A DNA stretch of 64,000 bases from Euprymna scolopes (lineage: Eukaryota), in assembly GCA_053919585.1 (NCBI GenBank), contig CM132786.1; one strand, 5' to 3'. The notes beneath the pieces were generated by a model. The model was not told where the DNA came from and did no database searches. It saw nothing but the letters and a program-made list of their open reading frames with translations. Positions within the stretch are counted from its first letter, which is position 1; each line of letters starts with the position of its first letter. Below are positions 1 through 64,000 of this stretch, one piece after another. Both the position numbers and the translations under genes were made by a program.

Positions 1-264
1 TATAAAATATATATGGCGATCAAGCTACACTGAATATTCTTCTTTTCATCCACTATATGATTCGTCAGGCTTATGCGCATAAGCCTGACGAATCCTATAG
101 TGGTGTAAACGCAGAATATTCAGTGTAGCTTGATCGCCATATATATTTTATAAATTACTAACTAGCTCTACCTACGTATTGAGCACTTTTGAAGTAAATA
201 CTTAAAGATTACGCATAAATCTATACTTTCGTATATTAAATTTATGTGAGTAAATGAAGTAGTT
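1..264. mobile_element. Penelope-like element pseudo-LTR ends in head-to-head inverted arrangement, each arm with a degenerate hammerhead ribozyme core
   Basis: 1-76 and 77-152 are reverse complements around TTATGC|GCATAA. The left arm on the minus strand reads CTGACGA-ATCA-tatagt-GGAT-GAAA; the right arm reads CTGACGA-ATCC-tatagt-GGTG-TAAAC. The right arm runs on to about 264 and ends at a (TA)n tract. Confidence 0.65.
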
Positions 265-525
265 ATATATGCATGTATATATATATATATATATATATCT
301 GTTCTATCCGTATATATATATATATATATATATATACTTTATAAGCAAAATCAAGACTTCAAAAAAGGTGTTGATAGCAACAAAAAGTGTATTTCAGTAT
401 ATTAATGCCCAATTATGAAATATGATAATTTTGTAGCTTACTTTTTAAGTCATCTCTTTTTTGCTTAAAACTTATTGGTATATGAAAATTTACTGGATTA
501 CACGAACTCAGTACATTACATACAA

Positions 526-527
<2 letters not shown>

Positions 528-587
<60 letters not shown>
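528..587. repeat. (TA)n microsatellite
   Basis: Direct reading; similar tracts at about 265-336, 19003-19064, 24827-24882, 37301-37335, 38823-38875 and 62727-62790. Confidence 0.95.
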
Positions 588-593
<6 letters not shown>

Positions 594-1929
594 GATATAT
601 AGTCTCTGTTCCTCACTCAATTCAGTTTGCTTGGACCTCTTAATCCTAAATCTGCTTGTATATATGTAACTATTTCTTTGTGTATAAGTCACTGAACCTG
701 AACTACAAAAAGACCCAGCAGGTAACTTTTAGTGACGTTTTATGGTCAAGTTTAATTTTTACCCCTAGATTTGAAAACCTACTCTGCTTATGTCCATGGC
801 ATTTTTTTCATTGTTATTGTTACTAAGTTAACCTGAATGGTTTACTAAACATTCCTTTTTGTCATATTCTATCTTCAAACCTTTTTCTACTAGACAGTTA
901 AGAAAATAATAATAATGTTCATTACCTCACCTTTTTTAATAATAGCAATAGTCGAATTTCTGAATTAATCATAAGCAAGGTCATCCGATATTGCTCCGGC
1001 ATATTCCAAAATGTCTCGAACAAATTTCATGTTTTTATTTGTGTCGTTTTCGACTTCAATAAATTAGATTTATTCAAATATATAATTATTCGACAATCTA
1101 TTTTATAATAGTTCCAGTGATACGGTTACGATATAATGTCATATATTATTTCCTTTTCTCAGATAGCAAATGCTGTGCTGTCATTGCCGTCGCTCCAAAA
1201 CTATGGTTGACAAAATAATCTGAATTTTGGATATTATTTCCCTATATAGATCTTATTATTTGACATAGGTGGACACTAAAAGAAATATCGCAAACTATAT
1301 TTAAGAAAATATGTTCTCACCGATTAGGATTAGAAAATCCTGAACAAAGTTAATATTGACAAGAAACATGATTTTCATATCAAGTGCGAAACTGACGCTC
1401 AGCGATAGTACACGATAAAAGACCTAATTATTAATGCATTGTCTATTATAACCCAGGTCATCACTATTATATTTCTTATTATCTTTTCAATAATTATCTT
1501 GATATTATTTTTTAATAAATTTTTAAGCATTATATTCTCTCATAATTATTCTAATTATGTTCTTTCATTACACTAGAGTGTCATTAATCACATAGCGTCA
1601 TACATTTTCTCTTATAATGAATCGCAGATGTTCGTGAAGTTTGTGAATTCAGTGTGTAATTTCCTTTGGCAGATACATACAAAAATATCTCAATTATATT
1701 CTTTAGAAATAAAATGTAAAATTATCGACGATTCTATTTGCGCCGGTGCAAATACGACTGCGATTGTTTCAACTGAATATAAAAATATGTTATCCTTAAA
1801 AATATTGTATAAAAATCTAATTCTGTAAACATATTTATAAACGATAATACACTCCGAAAATAAACGGAACACAGTCGAAAATCTGGAAAAATAAACAGAT
1901 CAATGTCACTATATTTACACTGATTTCTA

Positions 1930-4530
1930 TCAACGTGATTATATTCAATGCAGTTATATGCAATGTGATTCTATTCAATGGTATTTCATCTAATATTATT
2001 CTATATAATGCCCTTCTATATTATTCCATCTTATATGACTCTAATTTAATTCTATCTAATGTAATCTCCCTCAATGTGAGTATATCTAATGGGATTCAAT
2101 CCTATGATTCTATCATATGCAGTTCTAGCAAATGTGATTCTATTTAATGTGATGCTTGCCTATGCGATTCTATCTAATGTGATTCTATCTCATGCGATTC
2201 TAACTAATGTGTTTCCAGCTAATTTGATTCTCTAATATAATTCAAGCTTATGTAATGCTATCGAATATGATTTTCTCTAATATGATTCTTTCTGGTGAGA
2301 TTCTATCAAATGTGATTTTATCTAATGTAATTCTATCAAATGTTATGTTGTCTCATGTGATTCTATCTAAGGCGATTCTATCTAATGTGATTCTATCTAA
2401 GGTGATTCTATCATGTTATTCTATCTAAGGTGATTCTATCATGTTATTCTAGCTAATGTTCTTTTATCTGATGTGATTTTGGCTAATGTGAGTCCATTTT
2501 ATGTGATTTTATTAAATGTGATTTAAACGAATGTTATATCTAATGAATTTCATGCTTAATGTATTCTATCTAATGCCCTTCAATCTAATATAATGTTAAC
2601 TAATGTGATTCCATCTTCTATGACTCTACATAATGTGCTTCTATCTAATGTGATTCAAGCTAATGTGATTTTATCTCATGTGATTCTTTCTAATGTGATT
2701 CTTTCTAATGTGAATCTTTCTAATGTGATCGTGTCGAATGTGACTCTAGTTAATGTAGTTCTATATAATGTGACTTCATCTACTGCGAGTATTTGTATTG
2801 TGATTCCGTCTAATGTGAATCTATGTTTTGTGATTTATCAAATGTGATTCTATATAATATTATATATATGATACCGTTTAATATGATTCTATCTTATAAG
2901 ATTCTAGCAAATGGGATTTCATATAATGTAATTCTATGTAATGTGATTTTATCTATTGTGATTCTATCTAATGTGATTTTTCTAATGTGATTCTATCTAT
3001 TTTGTCTAATGAGATTCTAGCTCACGTGCTTATCTCTAATTTGATTCTTTTTAATGTGATTGTATCTGATGTGATGCCAGGTAATGTGATTCCGTCTTAT
3101 GTGATTCTATCTAATGTGATTTCATAAAATGTGATTCTCTCTAAAGTTGATGTATTTATTGTGCATTCATCTAATGTGATTCTTTATAATGTAATTCCAA
3201 ACTGCGTTGGTTCTATCTGATGCGATTTTATCTAATGTGATTTTATCTAATGTAATTCAAGCCAATTTTATTCTATCTAATCTGATTCTATGGAATGTGT
3301 CTCTTGTTAAAGTAATTCCATCTGATGTTATTCTATAAAATATGATTCTATAAAATGTGATTCTATAAAATATGATTCTATCGAATGTGATTCCATTTAA
3401 TGTGATCTCATTTAGTATGATTCCTTCTAATGTCATTAAATCTAAAGTGATTCTATCTATTGCCATTCCGTCTAATGTGAGTATATGTAATGTGATTCTA
3501 TATAATGTTGTTCTATCTAATGTGATTTCATATAATGTTACTCTTTCTAATGTGATTCTATCTGGTGTTATTCTATCTAACGTTATTCTTTCTAACGTTA
3601 TTCTTTCTAACGTTATTCTAACTTACGTTTTCCTATCTAATGTGATGCTATCTTATGTGATGCTATTTAATGGGATTCAGTTTAATGTAATCTTTATTAA
3701 TATGATGCTATCTAATTTGATTCTATCTAACGTGATTCTAGCATATGGAATTCTAACTAATGTGATTATATCTAATGTAATTAGATCTAATGAAATTCTA
3801 ACTAATGCGATTCTATAAATTGTGATTTTCTCTAATGTTATGTTCTATCAGATAACATTCCAGGTAATGTTATTCTAGGTTATATGATTCTATTTTATAT
3901 TATGCTCATATGAATCTAGATTATCTCATGTGATTCTAGCTTACGTAATTTTGTCTAATGTTATTTTATCTAATGTTATTCTGTCTAATGTAATTCCATC
4001 AAATATGATTATATCTTATGTGATTTCATCAATTGTGATTATAATTAATGTGATTTCATCAAATATATGTCTCCGGGTTGTGATTCCACGAATGTGATAC
4101 TATCTAATGTTATTATATTTGATGTGATTCTAGCTATTGTGATTCTATCTAATGTGAATCTAACTAATGTGATTCGAGCTAATATGATTCGAGCGAATTT
4201 TATTTTTGCTAATGTGATATTATTCTATCTAGTGTGATTCTTGTTAATGTGAATCTAGCTTATATGATTCTATTTAATATGATTCTGTCTAATGTGATTC
4301 TAGCTAATTTAATTCTTGCTAATGTTATTCCAGCTAATGTTAGTTTTGCTAATGTGATGTTAGTCTATCTAATATGATTCTAGTTAGTGTGAATCTTGCT
4401 AATATGATTCTCTTTAATATGATTATGTGTAATGTGATTCTATCTAATTTAATTCTTGCTAATGTTATTATTGCTAATGTTATTCTATCTAATTTGATTC
4501 TATCTAACGTGATTTTACTAATGAACATGT
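1930..4530. repeat. Degenerate 15-bp tandem satellite, consensus about TCTAATGTGATTCTA
   Basis: About 2.6 kb of ATTCTATCTAATGTG-like units. The 15-nt period produces the repetitive SNVIL ORFs in the ORF track. Confidence 0.95.
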
Positions 4531-5029
4531 GAACATGAGAATCCGAGATTCTTGTTATCTGCGACTTTTGTCCTTTCTATGAATAATGTACATTTCTCTG
4601 AGATTACAGATAATCAGAAATATGTATACTTAAAATGAAAAGTACGTTTTCAACAAATGACAAATTAACTCACGTTAGTTGGTAAAAAAAGCAAATCAAC
4701 CAAAGATTATGAAACAGATTCTCTGATAAGCCTAAACTTTAAAAAGAAAATCATCGAAAGAGTTTCCCCAATCTTACTCTAATATATAAAAAGAAAATAC
4801 ATTTGTCACGTTTTAGAAACTATTATCGCCGCTTGGTTGTTTTTTTTTAAATGTTTTTATAATCATCACGGTTGTAAAAAAGCATATTTAAGTGTGGCTA
4901 GCACTCACAAGCTACCGAAAATAAAGGAAAAGGTCATTTTATTCGCTATACATGTTTTTTTTATTCATATCTGGATTATATTTCCGCCTTGTATATCAAT
5001 TATGTTACAATTTAGGTTCAAATAGTTTT

Positions 5030-6333
5030 TTTTATTTGGGAGTCACCACTAATCAAGGCGGGAGGGCTAATAGACTATAAGGTTTAATGAATGTAAGGTG
5101 GTAGTGTAGTAATCGTTGTGTAAATTGAATGGAATTGGATTGTTTATGGAAAGATTCAAGAACTTGTTTACATTGGACTTGAAGGCTACCATGTTGTATA
5201 AAACCAGGAAGAATAGTGGAACAGTATTCCCCATGCGGGCAGTTCTGGAAAAGAAGCTTTGGTCGTGTAATCTGTGTTTAGATTTAGGAACAGTTAGAAA
5301 ATGGGGGAAACCGTATAAAGTGGTTGTAGGTAGTCAAGTGTATTTGTGAAAAGAAGGAACAATAGACTGGAGTTCAATCTAGCGCTTATCATGAAAATAA
5401 CGATAGAGCAGAGAGAGGCGGGTAATATCTTTTATGTGGGAAAGAATTTGCAGAGAAGAGGAAAGAGCATCACCTACTAGCCTGGATAGGGCGCGCCGAG
5501 CGGCTCCTGCCCAAATGTAGCAACATTACTCCATTTTAGGACCTATCTGGATCTTATATAAATAAAGTATTGCACCCGCAGTAAAATACCTAGAGGAGCG
5601 TTACAGTCATCCAACTATTTTTCTGGCGATTTGGTAACAGATTTTACGTATGTGTTCTATTTCAGATTAGGAGTGAAAGTCTATCTCAGAAGCTTGTCCA
5701 GATATTGAGCTTACATAAAATGAGAGCCATTTATTTCAACTGAGCGTAATGGGGTTCAGAGCGATATGAAAAATTATGAAACGGGGGAAGTTTAGTTGTC
5801 GATGCGTTGAATTAACCAGATATCTTTGTCCCCATTGCACAACGTTCTCAATATCAGAAGAAAGAAAATTAGAAATACATTTGTTATTGCTGGCTTTTGA
5901 AGTGTTGCCATAGATTGCGGTATCATCTGTATAAATGTCTAGGGATGATATAAGAATAGGATAGAGGAGACCATTTATGAAAATCAGGAAGAGATTTGGG
6001 CACAGGATGAAACATTCAGGGACACCAGTGTTAAGTTTCTGATTTCTTCCCATTAATGATTACTCTTGTAATCCTATTAGCAAGAAAGGATTTCATAATT
6101 GTGAAGATATTTCCAGCTATTTTATAGCTAGTTATCTTTTAGAGTATACGTGTAAGCCATACTCCATAAAAGGTTTTTGATATGTCAATAGCTATTGTTT
6201 TAGAAACGCTAATTGTTTTAGATTCTCTAATCTTGTATTATATACCAGTTAGTACAGCTGTCGTACATCTCGCAGAACGGAAACCATATTGTATGTAATT
6301 TGACAGGTTATATTTGCTGTGATGATTGGCCAC
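5030..6333 (-). mobile_element. CR1/Zenon-like LINE, subfamily A, degenerate 3' part (RT)
   Basis: Minus-strand remnants QYGFRSAR, GVPE..ILCPNLFLIFIN and IYTDDTA. The 3' tail (CACCACTAATCAAGGC on +) is shared with other subfamily A copies. Confidence 0.85.
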
Positions 6334-6334
6334 G

Positions 6335-6903
6335 GATCTGTTTTTATCTGGATTAGCCTTTAGGGATGTCTGTTTGAAGAATGGCGATGTTTTGCTGGTA
6401 ATGTGTTCTTTAATTCGTATATGTAACGGTCTTATAGAACTACCGATATATGATTCATTACAAATGTTGCATTGAATTTGGTATACTAAAAATGTGCGTT
6501 CGCATGATCTTGTGCTTTTATGGGGCAGTTTGTTTTCTTTTAAGTGTATTAATGTGTTGTATGGTTTTTGAGGGGTATCCATTTAATTGTAGGGTTTGAT
6601 GGAACTTTTCAATGGAGGTTATCTTGTCCGTTTCATTTGTGCATATGTTGCGAATGCGGTTTATTTCATTTGTAGCATAACTTATTTTTGCATGTGTAGG
6701 TAATGCTGACTTATAATTCACGAAAATGTCACGACAAACGGATTTTTTATAGAAGCTAGTGTTTACTTGGCCCGTTTCTGTGATGTAGAGTGTGAGATCG
6801 AGTAATGATAAATGACCAGATGTTTTAGGGTGCTCAATGGAAAATTTGATATGTAGATCTGCGTTTTGGAACCTGATGAATATTTTATAAGCTTCTTCAA
6901 GAG
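6335..6903 (-). mobile_element. Penelope-like element fragment: RT C-terminus plus GIY-YIG endonuclease (frameshifted)
   Basis: Minus strand translates IKFSIEHP..LSLLDL..FYKK..NYKSALP..LQLNGYP, then VYQIQCNICNESYIGSSIRPLHIRIKEH (GIY-YIG with Cys/His motif). Confidence 0.9.
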
Positions 6904-7143
6904 ATGATGTTAAGACCTTTACATATCCGGATTAAAAAACACATTACCACCAAAACATCGTCATTCTTCAAACATGCGTCTCTAAAACATATTCCAGATA
7001 AAAACATTAACGTGAAAATTTTAGCAAATGATAGGAACCAGGTAAACCTCGGATTAAAAGAATCATTACTGATTGAAAAGTTAAAACTAAAAATTTACAG
7101 TAAAACAGAAAAATCTAACATATTTCTGATAAAGACAGACTAA
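6904..7143 (+). mobile_element. Penelope-like element GIY-YIG C-terminal fragment, inverted relative to the adjacent copy
   Basis: RPLHIRIKKHITTKTSSFFKH...LKESLLIEKLK closely matches the minus-strand RPLHIRIKEHITSKTSPFFK segment and continues to a natural-looking stop. Confidence 0.85.
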
Positions 7144-8149
7144 TATTTTCCATATACGGTCTCAGCCATAACTCATACAGCAAAAAAAAAATACTCACTT
7201 AACTACATAATCTAAAGGAATTAACGAATGAAAAAATAGATATATAATATCTCTTAGATTAACCGTATCTATACAAATTCCCTTAATCATATATCTACAT
7301 ATAAGTAAAAAAGGCACCTCCATTAACCGCTTACATAATTATTGAAGCTGCACAGCTTCTAATATCTTACAAAATCTTTTAAACAACAGCGGCTAGTTAT
7401 AACGTATCACACAGAATTTTTAATTAAAATCTTACAAAAAAATGATAATTTAAACAATGACGGTTTATAAGCACATAATAGAACATGAATTACTTCCCTT
7501 GAACAGAAAGCCTGTAGACAAGTAAAAATGAATCCCCTCCTTTGAACATAACTGAATGAATTAATCTTTGACCGTTTGAATTTAAAATACACAAGAGAAT
7601 TATTTCCCATGAACATTAAACGACATTAATTAATCTTTGAGCGTTGTGATTTAAATGTAAATAAAACAGCCATTTTGCAATTTACAGAGAGGATTCATTT
7701 CTCCACTGCCGATTGGTTATTACCCGAAAGGACATTTGGAATTAAATACCACCCACAGTAAAAATTCAGGTAGATAAATGAATTAATACATATTAAAAAT
7801 ATTTATATAATAAATTAAAAAAACTGAATTATTTATTATTTATATGTTTAACGCATGTACCTTCCTGCATTGTTCTAGCCTTCTAAAAATGGCCTTTATT
7901 CACAAACAATGCTTCAAGCAAACTACGCCATACTTCTTATATATATAAATAATATATATATATATATATGCGTGTGTGTGTGTGTGTGTGTGATGTGTGT
8001 GTGTACAACTTATTGTTATGAGTACATTATTGGACAAGGATCTTCATATAGTAAGAAAAACACAATGAAAAAATTCACAAGTGAAATCTGTATAATTAAT
8101 ATCAACGTATGCATCCAATAAAAACGGAAAATGAACATCGCAATTCTAC

Positions 8150-8345
8150 AACTTATCTTCTAGAAGCTTCCATCTTCAATACGCAGTTCTTACGGATCAT
8201 TTTAGCTTTATGTAACTCTGCGTCTAAAGAGAACTGAAAAATAACGTCGTGATGTTCCATTGTTCGGTCAACTATTGACTCCACTATGACGTTTTTAAGG
8301 GAAATAAGGTGCGAGGATGTAGGTGGAGAATTTTTCGATCTTTCT
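8150..8345 (-). mobile_element. Possible very degenerate Tc1/mariner transposase C-terminal fragment
   Basis: SPPTSSHLISLKNVIVESIVD..HH..SLDAELHKA loosely resembles the WPPxSPDLNP..W..H..SL..A region. This is weak. Confidence 0.3.
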
Positions 8346-8454
8346 ATATTTTTAATCAGAATGAGAGATAAAATGACTACATGGTGTGACCAGAAACTAC
8401 CATACATTAAGTAAAACAAAATCAGAAGAAAAATTAAAAAAATATATATTAAAC

Positions 8455-10230
8455 CGATATTTTCACCCCAAACAAGACACTGTGCCACTTTGCTGTAGGG
8501 AGCTACTATTGGGGACATAAGTTGCAGGGATACTATGTAGGGAGTTGGGCAGCAAGATGTATGCTCGCATTACACTTAGACTTCTGCATGTGAGTACAGT
8601 TGGAAAGCGGGAATCTGGAAGGATGTTCCAAATTCTAGCAGTTCTGGGGAAGAAATTATTAGAGAAGAAAGCCTTCTAACATTTAGCGATCTCTATTGTG
8701 TAGGAGTGGAATTTTTACTACTTGTCGGGTTTGTCGAGGTATTTACACAAAGGGCATACAACGACGTGTAGTTCATCGGAACATTCACCATTAAAAGAAA
8801 ATTGTAGAACAGGCAGACGGATGCAACCTTTCATCGATGAGATAGAGGCTGAAGCTTAGATGACAGTTCAGGACCTTTCAGGACCTTTCAGGACCTTTCA
8901 GGAGACTGACTTTCTTTTGGACCCAGTCCAAGAACGAGAGACTATTATCAGATGCACCAGTCCAAATGTGACAACACTGTTCCATACATGGACAAATGGT
9001 GGTCTTGTAGAGGTACAGGATACTTTTCAGACGTAAGTAACTTTCTAGAACAGAATAGAGAGCCCACCATCTTCACAGCAAATCTGGCAATTCCCTCAAG
9101 TTATCTGTTCCAAATCATGTTCCCTGTGTACGTTAAGACAAGAAGGTTGAAAGAAGTACTTTCAGTAATATATCTTTAGCCGTACCTATTGGTGGTAGAA
9201 AAAGATTCCTGTAGTTATTGAAGGAAACAAGCTTAGTCTTGGCAGCATTGAATGATCGTTCCTATAACAGCACAGTCGGCATGAAATCGGTTCCACATGC
9301 TTTTGAGGTGTCTACGTTTATTGTGATATTATGCGCATGAGAAGGAGTGATTTTCAGATTATCTAGCGTGGCGTCTCTACACAAAGGAAAGTCAGGAAGG
9401 AAATTCTTTGCTGGGTCTTATGTAGAGTTTGAATAAAACCGACTGGCAGATATGTTCGCTTTATCGTGCAAATACCCTTATGACTGTTGGATAGTGGGGG
9501 AATTGTTAATTGCATATTATTTACTACACTATTGCAGATTTTCCAGAAATTACGGGTCCCTAATATCTGTGTTTCGATGCTTTTTTCTACTGGTTTCGTT
9601 ATATTCGTTCTTAGCTGTTGCTATTTCTTTCTTTTAATTACTCCTAGCTACTTATACTTTCGTCTGTTTGTATTAGTCTTATATCGGTTAAATCTGCAGT
9701 ATGCATGCTGCCTGTGAGCACTGGCAGCTGCACAAATAGAAGAATACACTTGAAGAGATTGGGGTTTGCTATAGAATTTTCGCGTGGGAACTTAAGATTC
9801 AGTTGCCGTTTTTAACCATTCAGTTGTATCATTTGTGCACTATTTAGCGGGAAGAGAAAATATTTCCTCATGAGTCATCTCTGATGAGATCCCTGATGAC
9901 TTCCTAGGTAGCCTTCTCATAATACCTTGTCGTTTTGAGCAATGGCTCTTCAGTTTTGGAACGAGAATTAAGGGCGATTTCTACCATTATCACAGCGTGA
10001 TCAGCATTTCGTAGTGGTCTATAGGCAGTCGTTAAACAATCATCGGGAACTGGTGTCAGAAATGTGTCTAATACTGATCTTGTCTATCTAGGAAACGTGT
10101 TAGTAACGTAACCGTCTGTTATAGAGAATGTGATATCGAGATGCTGTGTGTTGTGCTACCAGCTGCGTCTGTGTAATTAGAGAATCTAGCCAAATACTGT
10201 GGTGGACATTGAAGTCACCAAATACATGTA
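8455..10230 (-). mobile_element. CR1/Zenon-like LINE, subfamily B, internally deleted and degenerate
   Basis: Subfamily B 3' tail (TTTTCACCCCAAA..GCCACTTTG on +), CCHIWTGASD-type RT C-terminus, and endonuclease remnants near 10000-10230. Confidence 0.8.
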
Positions 10231-11204
10231 CTTTTTTTTACACAGTGGTCACCACTTATCAAGGCCCGAAAGCCACTCAGGGATAAGGGTTATTCCGCTA
10301 GTATTGAGTGAGAGTGCTGAATCTATGCTGTCAGAGACTTGGTTAATTAGGGTATAATCCATAGTCGATGGAGATCGGTTATCGTGCTTCTTTGTTATAG
10401 TTAAATATTTAAACCAGGCAAAAGGCGTCTCAATAAAGTCCTTTATCTGTAACACCCCGTCTTGCTAGTTAGACAAGGAATACGGGTGATACTTAGGCGA
10501 GGTCAGAGCTTATGCACTCATTAATAATAAGTTTACAAACAGTATAAGTTGATGGTGTCACGAGCTTAGGGAAATCTGTAGACTACGACCGAGGAGGCCC
10601 TCTCCCTAATGTTTCGCCAGTGATAAAGATCAAAAGCATAGGTGTTATATCTAGGCCAACCCTCGCCTAGATTAATATTAACTTATATATTAATTTATAA
10701 AAGGAATGATTTGCCGTTAAGCCAAGACAATAATGGAAAAACATGGACAAGTCTACAATCCTGCTGATTCGAGTTTACTAAACAAACAACTACTTGATTA
10801 AGCTATAGAAGACTTGACGTTGCTGGGAATTGAATAAGAATAACTAGTATGCATTTTTTCCTATGCTAATAACTTCATAGTTATTTTTATTTATTAAAGA
10901 CCACCTTCTGCCATTTCACTTTCTAATATAGTGGGAAGAATCTGAAATGCCTGAAAACTCTATGAACTAGTGTTTTTATACATGCGCGTTAGATTTACTT
11001 AAATATGCCTGTTTGAATTATAAAGGGATATTTCTTATCAATCAGTTACTAATGTTTGTTATTCTCTATGAAAACTTGTTAAGTTCCAAGATGCCCTTTC
11101 CAGTGTATCAGATCACGATTGTCATGCTCTTGTATTCCATATAAACTAGCTAATTGAAACAAAGGTCATGACCGATTACAAATTTGATTTATAATTCTAA
11201 CGAA

Positions 11205-11618
11205 TTATTACACTTACACTTCTGCATGTGAGTACCGTTGGGAAAGCGGGAATCCGGAAGGATGTTCCAAATTCTAGCAGTTCTGGGGAAGAAATTATTA
11301 GAGAAGAAAGCCTTCTAACATCTAGCGATCTCTATTATGTAGGAGTCGAATTTTGCTACTTGTCGGGTTTGTCGAGGTATTTACGCAAAGGGCATCGGAA
11401 CATTCACCATTAAAAAATTTGTACAACAGGCAGACGGACGCAACATTTCGTCGATGAGATAGAGGCTGAAGCTTAGATGACAGTTCAGGACCTTTCAGGA
11501 GACTGACTTTCCTTTGAACCCAGTCAAGGAGCGAGAGACTAGTATCAGATGCACCAGCCCAAATGTGACAACAATATTCCATACATGGACGAATGGTGGT
11601 CTTGTAGAGGTACAGGTA
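11205..11618 (-). mobile_element. CR1/Zenon-like LINE subfamily B fragment
   Basis: ORF 11322-11582 MEYCCHIWAGASDTSLSLLDWVQRK..LQPLSHRRNVAS; highly similar to 8570-9020. Confidence 0.9.
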
Positions 11619-12322
11619 CGAATGTTTGATGGAATATTGCTGAGACCTTGATATGTCAATGATGTAAGATAAAATGTAGGAATATTGACGATTTGGAACA
11701 CCAATTTATAAACTTAAATAATACTTATCAATTATTATAATATTGACAAATATATTTACACATTTAAACTGAATTTGGATTTTAAAAACGTCTTTAATTT
11801 AATATATATATATTGCTGTCGTTGCTCTTACTTCCTAGGTTTCTATGTTTTCGTCCATTATTACTGTCGGAAGAGGAAAATCGTAATTAACATTCTATTT
11901 TAGTGTCGTTATAGGTCATGTAGATATTCAGTACATATAGTTTAACGTAGAAATTTAAAACTCCTGGCATTGTCTTGCGCGGAGTATATTATACACTTGG
12001 ATATTTTATAAAGTGGCATACTTGAGGTTTTACATAAAGTTCTGTAAACCATATATCTGTTAGTTACTGAATAACTCACCACTTAGCAAGTGCTAAGTTA
12101 AAGGGGTTTGTGGAAAAAAGCGAGGAGACATACGTTAATGTACAAAACATGTTATATATAAACAATTGATTCTGAGTAGTACAACACTTTGAAAGACACA
12201 TTTTTCAAGAAGTGCTAAAGTTCTCGAAAAAACACACAAGAGCGATGGAAAGTTCATTTCAAAGTTTCTTTGTGTGCATGTGTGTATTAGACATAGTTAC
12301 CACTTAAACCGTCTTCCCCAGA

Positions 12323-12373
<51 letters not shown>

Positions 12374-12421
12374 GACAGAGACAGACAGAGAGAGAGGGGG
12401 AGGGAGAGAGAGACATAAATA

Positions 12422-13210
12422 CACTTCGTGTCAAATTATTAACGAGATAAGATTTCTTTTACCAGTTTCAGAAAGTTACCGGTAATTTCGTATCAAAAGC
12501 TTCTGAAACGTTGGCAATGATGAACTGCGCGTGCTGTGAAATTCTCGCAATGTTACGCGCAATGTAAACAATTTGCTATCATAATTGATGAATCCAGGGT
12601 ATAAATTATTAACAAGGTAGTTTGTTTCGTCATTAAAATGGGTCGTAATGGTGGTTTGAGTAGTTCTGAAAAGAGTACTATTACAGCACAATCAGCAAAA
12701 GGTAAAACTACCTTGGAAATATCGAAAATGATAGAAAGGTACCATCAAACTGTGAAGAACTTTGTCAAGGATCCTAAAAAGGTACGTAAGAGAGCTGATA
12801 ACGGTAAATCTAGAGTTACCGTTATCAGCTCTCTTACGTACCTTTGTAGGGTCCTTGAAAAAGTTTTTCGAAGTTTGATGGTACCTTGCTATCATTTTCG
12901 ATATTTCGAGGGTAGTTTTACCTTTTGCAGATTGTGCTGTAATACTACTCCTTTCAGAACTACTTAAACCACCTTTACGACCATTTTAATGACGAAACCA
13001 ACTTTCTGGTTAATAATTTGACACACCACAAATACCGTGGAGTAATCAATTACGATAGCAAGTTGTTTACATTGCGCGGAACAGTACGAACATTTTACAA
13101 CACGCGCAGCTCAGCATTGCCAACGTTTCTGAAGCGTTTGATACGAAACTAACGGTAACTTTCTGAAACTGGTAAAAAATGTTATCTCGTTAATAATTTG
13201 ACATACAGTT
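12422..13210. mobile_element. Palindromic (fold-back) non-autonomous Tc1-family transposon
   Basis: Flanked by TA on both sides. The left end CACTTCGTGTCAAATTATTAACGAG mirrors the right end CTCGTTAATAATTTGACATACAGTT. The whole element is an inverted repeat about TCT|AGA (12809-12814). Each arm encodes a Tc1 N-terminal HTH region (MGRNGGLSSSEK..GKTTLEISK..HQTVKNFV..RADNGK). Confidence 0.9.
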
Positions 13211-13241
<31 letters not shown>

Positions 13242-13903
13242 TTGTCCAGTCAATCAATATAGTTAATGTATTGACGTTTTAACAAGTACGTTTTTTCATT
13301 GGACTAAGCAATATAACAGCAAGCTGGAAAGCAGCTGAGTAGTATTGTGTTACACAGACGAGCAGTTCTGTTAAAATACTCATAAATCTTTCGTTTAGTT
13401 TTTGTAAAGGGAACATTGCTGACAGTTGTTGCAGGTAGGAGAGTAAATCGAAAAATTAATATTGATAAACGAATGATGTTTTGGGCTCGCTATTAACTTG
13501 GATGAGCTCTCGGTTATACTGGAAAATTTAATCCGTAGGTTTTCCGCGAGTTGATGCTGATTAATTTCACCTCATGTTTAACATGATTTGGATCTCTTGC
13601 GATTCTTGGATTTTTAATGTTTTCGTTGGATTTTTAATGTTTTCCTATTTTCTCTTGTGTTATAATTAAATGGCGATATATTATAATTATATTGATATCT
13701 GGCAGATTAACAAATGTTAATATAAAATNNNNNNNNNNNNNNNNNNNNNNNNNNNNNNNNNNNNNNNNNNNNNNNNNNNNNNNNNNNNNNNNNNNNNNNN
13801 NNNNNNNNNNNNNNNNNNNNNNNNNNNNNNNNNNNNNNNNNNNNNNNNNNNNNNNNNNNNNNNNNNNNNNNNNNNNNNNNNNNNNNNNNNNNNNNNNNNN
13901 NNN

Positions 13904-14165
13904 GAAATGCAAAAGGATATAGGGATGGTATGCCAAAAAGTATACAAACACGATAGCTATGAATGGCTAGGCACATGGAAATAGAATTGCATCCAAAGTA
14001 TAGCCCTATAGCTTTTCTCCAATGTTCATTCCGTTCCGTCATTACGGTTGTAAAAAGCTATAGGGCTATACCTTGGATGCAATTCTATTTCCATGTGCCT
14101 AACCATTCATAGCTATCTTGTTTGTATACTTTTTGGCATACCATCCCTATATCCTTTTGCATTTC
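13904..14165. repeat. Long inverted repeat, 113-bp arms and 36-nt spacer
   Basis: 13904-14016 is the reverse complement of 14053-14165 with 3 mismatches seen. The left arm starts at the N-gap edge. Confidence 0.9.
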
Positions 14166-14519
14166 CAATGCTTTTTTATTCTTGTTAATTAGTATTTTTA
14201 CTTACAGTCTTATTTTTTAACTTACATTCATGATAGTATTGTCTTTTTTAGGAGGCGGCTCATTGCCGCCTTCATTAGTAGCAGGTCGCTTCCTGTTAGG
14301 TTTTAGGTCTTTGGGTTTTGGGCCTTAGGAGTTGCCTCTTGGTCCTCCATCGGTTCTATATTACATAGAGAGTTCTACCGCCTCTCTGATAAAACAGTTA
14401 GAGTATTATAAAGTTCTAAAATGTTCATACCTTCACTATTAAATTTTTCTTGGTTCATTCTTTGGCGTTTTGGCAAAGATTTGGCAATTTTTGATATTTA
14501 TATTTATAATAGTTTGTGC

Positions 14520-15230
14520 ATGAGGCAGCTTTTTCCCCCTTGGGATCCCTGTTATACCGTGCTTTTGAGTCAGCACGTGAGGCAGCCTTCTTTTTTCTGG
14601 TTTTTTGTTATAAAGAGCACGTGAGGCAGCTTTTTTCCCTCGGAATTCCTGTTATACCGTGCTTTTGAGTCAGCACGTGAGGCAGCCTTCTTTTTTCTGG
14701 TTCTTTCTTATAAAGAGCACGTGAGGCAGCTTTTTTCCCCTCGGAATCCCTGTTATACCGTGCTTTTGAGTCAGCGCATGAGGCAGCCTTCTTTTTTTCT
14801 GGTTCTTTGTTATAAAGAGCACGTGAGGCAGCCTTCTTTTTTTCTGGTTCTTTGTTATAAAGAGCACGTGAGGCAGCCTTCTTTTTTCTGGTTCTTTGTT
14901 ATAAAGAGCACGTGAGGCAACTTTTTTCTCCTCAGAATCCCTGTTATACCGTGCTTTTGAGTCAGCACGTGAGGCAGCCTTTTTTTTATTTTGGTTCTTT
15001 GTTATAAAGGGCACGTGAGGCAGTTTTTCCCCCTCGGGATCCCTGTTATACCGTGCTTTTGAGTCAGCACGTGAGGCAGCCTTCTTTGCCTCAGGATTTG
15101 CATGATACTTAATTTTTATTATTTCAGCATTTTTCTGATAGTATTCTTTTTGCTCAGATAATACCTTGACTTTGTTTTTTTCATAGTCTATATTTCTCTG
15201 AGCTTTTTTACTTCGTGCTGACGTTGGCAT
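14520..15230 (-). pseudogene. Frameshifted repeat-rich ORF (KKAASRADSKARYNRDPE / KKAASRALYNKEPE repeats), probably transposon-derived
   Basis: ATG at 15230 and unique N-terminus, then tandem units delimited by CACGTGAGGCAGC. Frameshifts fall in A-runs. No catalytic domain is visible. Confidence 0.5.
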
Positions 15231-15797
15231 TTTTTATTAAATGTAAACATATAACACTTATGTGTATCTTACTATAATATCACTTATCTTATAGCAAGAC
15301 AACTCTCGTAGAATTGAGATACCAATAGTTAAAGTGTGGAACCGTATATACACCAATAGTGTAGTTGTTATCTTTATATGAAGTCCTAATCAGTGACAGT
15401 GTGAGGTTACTTGGTTAATTTATTGTAGTTCATTTTAGAAAACTTACTTGTTTTTATTAGTAGATTGTGTATAGTAGCCACAATATCTAGTTATTTTTGT
15501 GGCTAGGGCTTGGATTTTGATTCTTTTTGGTCAGCTTCCAGTGAGTTCTTAGAAGATGACTTTCTTGCAGTTTCTTTTGCGATTAATTTAACTTATTTCC
15601 TTTGGCGTTCGGTGAGTTCTTAGAAGAACTGGTCTGATCTACTTTTCTTAGCGAGCGAAGAGATTCAGCTGCATTTGACAATGGTTGCTATAGTGTATTT
15701 TTGCGCATGCGTGAGAATTTCAAGTTTCCTCCTTATTTTTCAATAGTTTGACAATAGTCATGTGTCTTTCTGCCAAGAGCGACAGACATCAGTGTTA

Positions 15798-15869
15798 GCC
15801 GTGATCGTCTAGAGGTTAGGACCCCACGTTGTGGCCGTGCTAACCTAGGTTCGAATCCTGGTAACAGCA
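15798..15869 (+). tRNA. tRNA-His: tRNA-His (GTG), probably a pseudogene
   Basis: GCCGTGATCGTCTAGAGGTTAGGACCCCACGTTGTGGCCGTGCTAACCTAGGTTCGAATCCTGGTAACAGCA. GTG anticodon, GTTCGAATC B-box and downstream TTTT. Two acceptor-stem mismatches and one anticodon-stem mismatch. Confidence 0.85.
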
Positions 15870-16604
15870 TTGACATTTTGTACATATTTTACAGTCCAAA
15901 ATCTGAAGAATTATTTGTTTTTATAACATTGTTTTTTGACGTCGTACTTGCTGATAGGTTACTCTTATAACAATTTTGATCAACTGAGATAAAGATTTCG
16001 TGGTTTCATTAACGCTGGTGGGTTACTGTTTAAAGAGAAAACCTTAACGTTCACCTCAAATATTCAGCGTCCAAGAAATATAGACCACTGGCAAACTGGA
16101 ACGTCTGTGAGCATCCGGTGTATTATTTGGAGCTGTCCCTTTTGAGAGAAGTTCCGTGTTCGAAGTGGTCTGTCTACATTGGGTATATAGTGTTTAAAAC
16201 TTGTTATTACACGTAATCTTATTTAATTATGGAGTTAGCTAAAAAGCGATGGGTCACTGCACTTCTCCGTGTAAAGAGCAGTCGATTGATGCTTGAACTG
16301 TTGTCAGAGACCGTTCGTACACCGAGATACATCGTCTCAAAAGAAAAAAGAAAGCAGAAGAAGAAAGAAGAACAATTGGCCATTTTTGTACCCCTTTTGT
16401 TTTTGCTCTCTTTTAATATTTTAACCGACGTTCTGACACTCGCTGGATTCGTAAGACGCTTCTCTGTAAGAATATGTGCTTTTTGAAACTTATCAGTTGA
16501 TTTTAGTTGATATTTGGATAGTTTTGTTTTGTAGGCGTTTATAGGCGTGTACGGGCCATCCCTATATAGAGAATGCTACCGTCTCTCTGATATATATATA
16601 TATA

Positions 16605-18100
16605 TATTAAATTTTCACCCAAAACTAGGAACGTTACCACTTTGATGTAGGGGGTTACTTTCAGGGACCTAAGTTGCAGGGGTACTATATACGTAGTTTA
16701 GCAGAAATATGTATGTTCACTTACACTTGAACTTCTGCACATCAGTACAGTTGGGGAAAAAGGAAACAAGAAGAGAATTCCAAAGTCCTGCAGTTCTTAG
16801 GAAGAAAATATTAGAGTAAAAGGGTTTCTTACATCTAAGGATCTCAACTGTGTAGGGGTTGGACTTCGCAGCTTGTCATGTCTGTCGGGGGTATTTTCGT
16901 CGAGAGGGTACAAGGTCGTGTAATTCGTCAGAGCATCCACCATTAAAATACTTGAAAGCAGGTAGAAGGATGCATTATTTCGTTGGTGAGACAGGGGCTG
17001 AAGTTTAGAGGAGTGTTCGAGACCTATTAGGTTGGCGACTCTGTTGTGGACCCTGTAGAGGAGCGACAGACTGGTAGCAGATGCACCACCCCAAATATTA
17101 CAGCAAGACTCCATACAGTGGCGAATAGTGGCTTTGTACAGAATATTTCAGGCGTAAGAAACGGTCTAGCGCGATAGAGAGAGACCACTTTCTTTGCAGC
17201 AATAATCTCGATGTATCTATTCCAACTCCTGTTTCTTGTGAACGTTAAGCCAAGGATCTTAAACGAAGTGCTCTCAGATAAAGTATTTCTAGCTATAGCT
17301 ATTGGTGGTTGGTAAGGTTTAACGTCATTATTAAAGGAAACGACCTTTGACTTGGCAGCGTTGAATGTTACATCCATTATGACGCCATTCCACTACAGAA
17401 TGAAGGTATTCCTCTGGGTTTTCGCTCATTACCTTAGATATGTGCTCATTAGTTTTTTTCCCATGTGCCTGCTATAGAGCGTGGTGTCGCCTGCAAATAT
17501 ACCCATCTCAGAAACAATTTTATCAGGTAAATCATTTATGAATATCAGAAATAACAAATGTCCAAGAATCGATCACTGAGGCACACTCGCATTTATATAA
17601 ATTATTTTGGACGTATTGCCATCGAGGACAACCTTGATTCTTCTCCCATTTAAGAAGGATCTAATTATACTAAGCATTCGTCCAGTAATACCATAGGATT
17701 TTATTTTAATCAGAAGATTATCGTGCTATACTCTATCAAAAGCCTTAGATATATCTAGGGCTACTTCCCTCCCCTCCCCTGCCTTATCTAGTGCGTTGTA
17801 TAAAAGTTCAGAGATTACAGTTAGAATATCTGCAGTAGAACAGGCTTGACTAAATCCATATTGGTGGTGTGACACGTTTAGCAGCTGTAAGGTGGTGGAC
17901 TAGAGCTTGATTAATTAACGACTCAAATGTATTGGCGAAACGATGGAGGAGGCTAATTTGGCGATAATTTAATGGTTTAGTTCTTTCGCCAGAGTTTTGT
18001 AAACTGGTACCACAGAAGCAGTTTCCTATCACTCATGAAAGCAAGATTCATTAAGGCATTTGCTAAGAATTTAGAGAGAACAGGAGCGAATTTTTTTTAT
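16605..18100 (-). mobile_element. CR1/Zenon-like LINE subfamily B, 5'-truncated and degenerate
   Basis: MESCCNIWGGASA, VTFNAAKS and NYRQISLL remnants; subfamily B 3' tail at about 16610-16670. Confidence 0.9.
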
Positions 18101-18189
18101 ATGTTTTTATAAGAAATAACAATCTTATGGAAAAAAATTCTCGGCCGCTCTGTCTAACCTGCCAATTAGGTTATGTGTAGAGCTATGAC

Positions 18190-18345
18190 AAGAGAATATT
18201 CTATTTTTTATTTTGACTCTCGAGTATATATCAGTATATATTCTGTATGTTTTAGATAGAGTGATGTGGTTCTCGATTGACTTACTGTGTCTAACTGTGT
18301 CGGATATATACTCGAGAGTCAAAACAATTATAAGAATATTCTCTT
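18190..18345. mobile_element. Small MITE-like inverted repeat
   Basis: Arms of about 43 bp (18190-18232 and 18303-18345) with a perfect 22-bp core TTTTGACTCTCGAGTATATATC / GATATATACTCGAGAGTCAAAA. Confidence 0.6.
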
Positions 18346-19017
18346 AGTTACGTGTGTGTGCTGTTGTACCAGGTCAATTGATTATACCCTATGTTATTAA
18401 AGGTGCGCACAGGTGAGGAGCCATTACTCCAAGTAATACTACGAAGCTGGATACTCTATCAGACCAGATCGATTTTTGGCATGAAATACAGTAAGACCAA
18501 GGGACGATAAGATATACTATTAAATATTTATATGGTCAATCGGGAAGAGGGAAATAATGTTCTGAACTTCTTTTCTAAGCGAAGGTTTAAGAGGTCATTA
18601 AGAAATTTAATGGAATGTTTGAATATCTATGTAGCTCATGTAGATACTAAATGATCGACTCAGGAACAAGATCCCCTTTTATTTCTGAGAAATGCGACTA
18701 AAGTGAGATGAATCAGAAGAAAATATATGTGTGTTTGCGTGCGTGTGTTTGTGGTGGGATGTTTTTCTTTACAAATAAATAGATAGATAGTGGACAAGAT
18801 ATATTTCACATAAGCCTATACCTTAGTTAGATTGTAAATGCATACCTTCTGTATTTACCTTTAAACATATATCTAATATTTCGATGTTAAAGTATAAATA
18901 AACGTATAATGAAAAAATATGATACGTATATTGGATGATCTTTTATGATTATTATTAATTTCTTTTATAAAACTAATAGGGAAACCAAATCATTTATTTT
19001 ATTATATATATATATAT

Positions 19018-19065
<48 letters not shown>

Positions 19066-20737
19066 TAAGAATAAGAAATAACCTAAGATGGAGTACTAGA
19101 GAATGGACACCTTGTGAATACGTCAAAAGCATTTTAGTAAGGTATAATCTCTTTTCTTCTTTACATTTTCAGCATAAGATTTTATATATATTCATATATA
19201 TATATATTTTATGGTAAATGCTCGACTGAGCTTTTATCACGTGATCTGTTTAATGAATATGTAGGAAGGACTCATCTAGTTATTAGAACTGTAAAAACAA
19301 TTTTCCATTTTACTCAATGTATCTTTATACAAACCTTACATACTTGAACAGAGTTTCTGTCCTAAACCTCTTATATATGAATGAACGATACCACATGTGA
19401 TTTTGCATCAATATCCACGACTAATCTTCCGGTCGTTCCTTTAAGTAATCACATTCTTGACAAAATTTTCTTTTTCCACCGTTGATAGTATTGCCCGCCA
19501 TCCAATAACACACACCGTATGTAGCATTATTCTCAATGGTTTTTATTAAGTTTATAATGATTAATTAATGCGAAAATACATACGTTTATTTCAATTTGCG
19601 ATTATACTTATATTATTCAATGTAAACTATGAAGTTGCTTATGACCTTCAAAGCAATATCGCATCGTACATTAAACGTATGAAGAGAAACAAATCAAGAA
19701 TGCAAGCAATGCTTGCTATTCTACTTGGTATGCGCAGTTATCCTACAAATTAATCACTTCATCTTTTATACTGCTGCGAAAATCCAATATTAACCCAGTG
19801 TGTGTTAATAACTATAGAGGCCGTAAATCAGTATTATACAGAATTTATTCAAATCGATATCACAATACAATGGGCTTGACTGCAAGAGCTTACAGCATCG
19901 TACAAAAGTAAACACTTGTATACAATAATGATATTTTTCTAAAACAAAATGTGTATGATAAAAAAAGTCGTTAAACCCATGTCATTCAAAGTTATTCAAC
20001 GCTTAGCTATGCACTTTCAGAATGATATGCACAATACTTCTGATACGTTCGTGTGATTTAAGTGATGCAATATCGATTACTGTGAGCTAAAAACGTGCGA
20101 CTTTTTATCATCTTGTTTCCATTATAGGTATTCATTCCGTGATCCATGTCTAGAATTGCGTATAAATGAATAGGTTCTGTGAAGGTGCCAAACATCCATA
20201 ATTGAAAACTGTGATATGGGGCTTGGTTCAAATTGACAGAATTAGATTATAAGTCCGCGTCTTACACTTCACTACGACTCAATAGCTAGATGATCCGTGT
20301 GCATCGCAAAATCAAAATAAAAGATAAGGCGAGAATGAATTCTAAACTAAATAGATACAAATAGGTAAAAAGGCACTGTTCCAATAAATGTAGCCAAAAT
20401 GCATAACTGCACGATTGATAAAAAGATTAACTATAGGTGTAACAACGATAGGATATGATTTCTTTCTGAATAAGTGTCTTACAATGTAGTAAGAATGTTT
20501 TTAAATATTTAAGACCTACATCTTTTAGGGGCTTTATAGTAGGATTTATATGAGACGCACGAAATGAAATAGACTACAGATATATTAAGAAGCTGCATTT
20601 CTTCCTCTTTTCGTTTTATACATTTACGTTTTCTTTTCTTTCATTATATAGAAATGTTTATATACAAGTAGAAAATGGTAGATTCGGAAAAAAAATTCTA
20701 CAAACACGTCAACAGCAAAAAAAGGTTTAAACATCAT

Positions 20738-23700
20738 GTTTTTACAAAGCAGTCACTATTTATCAAGGCTTGAGACCAATCGACGATAAGGCTTAGTGAG
20801 TGTATGGTATTCAATAGGCCAATATCGTAGTAATCGTTAGGAGTGGAAATTTGGTGAATTGGATTACTTAAGAGGACTGCTCATCAAGAAATTTTTCCCG
20901 TTGGTCTTGAAGACGATCATATTGTAATCAGCTGGAAAGCAGGGAATAAGAAGAGACTCCCACAAATATTCAGTTCTAATATAGAATCTTTGTTCATGAA
21001 ATCTACGTTTAGATTGAGGCAAAGATAAAAAGTTAGGAACTGATTGATAATGGTTTCAGCTAGAAGACTGTTTTTCGGGAATGTTAAGCATAGGGAACCA
21101 TAGATTAGAGCTCAAACGAGTATTCGCGATAAAACAGGCAAATTCGCAATGACTCTTCTGTGAGAAATAGATTGCAGAAAAGAGAGGAGTGTATCCTCTA
21201 CTAGCTTACAAATCTATTTTGAACTCTGCAAAACGGCACGATGTGCTTCTAGCAACTCCTGCCTAGATGTGGCAACAGTACTCGATCCTAGGACGTGCTT
21301 GGCTCTTCTACGGGTAGGGAATTGCATTAGCCGTAAAATATCTACTGGAGTGGTAGAATGGTGCTACAACTTTTCCAGCTTTACCACAAATTAGATATAC
21401 ATGTTCCATTGCAGATCAGAAGGAAAAGTTAGATCAAGAAGCTTGTCAAAACATGGAGCTTCACTAATATGACATCCATTCATTTCAATTCATGCCCGAT
21501 AAGGGTCAGAGCGCTTATTACATAAAGATAGACGCTTCGTTTTAGGTGCAGTAAAGTAACCCAGCCACGTTTCCCCCAGTGCACAGCGGGCTCAGAAGAG
21601 GAGAGAGAATCAGAGATAAATTTGAGTGTTATCACAGATGATAGTCTCATCAGCATAAATGTCTACGAATGATCTTAGAATGTGATTTGGAAGATCATTC
21701 AAGTTGATCAGGAAGAATGTTGGGCCAAGGATGGACACTTGAGAGAGTCCAACATAAATACTGTGAACTTCAGATTTTTGCCCATCGACAACTACTCTTA
21801 TTAATCTATCAGAGAAATTATTTAATAATTGAGAAGACATTTACAGATATACCGTAGCTGTAGATTTTGTGGAGTTGGCCTGTATGCCCACCATATCTAA
21901 GGCTTTTGATATGCCAAGAGTAATTGCCCTAGACAAGAAAATGTGCGTCATAATATTCGCTTATCCTATGAGATATAACTGTTCGAATATCTGCTGTAGA
22001 TTTAGCAGAACATAACCCATATTGCATGTCAATGAGGAGGTTATTTTTGCTGAAGTGGTTGACTACTGTTCTATTTAACAAGGATTTCAGCAACTTACTT
22101 ATGATGTACAGGAAATTAATTAATCTGTACTGAGAGAGAGAGAGAGAGATGACTGATAACTTGAATTTTAAAATACGTGGCATACTGATAGGCGGTTCCA
22201 GAGTTATGTGTAACATTTCCATTTAAGACAATGCTTGAACAGCTATAGAAACAAGTTCTGTTTTAAGATTTTTCATTACTATAATGGGAATGCCGTCTTA
22301 TTAGTTGCTTTACTGGAATCAAATTTTTATTAGCTTGGCAACATCACGAACAGATATTTGTATGTTTTCAGACACAGGATGAAATACGGGATGGTTGGAT
22401 GCCATGATCACAAAGGATGGAATTGTTGCCGATTTTTTGGAAACATTTTGGTTTTATCTTATGCGAACTAGGCCCATTGATAATAGTTGGGATGAAGCAG
22501 GCGCTTTTGTTCATGACTGTTTGTTATTTGCCAAATGTAATTGAAACCAACTGCTCAACTCCTTTGAACTTGAAGGACTAATCATACAACTCTTTCGCGT
22601 GTTTAGAACTCTTTTACAGTGGTTGCTGGCAATCCTGAATGCAGCTATAGTCTCAGTACATCTATTTCGTTTGACGCAATGGAAAATGCGTTTTATATAT
22701 GCAATAGGAGCAAAATATTCGAGAGAGAACAACGGTTGGCTGTTAGCTTTTCGCTAGAATTTTCTGAGTGTATAAAGCTGTCTATGCTTACAATTATATA
22801 ATCCTCCAAGTGTGATACTATAGAGGACACATTATTTTTAAACATGTGTCGCAGAAGTATATCTGTTATAAACGTACGGAAGCTATCTCAGTCTGTGGTA
22901 GAGTATCGATATACTGTACGATGAAGAGATAAATCTGAGGACTTATTACATTGTGTTTTATGTTGAGAGAGACAACTGAGTGGTCGGAAAATGCCAGTGG
23001 AGATAGAAGGGAGAATGGATATTTTTGTGAGAAAAAGGTCTTGTTGTGAGAAAACGGACAAGTTGTGAGAAAAATGTTTAGAAGGCTTGCATATTGACCG
23101 CCACTGTCGAACACATGGGTGTATTCGTAAACAATATGTGTTAGGTCATAAACAATGGAAAATCGTGACAGATATTTTCCTCATGATTTGTCTTATTTCA
23201 GTCGGCTAACAATTCCACATCGTGAATATTAAAGTCACCACAAATGTGAAAGTTAAACGATGGAGAAACACACAGACAAATATAATTGCAGTGGTGTTAG
23301 CAAGTGCAACCCTGAAGCACATATAGGGTAAATTAGGATCTTCTATAGAGATATCCCTGCCACACGGGAAACCATCTTTAATGTAGGCACATATTCCATG
23401 CCCATGGCGATCTTGGGGGTCAGATTTAGCTGTTAAATTAGAGTATCCGTTAATTATGAACTCATCTATGGAAGTGGTCGGCCCTATTCCAGTTTCGCTT
23501 AGAAATAATATGTTCGGTTTCGTCTCCTGTAATTGGGTTTCAACCTCTGGAAGGTTGGAACGTAGACCTCTGATGTTGGAGAAGGAGACCTGGTAGTAGG
23601 GGTCTACTTTGGAAGATAGGGTTCTAGGTTTATTTGAGTTTTTTTCTGGAAATATTTAATGTTGAGGTTTTGGGATTTGTGGAACAGATCGGCATATTTG

Positions 23701-24180
23701 GTTAGAGCAATACAGAGAGGGAAAGTAAGAGAGAAAAAGACAGGAAATTTTTTTGTAGTGCACGAAAAGGTAAAGCCGTAACAATTACCCACTAGTATGG
23801 CATCAGGAGGCCCCACCAGAGACTACTGCATGGTCCAGATCTACTCACCAAATGGCAATACAGCAGTCCCAGTACTTTGCGACTGCTGATAGGATAGCAT
23901 CTTTAGTGCTCACTCCAAGGTTCGGGTCCCTGACTATCAGGCGGATAACGTCAGCCCAGACAAAACGTTTACCTCCAGCACCCTTACTAGTGACATGGCC
24001 ACAAGGACAGACATAGAGATAGAAAAATTTCCAACATCTCAGACTACTGTTCATCAAGTACCACCGACCTTTAAGCAGCTTTTTCTTCTCCCTTTGTCAG
24101 ATAAATCACTCATTTAATGAGGACTGAGGGACAAAAAAGGAGAAGCGAGAGTTACTGGAGCTGCCGATAACACATCTATA
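20738..24180 (-). mobile_element. CR1/Zenon-like LINE subfamily A, near full-length and degenerate (5' leader, APE, RT)
   Basis: SILGPTFFLINLNDLP..DIYADET, QYGLCSAKSTAD, SDHSVVS (APE). The 5' leader at about 23700-24180 is shared with 45732-46110 and 52050-52545. Confidence 0.9.
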
Positions 24181-24289
24181 TAATTCAATACAAACTTAAT
24201 TCCGATTGAGTGTAACGAACACACAAATTGTTAAACAATAAAAAGTAAAGTGAATTGAAAAAAACACAGTAAACTAAACAATTCTTCAG

Positions 24290-24823
24290 ACGATGTGCCT
24301 AGCTTAAATAAACGATAATTTAAGGTTTAAGGAATAATAGTGTAAAAGTTACACCCGTCTTGAATAAAGATGGCTGTCTATAATATTAACGACGATATCC
24401 ATACAACTGTGAATATATTCAAAACGATTACTAAAACAATAAACAATTGAACAATTATATAAAGTATGAATATTTTAAATATCTTCAGAATGTAATTATT
24501 TATTTAATATCATATTTTGTAAAAAGATGAATATTATATATTAAAAAATATTTTTCATTTGAATCTGTTCTACCGTATGAAGATACATTAGGCACCATAC
24601 ATGTTTAATTATTTATTTTGTTTTATAACATTTGCTGAGAGAACATGCTGAGATAAGTAGAGATAAATGGTATTCTCAAATTATCGCCCATTTTTGCACT
24701 GATCAGGATCAATGTTGTTTAACTTAATCAAACAGGAACATGTTTTTCTACCTGATTATGCCATACATGTATATGTGTATATTTACATACACCTGATTAT
24801 ACCATAGCTTTATATATGTGCTG

Positions 24824-24884
<61 letters not shown>

Positions 24885-25638
24885 CTGTGTGTCAAAATAT
24901 TAACGAGTTCTGAAAATAGTACAAATAAAAAAAATGACAAAAGGTAAAACATCGAAAATTATTGGAAGGTAACATTGAACTGTGAAAAAATTTCTCAAGG
25001 ACCCTACAAACTTATGTAAGAGAGCTGATAACGGTAAATCTAGAGTTGTTTCACACCGTTCTCTACTCCAAATTAAACGTGAAGTTGTTAAATACACGTG
25101 ACAGACAAGTCGAGAAGTTTGACTAAGCCGGATTGAAGAATGTCACAAAAAGTACTCGATGCGTATCAAATTATTAACGATTTTACACTTTTTTAAATAT
25201 TTAACGAACGAGTGAATAAAAATCCATGAAACTTTGAGAAAATGCTTACAATACTATTAAGTTACTCTAGCCAGAAAAACAATGCTGGAAACGATGTGCT
25301 TAGCTTAAATGAACGATAATTTAAGGTTTAAGGAATAATAGTGTAAAAGTTACACCCGCCTTGAATAATGATGACCGTCTATAAAATTAACGATGATATC
25401 CATACATCTGTGAATGTATTCACAACGATTGCTAATAAAATTATTTGAACAATGATATAAAGTATGAGCATATTAAATATATATGGAATGAAATTGTTTA
25501 TTTAATATCATACTTTTGTAAAAAAAGATGAATATTATAGAATAAAAATATTTTAATCGAATCTGTTCTACTGTATGAAGATAGATTCGACACCATATAT
25601 GTTCTATTATTTCTTTTATTTTATAAAATTTGCTGGGA
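24290..25638 (+). repeat. Direct duplication of about 350 bp (24290-24638 and 25291-25638)
   Basis: Both start ACGATGTGC.TAGCTTAAAT.AACGATAATTTAAGGTTTAAGGAATAATAGTGTAAAAGTTACACCCG and align to ..TTTGCTG.GA. Confidence 0.85.
24883..25200 (+). mobile_element. Internally deleted Tc1-family fragment, same family as 12422-13210
   Basis: TIR-like CTGTGTGTCAAAATATTAACGAG after (TA)n. It shares GTAAGAGAGCTGATAACGGTAAATCTAGAGTT and continues in frame as VVSHRSLLQIKREVVK. Confidence 0.8.
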
Positions 25639-28424
25639 AAATATTATTCTACAAATTTCATAGAAACAACAAATTCCTGTACTTCCAATAAACTATTTAC
25701 ATTTTCCATAACAACTCAATTATCTTTTCTTATGAGAATAATTTCATGCTCACATTCAACAAACATTTAGTGCCAATCCTCTTAAAAAAATCTTATTTTT
25801 CTTGAATAAATACTGTACTTTCACCTACCAATTTACGGATCAATAAACAAAATAGGTGCTTATGTACTAATCTATATTTATAATAGCTTTCTAAATAATT
25901 ACGTTATTATTTTAGCGCGATAACATAAGTTTATATGAACCAAAAATATTCATCTCTATTGATACAGAAAACTAGAAAGTATCAAAAAATAGTCATCTTT
26001 TCTTGAAAATAAAAAACTTTTGCGTATTAACAATATGACTATTGTTTTACGATAGTACACACTGTACTATTTATAATTTTCTTGGATAAATACTGTACTT
26101 TAGCCTTACAATTTACGGATAAATAAAAAAAAAAAAGCTTGTCTTTTTGTTCTCATGTTTCCGCGCTATTTTTTTAAAGTATTTTTAACTTACCTTCAAT
26201 GTTTACGATATCTTCTTTTATTTAATTATTAGGTGAAAGTACAGTATACTTCCAAAACACCCTCTCCAACCCATGTCATTTCAGTGGAAAAAGCCCTTCT
26301 GTGGATGTGGAGGTTGGAAGTCTTTATACTACACTGGGTAATGTCATAAACCAAATCCAAAAATTGTAAATAAGTAATAAAAGTAAATAAACAAGAAAAG
26401 TGAAACTTTTCTTGAAAAAAAATATTTATTCGGTAAATTTACAGATGATTTTTGTTAATTTTTGTTTTTATATATTTTTCCGCGTATTTGTTTGGAAAGT
26501 TGTCTGCGTCTATTACTTTATTCGACTTACTCTGGCGACTGCCGTTCAAGTCCTAACCATAATTGACGGAAAATCCCGCGTGTGAGTGTCATATTCTGTT
26601 GGAGTTCCAAATTTTCTTTTAACTAATATGAAACTAAAAATTGCATGGTAACATTTGTTGTAATTACTTATTTTTAATGCTTAATTACTTATATCAGTAA
26701 GATTACAGCTGCTACATTTCCGGAAGAGGGACATGTGATACAAAAAAACACGATAAAACTATAGAGGCAAAAGTTTCCTTTGTGTAATTTGTTCTGAAAC
26801 CAGGTACTAAGCAATTTAAAATGGTCATTTAATATTTTCTACACTTAATATTTTTGGATAACTCCTCAGGCAACGCCGGGGAACGGATCCTTCTATTTCT
26901 TAATAAACTTTCGTTTTGGGGGCTTTTTGCGGTGATTAGTGTAGAAGAAACTAGAAAAGAGTAGAAATCGAATCAAACTATTGAAATGTAAATTATTTGC
27001 TTTTTTCTTTCTTGTCGTTTCTTTTCATTATTCCGTTAACGTTTAGCTTCTTTCAATACAAAATTCATATACAAGTATAAAGAAGAAATACCGATAAAGA
27101 TTATCTATAATTACATTCTCTAGGATTAGGATCGGACATATAATTAATCTTATTGATTGTCGCTCTCAGTAAAAAGATTCCCGCACAATTTTACTTGGGC
27201 CTGATTCATATTGAGGGAAATGAAAAATGAGACTCGTTAATCATAAAAATAGATTATTTTCACACAAACCTTAATCTCACACAATCTCTGAGATGATATA
27301 ACACGCTTTACGGAACAATAAGTGAATTACTGTCGCATCAAGTTCAATAAGAAACCAAAGCAAGATATTTTAAAACTTGCACGTCACAATTACTAATGAA
27401 TACGTCTGTTTATTTGTTTGTAATTCTTTTCTTCTATATGTATAAACAAATTATCATTAACCAAGCAAAAGAAACTATCAACACCTCAACTTTATCACTC
27501 GATCAGCTATCAGATCCGTGTTATTATAACCTTAATGTATTTGTGCTTTATGCCTCCGGCTTCGGCCGCGCATGATATAGACAAATCTATTGTGATTTGT
27601 AATGTTTTCAAATTCTATAACTAATATGTGTTTTGTATTACATTTAGAGAAAGATTAGCAAACCGCCCGATCTTGCCTGATGATAAAATACTCTGAAATA
27701 TGATCTTTTATTAAGACATATTTTGTATTTATATTTTGTATTTATATTGTCTCAATTATTTATTGATTATTATATTGTACTCAATATATAGTGCGATAAG
27801 CTAGAGTCGAAACCAAACCGTTATTCGTTACAATCTGAGTAAAGTCTATATGCATCTAACAGCATTACAAGTAACGTTGTTAACTGTTTATAGGTATATT
27901 TGCATATAGTTAAGATTTACACAATCTGTCGAACTACGGTTTCGAAGTTCCATTTTTTTAGGTTTTACTTTATTTACATATTTTTCCGGTTAAAAATTAA
28001 ATCTATTTAGTTCCACGTGCCTTAATACACCGTATATAAAGTTTCAAGTATCTATACTAAAAATTGGCAAAGTAGTTTGGTAGAAACCGTTTCGAGATTG
28101 AAGTAAAATTTCACTGTAAATTCAGTTCAAAATGCTATGTAACCATGCGCAATGACAAAAATATGCGCAGATAGAAATGTGCATAATAGTGGAATTAAAC
28201 ACCTAATAAGAAAAAATAACGAACTGTGAATAAGCAAAAGTATTTTTAAAGCATGTGCAAATGGTAAAACACACGAATCTGTGTGAAAGGTTCACAGAAT
28301 TTGCCGCGCGTGGAACACTGTTCCGGTGATCTGCTTTTTGGCTACCTACAACATAGATACCTTCAAGTTCAAAGTAAACATGTATTGTTGCGGCGTCTCC
28401 TTTAAGTGTAAGCCATGTTTAGTT

Positions 28425-29390
28425 TCAGAACAGTTTCCGATGGTTCGTTGTTCAACACAAGTCCTGAGAGGTAACTGATTTGCAGTAGACAGAACAGTTT
28501 CCGATTGTTCGTTGTTCAACACAAGTCCTGAGAGGTAATTGATTTGCAGTAGACATAACAGTTTCCGATGGTTCGTTGTTCTACGCAAGTCCTGAGAGGT
28601 AACTGATTTGCAGTAGACAGAACAGTTACCGATTGTTCGTTATTCAACACAAGCTCTGAGAGGTAACTGATTTGCAGTAGACAGAACAGTTACCGATGGT
28701 TCGTTGTTCAACACAAGTCCTGAGAGGTAACTGTTTTGCAGTAGACAGAACAGTTACCGATGTTTCGTTTTTCTACACAAGTCCTGAGAGGTAACTGATT
28801 TTTAGTAGACAGAACAGTTACCGATTGTTCGTTATTCAACACAAGTCCTGAGAGGTAACTGTTTTGCAGTAGACAGAACAGTTCCAGATGGTTCGTTTTT
28901 CTACACAAGTCCTGAGAGGTAACTGATTTGCAGTAAACAGAGCAGTTCCCGATGGTTTGTTGTTCTACACAAGTCCTGAGAGGTAACTGATTTGCAGTAG
29001 ACAGAACAGTTACCGATGGTTTGTTGTTCTACACAACTCCTGAGAGGTAACTGTTTTGCAGTAAACAGAGCAGTTCCCGATGGTTCGTTGTTCTACACAA
29101 GTCCTGAGAGGTAACTGATTTGCATTAGAGAGAACAGTTACCGATGGTTCGTTGTTCTACACAAGTCCTGAGAGGTAACTGATTTGCAGTACACAGAACG
29201 GTTACCGATTGTTCGTTGTTCTACACAAGTCCTGAGAGGTAGCTGATTTGCATTAGACAGAACAGTTACGATTGTTCGTTGTTCTACACAAGTCCTTAGA
29301 GGTAACTGCTTTGCCGTAGACAGAACAGTTTCCGATGGTTCGTTGTACTACACAAGTCCTGGGAGTTGACTGGTTTGCAGTATACAGTTA
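28425..29390. repeat. 64-bp tandem minisatellite, about 15 copies
   Basis: GTCCTGAGAGGTAACTG recurs at 28461, 28525, 28589 ... 29356 with period 64 and no unique spacers. Confidence 0.95.
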
Positions 29391-29739
29391 TCCACAGAGA
29401 AAAAGGGTCTTCCCGTGTTGAGACGTAGAAAACATATGCGAAATTGCTACAGAAAGGTTTAATATTTATGGAGCAATTCTGGTTTCTGATTGGTTGGTGA
29501 ATTAATTCGATTCGTTGATCGTGAATTAATTCGAATCGTCAGTTCCTAGGAGTATCGTTTATAGATAGAATCTCCTGACTATGTGGGATCATACCCAAAT
29601 ATATCACAAAAATATTGTAGCATAATCACATTCGATTCAATTTAACAATTAACCATGGCAACACTAATAGCTTACATTCATTAACCCTTATTGTCTGGTG
29701 GTTTTCAAGCCTAAATAAATAATGACTCCCTTTTAAAAA

Positions 29740-31190
29740 AGGTGATAACGTAAGTATAAGCACAAATATATACGAAAAGTGCTAACGTATGTACGATCAT
29801 ATGTGGGTGTGAAAGGTGATAACGTATGTACAGATAGAATTATGTAAATGTGATGTCTAGGATTATAAGGGTCTCTGAAAAATGATAACGTACGTACAAA
29901 CATAAATGTATGTTAAAGGTGATAACGTACAAACGATGATACTTGTGTGTAAAGAGCGATAACGTAGTACAACATAACTGTGCATTTATTAATTTTGCGG
30001 ACGGTTATTTACACGTTCATGGGTTTTGCTTCACCACATTTCGACCAACTCATCCACTGGCCTTCTTCAGGTGATTACCCGTGACGAGATAAAAATGTTT
30101 TTATAATTTATTATAATTTATTTATTATATCTATATTTATATTTATAATTTATTTATTATATTTATAAGCTTTTATAATTTATTCGCAGTAATTTCATAG
30201 ATGTTGTCTCGCTATGGTTTGGCCAACTAATTCTCTGGCATGCTTAAGTAAGAGTGAAACCGCTATTATTCGGACAATGCTCATCTGCAACCGTAGAGAC
30301 TGAACGCCTCTATCTACTGCACTACAGGCATCTGTAGAACGCCAGAGGATAAGTTGGTCGAACCGTGGTAAAAACAAAAAATTACGAATATGAGCATAAG
30401 TCCGAAAAAGGAATGAATGCACAAATTATGAAGCGTCATCTTAATTGATTAAAAAAAAAGTAATAACGATACAAACATAACTTTATTTGAAAAGAGCTGA
30501 CGCACGCATATATTATGTATATGACAGCTGATAAAGTACGTGCGAACATAATAGTGTGTAAAATATGGTAACGTGCGTACGATAAGAAATATATGTGATC
30601 GGGGATAACGTACGTTCAAAAGAAAAGTGTGCGAAAGGTTATAAATTTCGTACGGTTATAAATGTGGGTGAAAGATAATAATGTACATACGATCAGAAAT
30701 ATGTGTGATAGGTGATAACGTACGTCTCAAATAATTGTGATGGGTGATAACGTACGTATCAACCTATGCTAAAGGTGATAACACGCGTACAACATAAATT
30801 TGTGTGAAAAGTGATAACACCCACATAAACACATATGTGCACGGTGATAACGTACGAAAAAATATAAATGTGTAAAAGGTGATAAGATATGTGCAAACAT
30901 AAATGTATATAAAAGTGATAATATGCGTACGAACATAAGTGTGTGTGTGAATGTGATACGTAAGTGCGAATATACATGCGTGAAAGGTGATAACATATGT
31001 ACAAACTGAAAGGTGAAAATGTACGCAAGATCGAAAGTGTCCGTGAAAGGTTATCACGTACAAGCATAAATGTGTGTGAATTGTGACAACGAACGGACAA
31101 ACATAAATGTGTGTGGAATGTGATAACTTACGCACGAAAACACGTGTGTGGTAAAGGTGATAATGTATGTAAAAATATAAATGTATATGA
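29740..31190. repeat. Degenerate tandem repeat of about 37-40 bp (AAAGGTGATAACGTACGTACGAACATAAATGTGTGTG-like), interrupted at about 29974-30430
   Basis: Recurrent GGTGATAACGTA motifs on both sides of the Penelope-like insert. Confidence 0.8.
29974..30430. mobile_element. Penelope-like pseudo-LTR pair, head-to-head, with hammerhead motifs
   Basis: Minus 30031-30074 reads TCAC-CTGAAGA-A-GGCCA-gtggatgagt-TGGTC-GAAA-TGTG-GTGA. A decayed plus-strand copy at 30328-30371 has homologous downstream sequence ending AATGCACA..TTATG. Confidence 0.65.
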
Positions 31191-31399
31191 CGGTTTTAGC
31201 CATTCACGAATAGGAATAACTTATTTTATGGTGAGGGAAAAAATAAAAAATAAATTTTGGGATACTATTTGCTCTATCCGACATATTAAAAACTTTGGAG
31301 TATGACTCTACCCAGGATATGGAGCACGGTTGTAAATAGGGCGGCCTCCAGATTACTAGTAAAAGTAATTTACAAATGCTCTTATCTGGAAGTTAATTT

Positions 31400-32345
31400 T
31401 TTTTTTTACTCATGTTCATCCCTAACGAGGCATATTGCCACTTGAGCATAAGAAGCTCCTATTTGGAACCATACCTAGGAAGGATTACCTAGATGTTTGT
31501 CTCCGTTACATTTAAACTTCTACATATGCGTAAGGCCAAGGAAACAGGTAACAGAAAAGGAATTCCAAAGCCTAGCTGTTAGAGGGAAGAAACTATTAAA
31601 ATGGAAATCTTTCTGGCATTTAGGGAACTCAACAGATTTTGTTGCTAAGTAAATGTGTCGGGGATATTTCCATCGAGGGGACATAAGTGTAACGAGTTCA
31701 TCAGAGCACATTCCATTAAAATAGTTGTAAAACAGGCACAAAGATGCAACATTGCAGCGATGGGACAGGGATTGGAGCTTAGTTTACAAAGTGGCGCCTA
31801 TTAGATGTAAAACTCTTTTCTGACCCTATCCAACAGGGAGAGTAGTGATAGAGTCACCAGCCCAGATGCGGTAACAATACTCCATATATTAGCGAATGAT
31901 GGCCTTGTGAAAATACAGGATACTCTCAGGTGTAAGTAGTTTTCTAGCTCAATAAACGCAACCCACCTATTTTGCAGCAGCCTTTGCAATGTCCTCAATG
32001 TTTCATTTCATATTACCCGCAAATTTTAGGCCTACAAGTTTGAAGGAAGATCTACAATATTTGTAATGGGCATATGTGGTTAAAGAGGCGTCTTGTAATT
32101 GTAAAAGGACAGCAGTTTACTCTTACTAAATGTGCGGTCCCAATCCACTACGATCTAGAGGGAATTTTCTAACGATTCTGCCATTGTCTTAGATTTATGT
32201 ATGTTCCTCCCTCATGCATTTTATACAGCATTGTATCATCAGCAAATATACCCATCTCTAGCAAAATATTATCAGGGAGGTCGTTTATGAATACCAGGAA
32301 TAATAGTTGTCCAAGGATCGACCCCGAGGCACTCCCGTATTAATG
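31400..32345 (-). mobile_element. CR1/Zenon-like LINE fragment (subfamily B-like)
   Basis: LFYNYFNGMCSDEL..FFPLTARLWNS, plus GVP-GSILG / FINDLP / FADDT remnants near 32220-32340. Confidence 0.85.
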
Positions 32346-34746
32346 TTTAATTAATTCAGAATGATTGGTTGCTGGTATTAGTTATTTAATGGCATTAGTG
32401 AAAGCGATCAGTGAAAACCTCCAAGAGGCATGCAAAGCGCTACTAAAAGCACTAAATATAGTAAAAGATGCTTTCAGAGTGATACTAATATAAGTGCCCT
32501 CCCTCCTTTTTTGTATATAAGAAAATAAATATAAATCCATACTAAATAATTTTCGGTTTCATTTAAACATCAACAGATATGACGTCATGGCGTAATATTT
32601 GAAACGCTTACATCGTAATAAGCAAATTCAGAATGTTAGTGTAATAATATATATTTCTTTCGACAATCTATTTTATATCATTTCTTGTGATAGATTTTAC
32701 ATATAACTTCAGACATTATTTCTCTTTGCCCAATAACAAACTCTGTGATCTTCCTACTGTCGCTTCAAAAACACCAATTCCTTCTGAATTTTTGATATGA
32801 TAATGTCTAAAATTGTTATTCCTGCTCTAAACTGAAACTTATATCATATATTAAGTTTTAGGAATTTAATACTCTCGAATTTGGATAAGAAAAGATAGAA
32901 CAAAGTGATTATTGACAACCGAGATTATCTTTATAAAAGGTGCTGAACAGACGTTCACAAATAAGCAGGGACTGTAAGGAAACATTCCATTATTATTAAA
33001 TTGTCACCTATCACTCAATCACACTATCATCAACAACAAAGAAAGGCTTACATGTCATGCCGGGAAATTAGAACTAGGCAAAGCAAAATAAATTAGGAAC
33101 TATTACATATTTTTTATTTACTTTCATGAATTTCGGTTGATGTCCCTATAAGACATAGCATAAATAACCAGAGAAAGTAAAAGAGAGACGACCGACAGTT
33201 GTCCAGCGTGACTAACAATTTCCCGCCTGCCACACTCACACATTTTTACAGATAAACACAGTGGTATGTTACGTCTCTTATTTGTCGATGGTTATCATTG
33301 TATAGTAAATCTACTCTTATGTCTATCATATATAATTCGCCTGAGCGTATTTTCAGGACACTGATAAGAGCTTGTCAAGTTTATACATAATTTCACAAGC
33401 AGATGAGAATTGCAAAGGAGAAAATTATATAGACTCACAATAATGCTACACTCACATTAAAACTGTCATATAAATTAGATTGACATCTTATGTAAAACAT
33501 CATGGCAGATAATAAAATAATGAAATAGAAAGCACCATACCTTCGCAAGAGTGCAAAAAATCACACTTTTCGTAAAGAAATATATTCTGATTTAGAACAA
33601 GATTCGATAGAGCATTACATATATAAATGATATTGAGTCAGACTGAGCTTGGTTGAGAATCGAATACATTACTGACGCAGTAGATACTTGCAGCCGTTTG
33701 ACATTGTAAACTGTAGTTCAACGAAATCAGATTCAGTCATGATACAATGACAGAGAAGGTACGTGAGTCGATTTCATATAAGATCGCTTATTCTCTGTGC
33801 GTCTTTTGTCAATTCCATAAACAATAGATGTATTTGTGATTATCATAATCATAAAAATGCGTACGTAAAATGATATATACACATTAAACAAATGATCAAT
33901 AAACGCATAAACAAGATACGTTAGACGTCAAACAACAACAATGCAACCACATGCCTTGAGACATAGATGAACTGAGGAGCCTAACTTTATGAAGAAAATC
34001 ATACACAGAGTTTCTTTACTATTTAAAAAGAAATTGAGTTGTCGCACTTTCGGAATTCTACAAATATAATAACTCTGTCATCGCCGCTAGAAATTGAGTT
34101 ATCTGTATGGGATGCACTCTATATCGAGGTAATCTGCCAAATGTAAAACCTAAGTCGACATTCCTCTTGCTAAATTTTTTGCTGGTGCACCTATATAAAA
34201 TTTTTACTGGTATATGTAATTCAGTGCACCTTATGTTTAAATAATTGTATACACAATATTTACAGAACAAATGTCAATTATAACACTTGAATTAAAACTA
34301 GCAAGGAGAATCTACATTGGGGATTTAATCAAGAAAACAACCGTGTATTTTTCTACTCAGCTGAAGACGCCTTTTGCATTTATTTATTTGATTACAGACT
34401 ACATTTCGCCGTTTAACTTTCGAAATCGCCATAATCTGCAATGTCTGAAAATTTCCTGAATTGATGGCTTTTGTATATGAGTTGGATTTCTTAAGAATTT
34501 CATACGCTTATTGGAATAATTAAAAGAAAGTTTATCCCAAGAAGTCACTAATAGGTTATGGCAGCTAATATTAAATACAATATGTAGTTCTATAGTATAT
34601 CTTCCTTGCTTCGCTTTGGGCGTTTTATGTTTCTGATACCTTGTGGAAAATTCGTTTACCTCTAGAAGATATTACTAGTTCATTTTTTCAAGGTTTTCAC
34701 CACTTATCAAGGCCCGGAAGCCACTCAGGGATAAGTGTTATTGTAA

Positions 34747-36515
34747 GGGTCATCTCGTCAGCATTAGACAAGGCCAAACTATTTGCAAAGAACTTTGCAG
34801 CTAATTCTACCCAATGCGACGAAGGTCATCAACTCCCCATATTTCCTCCTATTACACAGAACACGCTAGGTAACATACAAATATCCGTACAGGATGTCGC
34901 CAAGCTAATCAAGAACCTTGATACCAGTAAAGCAACTGGCTCTGATGGCATCCCAATTATAGTGTTAAAAAAGCTTCAACCAGAACTTGCTCCCATACTT
35001 ACGAAACTGTTTAAGCGCTGCCTTAAGGAAAAGTGCTTTCCGACTCCCTGGAAAACCTCATCAGTTTGCCCTGTATTTAAGAATTCAGGTGATAAGTCAT
35101 CTCCCTCTCAGTACAGACCAATATGTCTCCTGTGTGTTATGAGTAAGTTGCTGGATCCATATTAAATATAGAAATAGTCAAACACCTCAGCAGAAACAAC
35201 CTTCTTAGTGACACACAATATGGTTTCCGTTCTGCAAGATCTACCGCAGATGTGCTAACGGTTATATCTTACAGGATTAGTGAATCTCTTGACAAAGGCT
35301 TCCTTTCTAGGGCAATTGCTCTTGACATATCAAAGGCCTTCGACAAGGTATGGCATAAGGGTCTCCTTCACAAGATTTCCAGCTACGGTATAACTGGAAA
35401 TGTTTTCTCAATACTTAAATTATTTCTCTCCGATAGGCTCATAAGAGTAGTGGTCGGTGGACAAAAATCAGAGGCCTGCAGTATTAATGCTGGAGTCCCT
35501 CAAGGGTCAATCCTGGGCCCAACTCTCTTCCTGATCTACATCAATGACCTCCCTAAACACATACTTAAATCATTCGTTGACATCTATGCTGATGACACCA
35601 TCTACGGCAACACATCAAAGGTTGTAATTAACAAAGTTCTCTCTGATTCTCTCTCCTCTAATCTCGAGCGCGTGGTTCAGTGGGGGAAGACGTGGCTGGT
35701 TACCTTTAATGCATCTAAAACCAAACTCCTATCCTTACATTATCAACGCTCTGATCCCCATCTGGTATCAATTGTGATGGATGGCTCTCGTCTGGATGAG
35801 GCCCCGTGTTTTGACAAGCTTCTGGGTTTGACCTTTACTCCTGATCTGAAATGGAACACGAACATCAAGTCTGTTGCCAAGGTCGCTGGAAAGATGGTGG
35901 GATCCTTCTACCGCTCCAGAAAATATCTCACTACTGATGCAATTCTCTATCTATATTAAAGCCAAGTACGTCCAAGGATGGATTACTGCTGCCATATCTG
36001 GACAGGAGCTGCTAAAAACAGCCTATCCTGCCTTGAAAGAGTACAAAATAGACTTCGTGGCTTAGTGGGGGATGCCCTTTTCTCTACCCTGCAACCTCTC
36101 TCCCACAGAAGAGACGTTGCGAGCCTATCCTTATTTTATCGTTATTTCCATGGCAGGTGCTCGTCTGAACTCCAATCTCTGGTCCCCCCTCGCCAATCTT
36201 TCACGAAAAACACCCGTCTAGCTGAATCCACTGTGAAAAATTTCCCCCACTCTTTATCTGTGCCTAAATCAAAACGTGGATTCTATGAACAAAGCTTCTT
36301 TCTTAGAACTGCACGCCCGTGGAACTCTGTTCCGTCTGCCTGCTTCCCACCTGACTACAACTTGGATGTCTTTAAGTCCAACGTTAACAAATTCCTAATG
36401 AACCGCCCCCTTTAGTAAACACTTCATCAAATCTCCACACTAACGTACTGTATTTGGAATAACCCTTATCCCTGAGTGGCTTCCGGGCCTTGATAAGTGG
36501 TAACCACCGTATAAA
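34747..36515 (+). mobile_element. CR1/Zenon-like LINE subfamily A, 5'-truncated, best-preserved copy
   Basis: KATGSDGIP, YRPICLL, ALDISKAFDKVWH, GVPQGSILGPTLFLIYINDL, YADDT, MDYCCHIWTGA. One frameshift (about 35155) and one stop (35957). 3' tail CTTATC..GATAAG hairpin. Confidence 0.95.
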
Positions 36516-37296
36516 ACAATATAGAGCGTTAGCGTGGAGTTTTTAGTGTCTACTTAGGGGGGCGGTTCATCAGGAAGTTGTTTATGTTGGACTTGAAGAC
36601 ATCCAAGTTGTAGTCAGGAGGGAAGCACGCAGACGGAACAGAGTTCCACATGCGTGCAGTTCTAAGCATTTATTTGATGTTCTTATATTTAATACGCATG
36701 CTTTAGAAATGTGTAATCTTAAATGTTTCTAATTCCATTTAAGATCTTTCTAAAGCATGAGTAATTGGCAAGCAACAGTTTATAAAAATATAAGTGTATG
36801 TTATTAGCAAAATAAATGAATTTCTCATTTTAATTTGTAGTATTAAGCTCATTCTCTAAATTAATTGTGAAATCGACATATGTATAGATAATTGTGATAA
36901 TAATTAGATAATTAAATAAATTTAAATAATAGTTTTCAACTTAATAAATGATTTTAAAACATTTAAACTTGTTTCGAATTAAAATTATATATTTCTCTTT
37001 CTTTTATTTAATACTCGGAGGAAAACTGGTGTATTTCGGGACTCCGTGTGGATCACTAATATGTTTCGCACACTATATTACTGGATTGTCATTATTCTGC
37101 CACGTTCTCACCTTTCACTATCAATATTTAGTAGAATTCAAACATTTTCCAATTGTCTTCCGCAAAGGATGTTATACACGTGATATTTATTTTAAAACAA
37201 TATGATATATGATATAATATCGGTTTTACAGGATGCTTCATCAACCATACTTCTGCAATTTAAAGAAGATACTTTACAGTGTATACTGCAGAATAA

Positions 37297-37335
<39 letters not shown>

Positions 37336-37337
<2 letters not shown>

Positions 37338-38816
37338 AAATAAGTTAATAAATTCCGACGAAAGAAAGATGTATATTTAAATAAGGGAGTAGTCACCAAC
37401 AATGTGTATTTTTTAACATTATTTTATTATTCCGTGTCTTGGTTTTTCATTGAGAATTATGTTTGGATCATTGTAATAATGTTTTTAAGTCATTGAAATC
37501 GTTTACGTACGTTTCAGACGGTCTGATGCGTCCTCGTCAGAAATTATTTTCAAATGTGTAAAAATGGCCACTTTCTAGTTAGTTTGAAGTTTTTCCAAGG
37601 GGTGAAGGCTTGTAAGTGTTTATTATACATTGGTATGCTGAATTTTTATTGCTTTTTTTTTTTTTTTTTGGTTTGTCCAGGGAGACCTTTTGACCTCGCT
37701 GTAGTCAGTCGCTATCTCTTTCTGCTAATGTATTTTTCTTTTCCNNNNNNNNNNNNNNNNNNNNNNNNNNNNNNNNNNNNNNNNNNNNNNNNNNNNNNNN
37801 NNNNNNNNNNNNNNNNNNNNNNNNNNNNNNNNNNNNNNNNNNNNNNNNNNNNNNNNNNNNNNNNNNNNNNNNNNNNNNNNNNNNNNTTGGGAATGTGTAT
37901 ATTGTTTTATAGTATTTTGGGGTTATTTGCTTTCTTAGGAAGGTTGCTGTGGTCCGAGGTCGTTACTAATGTGTGTGTGGGGGGAAAGGGGACTGGCTCT
38001 TCTGAAGGAAGGGTAGGCATTCTATTTTGATATTTATTTTTTGGATTCTGTGATTTTAGTATTGTGATTTTTCGTTTTAGTCTTATATTATGTTTGTTTA
38101 GAAACAGGGGTGTATTTAAAATAGGGGATTTTTTAATGTTTCTATTTATTTGTCTCCCCATGTGGGTATGGCCAGACCCAGGATCGGTTCCTAGTGTGGG
38201 GAAGATTTTGTTCCCCAGAGGGGGCATTGGGGGGGTGTAGGTATGGGAGGGGGATGATAGAAGGGAAGATAGTCGTTTCAGTCATGAGGGGGTTCTCCTC
38301 CCCTGACTGAGGAGGGAGCGAGGTGTTGGAACAGATATTATACTATGGTTCTAAGTGTCTCCTCGTGTTGTTGGTTTCGAGGTTAAGTAGGGTTGGTATT
38401 GTTCAGTGTGCTGTATTAGAGATAGGGGTGTTATGTCTGTGTGTGGTTGTATGCGCGCACGTGTGTGTGTTTTAATGTGTCGGTTCTGATTTATGTGTGT
38501 GTGTGTATGTGTATGTGTATGGGTGTGCATGCGGGTGTACCTTGCATTTCATGTTTTTGTGTGATGGTATTAGGTTCTGATCAGTTCAGGAGTGAATTTG
38601 GTGATGAAGTTTTTTTTCCTGTGTAAGTAAATAAAAATAATTGTCTGTTTGGAAGATTGGCATTATTTTGAAGCTGTTTCCACTGCATGTGTGTACGTGT
38701 TTTGAAACATAGAGGTGTCTGTTATCTGCAATTTTTATGTTGCTCTTATGTAAGGCCACTCTATTGCTGAAATTTTTGGTGGCGCCTATGTAGGATTTGT
38801 TGCATGTTGTGCATCT

Positions 38817-38828
<12 letters not shown>
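37336..38828 (-). mobile_element. 5'-truncated Penelope-like element (GIY-YIG C-terminus, 3' UTR and pseudo-LTR) lying in a (TA)n tract
   Basis: Minus 38828-38570 translates IYALRCTTCNKSYIGATKNFSNRVALHKSNI..SKHVHTC..QEK(frameshift)NFITKFTPELIRT*. This ORF is absent from the ORF track. (TA)n lies on both flanks and a hammerhead sits near the 3' end. Confidence 0.85.
37491..37556 (-). ncRNA. Type I minimal hammerhead ribozyme
   Basis: CAUUUGAAAAUAAUUU-CUGACGA-GGACG-caucagac-CGUCU-GAAAC-guac-GUA/AACGAUUUCAAUG. Intact core, 5-bp stem II, palindromic stem III, and UUGAAA/UUUCAA pairing in stem I. Confidence 0.8.
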
Positions 38829-38870
<42 letters not shown>

Positions 38871-38879
38871 ATATTTAAA

Positions 38880-40562
38880 GCATACCTGATCTACCTCGGT
38901 GTTCCATGTTTAAAAAGAATGTGTCCTCTATGATAACAGACCTGACAGGACAGTTAATTGTGGATATAGACAGATTCATATCCTCCAATATTCCAGCAAA
39001 AACCTTACAGCCAGCCGTGGTTCTCCCCAGAATGTGTCGCTGCCGTTGCGCACAGAAATCACTTTTTCCATAGCTACCAACATATGTGATGTAACCAGAC
39101 CAAAGTCGCTTTCAGGAATGCCAACAACCATTGCAAAACAGTAATAAAAATGCAAGAGAATTATATGCTCAGTCCGTTAAATCTAAAGTAGCTTAGCAGC
39201 AGCTTGGTCCCCACAGGTTTTTGCATATAGCCATAAGGATCCTGAACAGAAGCGTGTGTTTTATCCCAACTACCATTAATGGGGTCCATCTCGTTACCAT
39301 TAGACAAAGCCAAACTATTTGCCACGAACTTTGCAGCTAATTTTACCCTATGAGACCAAGGCCAACGATCCCCTATATTTCATCCTATAATGGACAACAC
39401 GCCATGCGACATACAATTATTTGTGTGCAATATTACCAAGCTAATCAAGAACCTTGATTTCAGTAAAGCAACTGGCCCCAACGGCATTCAATTATAGTGT
39501 GGAAAAAGCCTCAGCCAGAAATTGCACCCATACTGACAAAACTGTTCAAGAATTGTCTGAAGGAGAATTGCCTCCCAACATACTGGAAAACCTCATCGGT
39601 ATGCCCTTTATTTAAGAACTCAGGTGATAGGTCATCTCCCTCTCGGTAAAAATCAGTAAGTCTCCTTTGCGTCATGAATAACTTGCTGGAATCCTGGAAT
39701 CCGTATTAAATAAATCAGTACAACTTCAGCAGAAATAACCTTCTTGTGACACGCAATATTGTTTCCGTTCTGCTAGATCTCCATCAGATGCGCTAACGGT
39801 TATATCTCATAGAATTAGTGACGCTCACCAAAAATTCTTTCTTTCTAGGGCAATTGCTTTTGACATATCAAAGGCCTTTGATAGGGTGTCGCATATAGGC
39901 CTACTTTGCAAGGTTTCCAGCTACGATCTAGCTAGAAATGTCTTCTCAATTATTAAATCATTTCTCTCTGATAGGTTCATAAATGCAGTGGTTGATGGGT
40001 ACAAATCGGAAGCTCACAGTATTAATGCTGGAGTCGCTCAGGGATCCATCTTGGGCCCAACTCTCAGTTTAAAATATTTCAAAATAGACTTCGTTTCTTA
40101 GTGGAAGATGACTTTTTTCTTCACTTCAACCTCTTTCCCACAGAAGAGACGTTGCGAGCCTGTATCGTTGTTTCCATAGCAAGTGCTCGTCTGAGCTTCA
40201 ATCTCTGGTCCCCCCTCTTCAACCGTTCACAATAAACATATCCAGCTGAAACCACCGTCAATAATTTTCTCATCTCTTTATCTGTGTCTAAACCAAAACG
40301 TAGATCCCATGAACTTCCGTAGAACTGCACGCCTATGGAACTCTCTTCCGTTTGCCTGTTTCCCAGCTGATTACAATTTGGTTGTCTTCAAGTCCAACAT
40401 AAACATATTCTTGATGAACCGTCCCTTTGAGTAATCCAATTTACCAATTTTTTTATTACTAACGATTACTACGATATTATCCCAATGTCTACTGTACACT
40501 CAATAATCCGTATCCTCGAGTAGGCCCAGAGCCTTGATAAGTGGTGGCTTCTATGTAAAAAA
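38880..40562 (+). mobile_element. CR1/Zenon-like LINE subfamily A with internal deletion
   Basis: Aligns with 34747-36515 (INAGVAQGSILGPTL, then a jump to the RT C-terminus) and has the same 3' tail. Confidence 0.9.
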
Positions 40563-43500
40563 GTGAAATAAATAGTTTGTTTTCAAGCAAATTTAAGAGA
40601 GAATTTAAAAAATCAGGAAAACCATGATTATTTTCTTATTAAATCTTATATGACAACACAATTTTAGATTTTATGCGAATTTCGCAACTTTTCTTTTTAT
40701 AAGGAACGCACAAACCTCGCAGCCATCTGTTTATTTTATTTTTCTAAAAATAATTGGAAAACATCTGTTTTTCTTTCGATCCTTTTAAAATTTTAATATG
40801 ATTTTACACTTTAATCTTTTGCCCATTATCTTTTATAAATGAGTCACTACTAATCAAGCCTGGATGCCACTCGAGGATAAGAGTTAATGCGTGCACGGCA
40901 GTCAATGCGACAATATTGTAGTAATCGTTAGTAGTAGAAATTTGGTAAATTGGATCACTTAGGGGGACGGCTAATCAACGTGGGATAACGACCATATAGT
41001 AGCCAGCTAGAAAAGGAAATTGAAGACGGTTCCACATGTGTGTAGTTCAAAGAAAGTAGCTTTGGACATGGAATCTACGCTTATGTTAAGGTTGAGATAA
41101 AGAGTGGAGAATTTATTGATAGTGGATTTGGCTGGACGAGTGTTTTTCGTGAAAGTTTGGGAATGGAGACTATTGATTAGCAGCTTCTCTCATGATGCAG
41201 TAACAGTACTCAATCCTCTGACGTATTTGGTTTTTATACTGGTGGAAAATTGCATCGTCGGTGAGATATCTGATGTAGAATGATTAAACCATTTTCCAGC
41301 ATTCTTGGCTACAGATTTGATGTACGTGTTACATTTCAGATCAAGAGTAAATGTAAGAGCATGAAGTTTATCAAATAATAAAGCCTCCATAAGACGACAG
41401 CCACTCATTTCAATTGATGCCAGAAGGGAGTCAGAGCGTTTTTATGGAAAGATAAAAGCTTCGTTTTAGATGCATCAAAATGAACTAACAACCCATTTTC
41501 CCATTACACCACGTGCTCAAAGTCAGACGAGAGTAAATCAAAGAAATCTTTGTCATTTATGGAGTTTGATCTGTTGCCAAAGATGATAGTGTAATCCGCG
41601 TAAATGTCTACGAATGGTCTTTGCGTGTGATTCGCAAATCTTTGATGTAGATTAGTAAGAGATTCGGGGTCATTATTATCACCTGAAGGAGTTTAGAATA
41701 AATACTGTAAGTGTTCGGTTTCTGTCCATCAACTACTACACTTATAGAACTTACTAAAGAGAGCATACATTTCCAACTACACCGTAGCTCGAGAGCTTGT
41801 GAAGTAGAGATTTATGTCAAACCATATTTTAATATGTCAAGAGCAAGCGCCCTAAAAACGAAGCATGAGATTAAAGAGATTCGCTAATCTTAATGAGATA
41901 TTACTGTTACCACATCTGCTATAAATATAGCAGAACGGAAACCATAATGCATATCACGTAGGAGGGTATTTTTGCTGCATGGCTGATTACTTCTCTTTTC
42001 GTACAGATTCCAGCAACTTAGTAAAGACGCACAGGAAGTTAATTGATCTGTATAGAAAGAGAGATGACCGATCATCTGAATTTTTAAATACACGGAATGC
42101 CGATGAGTTTTCCAGTGTGTTGGAAAGCAATTCTTTTAAAAAAACGCTTAAACAGCTTTTTTAAGTATTGGAGCTAGTTCTGTTTGAAGCTTTTTCAGTA
42201 CTATAATTTGCATGTCAGTATGCCTGTTGCTTTACTGGAATCAATGTTTTCTTTTTTTAGACTGGAAAAATCACACACAGATATTTGTATTTCGCAAAGC
42301 GTGTTTTCAGAAACAGGAGAAAAAACTGGGGTTGTCGGTTTTGATCGCATAGGGTAGAATTAGCTGCGAAGTTTTTGGCTTTGTCCGATGCTAACGAGAT
42401 CACCCCATGTCCATTGATGATGGTTTGGAAAGAGCACACGCTTCTGTTCAAAACTTGTGGGAAACAAACCCCTGCTCAACTATTTCAAACTTGACAGACT
42501 GAGCATATAACTCTCTCGCAGTCTTTATTTCTCTTCTATAGTGATTTCTGGCAGTCCTGAAAGCGGTTTTAGTCTCAGTAAATCTATTTCGTTGAAAGCA
42601 ATGAAACAAAGTGGTTTCTGTGCGCAGTGGCAGTAGAACATTCTAGAGAGTACCACGGCTGATTGTTAGGTCTTTTGCTGGAACATTTGAAGTGAATGAA
42701 GCGGTTAATACCTACAGCTAAACACTCCGTCATGTCTGATAGTATAGATGATACGTTCTTTTTAACATGGATAGCAGATGTATATCAGATATAAATGTAC
42801 CGAAGTTATTTACTCAGTCATGGAGTACGATGAAAAGGTACGTCTGAAAACAGAGTGCATTTTGTTTGTACCTTGTCTAAGACAACCGAGTGGTCGGAGG
42901 ATTCTCGTGAAGACATAAAGGGAGATGAACATAGTCCAGTGCAAGATGCACGAAAATGGTCTATGAGACTTGCATACCAACAGTCTGTGTTTGGCACATA
43001 GGTGGTTTCGAAAACAATCTGAGTTAGGTCAAAAGCAATGGAGAAATTGGGGAAGAACTTCCCTTTATTATCTATCTTGTTTACATAGTGAACATTTATG
43101 TCTTCAACACAGAGAGAGAATGCTAATTATTTTCGCTGATATGCTCTTAAAAACAGAAGCTCCACTGTTTTGAAGGCGATAGAGGGCAAATGCACTTCTG
43201 TGAGCAAGTGCAACCAGGAATCTCATATATGGCAGGTTAGGGTCTTCTCCGGATATTTCTTTACAACATGGAAAGACATCGCTAATGTAGGCACATATTC
43301 TCTGTCAATTGCTATCTTGGGGTTGGATTTTTATGGTACGTTGAGTATCCTTTTATCACGAACTCATCTAGATAAATAGTAGGTCCAATGCCAGTTCCGC
43401 ATGAAAACAAAACGTCTGGTTTGGTCTCCTATAATTGGGTTTCAATCTCTGGAAGGTTGAAATGTAGACTCCTGATGTTGGAAAAGAAAACTTAGAAGTG

Positions 43501-43621
43501 GGGTCTAAAGTGGAAAATAGAGTCCTTGTATTTTTTCTTTCAACTTTTCAGGCAGAAAAATAAAAGCGAAGAAATTATTTTGTATAATAATGATAAGATA
43601 AACCCATAACAATTACCCATT

Positions 43622-45731
43622 TCTAATAGAAAACAAATCTGGACTGCATTTTGTCAGCATTCGAACATTATCAGCTCTGGCCCGTTCAGTCCAGTTCTCC
43701 ATAACTCAACTCAACTTAACTCCCGACGTCTTCACTGACGGACTTATATTCCCTCATTCCAGTGTCTAACTTCATTCATATGCAAATCAGGACGCGATCA
43801 ACCCTAATCATTTGTCGCCTTTTTGTGTCATATCATCAGGTTTCGAGTTCTGAGCGTCGCACATGCCACCCGTGGCAGCCTGCCTCCGTAACTGTAGTCA
43901 CACTCCTCCCTGATCTCATGCTCACAAATAGGACAAGGATGTAGTATCTGTTTTTGTCGGGAACTCCTTAGCAGAAGTGGGGCTTATTCAGAAACATTTG
44001 CTTCCACTTCTGCCTCGTGCAATGCATTTGATTTAGCCTTATCTTCATCGTATCCTAACCTCTCGAACCGCAACTGTTCTACGATACATCGTCAGACCCA
44101 ACTGGCTCACGATAAACCGCCAGTCGCAACTGGCCCACGATACACCACCAGACACAACTGGCCCACGATACTCGGCTGGACACAGAGAATTTAATTTTTA
44201 AATTTCTCATTAAAAAAAAAACGACTTTTTACATACAAGTCGACTGAATCTCATTGTAAGTTTCTTTAATAGCGATGACATTTTCTTAAAAAAAAAACAA
44301 CCAAATCCGACTAGAATTGTACTTTCATTAACATAACTCTTTCGTTTAAAAACGACAACATTTTTCTTTTCAACACAGGATTTTTACAGGTTTTTACATA
44401 TGTACATGGTCAGTTCACCGAAACATTAAAGTCTCACAAAATCTTATTCTTCGTTCTCTCGTTGGCGGCAAGATAGAAGAAAGGGGTCTCCGGGAGCGTG
44501 TGTCTTTCTCAAGATTTAGCTTCAATCTTTCTCTTCCGTCCCGTGTATGCGCTCTTATACAAAGGTCACGAGGTGGGTCTATCGATCTGCTAAACTAATC
44601 AAGGCTAGCCACGTCAAACGGGGAATACCCGACTTCTTTGCGTGTGTGTATTTCAGCAATCCGTCCGCAGTTTCGTAAATTTAGGACCAAAATGTGAAAT
44701 TGTTTTCACATGACCCCAAGGGGTCAAATCCTGTAAATATTCTCTACTCAGAGACCCATAACGTATGAGCGTCCCTCAGGCCAACAAGTCTCGTTTCTAC
44801 ATTAATCCGACATTTCCTGTCATGTTTTAAACAAAAATTATCTGTCTTTTTTACAAAGCACAATGAACTTGTCTCTTTTAATAGGTCACCTGTCGCTATC
44901 CGGGATTCAATTAATGTTTACCGGACAATCTCAGCATATTTACCCGGTCTTACTCAGAGTTTTAGGAGATCTTAAGCTCCCAATGAGGAACAGTATCACT
45001 CCTTGAGACGGTTACGTCATACATACAAGTCGTCCGAATCACATTTAAAGTTATGTATACAGTGACGACTTTTATCAGAAAATATAACCGAATTTCATTC
45101 AAAATTCCTCATTTAAAAACGACTTTTTAATACATACAAGTAGACCGAACTTCATGTTAAGTTCTTTTAAAAGCGACGACTTTTTTCTCCAAAACAAAAA
45201 AAAATCCGACTCGAATTGTACTTTTATCGAAATAATTCTTTCGTCTAAAACCCTAACCTTTTTTTCTTTTATGCACAACAGGATTTCATTTTTAATTCTG
45301 TATTGAAAAACGACTCATTTACCTCTCCCTTTGACAACGCTTTCAACTTTCAACGCGGTTTTTAATTTTCCAGGTTCGACGCGAATCATTTAAAATTTCC
45401 CACTTTTATTTCGGCCGCATCGGATTTATATTTAAAGCCGAAATAGCTTCTAATATAAAAAAAATCTGGACTGGATTCTTGGCAGCTTTCGAACATTCTC
45501 AGCTCTGACCCGTTCAGTCCAATTCTCCATGACTCAAGTTAACTCAATTCCAAACATCTTGCCTGTCGGCCTTATATTCCCTCATTCCAGTGTCTAGCCT
45601 TATTTATATGCAAATCAAGACGCGATAGAACCTTATCATGTGTCGCCTTTTCGTGTCCTATTGGTCAGGTTTCGAGTTCTGAGCGTCGCACATGCTTCCC
45701 TTGGCAGCCTGCCTCCGTGGCTGCAGTCACA
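43622..45731 (-). mobile_element. Non-autonomous LTR retrotransposon (2.1 kb, no recognisable coding region)
   Basis: Diverged direct repeats 43622-43902 and 45449-45731. 5-bp TSD CCATT/CCACT; the empty site ACAATTACCCACTAGT is seen at about 23781. PPT AGGGAGGAG (43903-43911) and PBS AGCTATTTCGGC (45437-45448). Internal 28-bp repeats at about 44068-44180. Confidence 0.85.
45437..45448 (-). promoter_or_regulatory. Primer-binding site complementary to tRNA-Phe nt 1-12
   Basis: The plus strand GCCGAAATAGCT abuts the 5' LTR and is identical to 58141-58152. Confidence 0.8.
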
Positions 45732-47282
45732 CCACTAACATGACATTGAGAAGCCCTTCCCTCAGAATCTACTCTATGGTCGATTTCACCAAATGGCAAA
45801 AAAAAAAACAGCCCCAGTATTTTGGACCCTCTGATAGGATGACCTACTTACTGGTTAATCCAAATTGCGGGTTCCTGACTATAAAGCGAATAAGGCAGCT
45901 CAGCACCCCTATGAGTGATATGGTTATAAGAATAGAAATAGAAAATTTCCGACATCTCATGCAACTGCCTTTTCCGCTGCACTGTCGACATAGAATGCAG
46001 CTTTTTCTTCTACCTTATTCAGAAAAATCACTTCTGCTACATGTGACCTGATTGATAACTTAGGAGAATGAAATTTACTGGAGTTGCCAATAACGCATGC
46101 ACAATAAGTTGTCTCCTTTCAATTAATAATAATAATAAGAAGAAGAAGACGAAGAAGAAGAAGAAGAGGAATAAGACGAAGAAGAAGAAGAAGTATTTTT
46201 ATTGAAAACCTATATTTTGAATGCTAAGTAATACGAATTATTCCCAAATATTATGTCATTACATATGTAAATAATAATAATTTTGAAAAGAATTTCAGAC
46301 GGTAAAAATAATATTGTACCAGCCATTATACGTCCGCTGTATTGGCATCCGGATGAAACACGTTTCACGCACAGACCTAGTGACAACGTAGTCCCCAACT
46401 CCACCTACTCATTTGCTAGTATGTATGATCTTTTTTCTCCATCTTGTATGTGACAGGATAAACATGACAACTAGAAGCAATATGTACTTTATGTGTCTGG
46501 GTTTCTTGTTTTGTATGTTATAAGTACTGATAATCGATAATCGAAAGAATACGATTAAAGAAAGAACATTCCAATTTAACCAAAGTTAAAAGACCTAATT
46601 CATTCTAACATCACAAGTGAGTGTATTCTTTGTCGGACTATTAATAGGCAAAGAAATTGCTTATCTATATCTCTACATTACTTTAAAAGTAAATTGTAGA
46701 AGCTTTATCACTGCACAAGAAGCAACGCACTGCCAATAAAATCATCAATAAATTCGTTGATAAAACAGGAATTCCAGAATAAATGTTTCTGCCTAGAAGC
46801 CAAACTATTATATTTAATTTTAGCATTTTAAACTTAAAGTCATGCCATTATACTTAAATTTATATTGCAATTTCCCTGTTATTCTAATAACAGCCAAACT
46901 GCTATCCAGATTCAACGCTCTCAAAATATTGTAGATCAATAGTTATTTTCATTTGGGAATACTATTTTATCTAATGGCGTTATTCTTGTTATTAGTTGAA
47001 ATTAATGTAACATATGACGTTTCAGAAATGTTATTTTTTCTCATTATAATTTAAATAACAATGAAATAATTAGTTTAAGTTGTTATAAGTCAGTTGGAGA
47101 TACTTTGTATCATGCTTTCAGCTAACTGTCAAGGCAGAAAAAAATACAAAAGCAAAATTGGTTATTATTACGATTACCTTCTATTTTTATTGGGGGTGGG
47201 GGTTATATATTTTCCTATTATACAGGGTAAAATGATAAATTTGTCGATCTAAAGAAAACAAGACTGAAGCTTTATTTTCTAG

Positions 47283-48005
47283 CAAATATTGAGCAATTCT
47301 AATCGAATAGTATTTTGAAACAAATATTGACCAAATTCTATTCGGATAGTATTTTGAAGCAAATATGGAGCAAATTCTATTCGGATAGTATTTTTAAACA
47401 AATATTCAGCAAATTATTTTCGGATAGTATTTTGAAACAAATATTGAGTACATTCTAATCGGATAGTATTTTTAAACAAATATTGAGCAAATTCTATTCG
47501 AATAGTATTTTTAAACAAGTATTGACCAAATTCTATTCGGATAGTATTTTTAAACAAGTATTGACCAAATTCTATTCGGATAGTATTTTAAACAAATATT
47601 GAGAAAATTCTAATCGGATAGTATTTTTAAACAAAAATTTGAGCAAATTCTATTTGAATAGTATTTTTAAACAAATATTGAGCAAATTCTATTCGGATAG
47701 TATTTTGAAACAAATATTGAGCAAATTCTAATCGGATAGTATTTTAAACAAATATTGAGCACATTCTAATCAGATAGTATTTTGAAACAAATATTGACCA
47801 AATTCTATTCGAATAGTATTTTTAAACAAATATCGACCAAATTCTATTCGGATAGTATTTTGAAACAGATATTGAGCAAATTCTAATCGGATAGTATTTT
47901 AAACAAGTATTGACCAAATTCTAATCGAATAGTATTTTGAAACAAATATTGAGAAAATTCTAATCGGATAGTATTTTTAAACAAATATTGAGCAATTCTA
48001 TTCGG
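47283..48005. repeat. Tandem minisatellite of about 39 bp, about 18 copies
   Basis: Unit AAATATTGAGCAAATTCTATTCGGATAGTATTTTTAAAC with single-base variants. Confidence 0.95.
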
Positions 48006-49074
48006 TTAGTAGAGCTGACATCTATTCAATGTAGCTACCTTCAACCTAAATTAACGTCTCGATAAGTGTCTAGAACTGCGAGCATGTTATTTCCATCACG
48101 ATACCGATATTTATTACATTTTACTAAGTGTGACCTCCCGATACGCCGAGTAATATAGCCAAAAGAAGATTAAATATTGAAAACTATGAATAAGCTTATT
48201 TAGTAGATGTTTGGTATATAGAAATTTTCGAAAAAAAATTTCCAGGCCATTTTAGTTATTCTCCGCCGTTAGTTTTTTACCTGTCATATAAATTTCAACG
48301 AAATAGGATTTATTTCAAGTTTAAATAGATTTCCTTAAGCGTAGCTGACTAAGGCATTTAAGACACTTAGAGATTTGGGACCCCTTTTATTATCCGTCAC
48401 ACAATATTTTATACATAGCGTTTAAATATTATTACAATATAAGATGCTTGCAATTGATAAAAAAGAATTATGCTTTCTTAATCACTTCTATAACCATGCA
48501 CTTTTAGATTTTATGTAAATAATCTAACCTTACTTTCTATATGGGACACATAAATACCGTCACGTCTATTGCGTTATATATATATATATATATATACAGA
48601 AGTATTCTACATATAAAGTAAACACATTCGTCTTTATTTCGAGTGTTCTAACATTTAATACTTTTAATGGGTCTTCCTTTAAATTTAAGTCCTATTTTCC
48701 AAAGCTCATACATTGAATGTTGCATAAAACTTCTTTTCTGTCGATTCATACGCAAATAATAGTATTTTCAGTAATAATTGAAAAGAACTTTATGCGGCTG
48801 TAATGATATTATAACCGCGATCTGACGTTTAATGTATTAAATATCACTAACAACACTAGTGTATACACTTTCTTTGAAGCTTCATCTAGCGTGACCAGAT
48901 AATCAAGCAAATATTTGGCACTTTTAGATACATTCAGTGTAATGTGGACTATAGCATATTGTGAACTAAGTCATTGCTGGGTGGCATGTGAAGCTTTATC
49001 CCGGTGCATCGCGATGGGTTCGCAACTAGGGCAGGCAATTACTCAATTTTATTGAAAAGTTAGCGATTTTATTT

Positions 49075-52000
49075 TTTTTTTTTACATAGAAATCACCACT
49101 TCTCAAGTCCAAGATGCCACTCGAGGATAAGGGTTAAGGAGTGTACTGTAGAAATTGGACAATATCGTAATCGTATGTAATGGAAATTCAGTAAATTTGA
49201 TGGGACGGCTCATAAAAAACTTGTTTACCTTAAACTTGAAGACAAACATATTGTAGTAAGCTGGAAAACAGGAAAACGGAAGAATTCCATAGGCGTGTAG
49301 TTCTAAACTATAAGCTTTGTTCATGGAATCTACGTTAAGGTTTAGGAACAGATAAATAGTGGGGAAAATTAGTGATAATGTTTCTGCTAGACAGGTGTAT
49401 CTTGTGAAAGTTTGGCGATGGGGACCATAGATGTGAGCTCAGCCAAGCACTTGCCATGAAAATAACGATAAAGCAGAGACAAACTCGCAACATCTCTTCT
49501 GTGAGAAAAAGTTTTCAGGGAAGAGAAAAGGCATCCCCTACGAGGCTAGGAAGTTTATTTTGAAATCTATCAACGCAGGATACGTCCTTTCTAGCAGCTT
49601 CTGCCCAAATGTGGCAACAGTACTCCATCCTTGGACGTACCTGGCTCTTATATAGATAGAGAATTGCATCGACAGTGAGATATCTACTGGATCGATAGAA
49701 GGATTCCACCATGTTTCCAGTGGACTTGGCAACGGATTTAATGTATGTGTTCCATTTAAGATCAGGAGTAAAGGTCAAGCCCAGAAGCTTTTTAAAACAT
49801 GAGGCCTCCCCAAGAAGAGAGCCATTCATTTCAATTAAAGCCAGATAGGGGTCAGAGCGTTAATGATGTAAAGATAAAAGCTTAGTAATAGATGCATTAA
49901 AAGTAACAAGCCACCTCTTTCCCCAGTGTACAACTTGCTCGAGATCAGAGGAGAGAGAATCAGAGAGAACTTGATCGTGTACGGTCTTAGAAAGTAGTCT
50001 CATCAGCATAAATGTCTACAAAGGATGAAAAGATGTGATTTGGAAGATCATTAATGTAGATCAGGAAGAGAGTTGGGCCCAGGAAAGACTCCTGAGGTAC
50101 TCCAGCATTAATACTATGGGCTTCAGATTTCTACCCATCAACCACTACTCTTATGAACCTATCAGAGAGAAATGATTTAATAATTGAGAAAACGTTTCCA
50201 GCTATACCGTAGCTGGAGATCTTGTGAAGTAAACCGTTATGCTATACTCTATCAAAGGCTTTTGATATGTCAAGAGCAATTGCCCTAGAAAGGTAACCTC
50301 CGTCGAGAGATTCGCTAATCCTATAAGATATAACTGTAAGCACATCTGCTATAGATCTAGCAGAACGGAAACCATATTGCGTGTCACTAAGAACATTATT
50401 TTTGCTAAGATGGTTGATTACTTCTCTATTAAACACAGATTCCAGCAACTTACTCATGACGCACAGAAGACTTATTGGCCTTTACTGAGAGGGAGATGAG
50501 CGATCAGCTGAATTCTTAAATACAGGGCATACTGATGAGATTTTCCAGGGTGATGGGAAGCAAATCTCCTTAAGACAACGTTTAAACAGTTTGGTAAGTA
50601 TGGCCGCAAGTTCTGGTTGAAGTCTTTTGAATATTATAATTGGAATACCGTCAGGGTCGGTTGCTTTACTGGAATCAAAGTTTTTGAATAGCTTGGCAAC
50701 ATCACGTACAGATATGTGTATATCACATAGCGTGTTTTCTGATATAGGAGGAAATATTGGAGGTTGGCGACTTTGGTCGCAAAGGGTAGAATTAGCTGTA
50801 AAGTTCTTGGAAAAGAGCTGGCTTTGTCCGATGCTTACCTCAGGTCCATTTATGATAGTTGGGATAGAGCACACGCTTCTGTTCAGGATCCTGTTTGATA
50901 TTTGCCAAAACTGATGGGAACCAAGCCGCTGCTCAGCTACTTTGGACTTGACGGATTGAGCATACAACTCTCTTGCGTTCTTTATTACTTTTTACAGTGA
51001 AAGCAATGGAAAAAGTGATTTCTGTGTGCAATGGCAGCAGCACCTTCTGGAGCGAGCCACGACTGGCTGTTAGGTTTTTGCTGGAATTTTTTCGAGGGTA
51101 TGAAACGGTCTATACCTACAATTAACCATTCTGGAAAGTATGATACTGTAGAGTATACATCCTTTATAAACATGGAACCCAGAACTAGATCTGATATAAA
51201 TGTACGGAAGCTATCCCAGTCAGCCATATAGTATCGATATACTGTACGATTGATAGCTACATCTGAGGACTTATTACATTTCATTTTTATCTTAACTGAT
51301 TCAACAGAGTGGTCGGAAGCTCCAAGTGGAGACAGAACTGAAGCTGAACACAGTTCAGGGCAAGTTGTGAGGAAAAGGTTTAGGAAACTTGCATACTGGC
51401 CGTCAGTATCGGGTACACGGGTGGGTTCGTGAACAACCTGAGTGAGGTCATAAGCAATGGGGAAATCATGACAGAACCTCCCCTCATCACCCGTCTTGTT
51501 TGAGTAGGTTAACCAATCTCACATTGTGAACATTAAAGTCTCCACATATATAAATATTAGCTCAAGGATAAGCAGATAGGACGTGGTCAATTTTCTCAGA
51601 TATGCTTTTAAAGATAGTAACTCAGCTGTTGTGCGGTCGATAGAGAGCAAATATAAATGCAGTAGTTTGAGCAAGTCCCGCAAGCACATATAAGGTAAGT
51701 TAGGATTTTCGCTGGAGATGTCCCTATCACATAGAAAGCCATCTTTTATATAGGCACATATTACATGCCCATGGCGATCTTGGAGGTCAGATTTGGAAGT
51801 AAAATTAAAGTATCCTTTAATTACGAACTCATCAAAGGAAATAGCCTGTCCAATGCCAGTTTCGCTTAGAAATAATATGTCTGGTTTAGTCTCCTGTAAT
51901 TGGATTTCAATCTCTAGAAGGTTAGAACGTAGACCTCTAATGTCCGAGAAGGAGACATTGTAGTGTGGGGTCTACGTTAGAAGTCGGAGATACGGGTTTA

Positions 52001-52545
52001 ATCGTGTATTTTTTATTGAAACTTTTCATGATGGAGGTTTGGGATTTGTGGAATAGGTCGACAGACTTGCTTGAAGCAGGGCAAAGAGGGAAAGTAAAAG
52101 GATAATAGAAATGAAGAAATATTTTTGTAGCACATGTAAAGCCGTAACAATTACACACTAATATGGCATCGAAAGGCTCCACCAGAAGCTACTGTATGGT
52201 CAAGAATCCATCCACCAAATGACAGTACAGCATCCCCAGTACTTTGCACCTGCTGATAAGACAGCCTCCTTAGTGTTTAATCCAAGGTTTGGGTCCTTGA
52301 ATATCAGGCGGATAACGTCAACCCAGAAAAACGTTTACCTCTAGCACCCTTACTAGTGGCATGGCTACAAGGATAGATAGAAACAGAAAATTTACGACAT
52401 CTCTGGCGGCTGTTCACGCAAAATACTGTCAACCTAGAATAGAGCTTTTTTCTTCTTCCTTCGTCAGAAAAATCACCCATTAAAATATGAGGAGTGAGTG
52501 ACAAATAAGAGTAGCGGGAGCTGCTGATAACGCATCCATAATGCA
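49075..52545 (-). mobile_element. CR1/Zenon-like LINE subfamily A, apparently full length (about 3.5 kb; 5' leader plus a single APE-RT ORF, disrupted)
   Basis: APE start DIRGLRSN..PDILFLSETG (about 51950-51860), then ADWDSFR, QYGFRSARS, ALDISKAFDRV and MEYCCHIWAEA; poly(A) at about 49075. Confidence 0.92.
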
Positions 52546-54496
52546 TCGTCTCTTCTCCATTATAAAAACGTATTGTACTTAATAAAAGTCAATTTGGCGT
52601 GTTTAAGCGAAGGTATGGTGAAAGATTCCCATCTCACTAACTGAAAATGAATATAATTGGCTTATCTGTTTAGGCTATCGACTTGGAACATATAGACAAC
52701 ATTTATGGATAAAACAAATATATTATAAAAAAAATAAAACAATATATATCCAAAATGAACTTGCCAGAGAGAATCGGCACATTTTCAACGAGAAAACTAT
52801 TTACAAAATTATTAAAACAATGAAATAAAGATAAAGTTTTAAAAAACTGAAATAAATATAGTATTAGAATTTGCATCTAGAACAGAAATATTATAAATTA
52901 ATAACTTAACTGCTATAAACGTCCTTCGTGACTGCAAATATACATCATGTTAAATGGCTGGTTCACTCAAAAAGAACGGTTGCAGAAGGGAGATTTTGGA
53001 ATTATGTTTTCTAGGTTTCTTCTGACCTTACTTATAATGTTAAGGGACTTACTAGGGTTCGAGATGCTGATTGACAATAGGCAAATCTTTTAGACTTTTT
53101 TCTAATAACATGCCCTGAATTGTGCTCATTCTCAGTTCTGTTCTGCTAGGATCTTCTGATCACTCGATTATTACAATACAAATACAAACAAAGTATTACT
53201 AAACCACAAATACCTTTCTCTTTCGAACAGTATACTGATACTCGATATTATACTGGTTCGGTTTCAGAACGTCCTATCGAAGCTATCCTTTATTACAAAC
53301 GAATGCGTTTTATATCTATCTTAACTGATTGGATGCATATAGGCCTAGACAGCTATATACTCTCCATAAATTCTAACAGAAACCAACCACTTTCCTTTGG
53401 TAGACTCCTGAATGTGCTGCCTCCATTGCACACAGAAGCCACTACTTCAATTGCTTTAAACGTAATAACAGTTTTAAAACTAAGGTCGCCTATAGAACTG
53501 CTAGCAATCACTCCAAAAGTATTATAGAAAACGCGAGATTATCGTATGCTCATTTTTTTTAATTAGAAGAACAGAAGCTGTGTTTCCATAAGTTTTGGCG
53601 AATAACAAATAAGGTCCTAAATAAATTGAAGTACTCGATCCCGACCATTATCACCGGGCGTGAAGTAATTTCCTAAACATCTGACAGAATAAAACTCTTT
53701 GCCAATAACTTTGCAGCAAACACAACTCCATGTGATCAGGGTTTCACTACCACACTAGTTTCCTCCCAAGAATGAAAATAATCTGAGTGGTATACACATA
53801 TTTGTTCGTGATATTGCTACAGTCACCAATAACATGACAATATTTCACTATTCAATCTGCAATTGAAAGAAGTATTCATTCTTGGAAACATGTTTATCGA
53901 TGCCTGAAAAAGAAATGTTTCACAAATCTTTGGAAAACCTCATTCGTTTTCCCAATATTGAAAAATAGTGAGGATCTGTTCTGTATCTCAGTGATCGTCT
54001 GAGTGTCATGAGTAAGCTGCTTGAATCCGTGTTAAATAGAGAAATTGTAACCACCGCAGCCAAAAGAGCCTACTCAGTCACAAACAATATAGTTTCCATT
54101 CGGAAGGATCGTTTGTCGTTTGCGTGACACTGCTGTCCGAACTTTCACTTTCTGGTCACCACTTGACGCGTCTTCTCTCCACTCCAAAACGAACTTCTGC
54201 AACTTTAGCTTTTCTCTCCCCGAATCCGACTTTTCTCTTCTACAAATACAACTTCTCTGCTCGCAATCTAACTTCAGAATGCCTTCCTTCCCCAAATCAC
54301 TCCTCTTTTATCTCCAATCAGGAGCATCTCATTTGCATACTTCATGGTCACCCTGTAGGCATATAAAGAAACAGGGCAGCCATTTTTGTTTCTTTCTTCT
54401 TCATTATGAACACGAGGTAAGCCACACAAAAACGCGGTCGGTCGTTCTTGTTTCTTTTTTCTTCATTTACACAACACGCCCCCCTGATGTTCGAGA

Positions 54497-57404
54497 TCAA
54501 TAGGATACTTCGTAATCCTCCATCCAAGCAGGCCGCCTCCTCTCACGTCGAGGCCTCTGGGGGACAACTTCTCGGGGGTTTACGTTTTCAGGATCACTAC
54601 AACGCGGGCCTAAGTCAGGTCGAGCAGCATCATTTGCTTCTCGGTGGCCCTCGATTTCCTCTTCTTCACTGCCCTCACTGCATACCGGCAATGTCACGCG
54701 ACGCAGGTCTAAGATATGCCGGGGAACGCCATTCACCATCACATTGTTCTTCGACTGCAATCCTGTTACGACCCCTCTTTTCCAACGAGTGGTACACTGT
54801 GCATTGGGGGGTTTCACCCACACCTCTTCACCTACTTTGATAGTGGCTTCTTCACTCTCAATTCCTGCTGTTTTGTTGCACGGATGCCGCCACTTATATG
54901 TGAAAACGGCCCTATGAGGCACAGTTGTCTCATCTTGTTTGGTCTTCAGCGAGATGTTATACCAAAACACCGCCTCTATGGGTGATACGTTGCTTTTTTC
55001 CGCAGCGGCTTTAATGGTGCGATGATTCCTCTCCACTATTCCGTTGCCACTCGGCCGATACGCTGCTCTGAAAAATTGCCTTACTCCCCACTTATCACAC
55101 ACCCCTTTAAAGGCTTCTGATCGGAAAGCGGGGCCATTGTCCATTAAGAGTTCCTCAACCGGCCCTCTCTCCAAAAATATCTCCTCGATGACCCCTCCGA
55201 TCGCCCATGCAGCTTCTGCCCTGATCTCTCTCCAGATGGCAAACCTTCCCGGTCCACAGTCGACCATCGACAGATACAATTTGTGGCGATAGTGTGTCAC
55301 ATCAATGGCCAATCGCTTCCAGTCCTACGCAACGTGTAGCTCTCCTGCTTCGTGTCTGGACGGTCCAGGGTCAATTGATTGGCACTCTCGACAGTTCTCC
55401 ACCACCTCTCTAACCTCCTCCTCGGTGGTCTCCGGGTAAACCTCTCTGGCTAGGAATAACGTTCGTTCTCGACCAAAGTGGTGCATTTCGTGTGACTCTT
55501 TGACTTCTTCCCCTGCACAGCATACCGAGGAGACCTCCTTTCCCTCCTGCAGCCAGGCCTTCTTCACGCGTGTCATCGAATCCGCCTTGTTTTTTTTCTG
55601 ACGGGACCAACACAACAGATACTCTCAACTGGAATTCCGCTATCAGGTCGGTGAGCGCTCCGAGTCTGCGCTTGATCAGCATTTCCGCAGCACCCCTGGT
55701 CTTAACTCTCTTATCGCCAGTTACTGCCGACCGAATCCACGACGCTACCGTTGCCGAATCGGTTTTGACTTCAATTATTTTCAATCCCCATTTCAGGGCC
55801 AGATTGATTCCTTTTATAGCGGCATCTAGTTCTGCTACGTTGATATGGGAGAAGTCGTTGTTTTTTCTTAGCCACGCCGCATCCTCCACAGTTACACCTC
55901 CTATCTCTAGTACGACGCCCAACGCCAGGTTACTGGCATCGCACCAAACCACACCCGCGTCTTCGCCGCTGACATACCATTTCCCTTTCACTGGGTCCTC
56001 ATTCCTCACTCTCGCAATGACTTCTTGCAGCATGTTCATGACGTCCTTCGTCACACGGCCCTTCCAGCCATCAGTGCCTGTTTGTCGTTTAATGAAGCTG
56101 CATGCTATCCTGAGCCAGCCAGCGATAGGATAGTGCCCGACCAGCCTCCCTCAGACTGAGAAGAGTTCTCGCCTCTTCACCTCAGATCCGACTTCGGGTA
56201 TTGCATTCCCTCGTTCGAAGACAAGGCTTTCTTTTCCATCTCGCCTTAGTTTCAACCCCAGCACCGCTCCTCCATCTAGGGCCTCCGCCGGTTTTGCAGT
56301 TAACCCATACTTCTCGACATGGCTTCTTACTTTCTCTCCTGTCACCTCCGCCTCCTCCACCAGGATGTCGTCAATGTATGAACTAGTGGCCTCCTCCACT
56401 GTACAGTCTTTGCTCAGCACTGTTTTCAGCACGGCAGTCATAATTTTGGGGGCTGAACTTAGCCCAAAGCCTAACCTCGTCAGACAATACACGCGCCCCT
56501 TGTACCGGACCAGTTTGTACTGCCAGAGTTTTTCATCTACATGGATCTGCAGATATGCCGATTTCAGATCGACAATCTTAGTGGCCCGCCCCATTCTTCT
56601 CCATTTCCTCATGACCTCCTCACATACGTCGATCCCCGTTCCAGTGTGGCAGGCTACGTGTCTGTTCAATTCCCTAAAATCCAGCACGGGCCTAATCTTG
56701 TTTTTGGTAGGCTGAACAACCGCCAGTAGTGCCAGCACTCCTTTTTCTTCCCCTGTCTACGGTTTCAGAATTCCTTCTTTTATCCACCTCTCCACTTCTT
56801 CCTCGAATCCTTTTCTTATTTCTCCTCGCATGGTGTTTTCGTAGCAGCCCACCTTATTCTGTAGTTCTGGGGGCCCGGAGATCCATTTCCATTCCACCGT
56901 CCACCTCACGCCATCAAACTTCGCCAGGAAATCGTTGTCCTCAATGCAGCAAACCTCCGGTTTTGGGGTTCTGACGGTTCTATCACCTTCCACTCCTGCC
57001 ATCCCCACTGCGCCGAGACGTCCAAACGTCACTTGGCCCCCTCTTAACGTAGCGCCCCCCAGTCGGTTAATTGCACTCATACCTATAATCACGTCGACAC
57101 CACCGACCAGATGATTCAACACTAGGGCTTGCAGTCCAATGGGCACCCCTTGCACCATTACTTCCGCTGTCGTCTCTCCTAAGCATTTCACATCCCTGCC
57201 ATCCACGGTCCTAATAATCCTGGTTCCGCTCCATGACCTCGCGACATTCCTCGCTAACAACGTTGTAGTGCAGCCTGTGTCGACAAGGGCTATGGCTCTC
57301 TTCCAATTGACTACTACCGGTAACCGAGGCAATGTTCCATCATGCGCCATTTCCACACAAAAGGGGTAACCACTGGCGTAATAGCTCCCCTTCACTCGTT
57401 TCCC
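54497..57404 (-). pseudogene. pol: Gypsy Pol (protease, RT, RNase H, integrase) with three in-frame stops and one frameshift
   Basis: ALVDTGC (PR); RPVLDFRELN, DLKSAYLQI, LGFGLSSAP, YIDD (RT); WCDAS, NVAELDA, KTDS (RH); HEMHH..CREC, AIDVTH, LMDNG, GIVER (IN). Stops at 56757, 56151 and 55325; frameshift in the A-run near 55590. Confidence 0.93.
57345..57404 (-). promoter_or_regulatory. -1 programmed ribosomal frameshift signal (G GGA AAC plus putative pseudoknot)
   Basis: Slippery heptamer at 57404-57398 in the gag frame just before the gag stop, with pol in the -1 frame. Downstream stem AAGGGG/CCCCUU has loop CGCCA complementary to a later UGGCG. Confidence 0.75.
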
Positions 57405-58123
57405 TGGTCCCGTGCAGCAACACAATAGCGGCTAATATGCCCCACTTGTCCACATCGGTAGCACGTGATCCCTGGTCTCGGCTCTTTGCAGTCCTTGATC
57501 AGATGAGGACCCTGGCACCGGAAACACTTGATAGCAGGTCTCCCCTCCTGTCGCCTCGCCGGCTGCCTCTCATTCAAGTGAGGCCTCATGCACATATTTC
57601 CACTCATAGCTGCAGCCACGATTGGGCTTTTAACATTTTTCACTAGGACTCTGGCGTGGACCAAGAGATCGTCCACTTCCATAGAATGGATCCCCGTGAT
57701 TCTCTGCATGTTCGCAGAGACGTCCTCTGGGAAGCCATTCACTAGGTACAGCTTTACCGTCATCTCCAGGCTCCTCCCCACGTAACCAGCCAACCCTGCC
57801 AGTCTCCTGATCTCTGCCGCAAAGACGTCAACGGACTCGCCGGTCCACCTCAAACTTGACAGCTTTCCAAGTGCTTGAAATGGGCCCTCAGCGAAGGCCA
57901 ATTTCAGCCTTTGCTCCACTAAGGCAAGGTCTTCCTTGTCTTCATCTCGCATATGCTGGTAAATCGTGAGGGCTTCCCCCTCTAAGTATAGCGGCAGCAG
58001 GGTGACCACATCTTCTATCTTTTGCAGCTTCGCCACCATTTTTAATTTCTCCAGCCACTTAATCAGGTCACCCTCCCCAGTAAAGGGTCTCAACATCTGA
58101 GTGCTCAGTCTCCACTCAGCCAT
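57392..58123 (-). CDS. gag: Gypsy Gag, 243 aa, with two zinc knuckles
   Basis: Intact ORF 29 nt after the 5' LTR; CFRCQGPHLIKDC and CYRCGQVGHISRYC. Confidence 0.92.
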   Translation of the reverse strand: MAEWRLSTQMLRPFTGEGDLIKWLEKLKMVAKLQKIEDVVTLLPLYLEGEALTIYQHMRDEDKEDLALVEQRLKLAFAEGPFQALGKLSSLRWTGESVDVFAAEIRRLAGLAGYVGRSLEMTVKLYLVNGFPEDVSANMQRITGIHSMEVDDLLVHARVLVKNVKSPIVAAAMSGNMCMRPHLNERQPARRQEGRPAIKCFRCQGPHLIKDCKEPRPGITCYRCGQVGHISRYCVAARDQGNE

Positions 58124-58140
58124 GTTAATTTGCTTGATGT

Positions 58141-58152
58141 GCCGAAATAGCT
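58141..58152 (-). promoter_or_regulatory. Non-canonical primer-binding site complementary to tRNA-Phe nt 1-12
   Basis: AGCTATTTCGGC immediately follows the 5' LTR, with no TGG-type PBS. Its reverse complement GCCGAAATAGCT is the 5' end of metazoan tRNA-Phe(GAA). Confidence 0.85.
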
Positions 58153-58684
58153 TGTCGTTTGCGTGATACTGCTGTCCGAACTTTCACTTTCTGGTCACCA
58201 CTTGACGCGTCTTCTCTCCACTCCAAAACGAACTTCTGCAACTTTAGCTTTTCTCTCCCCGAATCCGACTTTTCTCTTCTACAAATACAACTTCTCTGCT
58301 CGCAATCTAACTTCAGAATGCCTTCCTTCCCCAAATCACTCCTCTTTTATCTCCAATCAGGAGAATCTCATTTGCATACCTCATGGTCACCCTGTAGGCA
58401 TATAAAGAAACAGGGCAGCCATTTTTGTTTCTTTCTTCTTCATTATGAACACGAGGTAAGCCACACAAAAACGCGGTCGGTCGTTCTTGTTTATTTTTTC
58501 TTCATTTACACCACATCGTTCACAGATGAACTGATGTTAATTACACATAAGATCGGTTAATCTATTAACGCAATACCTCTCTTAAGAGCAATAGCTCTTG
58601 ACATATTGAAGGCATTTGGTATAAAGCTTTGAAATAGAAGTCTGCTTCATAAAATTTTCAGCTATGGTATTTCCAGAATATTTT

Positions 58685-59870
58685 TATTATTACATTTTCA
58701 CCCCAAAGTAGGCACGTTGCCACTTTGATGTAGAGAGTTACTATCAGGGACCTAAGTTGGAGTGGTACTATGTAGGGAGTTTAGCAGCAAGATGTCTGTT
58801 CACATTACACTTGAACTTCTGCATGTAAGTACAATTGTGGAAGCAGGAAACAAGAAGAGAATTCCAAAGTCCTGCAGTTCTGTGGAAGAAGCTATTAGAG
58901 TAAAAGGCTTTCGTACATCTAGGGAGCTCAACAGTATATGGGTGGAACTTCGCTGCTTGTCGGTTTTGGCTGGGGTATTTTCGTTGAGGGGATACAAGGG
59001 CTTGTCATTCGTCAGGGACTCCACCATTAAAATACTTGTAAAACAGGCAGAGGGATGCAATATTTCATCGGTTGGACAGGGGGTGAAATTTAGATGATAG
59101 TTTGGGACCTATTACGTTAGCGACTCTCTTTTGGACCCTGTCCAGGAACGGAAGACTAGTAGCAGATGCACCAGCCCAAATGTGACAGCAGTACTCCATA
59201 TATGGGAGAATGGTAGCGTTGTAGAGGTACAGGATACGTTCAAGCATAAGTAACTTTCTAGCACAATAGAGAGCAACCACCCTCTTTGTAGCAGGCTTAG
59301 CAATAATCTCGATGTATCTATTCCAACTCATGTTTACTGTGAACGTTAAGCCAAGGAGCTTGAACGGAGATCTCTCAAGTAAAGTTTCTCTACCCATAGC
59401 TATTTGTGGTGGGTAAGGTTTTATGTAATTATTAAAAGAAACGAGTTTTGTTTTGGCAGCGTTGAACATTACCATCCATATTTTACCCCATTCCACTACA
59501 GACTGATGGTTTTCCTCTAGAGTTTCGGCTATTAACTTAGATATGTGCTCATTAGTTTTCTCCATGTGCCTGCTACAGAGCGTTGTGTCGTCGATACCCA
59601 TCTCAGAGACAATTTTATCTGGTAAGTCATTTATGAATACCAGAAATAACAAAGATCCAAGAATCTATCTCTGAGGCACACCCGCATTTGTATCAAATTT
59701 TTGGACGTACGCCCATCGAGGACATTCTGGATTCTTCTAATTATATTAAACCTTCGTCCAGTAATACCATAGGGTTTTATTTTCATCAGAAGACCATCGT
59801 GCCATACCCTGTCAAAAGCCTTAGATATATCAAGTGCTACTGCCCTTCCATCCCCTGCCTTATCCCTCTT
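58685..59870 (-). mobile_element. CR1/Zenon-like LINE subfamily B, 5'-truncated
   Basis: ORF 59065-59652 LFLVFINDLPD..DDTT..MEYCCHIWAGASA; subfamily B 3' tail at about 58695-58760. Confidence 0.92.
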
Positions 59871-60674
59871 AATGTACTCTCAATCATCAAATATTTTCTC
59901 TCCGATGAATTTATATATGTAGTCGTCGATAGGCAAAACTCTGAAACGCAATGTATCAATGCTGGTGTGCTTTAGTTATCTATGCTGGTCCCAGAACCCT
60001 CTCTTTATCATTTCTCAAATCACATTTTAAGTTCATTCTTCGACATATACGCAGATGGCTCTGCAGTTTATGGCAACACTTCAAAGGACAACAACGGCTA
60101 AAATTTTACTCTTATTCCTAAGACGTTGACTATGTAGTATAATGAGAAAGAAAGTAACGCATTTAAAACCAATCTTTTATCAGTTTACCATAAACGCTCT
60201 GCACCCCACTAGCCATAATTAATATAAATAGCTTTTATTTAAAACAGGCTCCCTGCTTGGACGAACTTTTGGTTCCGACCTTTACTTCTGACTTGGAATA
60301 GAAAACTTGCATCAAATCTATTCCAAGGTCGCTAAAAATCATAATGTCATTTTACCGCTTCAGAAGGTATCTAACTCCCGATGCAATCCTCCAGCTGTAC
60401 AAGAGCAGGGTACGTCCTAAATCAGGGTAATGATGCAATATCTGATTAGAAGTTACTCAGAACACCTATCCTATCTTGACAAAATTCAAAACTTGCTTCG
60501 AAACATAAAATGTTGATGCCTTTTTCTCCCTTGCAATCTTTTTCCACAAAAGAGACTTTTAGAGCATATCACTCCATTGCAGTTATCTTCATAGCTGCTG
60601 CTCGTCATAGCTTAAATTAATGGAGTTCAGACGAGCTGTTCTCCTGTTGAAATCATTTTCCCTGGCCTGCTCTA

Positions 60675-61699
60675 TATAGTTGCCAATAGTTCTTGTTGTT
60701 TTAACAACCAGGTAGACATATTTCGACTCAATCAAAACGATATTGACGGACAAAAGCACCATCAGAGTAAAGACACTTTTGTCAACGCCAATCAAGTGTA
60801 TTCATGCCAGTAAGGTAAATAAAAAGACATTGCGTTCTGGTTGTGATAAAGTTGCTGAAGGTGTTTTTGATATCGCTTAGGTTTTTTAATCATTTCTCAC
60901 GCACAATGTTTTCGAGATGCTTGAAATATTGGTAGTCGGTAGATGAGATGTTTAGAGAAGGTGGCGGATTAGGCAGAGTTTCATAGCCCAATTACTTTCT
61001 GATGGGTCGGTTTGACAACGTGGAGGAGAATTGGTGCTTTTTTTCTGTTGCCTAATGCTGAGTGTTGTTGTCGAAGTTCTTTATGCATTTGTATAGCGTA
61101 CTTCGCCGTAATGGTTTCGCCTGCATTCAAAAAACTGTTATGGACGAGATCAGTCGCAGACCATCAAACAGTCAGCATGACTTTCTTTTGATGCAACTCT
61201 GGCTTCGGGAAGTATTGTGAAGCTTCGGTGGCGTCTAACCACTGAGTTGTGCATAATCAGTTCTTGTAAATACCCACATTTTATCGCAAGTCAAAACCCA
61301 GTCGAGAAACGTGTCGTTCTAATTGCATAAAAGAAGAGAAGATGACAATATACAGCGACGTTTCTTTCGGTCGTCGTACAATTTGTGAGTTTTTTTGTGT
61401 TTTTTTTTTACAATCCTTCTCATGTATTTGGAAATCGTCTTATATAGTACGTCTAATTCAGAAGCAAGTTTCCGAACAGTTGTGTGTTGATTGGCTTCAA
61501 CTAGGGCTCTTAAGAGTTTGTCTACTTTGTATTGAACATTCCGAAAAGCATACATAATAGTGTTTAAACGATTAGGTAGAGTGCGATACGCTCTTTAAAA
61601 TTATATGTAGTATAAAGGTTTTATATCAAAAAAACATTTGATAATACATCATTTGAAATCAAAATTAAAAATCCGGCAATAACTTTCTTCTCAATTTAA
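60675..61699 (-). mobile_element. Degenerate mariner-family DNA transposon
   Basis: LRALVEANQHTTVRKLASEL (HTH), LTCDKMWV (TCDEKW-like), PPPSLNISSTDYQYF (PPYSPDLAPSDY-like), and decayed TIR-like ends next to TA. Confidence 0.8.
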
Positions 61700-62726
61700 T
61701 AGCTATAGTTGTCTTCAAGTCTAAGCTAAACAGTTTTTGTTGAGCCGCCGCTTAAATAGCGATTTCCATCTCATTTTCACCACTATCTCTTAGTACGATC
61801 CTTTTCCGGTGACCACTGTATACTCATTAACCATTACCATCGAGTAGCCTTTGAGTTTTAATAAGTGGTAAAAATAAGCTAGAAATCCGGCTTATAAAAT
61901 CTGTTCATTTTAAAGTAATGCGAGATAATATTCAAAACTTGAACTCAATGGTCCTTTAAAATATATACAAAAAGAAAGTACTCTTTCCATGTGGTATAGA
62001 AACTACTTTAAAAAAGAAAATATTTCTTTATTAAAATTTTCTAAATAGAAGTCTATTTTATATTTTCATATCTAAATCCAGAAATGTAACTTGTGTTTCC
62101 CTATGCTTACATTTTTATTTCAACTTTTTAGATATATCAAATGCTTTTTTTTCAAATTCCTCGTCAGAATTTACACATATAAAGGTCGTTAATAAATTTC
62201 CCACAACCATAATTTAATGTATTTAGATATTCCATTTTTTTCATTACATACATACACACATATCTATCTATCTATTTATCTATATATATGGATACACATA
62301 TACATATATATCTTGGAAGTTATTTAACCTTTAAACTATACAAAAAATTTAATTTTTATTTTTTATTATCCGTTAGAAAACAATTAAGTACGTAAGTCAT
62401 TCAATAACCTGCAATAACTGCATCAATTTGCTCTCTCGAATTCACTATAGTACCAATGTAATTTAAGGGGTCATCTGTTGTTTACCATGAAACACTGTTT
62501 CGGGATTTAAAAACAAAACAGTATATTAAATAATGACTCCCCAGCAGTGTTGATCAAACACCACCCTCCTTAATTTAAAGAAAAAGACATGTTACAAATA
62601 TTAGATCTAGTTTCCTATTCTTCATTAATTTAGCTAACCTATTCATGCTATAGAAATTAATTTCTTACCTGTGAGATTCATTTGTTTCCAAATTCAAAAT
62701 GGATATATTTTTTAATTTACCAGTCT

Positions 62727-62793
<67 letters not shown>

Positions 62794-62964
62794 ATATCTG
62801 AAACATAATAGATTGTTAATTGATATTACATAATGCTGGTTTTCGCAAGGGAAAACACATACTTTTATGAATTATTTTTGTAGAATGTCAATTTTCTTCT
62901 TTTATGACTGTCTCTCTACTTCAATTTCTCTTCTCTATCTCTCTTACTTTATTCTCCCTCTTGT

Positions 62965-63400
62965 AGTAAGCATCCGTCATTCAGGGTTGACCATGTGTGC
63001 TGCATTTTAATCTATCTGTATTGTCTGTCTGCTCAGCTGCAGTGACATCGCTTTGACTTAAGATATCAATTCGGAGGGCATCTCTATGACACAAGTCGCA
63101 TACATGTGTGAAGTCTGGACGGTTAACATTTGAACTTGGCTTTGTATGAGCATACTATTCTGCATCAACGTTCACCTGCTTACGGTTTTGGTTCAGATTT
63201 CTTTTACGTCTTTTGTGGTCATTTGCAACGCTCTCACAATACAAAATGTCGATATCGATCGCTTTCATTTCACGTCTTTTGACATTTCTTTCTATTGAAG
63301 TTGTGGCCTGTCAGTGAACTTTTTCTCAAAAAGAAAATTCTGTAATATTTATCCCCGAAATGATAGCTAGAGGGTGTTTTGTGAAGGAAAATCCAATAAC
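62965..63400 (-). mobile_element. Possible degenerate RTE-type LINE 3' fragment
   Basis: Weak resemblance on the minus strand to an RTE C-terminus and 3' end (..GGTCAACCCTGAATGACGGATG); heavily disrupted. Confidence 0.35.
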
Positions 63401-64000
63401 CCTTACTGTACAACTGCCTGCGGGTTTTTTTTTTCAATATAGCAGCCATGATTGTCAACGAATAAATAAATCTTTCTAAGATAATATCATATTCTAAACA
63501 TCTAATTATGTAAAAGAAAGGACAAACAACAAACTATACTATGAATTAACGGATCAATAAGATAGACGGATCGTCATAAATAAGTTATAACGCCACAAAT
63601 TTATCACATCGACAATCGGTGTAAAAATCTAATGATAAAACTGATTGAATAGTAATCATTCAATATGATGATTTGAGCATAAAAACAAAATTAACGTAAT
63701 AGAAAATCGCACGTGCTATAAGGTGTACCAATATGTAAAACCTAGTATATCAATTTCAGTGAAAATTCATTTAATCAAATATGACCGGATGATAAGTGCA
63801 ATACTTTGGAAACTGTGCAAAAAATCTAACAATAAACACTTTCTTAAAGAAAAGTATCTGAATACTGATCATTTATAACAAGATTTGAGACAGTGTTACT
63901 TATCACGTGATATTGCCTCACTTATCACGTGATCTGTGATTGTTTTCGTGTTGCATTGTCATAAACAAACACGTGTTTTGCAAGAACCGTGTCCTTGTGC

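What the first reader, a model, noticed from the sequence alone, without database searches (positions are those of the whole stretch)
43622..45731. Hidden non-coding LTR element carrying the same tRNA-Phe 5'-end PBS
Seen: two visibly diverged direct repeats of about 282 bp, a 5-bp TSD supported by empty sites in sister LINE copies (about 23781 and 52148), a PPT, and a 1.5-kb interior of duplicated non-coding blocks with no gag/pol motif. GCCGAAATAGCT is perfectly retained at the PBS position. The PPT-proximal sequence echoes the autonomous element (CCCTGAT..AATAGGA in both). Inference: this is an older non-autonomous parasite of the same lineage, showing the 12-mer is a required cis signal and has been used by at least two families.
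Basis: partly seen in the sequence, partly recalled or inferred. Interest (0 to 1): 0.75.

Follow-up and report, generated by a model that had tools for sequence, protein, structure and literature searches.

The report
Non-coding jumping gene with unusual primer site
This is a real, old, protein-less jumping gene of the retrovirus-like kind. Like thousands of coding relatives in this animal genome, it carries a 12-letter copy-start site that pairs with the front end of the phenylalanine transfer RNA instead of a transfer RNA's tail end.

Summary
Observation confirmed. Window 43622-45731 (minus strand) is an LTR retrotransposon copy. Its LTRs are 283 and 281 bp and 85.8% identical. It has a 5-bp target duplication with two empty sister sites, a polypurine tract and no gag or pol.

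It belongs to a dispersed non-coding family of hundreds of copies, usually 1.25-1.85 kb. Other copies have their own 5-bp duplications.

The 12-mer AGCTATTTCGGC directly follows the 5' LTR and is the majority state in the family. It is the exact complement of nucleotides 1-12 of this genome's tRNA-Phe.

- LTR-end CA plus the 12-mer occurs 5,481 times in the genome (control 1), in about ten unalignable LTR families among 20 sampled.
- Of 69 relatives chosen only by pol from metagenomes, 28 carry the motif at the same place. It varies only at the two letters that face tRNA positions 5-6.

- The interior is two tandem arrays plus a nested, truncated foreign repeat.
- The LTRs are unrelated to the neighbouring element. 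The polypurine region resembles a different, older coding family.
- The AATAGGA echo is specific to this copy.

Priming by a 12-nt tRNA-Phe 5' fragment is inferred (about 50%). Tf1-type self-priming was tested and not met.

The scan had already noted this primer site at 58141-58152 of this window (s1-275093).

The parts
43617..43621 (.). Left copy of the 5-bp target site duplication (CCATT; one change from the ancestral CCACT)
   Evidence: Alignment with two empty sister sites
43622..43902 (-). 3' LTR, 281 bp
   Evidence: 85.8% identical to 45449-45731. In sense it starts TGTGAC and ends TTAGA.
43903..43914 (-). Polypurine tract directly upstream of the 3' LTR (sense ATCAGGGAGGAG)
   Evidence: Read. 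The ATCAGGG core is shared by other family copies and by both coding elements compared.
43915..44080 (-). 3' unique interior. Its last ~35 nt resemble the end of pol plus the polypurine region of the coding family in L067.
   Evidence: 73-nt match, 72.6%, E 5e-7
44081..44171 (-). 28-nt tandem array, 3.2 copies (5-6 copies in the L067 copy)
   Evidence: Tandem Repeats Finder
44187..44383 (-). One unit of the ~190-nt internal tandem repeat
   Evidence: 75% identical to 45090-45286. The copy in L067 has 4-5 such units.
44384..45021 (.). Nested, truncated copy (~640 of ~900 bp) of an unrelated non-coding high-copy repeat. It is not part of the family.
   Evidence: Missing from other family copies. 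28 of 28 sampled loci cover only this stretch. Full-length copies aligned.
45022..45316 (-). Partial unit (45022-45091) and full unit (45092-45316) of the ~190-nt repeat
45317..45436 (-). Leader conserved across subfamilies. It holds GCCGAAAT (sense; 45408-45415), which can pair with the 3' 8 nt of the 12-mer across a 21-nt loop.
   Evidence: Alignment A2. 94.7% of cells paired, no covariation. Duplex z -2.9.
45437..45448 (-). 12-mer at the primer-binding position (sense AGCTATTTCGGC), the complement of tRNA-Phe nucleotides 1-12
45449..45731 (-). 5' LTR, 283 bp. In sense it carries CCAAT, an octamer motif and TATAAA.
45732..45736 (.). Right copy of the target site duplication (CCACT)
23789..23793 (.). 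Empty site in a sister copy of the host repeat (CCACT)
52155..52159 (.). Empty site in a second sister copy (ACACT)
54114..58515 (-). Comparison element: a young coding LTR element (gag, PR, RT, RNase H, IN) with the same 12-mer at 58141-58152 and the 5-bp duplication TCGTT

Best explanation
Window 43622-45731 (minus strand) is an old, fixed copy of a non-autonomous LTR retrotransposon family.

What it keeps: only what must act in cis. That is two LTRs with promoter-like motifs, a 12-nt primer-binding site directly after the 5' LTR, a conserved leader, a polypurine tract directly before the 3' LTR, and LTR ends that an integrase making 5-bp duplications can use.

What it lacks: gag and pol. 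These had to come from coding elements of the same primer-site group (domain order as in Ty3/gypsy). The neighbour at 54114-58515 is a young member of that group. An older family seen in L067 is the closest match.

Shown here:
- the anatomy of the copy;
- the insertion, through empty sister sites;
- family membership;
- the exact fit of the 12-mer to tRNA-Phe nucleotides 1-12;
- the invariance of the 12-mer across many families whose LTRs and leaders cannot be aligned.

Inferred, at about 50%: the 12-mer binds the 5' end of tRNA-Phe. The tRNA is then cut after U12, most simply by the element's RNase H at the end of the 12-bp duplex, as Tf1 cuts its own RNA. This leaves a 12-nt primer whose 3' OH sits next to U5. 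A primer of exactly 12 nt would explain why conservation stops sharply on both sides of the 12-mer.
For: Anatomy and insertion.

Family:
- 1,187 first-look candidates for LTR plus leader.
- 282 exact TTAGA-plus-12-mer junctions against 0 in the control.
- Other copies are 1.25-1.85 kb and have 5-bp duplications, e.g. a perfect ATAAC in L033.
- No gag/pol similarity.

tRNA match: 645 exact tRNA-Phe 5' 25-mers in the genome, typed Phe(GAA) by ARAGORN.

Spread across families:
- CA plus the 12-mer occurs 5,481 times against 1 in the control.
- 20 arbitrary junctions fall into about 10 LTR families, nearly all followed by a gag ATG 3-35 nt later.
- TTAGA junctions include several gag-bearing families.
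- A third coding family, found through pol alone, has the 12-mer with one CpG change.

Sample chosen by pol only: 28 of 69 metagenome loci carry AGCTATNNCGGC after an LTR-like end and before gag. The opposite strand has 1 and chance gives 0.22. NN is TT, CG, CA, CC or TA. The non-TT forms are almost absent from this genome.

Partner lead: a 73-nt polypurine-region match to the L067 coding family, which is of similar age (K2P 0.113 against 0.085-0.159).
Against: - No experiment shows priming, and no read evidence for a 12-nt primer was obtainable.
- A primer ending at U12 needs a cut inside the D stem, which is not a known tRNA fragment class.
- No coding element with the same LTR was found, so the helper is unidentified.
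- Within the family the 12-mer is only slightly better kept than its neighbours (0.94 against 0.89-0.90). That carries no weight for selection.
- The hosts of the NN variants are unknown, so covariation with host tRNA-Phe is untested.
- The LTRs end TG...GA, not TG...CA.
Confidence: 0.85

Rival explanations
1. The 12-mer does act in priming, but not through tRNA-Phe. Either the element primes itself through a fold-back (Tf1-like, or a hairpin site as proposed for fungal GalEa elements), or another host RNA or a protein recognises the motif. The match to tRNA-Phe would then be an inherited relic.
For: The non-coding family has an 8-9 bp complement of the 12-mer 21 nt downstream. Its duplex energy has z -2.9, and 94.7% of cells pair. 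Hairpin sites at the primer position are reported for fungal GalEa elements and bivalve TRIMs (PMC5445492, PMC6934838).
Against: No LTR holds a complement of the 12-mer above chance: the best match is 7-9 of 12, the same as in shuffles. The downstream complement is absent from the coding families (z about 0 in 17 of 19 leaders) and shows no covariation. An exact 12-of-12 match starting at tRNA nucleotide 1 has a chance of about 1e-5. Variation among distant relatives is confined to the two letters facing acceptor-stem positions 5-6.
Confidence: 0.2
2. The 12-mer is a passive passenger inherited from a common ancestor and is not needed for mobility.
For: Within the family it decays at nearly the neutral rate.
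Against: It is exact, and exactly placed, in about ten families whose LTRs and leaders no longer align. It is also kept in relatives that share only 40-55% of pol residues. A passenger would have diverged along with its surroundings.
Confidence: 0.05
3. The copy is a decayed coding element, or the repeats are a local segmental duplication, rather than a member of a dedicated non-coding family.
For: The last ~35 nt before the polypurine tract look like the end of a pol gene.
Against: All sampled family copies are 1.25-1.85 kb and non-coding, with the same leader and tandem arrays. They sit at different loci, each with its own 5-bp duplication. Empty sister sites show a single insertion event.
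Confidence: 0.03

Closest known systems
TRIM and other small non-autonomous LTR retrotransposons (plants, ants, bivalves)
   Same: Two terminal direct repeats, no gag or pol, primer-site and polypurine positions kept, 5-bp duplication, many dispersed copies, dependence on a helper that is often not identifiable (PMC6934838).
   Different: Larger than the quoted TRIM limits of under 1 kb with 100-250 bp repeats: the LTR here is 283 bp and family copies are 1.25-1.85 kb. The interior consists of variable tandem arrays. The primer site pairs with a tRNA 5' end.
Tf1/sushi self-priming elements
   Same: A short primer site (11 nt in Tf1, 12 nt here) directly after the LTR. The model proposed here borrows Tf1's RNase H cut at the end of an RNA duplex (own knowledge of Levin's work; Tf1 is summarised in PMC5445492).
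   Different: The complement is not at the start of the element's own RNA. It is the 5' end of a host tRNA.
copia, Ty5 and Tca2 type priming by a 5' tRNA fragment
   Same: The primer would be a 5' piece of a tRNA rather than its 3' CCA end (own knowledge).
   Different: Those sites pair with the anticodon-arm region of an initiator tRNA-Met or tRNA-Arg fragment of about 39 nt. Here the pairing is with nucleotides 1-12 of tRNA-Phe, and the elements have the Ty3/gypsy domain order.
Conserved Hairpin Site of fungal GalEa Copia elements
   Same: A non-canonical site at the primer position, with a short inverted repeat 12-41 nt apart that has one imperfect pair. The non-coding family here has 8 bp across 21 nt with one G-U pair.
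   Different: Different sequence. The hairpin is missing from the coding relatives here. The GalEa site has no tRNA match.

Membership tests
LTR retrotransposon | Two terminal direct repeats in the same orientation | tested here: met
   283 and 281 bp, 85.8% identical
LTR retrotransposon | Short target site duplication at a single insertion | tested here: met
   5 bp, with two empty sister sites. Other copies also have 5-bp duplications.
LTR retrotransposon | Polypurine tract directly 5' of the 3' LTR | tested here: met
   43903-43914. The core is shared with coding relatives.
LTR retrotransposon | Primer-binding site complementary to the 3' end of a tRNA | tested here: not met
   There is no TGG start. 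The 12-mer pairs with tRNA-Phe nucleotides 1-12.
LTR retrotransposon | LTR termini TG...CA | tested here: not met
   TG...GA in both LTRs and across the family. Some gag-bearing relatives also end TTAGA.
Non-autonomous LTR element | No gag or pol, yet many dispersed copies | tested here: met
TRIM | Whole element under 1 kb, terminal repeats 100-250 bp (as quoted in PMC6934838) | tested here: not met
   This copy is 2,110 bp and the family is 1.25-1.85 kb, with a 283-bp LTR.
Tf1/sushi self-priming group | Primer site complementary to the first bases of the element's own transcript (within the LTR) | tested here: not met
   The best match in five LTRs is 7-9 of 12, the same as in shuffles.
Fungal GalEa hairpin-site elements | Conserved hairpin directly after the 5' LTR in all members | tested here: inconclusive
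   Present in the non-coding family and absent from the coding families.
Ty3/gypsy-like group of the neighbouring element | Domain order gag, PR, RT, RNase H, IN; RT phylogeny | not testable with these tools
   The element itself has no protein. The candidate helpers have this order, but no RT tree was built and the clade was not named.

The most novel reading that the evidence does not exclude
A large group of invertebrate LTR retrotransposons starts reverse transcription from the first 12 nucleotides of tRNA-Phe, cut off after U12, rather than from a tRNA 3' end. The primer site tracks the host's tRNA-Phe at acceptor-stem positions 5-6. The non-coding family defines the minimal cis set for this mode: LTR ends, the 12-mer, the leader and the polypurine tract.
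Probability: 0.45. Interest if true: 0.8.

Novelty: new variant of a known kind. Interest (0 to 1): 0.62.

Why it matters
Known exceptions to priming from a tRNA 3' end are few: half-tRNA priming in copia-type elements and self-priming in Tf1.

A primer site that pairs with a tRNA 5' end, used by thousands of copies in one genome and by relatives in cephalopods, crustaceans and unidentified eukaryotes, would be a further mode. Standard annotation would miss it, because pipelines search only tRNA 3' ends (method quoted in PMC13524379).

The non-coding family is useful in its own right. Everything it kept is a candidate cis requirement, and it kept the 12-mer exactly at the LTR edge.

I found no description of this in the held literature. 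That library is incomplete, so this is not proof that it is new.

Tried and rejected
- Local tandem duplication: rejected.
- Tf1-type self-primer in the LTR: not found above chance.
- General hairpin at the primer site: present only in the non-coding family.
- Consensus fold of the leader: weak, -3.9 kcal/mol, almost no covariation.
- LTR homology to the neighbour or to the L067 coding element: none, z about 0.
- Homology of the interior to gag-bearing families: none beyond the 17-18 nt junction.
- Coding partner with the same LTR: not found. Sampling 20 TTAGA junctions gave coding families with other LTRs.
- RT search in the genome: returned only the neighbour's own young family, so it gave no test across families.
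- Solved-structure searches with the RT and RNase H pieces: uninformative.
- Odin retrotransposons: considered and not supported. There is no dual RNase H, and they are reported only in sea anemones.
- Literature search for tRNA sequences matching the NN variants: nothing usable.
The named hosts (Argonauta, Oratosquilla, Petrolisthes) could therefore not be checked for the primer site.
- Reads: only contigs were available and no run is on record as RNA, so nothing can be said about transcription, starts or primers.

Full report
**What is there.** Blastn pairs 43621-43903 with 45448-45732 at 85.3%. With exact boundaries the LTRs are 283 and 281 bp, 85.8% identical, K2P 0.159.

The signals fit the minus strand. 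In sense the element reads:
- 5' LTR (45731 down to 45449), starting TGTGAC and ending TTAGA;
- then at once AGCTATTTCGGC (45448-45437);
- near the other end ATCAGGGAGGAG (43914-43903), directly before the 3' LTR (43902-43622).

The sense strand of the LTR carries CCAAT, an octamer motif and TATAAA in that order.

**The insertion.** The flanks belong to an old, degenerate repeat present several times in the window. It is at least 3 kb, its copies are 67-70% alike, and one ORF has a weak RVT_1 match below Pfam's cut-off. 'LINE' is therefore plausible but not shown.

I aligned the joined flanks with two sister copies. The filled site has exactly five extra bases: CCATT on the left and CCACT on the right. 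The sisters read CCACT (23789-23793) and ACACT (52155-52159).

Contigs of public runs span both junctions. One of them comes from a run labelled as a second organism and spans the left junction with 0-3 differences.

**The family.** A search of the 5.9-Gb genome with the 5' LTR plus leader gave 1,187 first-look candidates. All 40 that were scored are relatives at 75-86% identity.

Complete copies are 1.25-1.85 kb and lie at unrelated loci. They have their own 5-bp duplications: a perfect ATAAC in L033 and 4 of 5 matching in L038 and L045. None has similarity to gag or pol.

There are at least three subfamilies:
- the window's own;
- one whose LTR starts 17 nt earlier;
- one with a slightly different leader.

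LTR divergence within copies is K2P 0.085-0.159. For the coding neighbour at 54114-58515 it is 0.014.

**The interior.** The window copy is longer than the others for one reason. The stretch 44384-45021 is a truncated copy (about 640 of 900 bp) of an unrelated non-coding repeat with 3,296 first-look candidates. Other family copies lack it.

The rest of the interior is:
- a conserved leader;
- units of about 190 nt, whose number varies between copies;
- a 28-nt array, also variable in number;
- a short unique 3' part.

**The 12-mer.** This genome's tRNA-Phe(GAA) genes begin GCCGAAATAGCT (645 exact 25-mers). The 12-mer is therefore the exact complement of tRNA nucleotides 1-12. The match stops there: the LTR base before it would face C13 but is A.

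In 18 other family copies every one of the 12 positions has this sequence as its majority state, and 8 copies are exact. Most changes are transitions, and four of them hit the CpG. The mean majority share is 0.94, against 0.89-0.90 for the neighbouring bases. So the family's source copies carried the 12-mer, and dead copies have since lost it at about the neutral rate.

**Between families the contrast is complete.**
- LTR-end CA plus the 12-mer occurs 5,481 times, against 1 for the reversed control.
- Twenty junctions taken in order along one contig fall into about ten families with unalignable LTR ends and leaders. Nearly all are followed by a gag ATG 3-35 nt later.
- TTAGA plus the 12-mer occurs 282 times, against 0 in the control. 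In 151 of these the next base differs from this family's. Twenty of those sampled include non-coding relatives and four gag-bearing types.
- A third coding family, met by chance through pol similarity inside L067, has the 12-mer with one CpG change.

**A sample chosen without regard to the site.** I used the uninterrupted pol frame of one copy only as a search query.

A scan of metagenome contigs with a pol alignment gave 69 loci. Of these, 28 carry AGCTATNNCGGC directly after a sequence ending CA or GA and shortly before a gag ATG. Most of the remaining contigs do not reach that region. The opposite strand has 1 match and chance predicts 0.22.

NN is TT in 11 loci, CG in 7, CA in 5, CC in 4 and TA in 1. 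Variation is thus confined to the two letters that face positions 5 and 6 of the acceptor stem. In this genome the CA, CC and CG forms are almost absent: 4 among the first 100 of 521 matches, the other 96 being single-transition decay products. This is what adaptation to each host's tRNA-Phe would look like. The hosts are unknown, however, so it remains a prediction.

**Relation to the neighbour.** The LTRs of the non-coding family do not align with those of the neighbour or of the L067 coding element (z about 0).

The ATCAGGG core is common to all three. AATAGGA is peculiar to the window copy; other copies differ there.

The only significant similarity to a coding element is 73 nt across the end of pol, the polypurine tract and the LTR start of the L067 family (72.6%, E 5e-7). 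That family is of similar age (K2P 0.113). The neighbour's family is young and very abundant: 27,233 RT candidates, of which the best 150 are 95-97% identical. The helper was therefore more likely an older relative. None with the same LTR was found.

**Mechanism.**
- Tf1-type self-priming was tested and not met. No LTR contains a complement of the 12-mer above chance.
- The non-coding family does have a complement of the last 8-9 nt of the 12-mer, 21 nt downstream (z -2.9; 94.7% of cells paired). The coding families lack it, and it shows no covariation. It is therefore a family trait of unknown role, not the general mechanism.
- The reading that remains is a primer that pairs over exactly 12 nt. 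Conservation ends sharply at both edges, and the base after the 12-mer is A, C, G or T depending on the family.
- The only known RNA with that sequence is the 5' end of tRNA-Phe. To prime, its 3' OH must lie at U12, so the tRNA has to be cut there. By analogy with Tf1, the element's RNase H could make this cut at the end of the duplex.
- This step is inferred. I put it at about 50%, with about 20% for another primer or recognition mode.

**Literature.** Searches for the sequence itself, for unusual primer sites and for tRNA-Phe primer sites found no description. Recent large surveys look only for tRNA 3' ends. Non-canonical sites are on record for fungal GalEa elements and bivalve TRIMs.

My checks agree with it.

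Noticed in passing
window 44384-45021; L003-L030: An unrelated non-coding repeat of about 0.9 kb with 3,296 first-look candidates. Full copies start TGTGACAGG and end CGTYATA. Its class was not determined (solo LTR or SINE-like?).
   Followed up: partly
G000 C28 about 101.70-101.72 Mb; C18 about 100.09-105.52 Mb: tRNA-Phe genes occur in very large arrays. There are 645 exact 5' 25-mers, many spaced 219 bp apart.
   Followed up: no
window 54114-58515 and genome-wide: The neighbour's family is young and very abundant: 27,233 RT candidates, the best 150 being 95-97% identical. gag and pol lie in two overlapping frames. pol carries DUF7047 and an RNase H that matches RVT_3/RNase_H rather than the usual gypsy models.
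   Followed up: partly
L067 2739-6984 (G000 C10): A coding element (LTRs 89.7% identical) sits in the same orientation inside the 28-nt array of a family copy. It has no matching 5-bp duplication, which suggests recombination rather than a simple nested insertion.
   Followed up: partly
L110-L178: In relatives from metagenomes the primer-site motif varies only at its 7th and 8th letters (TT, CG, CA, CC, TA). One locus (L163) has a 13-nt form.
   Followed up: partly
L036, L039, L043, L047, L055, L067: A subfamily whose LTR begins 17 nt earlier (TGTAGGGAAAATTGTAG before TGTGAC), with the polypurine tract shifted to match.
   Followed up: no
window 47273-48011: A tandem array with a period of about 78 bp, units 88-90% alike.
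   Followed up: no
window 15798-15869: A tRNA-His(GTG) gene.
   Followed up: no
window 43448-43646, run X7: A contig from a run labelled as a second organism spans the left junction with 0-3 differences and a 66-nt indel. The insertion may therefore be shared with a close relative.
   Followed up: no

What the first reader, a model, noticed from the sequence alone, without database searches (positions are those of the whole stretch)
58141..58152. Gypsy element whose PBS pairs with the 5' END of tRNA-Phe: candidate priming by a 12-nt 5' tRNA fragment
Seen: the 5' LTR (..AACGACA) is followed with no spacer by AGCTATTTCGGC, and the gag ATG comes only 29 nt after the LTR. There is no TGG-type PBS and no convincing self-primer complement in the LTR. 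Established: metazoan tRNA-Phe(GAA) begins GCCGAAAUAGCUCAG, so nt 1-12 pair 12/12 with U12 at the LTR edge, the geometry needed to start minus-strand synthesis. Known exceptions to 3'-CCA priming are internal tRNAi-Met fragments (copia, Ty5) and the 11-nt RNase H-cut self-primer of Tf1. Seen: the same 12-mer occupies the same position in a second LTR element in this window (45437-45448) whose LTRs I cannot align to this one, which argues against chance. Inference: this lineage uses a 5' tRNA-Phe fragment ending at U12, either a host 5'-tRF or a cut made by the element's own RNase H. Plus-strand strong stop would then arise by run-off at tRNA nt 1. I am not aware of this priming mode being described, but I could not search the literature.
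Basis: partly seen in the sequence, partly recalled or inferred. Interest (0 to 1): 0.92.

Follow-up and report, generated by a model that had tools for sequence, protein, structure and literature searches.

The report
Retroelement primer site matching tRNA-Phe's 5' end
A young, abundant jumping gene in a mollusc genome, and its relatives in other invertebrates, carry a start site for DNA copying that pairs with the first 12 bases of tRNA-Phe rather than a tRNA's 3' end. I could not find this way of starting reverse transcription described.

Summary
On the minus strand, a 4.4-kb Ty3/Gypsy-like LTR element (54114-58515, 5-bp target duplication AACGA) has AGCTATTTCGGC directly after its 5' LTR. 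Host tRNA-Phe(GAA) genes begin GCCGAAATAGCT. There is no TGG-type site and no self-primer.

The same 12-mer abuts the unrelated LTR of a non-coding element at 43622-45731. With a preceding A it occurs 7,965 times in the genome (control 29).

Nine relatives from a cephalopod, a crab, a mantis shrimp and unnamed hosts (Pol identity down to 31%, LTRs unalignable where tested) all show AGCTAT-NNN-GGC at the LTR edge. They vary only opposite tRNA nt 4-6. An arthropod-type tRNA-Phe gene with exactly the crustacean variant exists, but its host is unknown.

Two sister elements (36-37% Pol identity) carry an ordinary PBS. One is a perfect 18-nt match to the 3' end of tRNA-Phe.

Best reading (about 0.7): this lineage switched from the 3' to the 5' end of tRNA-Phe. 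The primer would end at U12, probably after a cut at the duplex end, as in Tf1. That step is inferred, not shown.

I found no description in the searchable literature. Two earlier notes of this scan reached the same reading on other DNA of this genome.

The parts
58153..58515 (-). 5' LTR of element 1 (363 nt, TGTGG...CGACA)
   Evidence: LTR pair alignment, flanking duplication, and the same boundaries in other copies.
58141..58152 (-). Primer-binding site AGCTATTTCGGC, complementary 12/12 to nt 1-12 of host tRNA-Phe(GAA)
   Evidence: The 12-mer is invariant in 30 copies, while the next base varies.
57392..58123 (-). gag ORF (243 aa) with a CCHC zinc knuckle
54497..57425 (-). pol, broken in this copy into four open frames: protease 56757-57425, RT 56151-56738, RNase H 55410-56054, integrase 54497-55312
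   Evidence: Domain order was confirmed on longer natural frames of other copies.
54477..54489 (-). Polypurine tract CATCAGGGGGGCG directly before the 3' LTR
   Evidence: The motif GATCAGGGGG is shared with relatives.
54114..54476 (-). 3' LTR of element 1
58516..58520 (-). Target-site duplication AACGA (5' side); its partner is at 54109-54113
45449..45731 (-). 5' LTR of element 2 (TGTGAC...TATTAGA), not alignable to element 1's LTR
45437..45448 (-). The same 12-mer primer-binding site in element 2, directly after its 5' LTR
43903..45436 (-). Non-coding internal region of element 2, ending in the PPT-like GAGATCAGGGAGGAG (43903-43917)
   Evidence: No sense ORF of 60 aa or more; sequence; PPT motif hit.
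43622..43902 (-). 3' LTR of element 2 (84% identical to its 5' LTR); flanks AGTGG / AATGG form a likely 5-bp duplication with one mismatch

Best explanation
Element 1 is a recently inserted copy of a compact (4.4 kb) Ty3/Gypsy-like LTR retrotransposon. Its primer-binding site is the 12 nt that directly follow the 5' LTR. That site pairs with nt 1-12 of cytoplasmic tRNA-Phe(GAA): the 5' strand of the acceptor stem, U8, A9 and the first three bases of the D stem. It does not pair with a tRNA 3' end.

Proposed mechanism:
1. tRNA-Phe is taken into the particle, as in the sister elements that use its 3' end.
2. Its 5' strand is unwound and annealed to the PBS.
3. The tRNA is cut between U12 and C13, at the end of the 12-bp duplex. 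The cut is most likely made by the element's own RNase H, as Tf1 does with its self-primer. The alternative is use of a pre-made host fragment.
4. The 3'-OH of U12 is extended into U5.
5. Plus-strand strong-stop synthesis later copies the 12 RNA bases and runs off at tRNA nt 1, which regenerates a 12-nt PBS.

Shown: the exact geometry, its conservation, host specificity, and the link to tRNA-Phe. Inferred: that priming happens this way, and who makes the cut.
For: Geometry. The LTR edge is fixed by 5-bp target duplications in the window copy and in other copies. In the standard replication scheme the first DNA base is laid opposite the last U5 base, so the primer's 3' end must pair with PBS base 1. 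That base faces U12.

The tRNA. Host tRNA-Phe genes start GCCGAAATAGCT. The predicted duplex energy is -18.7 kcal/mol, against about 14.7 kcal/mol to open the acceptor and D stems.

Boundary. In 30 copies the 12-mer never varies. The base just 3' of it is G57/A36/T4/C3 in 100 copies. This fits a site rewritten from a 12-nt primer in each cycle, with untemplated addition at run-off.

A shared trans-acting primer. A plus the 12-mer occurs 7,965 times in the genome (control 29). When family 1 and tRNA genes are excluded there are still 5,734 hits (control 78), with many different following bases. Element 2 has an unrelated LTR but the same PBS and PPT motif.

Relatives. Argonauta hians has LTR|AGCTATTTCGGC. 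Petrolisthes and Oratosquilla have LTR|AGCTATCTAGGC. Six further elements from unnamed hosts carry AGCTAT-NNN-GGC at the LTR edge: three more with CTA, and one each with CCC, CCG and CGC. Pol identity to the window family falls to 31%.

Host specificity. The three non-host variants tested (CTA, CCC, CCG) are at chance level in this genome: 23, 12 and 6 hits against controls of 52, 18 and 4.

Co-variation. A eukaryotic, arthropod-type tRNA-Phe(GAA) gene starting GCCTAGATAGCT, with a compensated acceptor stem, exists on metagenome contig L068.

Sister elements. Two elements with the same DUF7047-bearing Pol (36-37% identity) have an ordinary PBS. L190 carries TGGTGCCGAAACCCGGGA, which is 18/18 to the 3' end of tRNA-Phe plus CCA. 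L188 carries a 13/14 version. In a Pol tree the two group together (97/98), apart from the nine compact elements.

Expression. RNA reads run from U5 through the PBS into the leader.

No self-primer was found.
Against: There is no biochemical evidence: no strong-stop cDNA end, no 12-nt tRNA-Phe fragment, and no demonstrated cleavage.

I could not read the tRNA-Phe genes of the crab, the mantis shrimp, Argonauta or the unnamed hosts. Co-variation therefore rests on this genome plus one tRNA gene of unknown host.

One variant (AGCTATCCGGGC, L187) equals, from my memory of the sequence only, the 5' end of vertebrate and insect tRNA-Lys(UUU). The primer may not be tRNA-Phe in every host.

The start of transcription could not be mapped. 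A primer encoded elsewhere is excluded only by the lack of complementarity.

No second conserved contact with tRNA-Phe was found. Nothing therefore tells intact tRNA from a fragment.

The branch of L189 in the tree is long and its place is unsure.
Confidence: 0.7

Rival explanations
1. The 12-mer is a real primer-binding site, but the primer is a pre-existing small host RNA that ends ...GCCGAAAUAGCU-3'. This could be a very short 5' tRNA-Phe fragment made by a host nuclease, or a transcript of tRNA-Phe-derived repeats. The element itself would cut nothing.
For: The geometry and conservation are the same as for the main reading. The genome holds hundreds of tRNA-Phe-like 5' ends, including long tandem arrays with a 219-bp period. 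No second contact with the body of the tRNA is conserved.
Against: I know of no described 12-nt tRNA fragment class. From general knowledge, known 5' fragments end in the D loop or later. Sister elements use intact tRNA-Phe through its 3' end, which suggests that the whole tRNA is what the particle recruits. Tf1 sets a precedent for an 11-nt primer cut in place.
Confidence: 0.2
2. Tf1-like self-priming: a stretch of the element's own RNA folds back onto the 12-mer and is cut to give the primer.
For: The short (12 nt) PBS abuts U5 and there is no TGG. Both are also features of Tf1/sushi elements.
Against: No complement exists in the LTR or anywhere in the element. The best match is 8/12 Watson-Crick in the LTR, 10/12 with G-U (equal to the shuffled median), and 9/12 in the whole element. 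Eight elements with mutually unalignable LTRs share one of a few 12-mers, which calls for a shared trans-acting primer.
Confidence: 0.02
3. The 12-mer is a conserved cis element with another role, such as packaging, dimerisation or tRNA mimicry (it repeats the tRNA's own 3' acceptor strand UUUCGGC). Priming would happen elsewhere or by another route.
For: PBS bases 6-12 plus the frequent A at +13 are identical to tRNA-Phe nt 66-73. Element 2 has a downstream GCCGAAAT that could hairpin with the 12-mer.
Against: No other candidate PBS lies between the LTR and gag. The block always starts at the first base after the LTR, in every compact relative examined. Conservation stops sharply at 12 nt. 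The place is exactly where sister elements carry an ordinary tRNA-Phe PBS.
Confidence: 0.06

Closest known systems
Tf1/Tf2 (and other Tf1/sushi-group) self-primed reverse transcription
   Same: A short primer duplex (11 nt in Tf1, 12 nt here) lies directly against U5. The primer is the 5'-terminal stretch of an RNA. In Tf1 its 3'-OH is made by an RNase H-dependent cut at the end of the duplex, and plus-strand strong stop runs off at the RNA's 5' end. The Tf1 facts are from established literature (Levin 1995; Lin and Levin 1997), recalled and not re-read here.
   Different: Here the paired RNA is a host tRNA acting in trans, not the element's own 5' end, and no self-complement exists. The Pol is not of the Tf1/chromovirus type: the RNase H region matches RVT_3/PF00075, and I saw no chromodomain hit.
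copia, Ty5 and Candida Tca2/pCal priming by cleaved tRNA fragments
   Same: The primer is a 5' part of a host tRNA whose 3' end is created by cleavage, not the CCA end.
   Different: Those elements pair with the anticodon stem-loop region of tRNAi-Met or tRNA-Arg, and the fragment is about 39 nt (recalled literature). Here the pairing is with nt 1-12 of tRNA-Phe, so the primer would be only 12 nt and the cut would lie in the D stem.
Conventional tRNA 3'-end priming, as in sister elements L190 and L188 of the same Pol lineage
   Same: The same tRNA (Phe), the same position next to the 5' LTR, and the same Pol architecture with DUF7047.
   Different: The sisters have an 18-nt TGG-type PBS after a 3-5 nt spacer, and larger elements with fused gag-pol of about 1,400 aa. 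The window lineage has a 12-nt PBS with no spacer, complementary to the other end of the tRNA. In the window's genome the 3'-type site occurs 4 times against 7,965 for the 5'-type.

Membership tests
Ty3/Gypsy-like LTR retrotransposon (Metaviridae in the broad sense) | Two LTRs ending TG..CA, flanked by a short target-site duplication | tested here: met
   363-nt LTRs running TGT..ACA with duplication AACGA. Other copies carry their own 5-bp duplications.
Ty3/Gypsy-like LTR retrotransposon (Metaviridae in the broad sense) | gag with a zinc knuckle; pol in the order protease, RT, RNase H, integrase | tested here: met
   Pfam hits in that order in the window copy and on longer natural frames of other copies.
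Ty3/Gypsy-like LTR retrotransposon (Metaviridae in the broad sense) | RT/RNase H of the Ty3/Gypsy sequence type | tested here: inconclusive
   RVT_1 is only weak. The RNase H region matches RVT_3 (above its cut-off) and PF00075 (below its cut-off), not the Gypsy RNase H families. A strong DUF7047 lies between RT and RNase H. The nearest solved structures are retroviral integrases and RTs at weak E-values. I built no reference phylogeny.
Ty3/Gypsy-like LTR retrotransposon (Metaviridae in the broad sense) | Polypurine tract directly before the 3' LTR | tested here: met
   CATCAGGGGGGCG lies before the 3' LTR.
tRNA 3'-end-primed retroelements (retroviruses and most LTR retrotransposons) | PBS complementary to the 3' end of a tRNA, including CCA (starts TGG) | tested here: not met
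   No TGG lies between the LTR and gag. No match to the tRNA-Phe 3'-end PBS occurs in the window at up to 3 mismatches. The only 8-nt-or-longer complementarity to tRNA-Phe near the LTR is to nt 1-12.
Tf1/sushi-type self-priming elements | PBS complementary to the first bases of the element's own transcript | tested here: not met
   The best LTR complement equals the shuffled expectation. No second copy of the complement occurs in the window at up to 1 mismatch.
Tf1/sushi-type self-priming elements | Primer 3' end made by an RNase H-dependent cut at the end of an 11-nt RNA duplex | not testable with these tools
   Needs biochemistry. Only the analogous geometry (a 12-bp duplex ending at the U5 edge) is seen.
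copia/Ty5-type tRNA-fragment priming | PBS complementary to the anticodon stem-loop region of tRNAi-Met (or tRNA-Arg in Tca2) | tested here: not met
   The complementarity is to nt 1-12 of tRNA-Phe. It ends exactly at tRNA nt 1 on one side and at the LTR edge on the other.

The most novel reading that the evidence does not exclude
A widespread invertebrate retroelement lineage (molluscs, malacostracan crustaceans and other hosts) starts reverse transcription from the 5'-terminal 12 nt of tRNA-Phe. The primer would be cut out of the intact, packaged tRNA by the element's own RNase H at the end of the PBS duplex. This would be a trans version of Tf1 self-priming. It would have arisen, within a lineage that ancestrally used the 3' end of the same tRNA, by switching to the tRNA's other end.
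Probability: 0.45. Interest if true: 0.9.

Novelty: new variant of a known kind. Interest (0 to 1): 0.85.

Why it matters
Textbook accounts give three ways of priming minus-strand synthesis in LTR elements: a tRNA 3' end, an internal cut in tRNAi-Met or tRNA-Arg, and Tf1 self-priming. A fourth mode, using the extreme 5' end of a tRNA, would matter for several reasons.

- The priming machinery would be freer than thought. It would give a natural system in which an RT/RNase H may cut an RNA-RNA duplex in trans.
- It would explain why standard annotation, which searches only tRNA 3' ends, reports "no PBS" for many invertebrate elements. One survey found no PBS in 361 of 1,512 elements using only 3' 12-mers (PMC13524379).
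- It would be a new link between tRNA fragments and transposons.
- The 12-nt signature is a simple marker for about 8,000 insertions in this 5.9-Gb genome. It ties non-autonomous elements such as element 2 to their likely helpers.

Tried and rejected
- Self-priming: rejected, because no complement exists.
- A second conserved contact with tRNA-Phe elsewhere in the RNA: only chance-level 8-9-mers, none shared between elements.
- Mapping the transcript start and poly(A) site with public RNA reads: depth was low and even over the LTR and both strands were read. In one single-cell run, read ends pile up at LTR nt 175-187. That spot resembles the 3' end of the template-switch oligo over about 11 nt, so I treat it as a library artefact.
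- Finding which organisms hold the variant tRNA-Phe of L068: run names are coded and only 4 words were sampled, so this was uninformative.
- Searching the crab genome directly: it is not in the collection.
- Viral-contig scan for relatives: nothing found.
- Literature: seven searches and three papers read. Nothing describes a PBS for a tRNA 5' end. The supplement of PMC13524379 that lists tRNA 12-mers is not held.
- tRNA-Lys(UUU) as a control: the 5' end I recalled has no match in this genome, so it gave no control.
- The window's tRNA-His and the tRNA-Cys of L004 look like pseudo-tRNAs and were not used as controls.
The about 5,700 non-family-1 sites could therefore not be sorted into families.

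Full report
**What is at the site**

The finding lies on the minus strand. Read that way, the sequence is ...CACGCAAACGACA | AGCTATTTCGGC | ACATCAAGCAAATTAAC ATG.

Two 363-nt direct repeats, 58153-58515 and 54114-54476, differ at 5 positions. Both begin TGT and end ACA. The five bases AACGA flank both ends.

Between the repeats lie five open frames:
- a gag frame with a CCHC knuckle;
- four pol frames carrying protease, RT, RNase H and integrase matches.

A polypurine run, CATCAGGGGGGCG, touches the 3' LTR. This is a 4.4-kb LTR retrotransposon copy with broken pol.

The 12-mer starts at the first base after the LTR. The gag ATG follows 29 nt after the LTR, and there is no TGG between them.

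**The LTR edge is exact**

A 311-nt probe across the LTR-PBS-gag junction finds 40 scored copies at 98-100% identity, out of 1,812 first-look candidates. I fetched 20 longer stretches. Most show two LTRs with the same ends and their own 5-bp duplication, for example ACATC, ACTAT, GAGCT, TTATT and ATAAT. A 34-nt pattern across the junction has 344 matches at up to 2 mismatches. The family is young and abundant.

**The tRNA**

The genome (5.9 Gb) has 768 matches to GCCGAAATAGCTCAGTTGG at up to 1 mismatch. ARAGORN calls tRNA-Phe(GAA) at seven of the eight sites fetched. The gene reads GCCGAAATAGCTCAG...GGGTTTCGGCA.

The PBS is therefore complementary 12/12 to nt 1-12. U12 lies opposite the first PBS base. 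C13 faces the last LTR base, an A, so pairing cannot extend. The predicted duplex energy is -18.7 kcal/mol. Opening the acceptor and D stems costs about 14.7 kcal/mol in the same model.

**Sharp boundaries**

In 30 copies found with the long probe, the 12-mer never varies. Two neighbouring sites are hypervariable. In 100 copies with exact flanks:
- the base just 3' of the 12-mer is G57 / A36 / T4 / C3;
- LTR position -6 is A42 / C28 / G20 / T10.

Variation right after the 12-mer is what one expects if plus-strand strong stop runs off at tRNA nt 1 and RT sometimes adds an untemplated base. That is my inference. The -6 hotspot is unexplained. It is usually the same in both LTRs of a copy but differs in 2 of 19.

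**Not self-priming**

The sense strand of the element contains no complement of the 12-mer:
- 8/12 Watson-Crick in the LTR;
- 10/12 with G-U, which equals the median of 500 shuffled LTRs;
- 9/12 anywhere in the element.

The window has no other match at up to 1 mismatch.

**A shared, trans-acting primer**

The second site, 45437-45448, lies directly after the 5' LTR (45449-45731) of a 2.1-kb element. Its other LTR is 43622-43902, and the two are 84% alike. The internal part is non-coding and ends in GAGATCAGGGAGGAG before the LTR start TGTGAC. Its LTR does not align with that of element 1 better than shuffled sequence. It is a non-autonomous element with the same PBS and the same type of PPT.

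Genome-wide counts:

| Pattern | Hits | Control |
|---|---|---|
| A + 12-mer | 7,965 | 29 |
| Same, excluding tRNA genes and family 1 | 5,734 | 78 |

In the second search nearly all listed hits have A at -1, and the following bases differ widely. Many families therefore use this site. That rules out a primer encoded by any one of them.

**Relatives elsewhere**

A natural 852-aa pol frame from another copy carries protease, weak RVT_1, a strong DUF7047, an RNase H region matching RVT_3/PF00075, the H2C2 zinc finger and the integrase core. It has hundreds of homologues at 49-79% identity. These include proteins of Argonauta hians, Petrolisthes manimaculis and Oratosquilla oratoria, plus more distant ones.

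I fetched the DNA around twelve of them and located LTRs and duplications. Ten carry the 12-nt block; L183 and L184 come from one sample and share LTR end and PBS, so I count them as one element, giving nine. Every one has a 12-nt block at the first base after the LTR:

| Element | Host or source | LTR end \| PBS |
|---|---|---|
| L059 | Argonauta hians | ..ATCAAG \| AGCTATTTCGGC |
| L060 | Petrolisthes manimaculis | ..CTACA \| AGCTATCTAGGC |
| L061 | Oratosquilla oratoria | ..ATCACA \| AGCTATCTAGGC |
| L183, L184, L185, L186 | unnamed | AGCTATCTAGGC |
| L182 | unnamed | AGCTATCCCGGC |
| L187 | unnamed | AGCTATCCGGGC |
| L189 (31% Pol identity) | unnamed | AGCTATCGCGGC |

Only PBS positions 7-9 vary. 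These face tRNA nt 4-6, in the middle of the acceptor stem. The eight LTRs I tested are mutually unalignable.

**Host specificity and co-variation**

In the window's genome the three non-host variants I tested are at chance level:

| Variant | Hits | Control |
|---|---|---|
| A+AGCTATCTAGGC | 23 | 52 |
| A+AGCTATCCCGGC | 12 | 18 |
| A+AGCTATCCGGGC | 6 | 4 |

A metagenome scan for GCCTAGATAGCTCA found mostly bacterial tRNAs. One hit is a eukaryotic, arthropod-type tRNA-Phe(GAA): GCCTAGATAGCTCAGTTGGGAGAGCG..., with the 3' strand TCTGGGCA (L068). It matches the crustacean PBS exactly. The contig carries an SLC12 exon, but its host is unknown. This is suggestive and does not prove co-variation.

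**Sister elements use the other end of the same tRNA**

Two relatives with 36-37% Pol identity, the same DUF7047 and a fused gag-pol of about 1,400 aa have an ordinary PBS:
- L190 reads LTR..GCAACA acttt TGGTGCCGAAACCCGGGA. This is the perfect 18-nt complement of the 3' end of tRNA-Phe plus CCA (compare).
- L188 reads LTR..CCCACA gcg TGGTGACGAAACCCGC, which is 13/14 to the same sequence.

In a maximum-likelihood Pol tree of the twelve sequences the two group together (97/98). The nine compact 5'-type elements form another fully supported group. L189 sits on a long, unsure branch.

One switch of PBS type is enough to explain the tree. Its direction is not shown, because the tree has no outgroup. 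In the window's genome the 3'-type site occurs only 4 times. This independently ties the lineage to tRNA-Phe and makes a chance match of the 12-mer untenable.

**Expression**

Public poly(A) RNA runs labelled as mollusc hold about 70% of the sampled words of the 5' LTR-gag stretch. Reads and contigs run from U5 through the PBS into the leader. The transcript start could not be mapped.

**How it most likely works**

Shown:
- a 12-nt site at the exact place where minus-strand synthesis must begin;
- its perfect complementarity to the 5' end of an abundant host tRNA;
- conservation in unrelated LTR contexts and across phyla;
- use of the same tRNA by sister elements.

From the standard replication scheme (established knowledge), the last U5 base is the first base copied. 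The primer's 3'-OH must therefore sit on U12.

Inferred: the tRNA is cut between U12 and C13. The closest precedent is Tf1, whose RNase H cuts an 11-bp RNA duplex at its end to free a primer that is likewise the 5' end of an RNA. A host-made 12-nt fragment is the alternative.

From general knowledge, the first 12 bases of eukaryotic tRNA-Phe carry only m2G10. This should not block copying, so run-off at nt 1 would define the PBS length.

**Comparison and novelty**

By domain order, LTRs, PPT and duplication the element is a Ty3/Gypsy-like retrotransposon. Its RNase H region is of the RVT_3/PF00075 type, and I did not place it in a named clade.

It fails the defining test of each known priming mode:
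- 3'-end priming (no TGG site);
- Tf1-type self-priming (no self-complement);
- copia/Ty5-type fragment priming (no pairing with an anticodon stem).

It works most like Tf1, but with a host tRNA in trans.

Seven full-text searches and three papers gave no description of such a site. A recent metazoan survey looked only for tRNA 3' 12-mers and left 361 of 1,512 elements without a PBS (PMC13524379). Much older literature is not in the searchable library, so absence is not proof.

Two earlier notes of this scan (s1-244830, s1-241393) reached the same reading on other DNA of this genome, and a third (s1-275135) flagged element 2. They are not independent evidence.

**Verdict**

The mechanism of primer formation is unproven.

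Noticed in passing
window 58158 (LTR position -6) and 58140 (first base after the PBS); the same sites in family copies L009-L058: These are two mutation hotspots in an otherwise 98-99% uniform family. LTR position -6 is A42/C28/G20/T10 and the base after the 12-mer is G57/A36/T4/C3 in 100 copies. Position -6 usually agrees between the two LTRs of a copy but differs in 2 of 19. The second hotspot fits untemplated addition at run-off. The first is unexplained; it is the sixth base added to a 12-nt primer.
   Followed up: partly
G000:C28:101706348-101722569 and G000:C18:100.09-105.52 Mb: tRNA-Phe(GAA) genes are hugely amplified. There are 768 matches to the 5' 19-mer, including a tandem array with a 219-bp period of about a hundred units and large clusters on another contig.
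   Followed up: no
Pol of the family, e.g. L039:1219-3774: The RNase H region matches RVT_3 and PF00075 (cellular/retroviral type), not the Ty3/Gypsy RNase H families. A strongly matching DUF7047 (about 60 aa) sits between RT and RNase H. The nearest solved structures are retroviral integrases and RTs at weak E-values. The clade is unplaced.
   Followed up: partly
L190:3466-3488 and L188:700-720: Sister elements with fused gag-pol of about 1,400 aa carry an ordinary PBS for the 3' end of tRNA-Phe (18/18 in L190). In the window's genome that 18-mer occurs only 4 times.
   Followed up: yes
window 47236-47989: A tandem array of about 19 units with a 39-bp period lies between the two LTR elements.
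   Followed up: no
window 40645-43503 and 48485-51968: Two diverged copies (71-82% identity, offset about 8.4 kb) of another repeat of about 3 kb, with no long ORFs. One ends next to element 2.
   Followed up: no
window 15798-15869: ARAGORN calls a tRNA-His(GTG), but its 3' end does not pair with its 5' acceptor strand. It is probably a pseudo-tRNA or a tRNA-derived repeat.
   Followed up: no
L061:2095-2167: In Oratosquilla the element's 5' LTR starts 196 bp from a tRNA-Val(CAC) gene. This is a single case, so no claim of tRNA-gene targeting is made.
   Followed up: no
window 54290-54302 (LTR nt 175-187): The LTR contains GAGTGATTTGGGG, which resembles the 3' end of a common template-switch oligo. 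One single-cell RNA run shows 64 reads that switch into oligo sequence exactly there. This is likely a library artefact that could be mistaken for a transcription start.
   Followed up: partly
window 45403-45413 (minus strand): Element 2 carries GGCCGAAATAA 23 nt downstream of its PBS. This sense copy of tRNA-Phe nt 1-8 could form a hairpin with the PBS. It is not seen in element 1.
   Followed up: no
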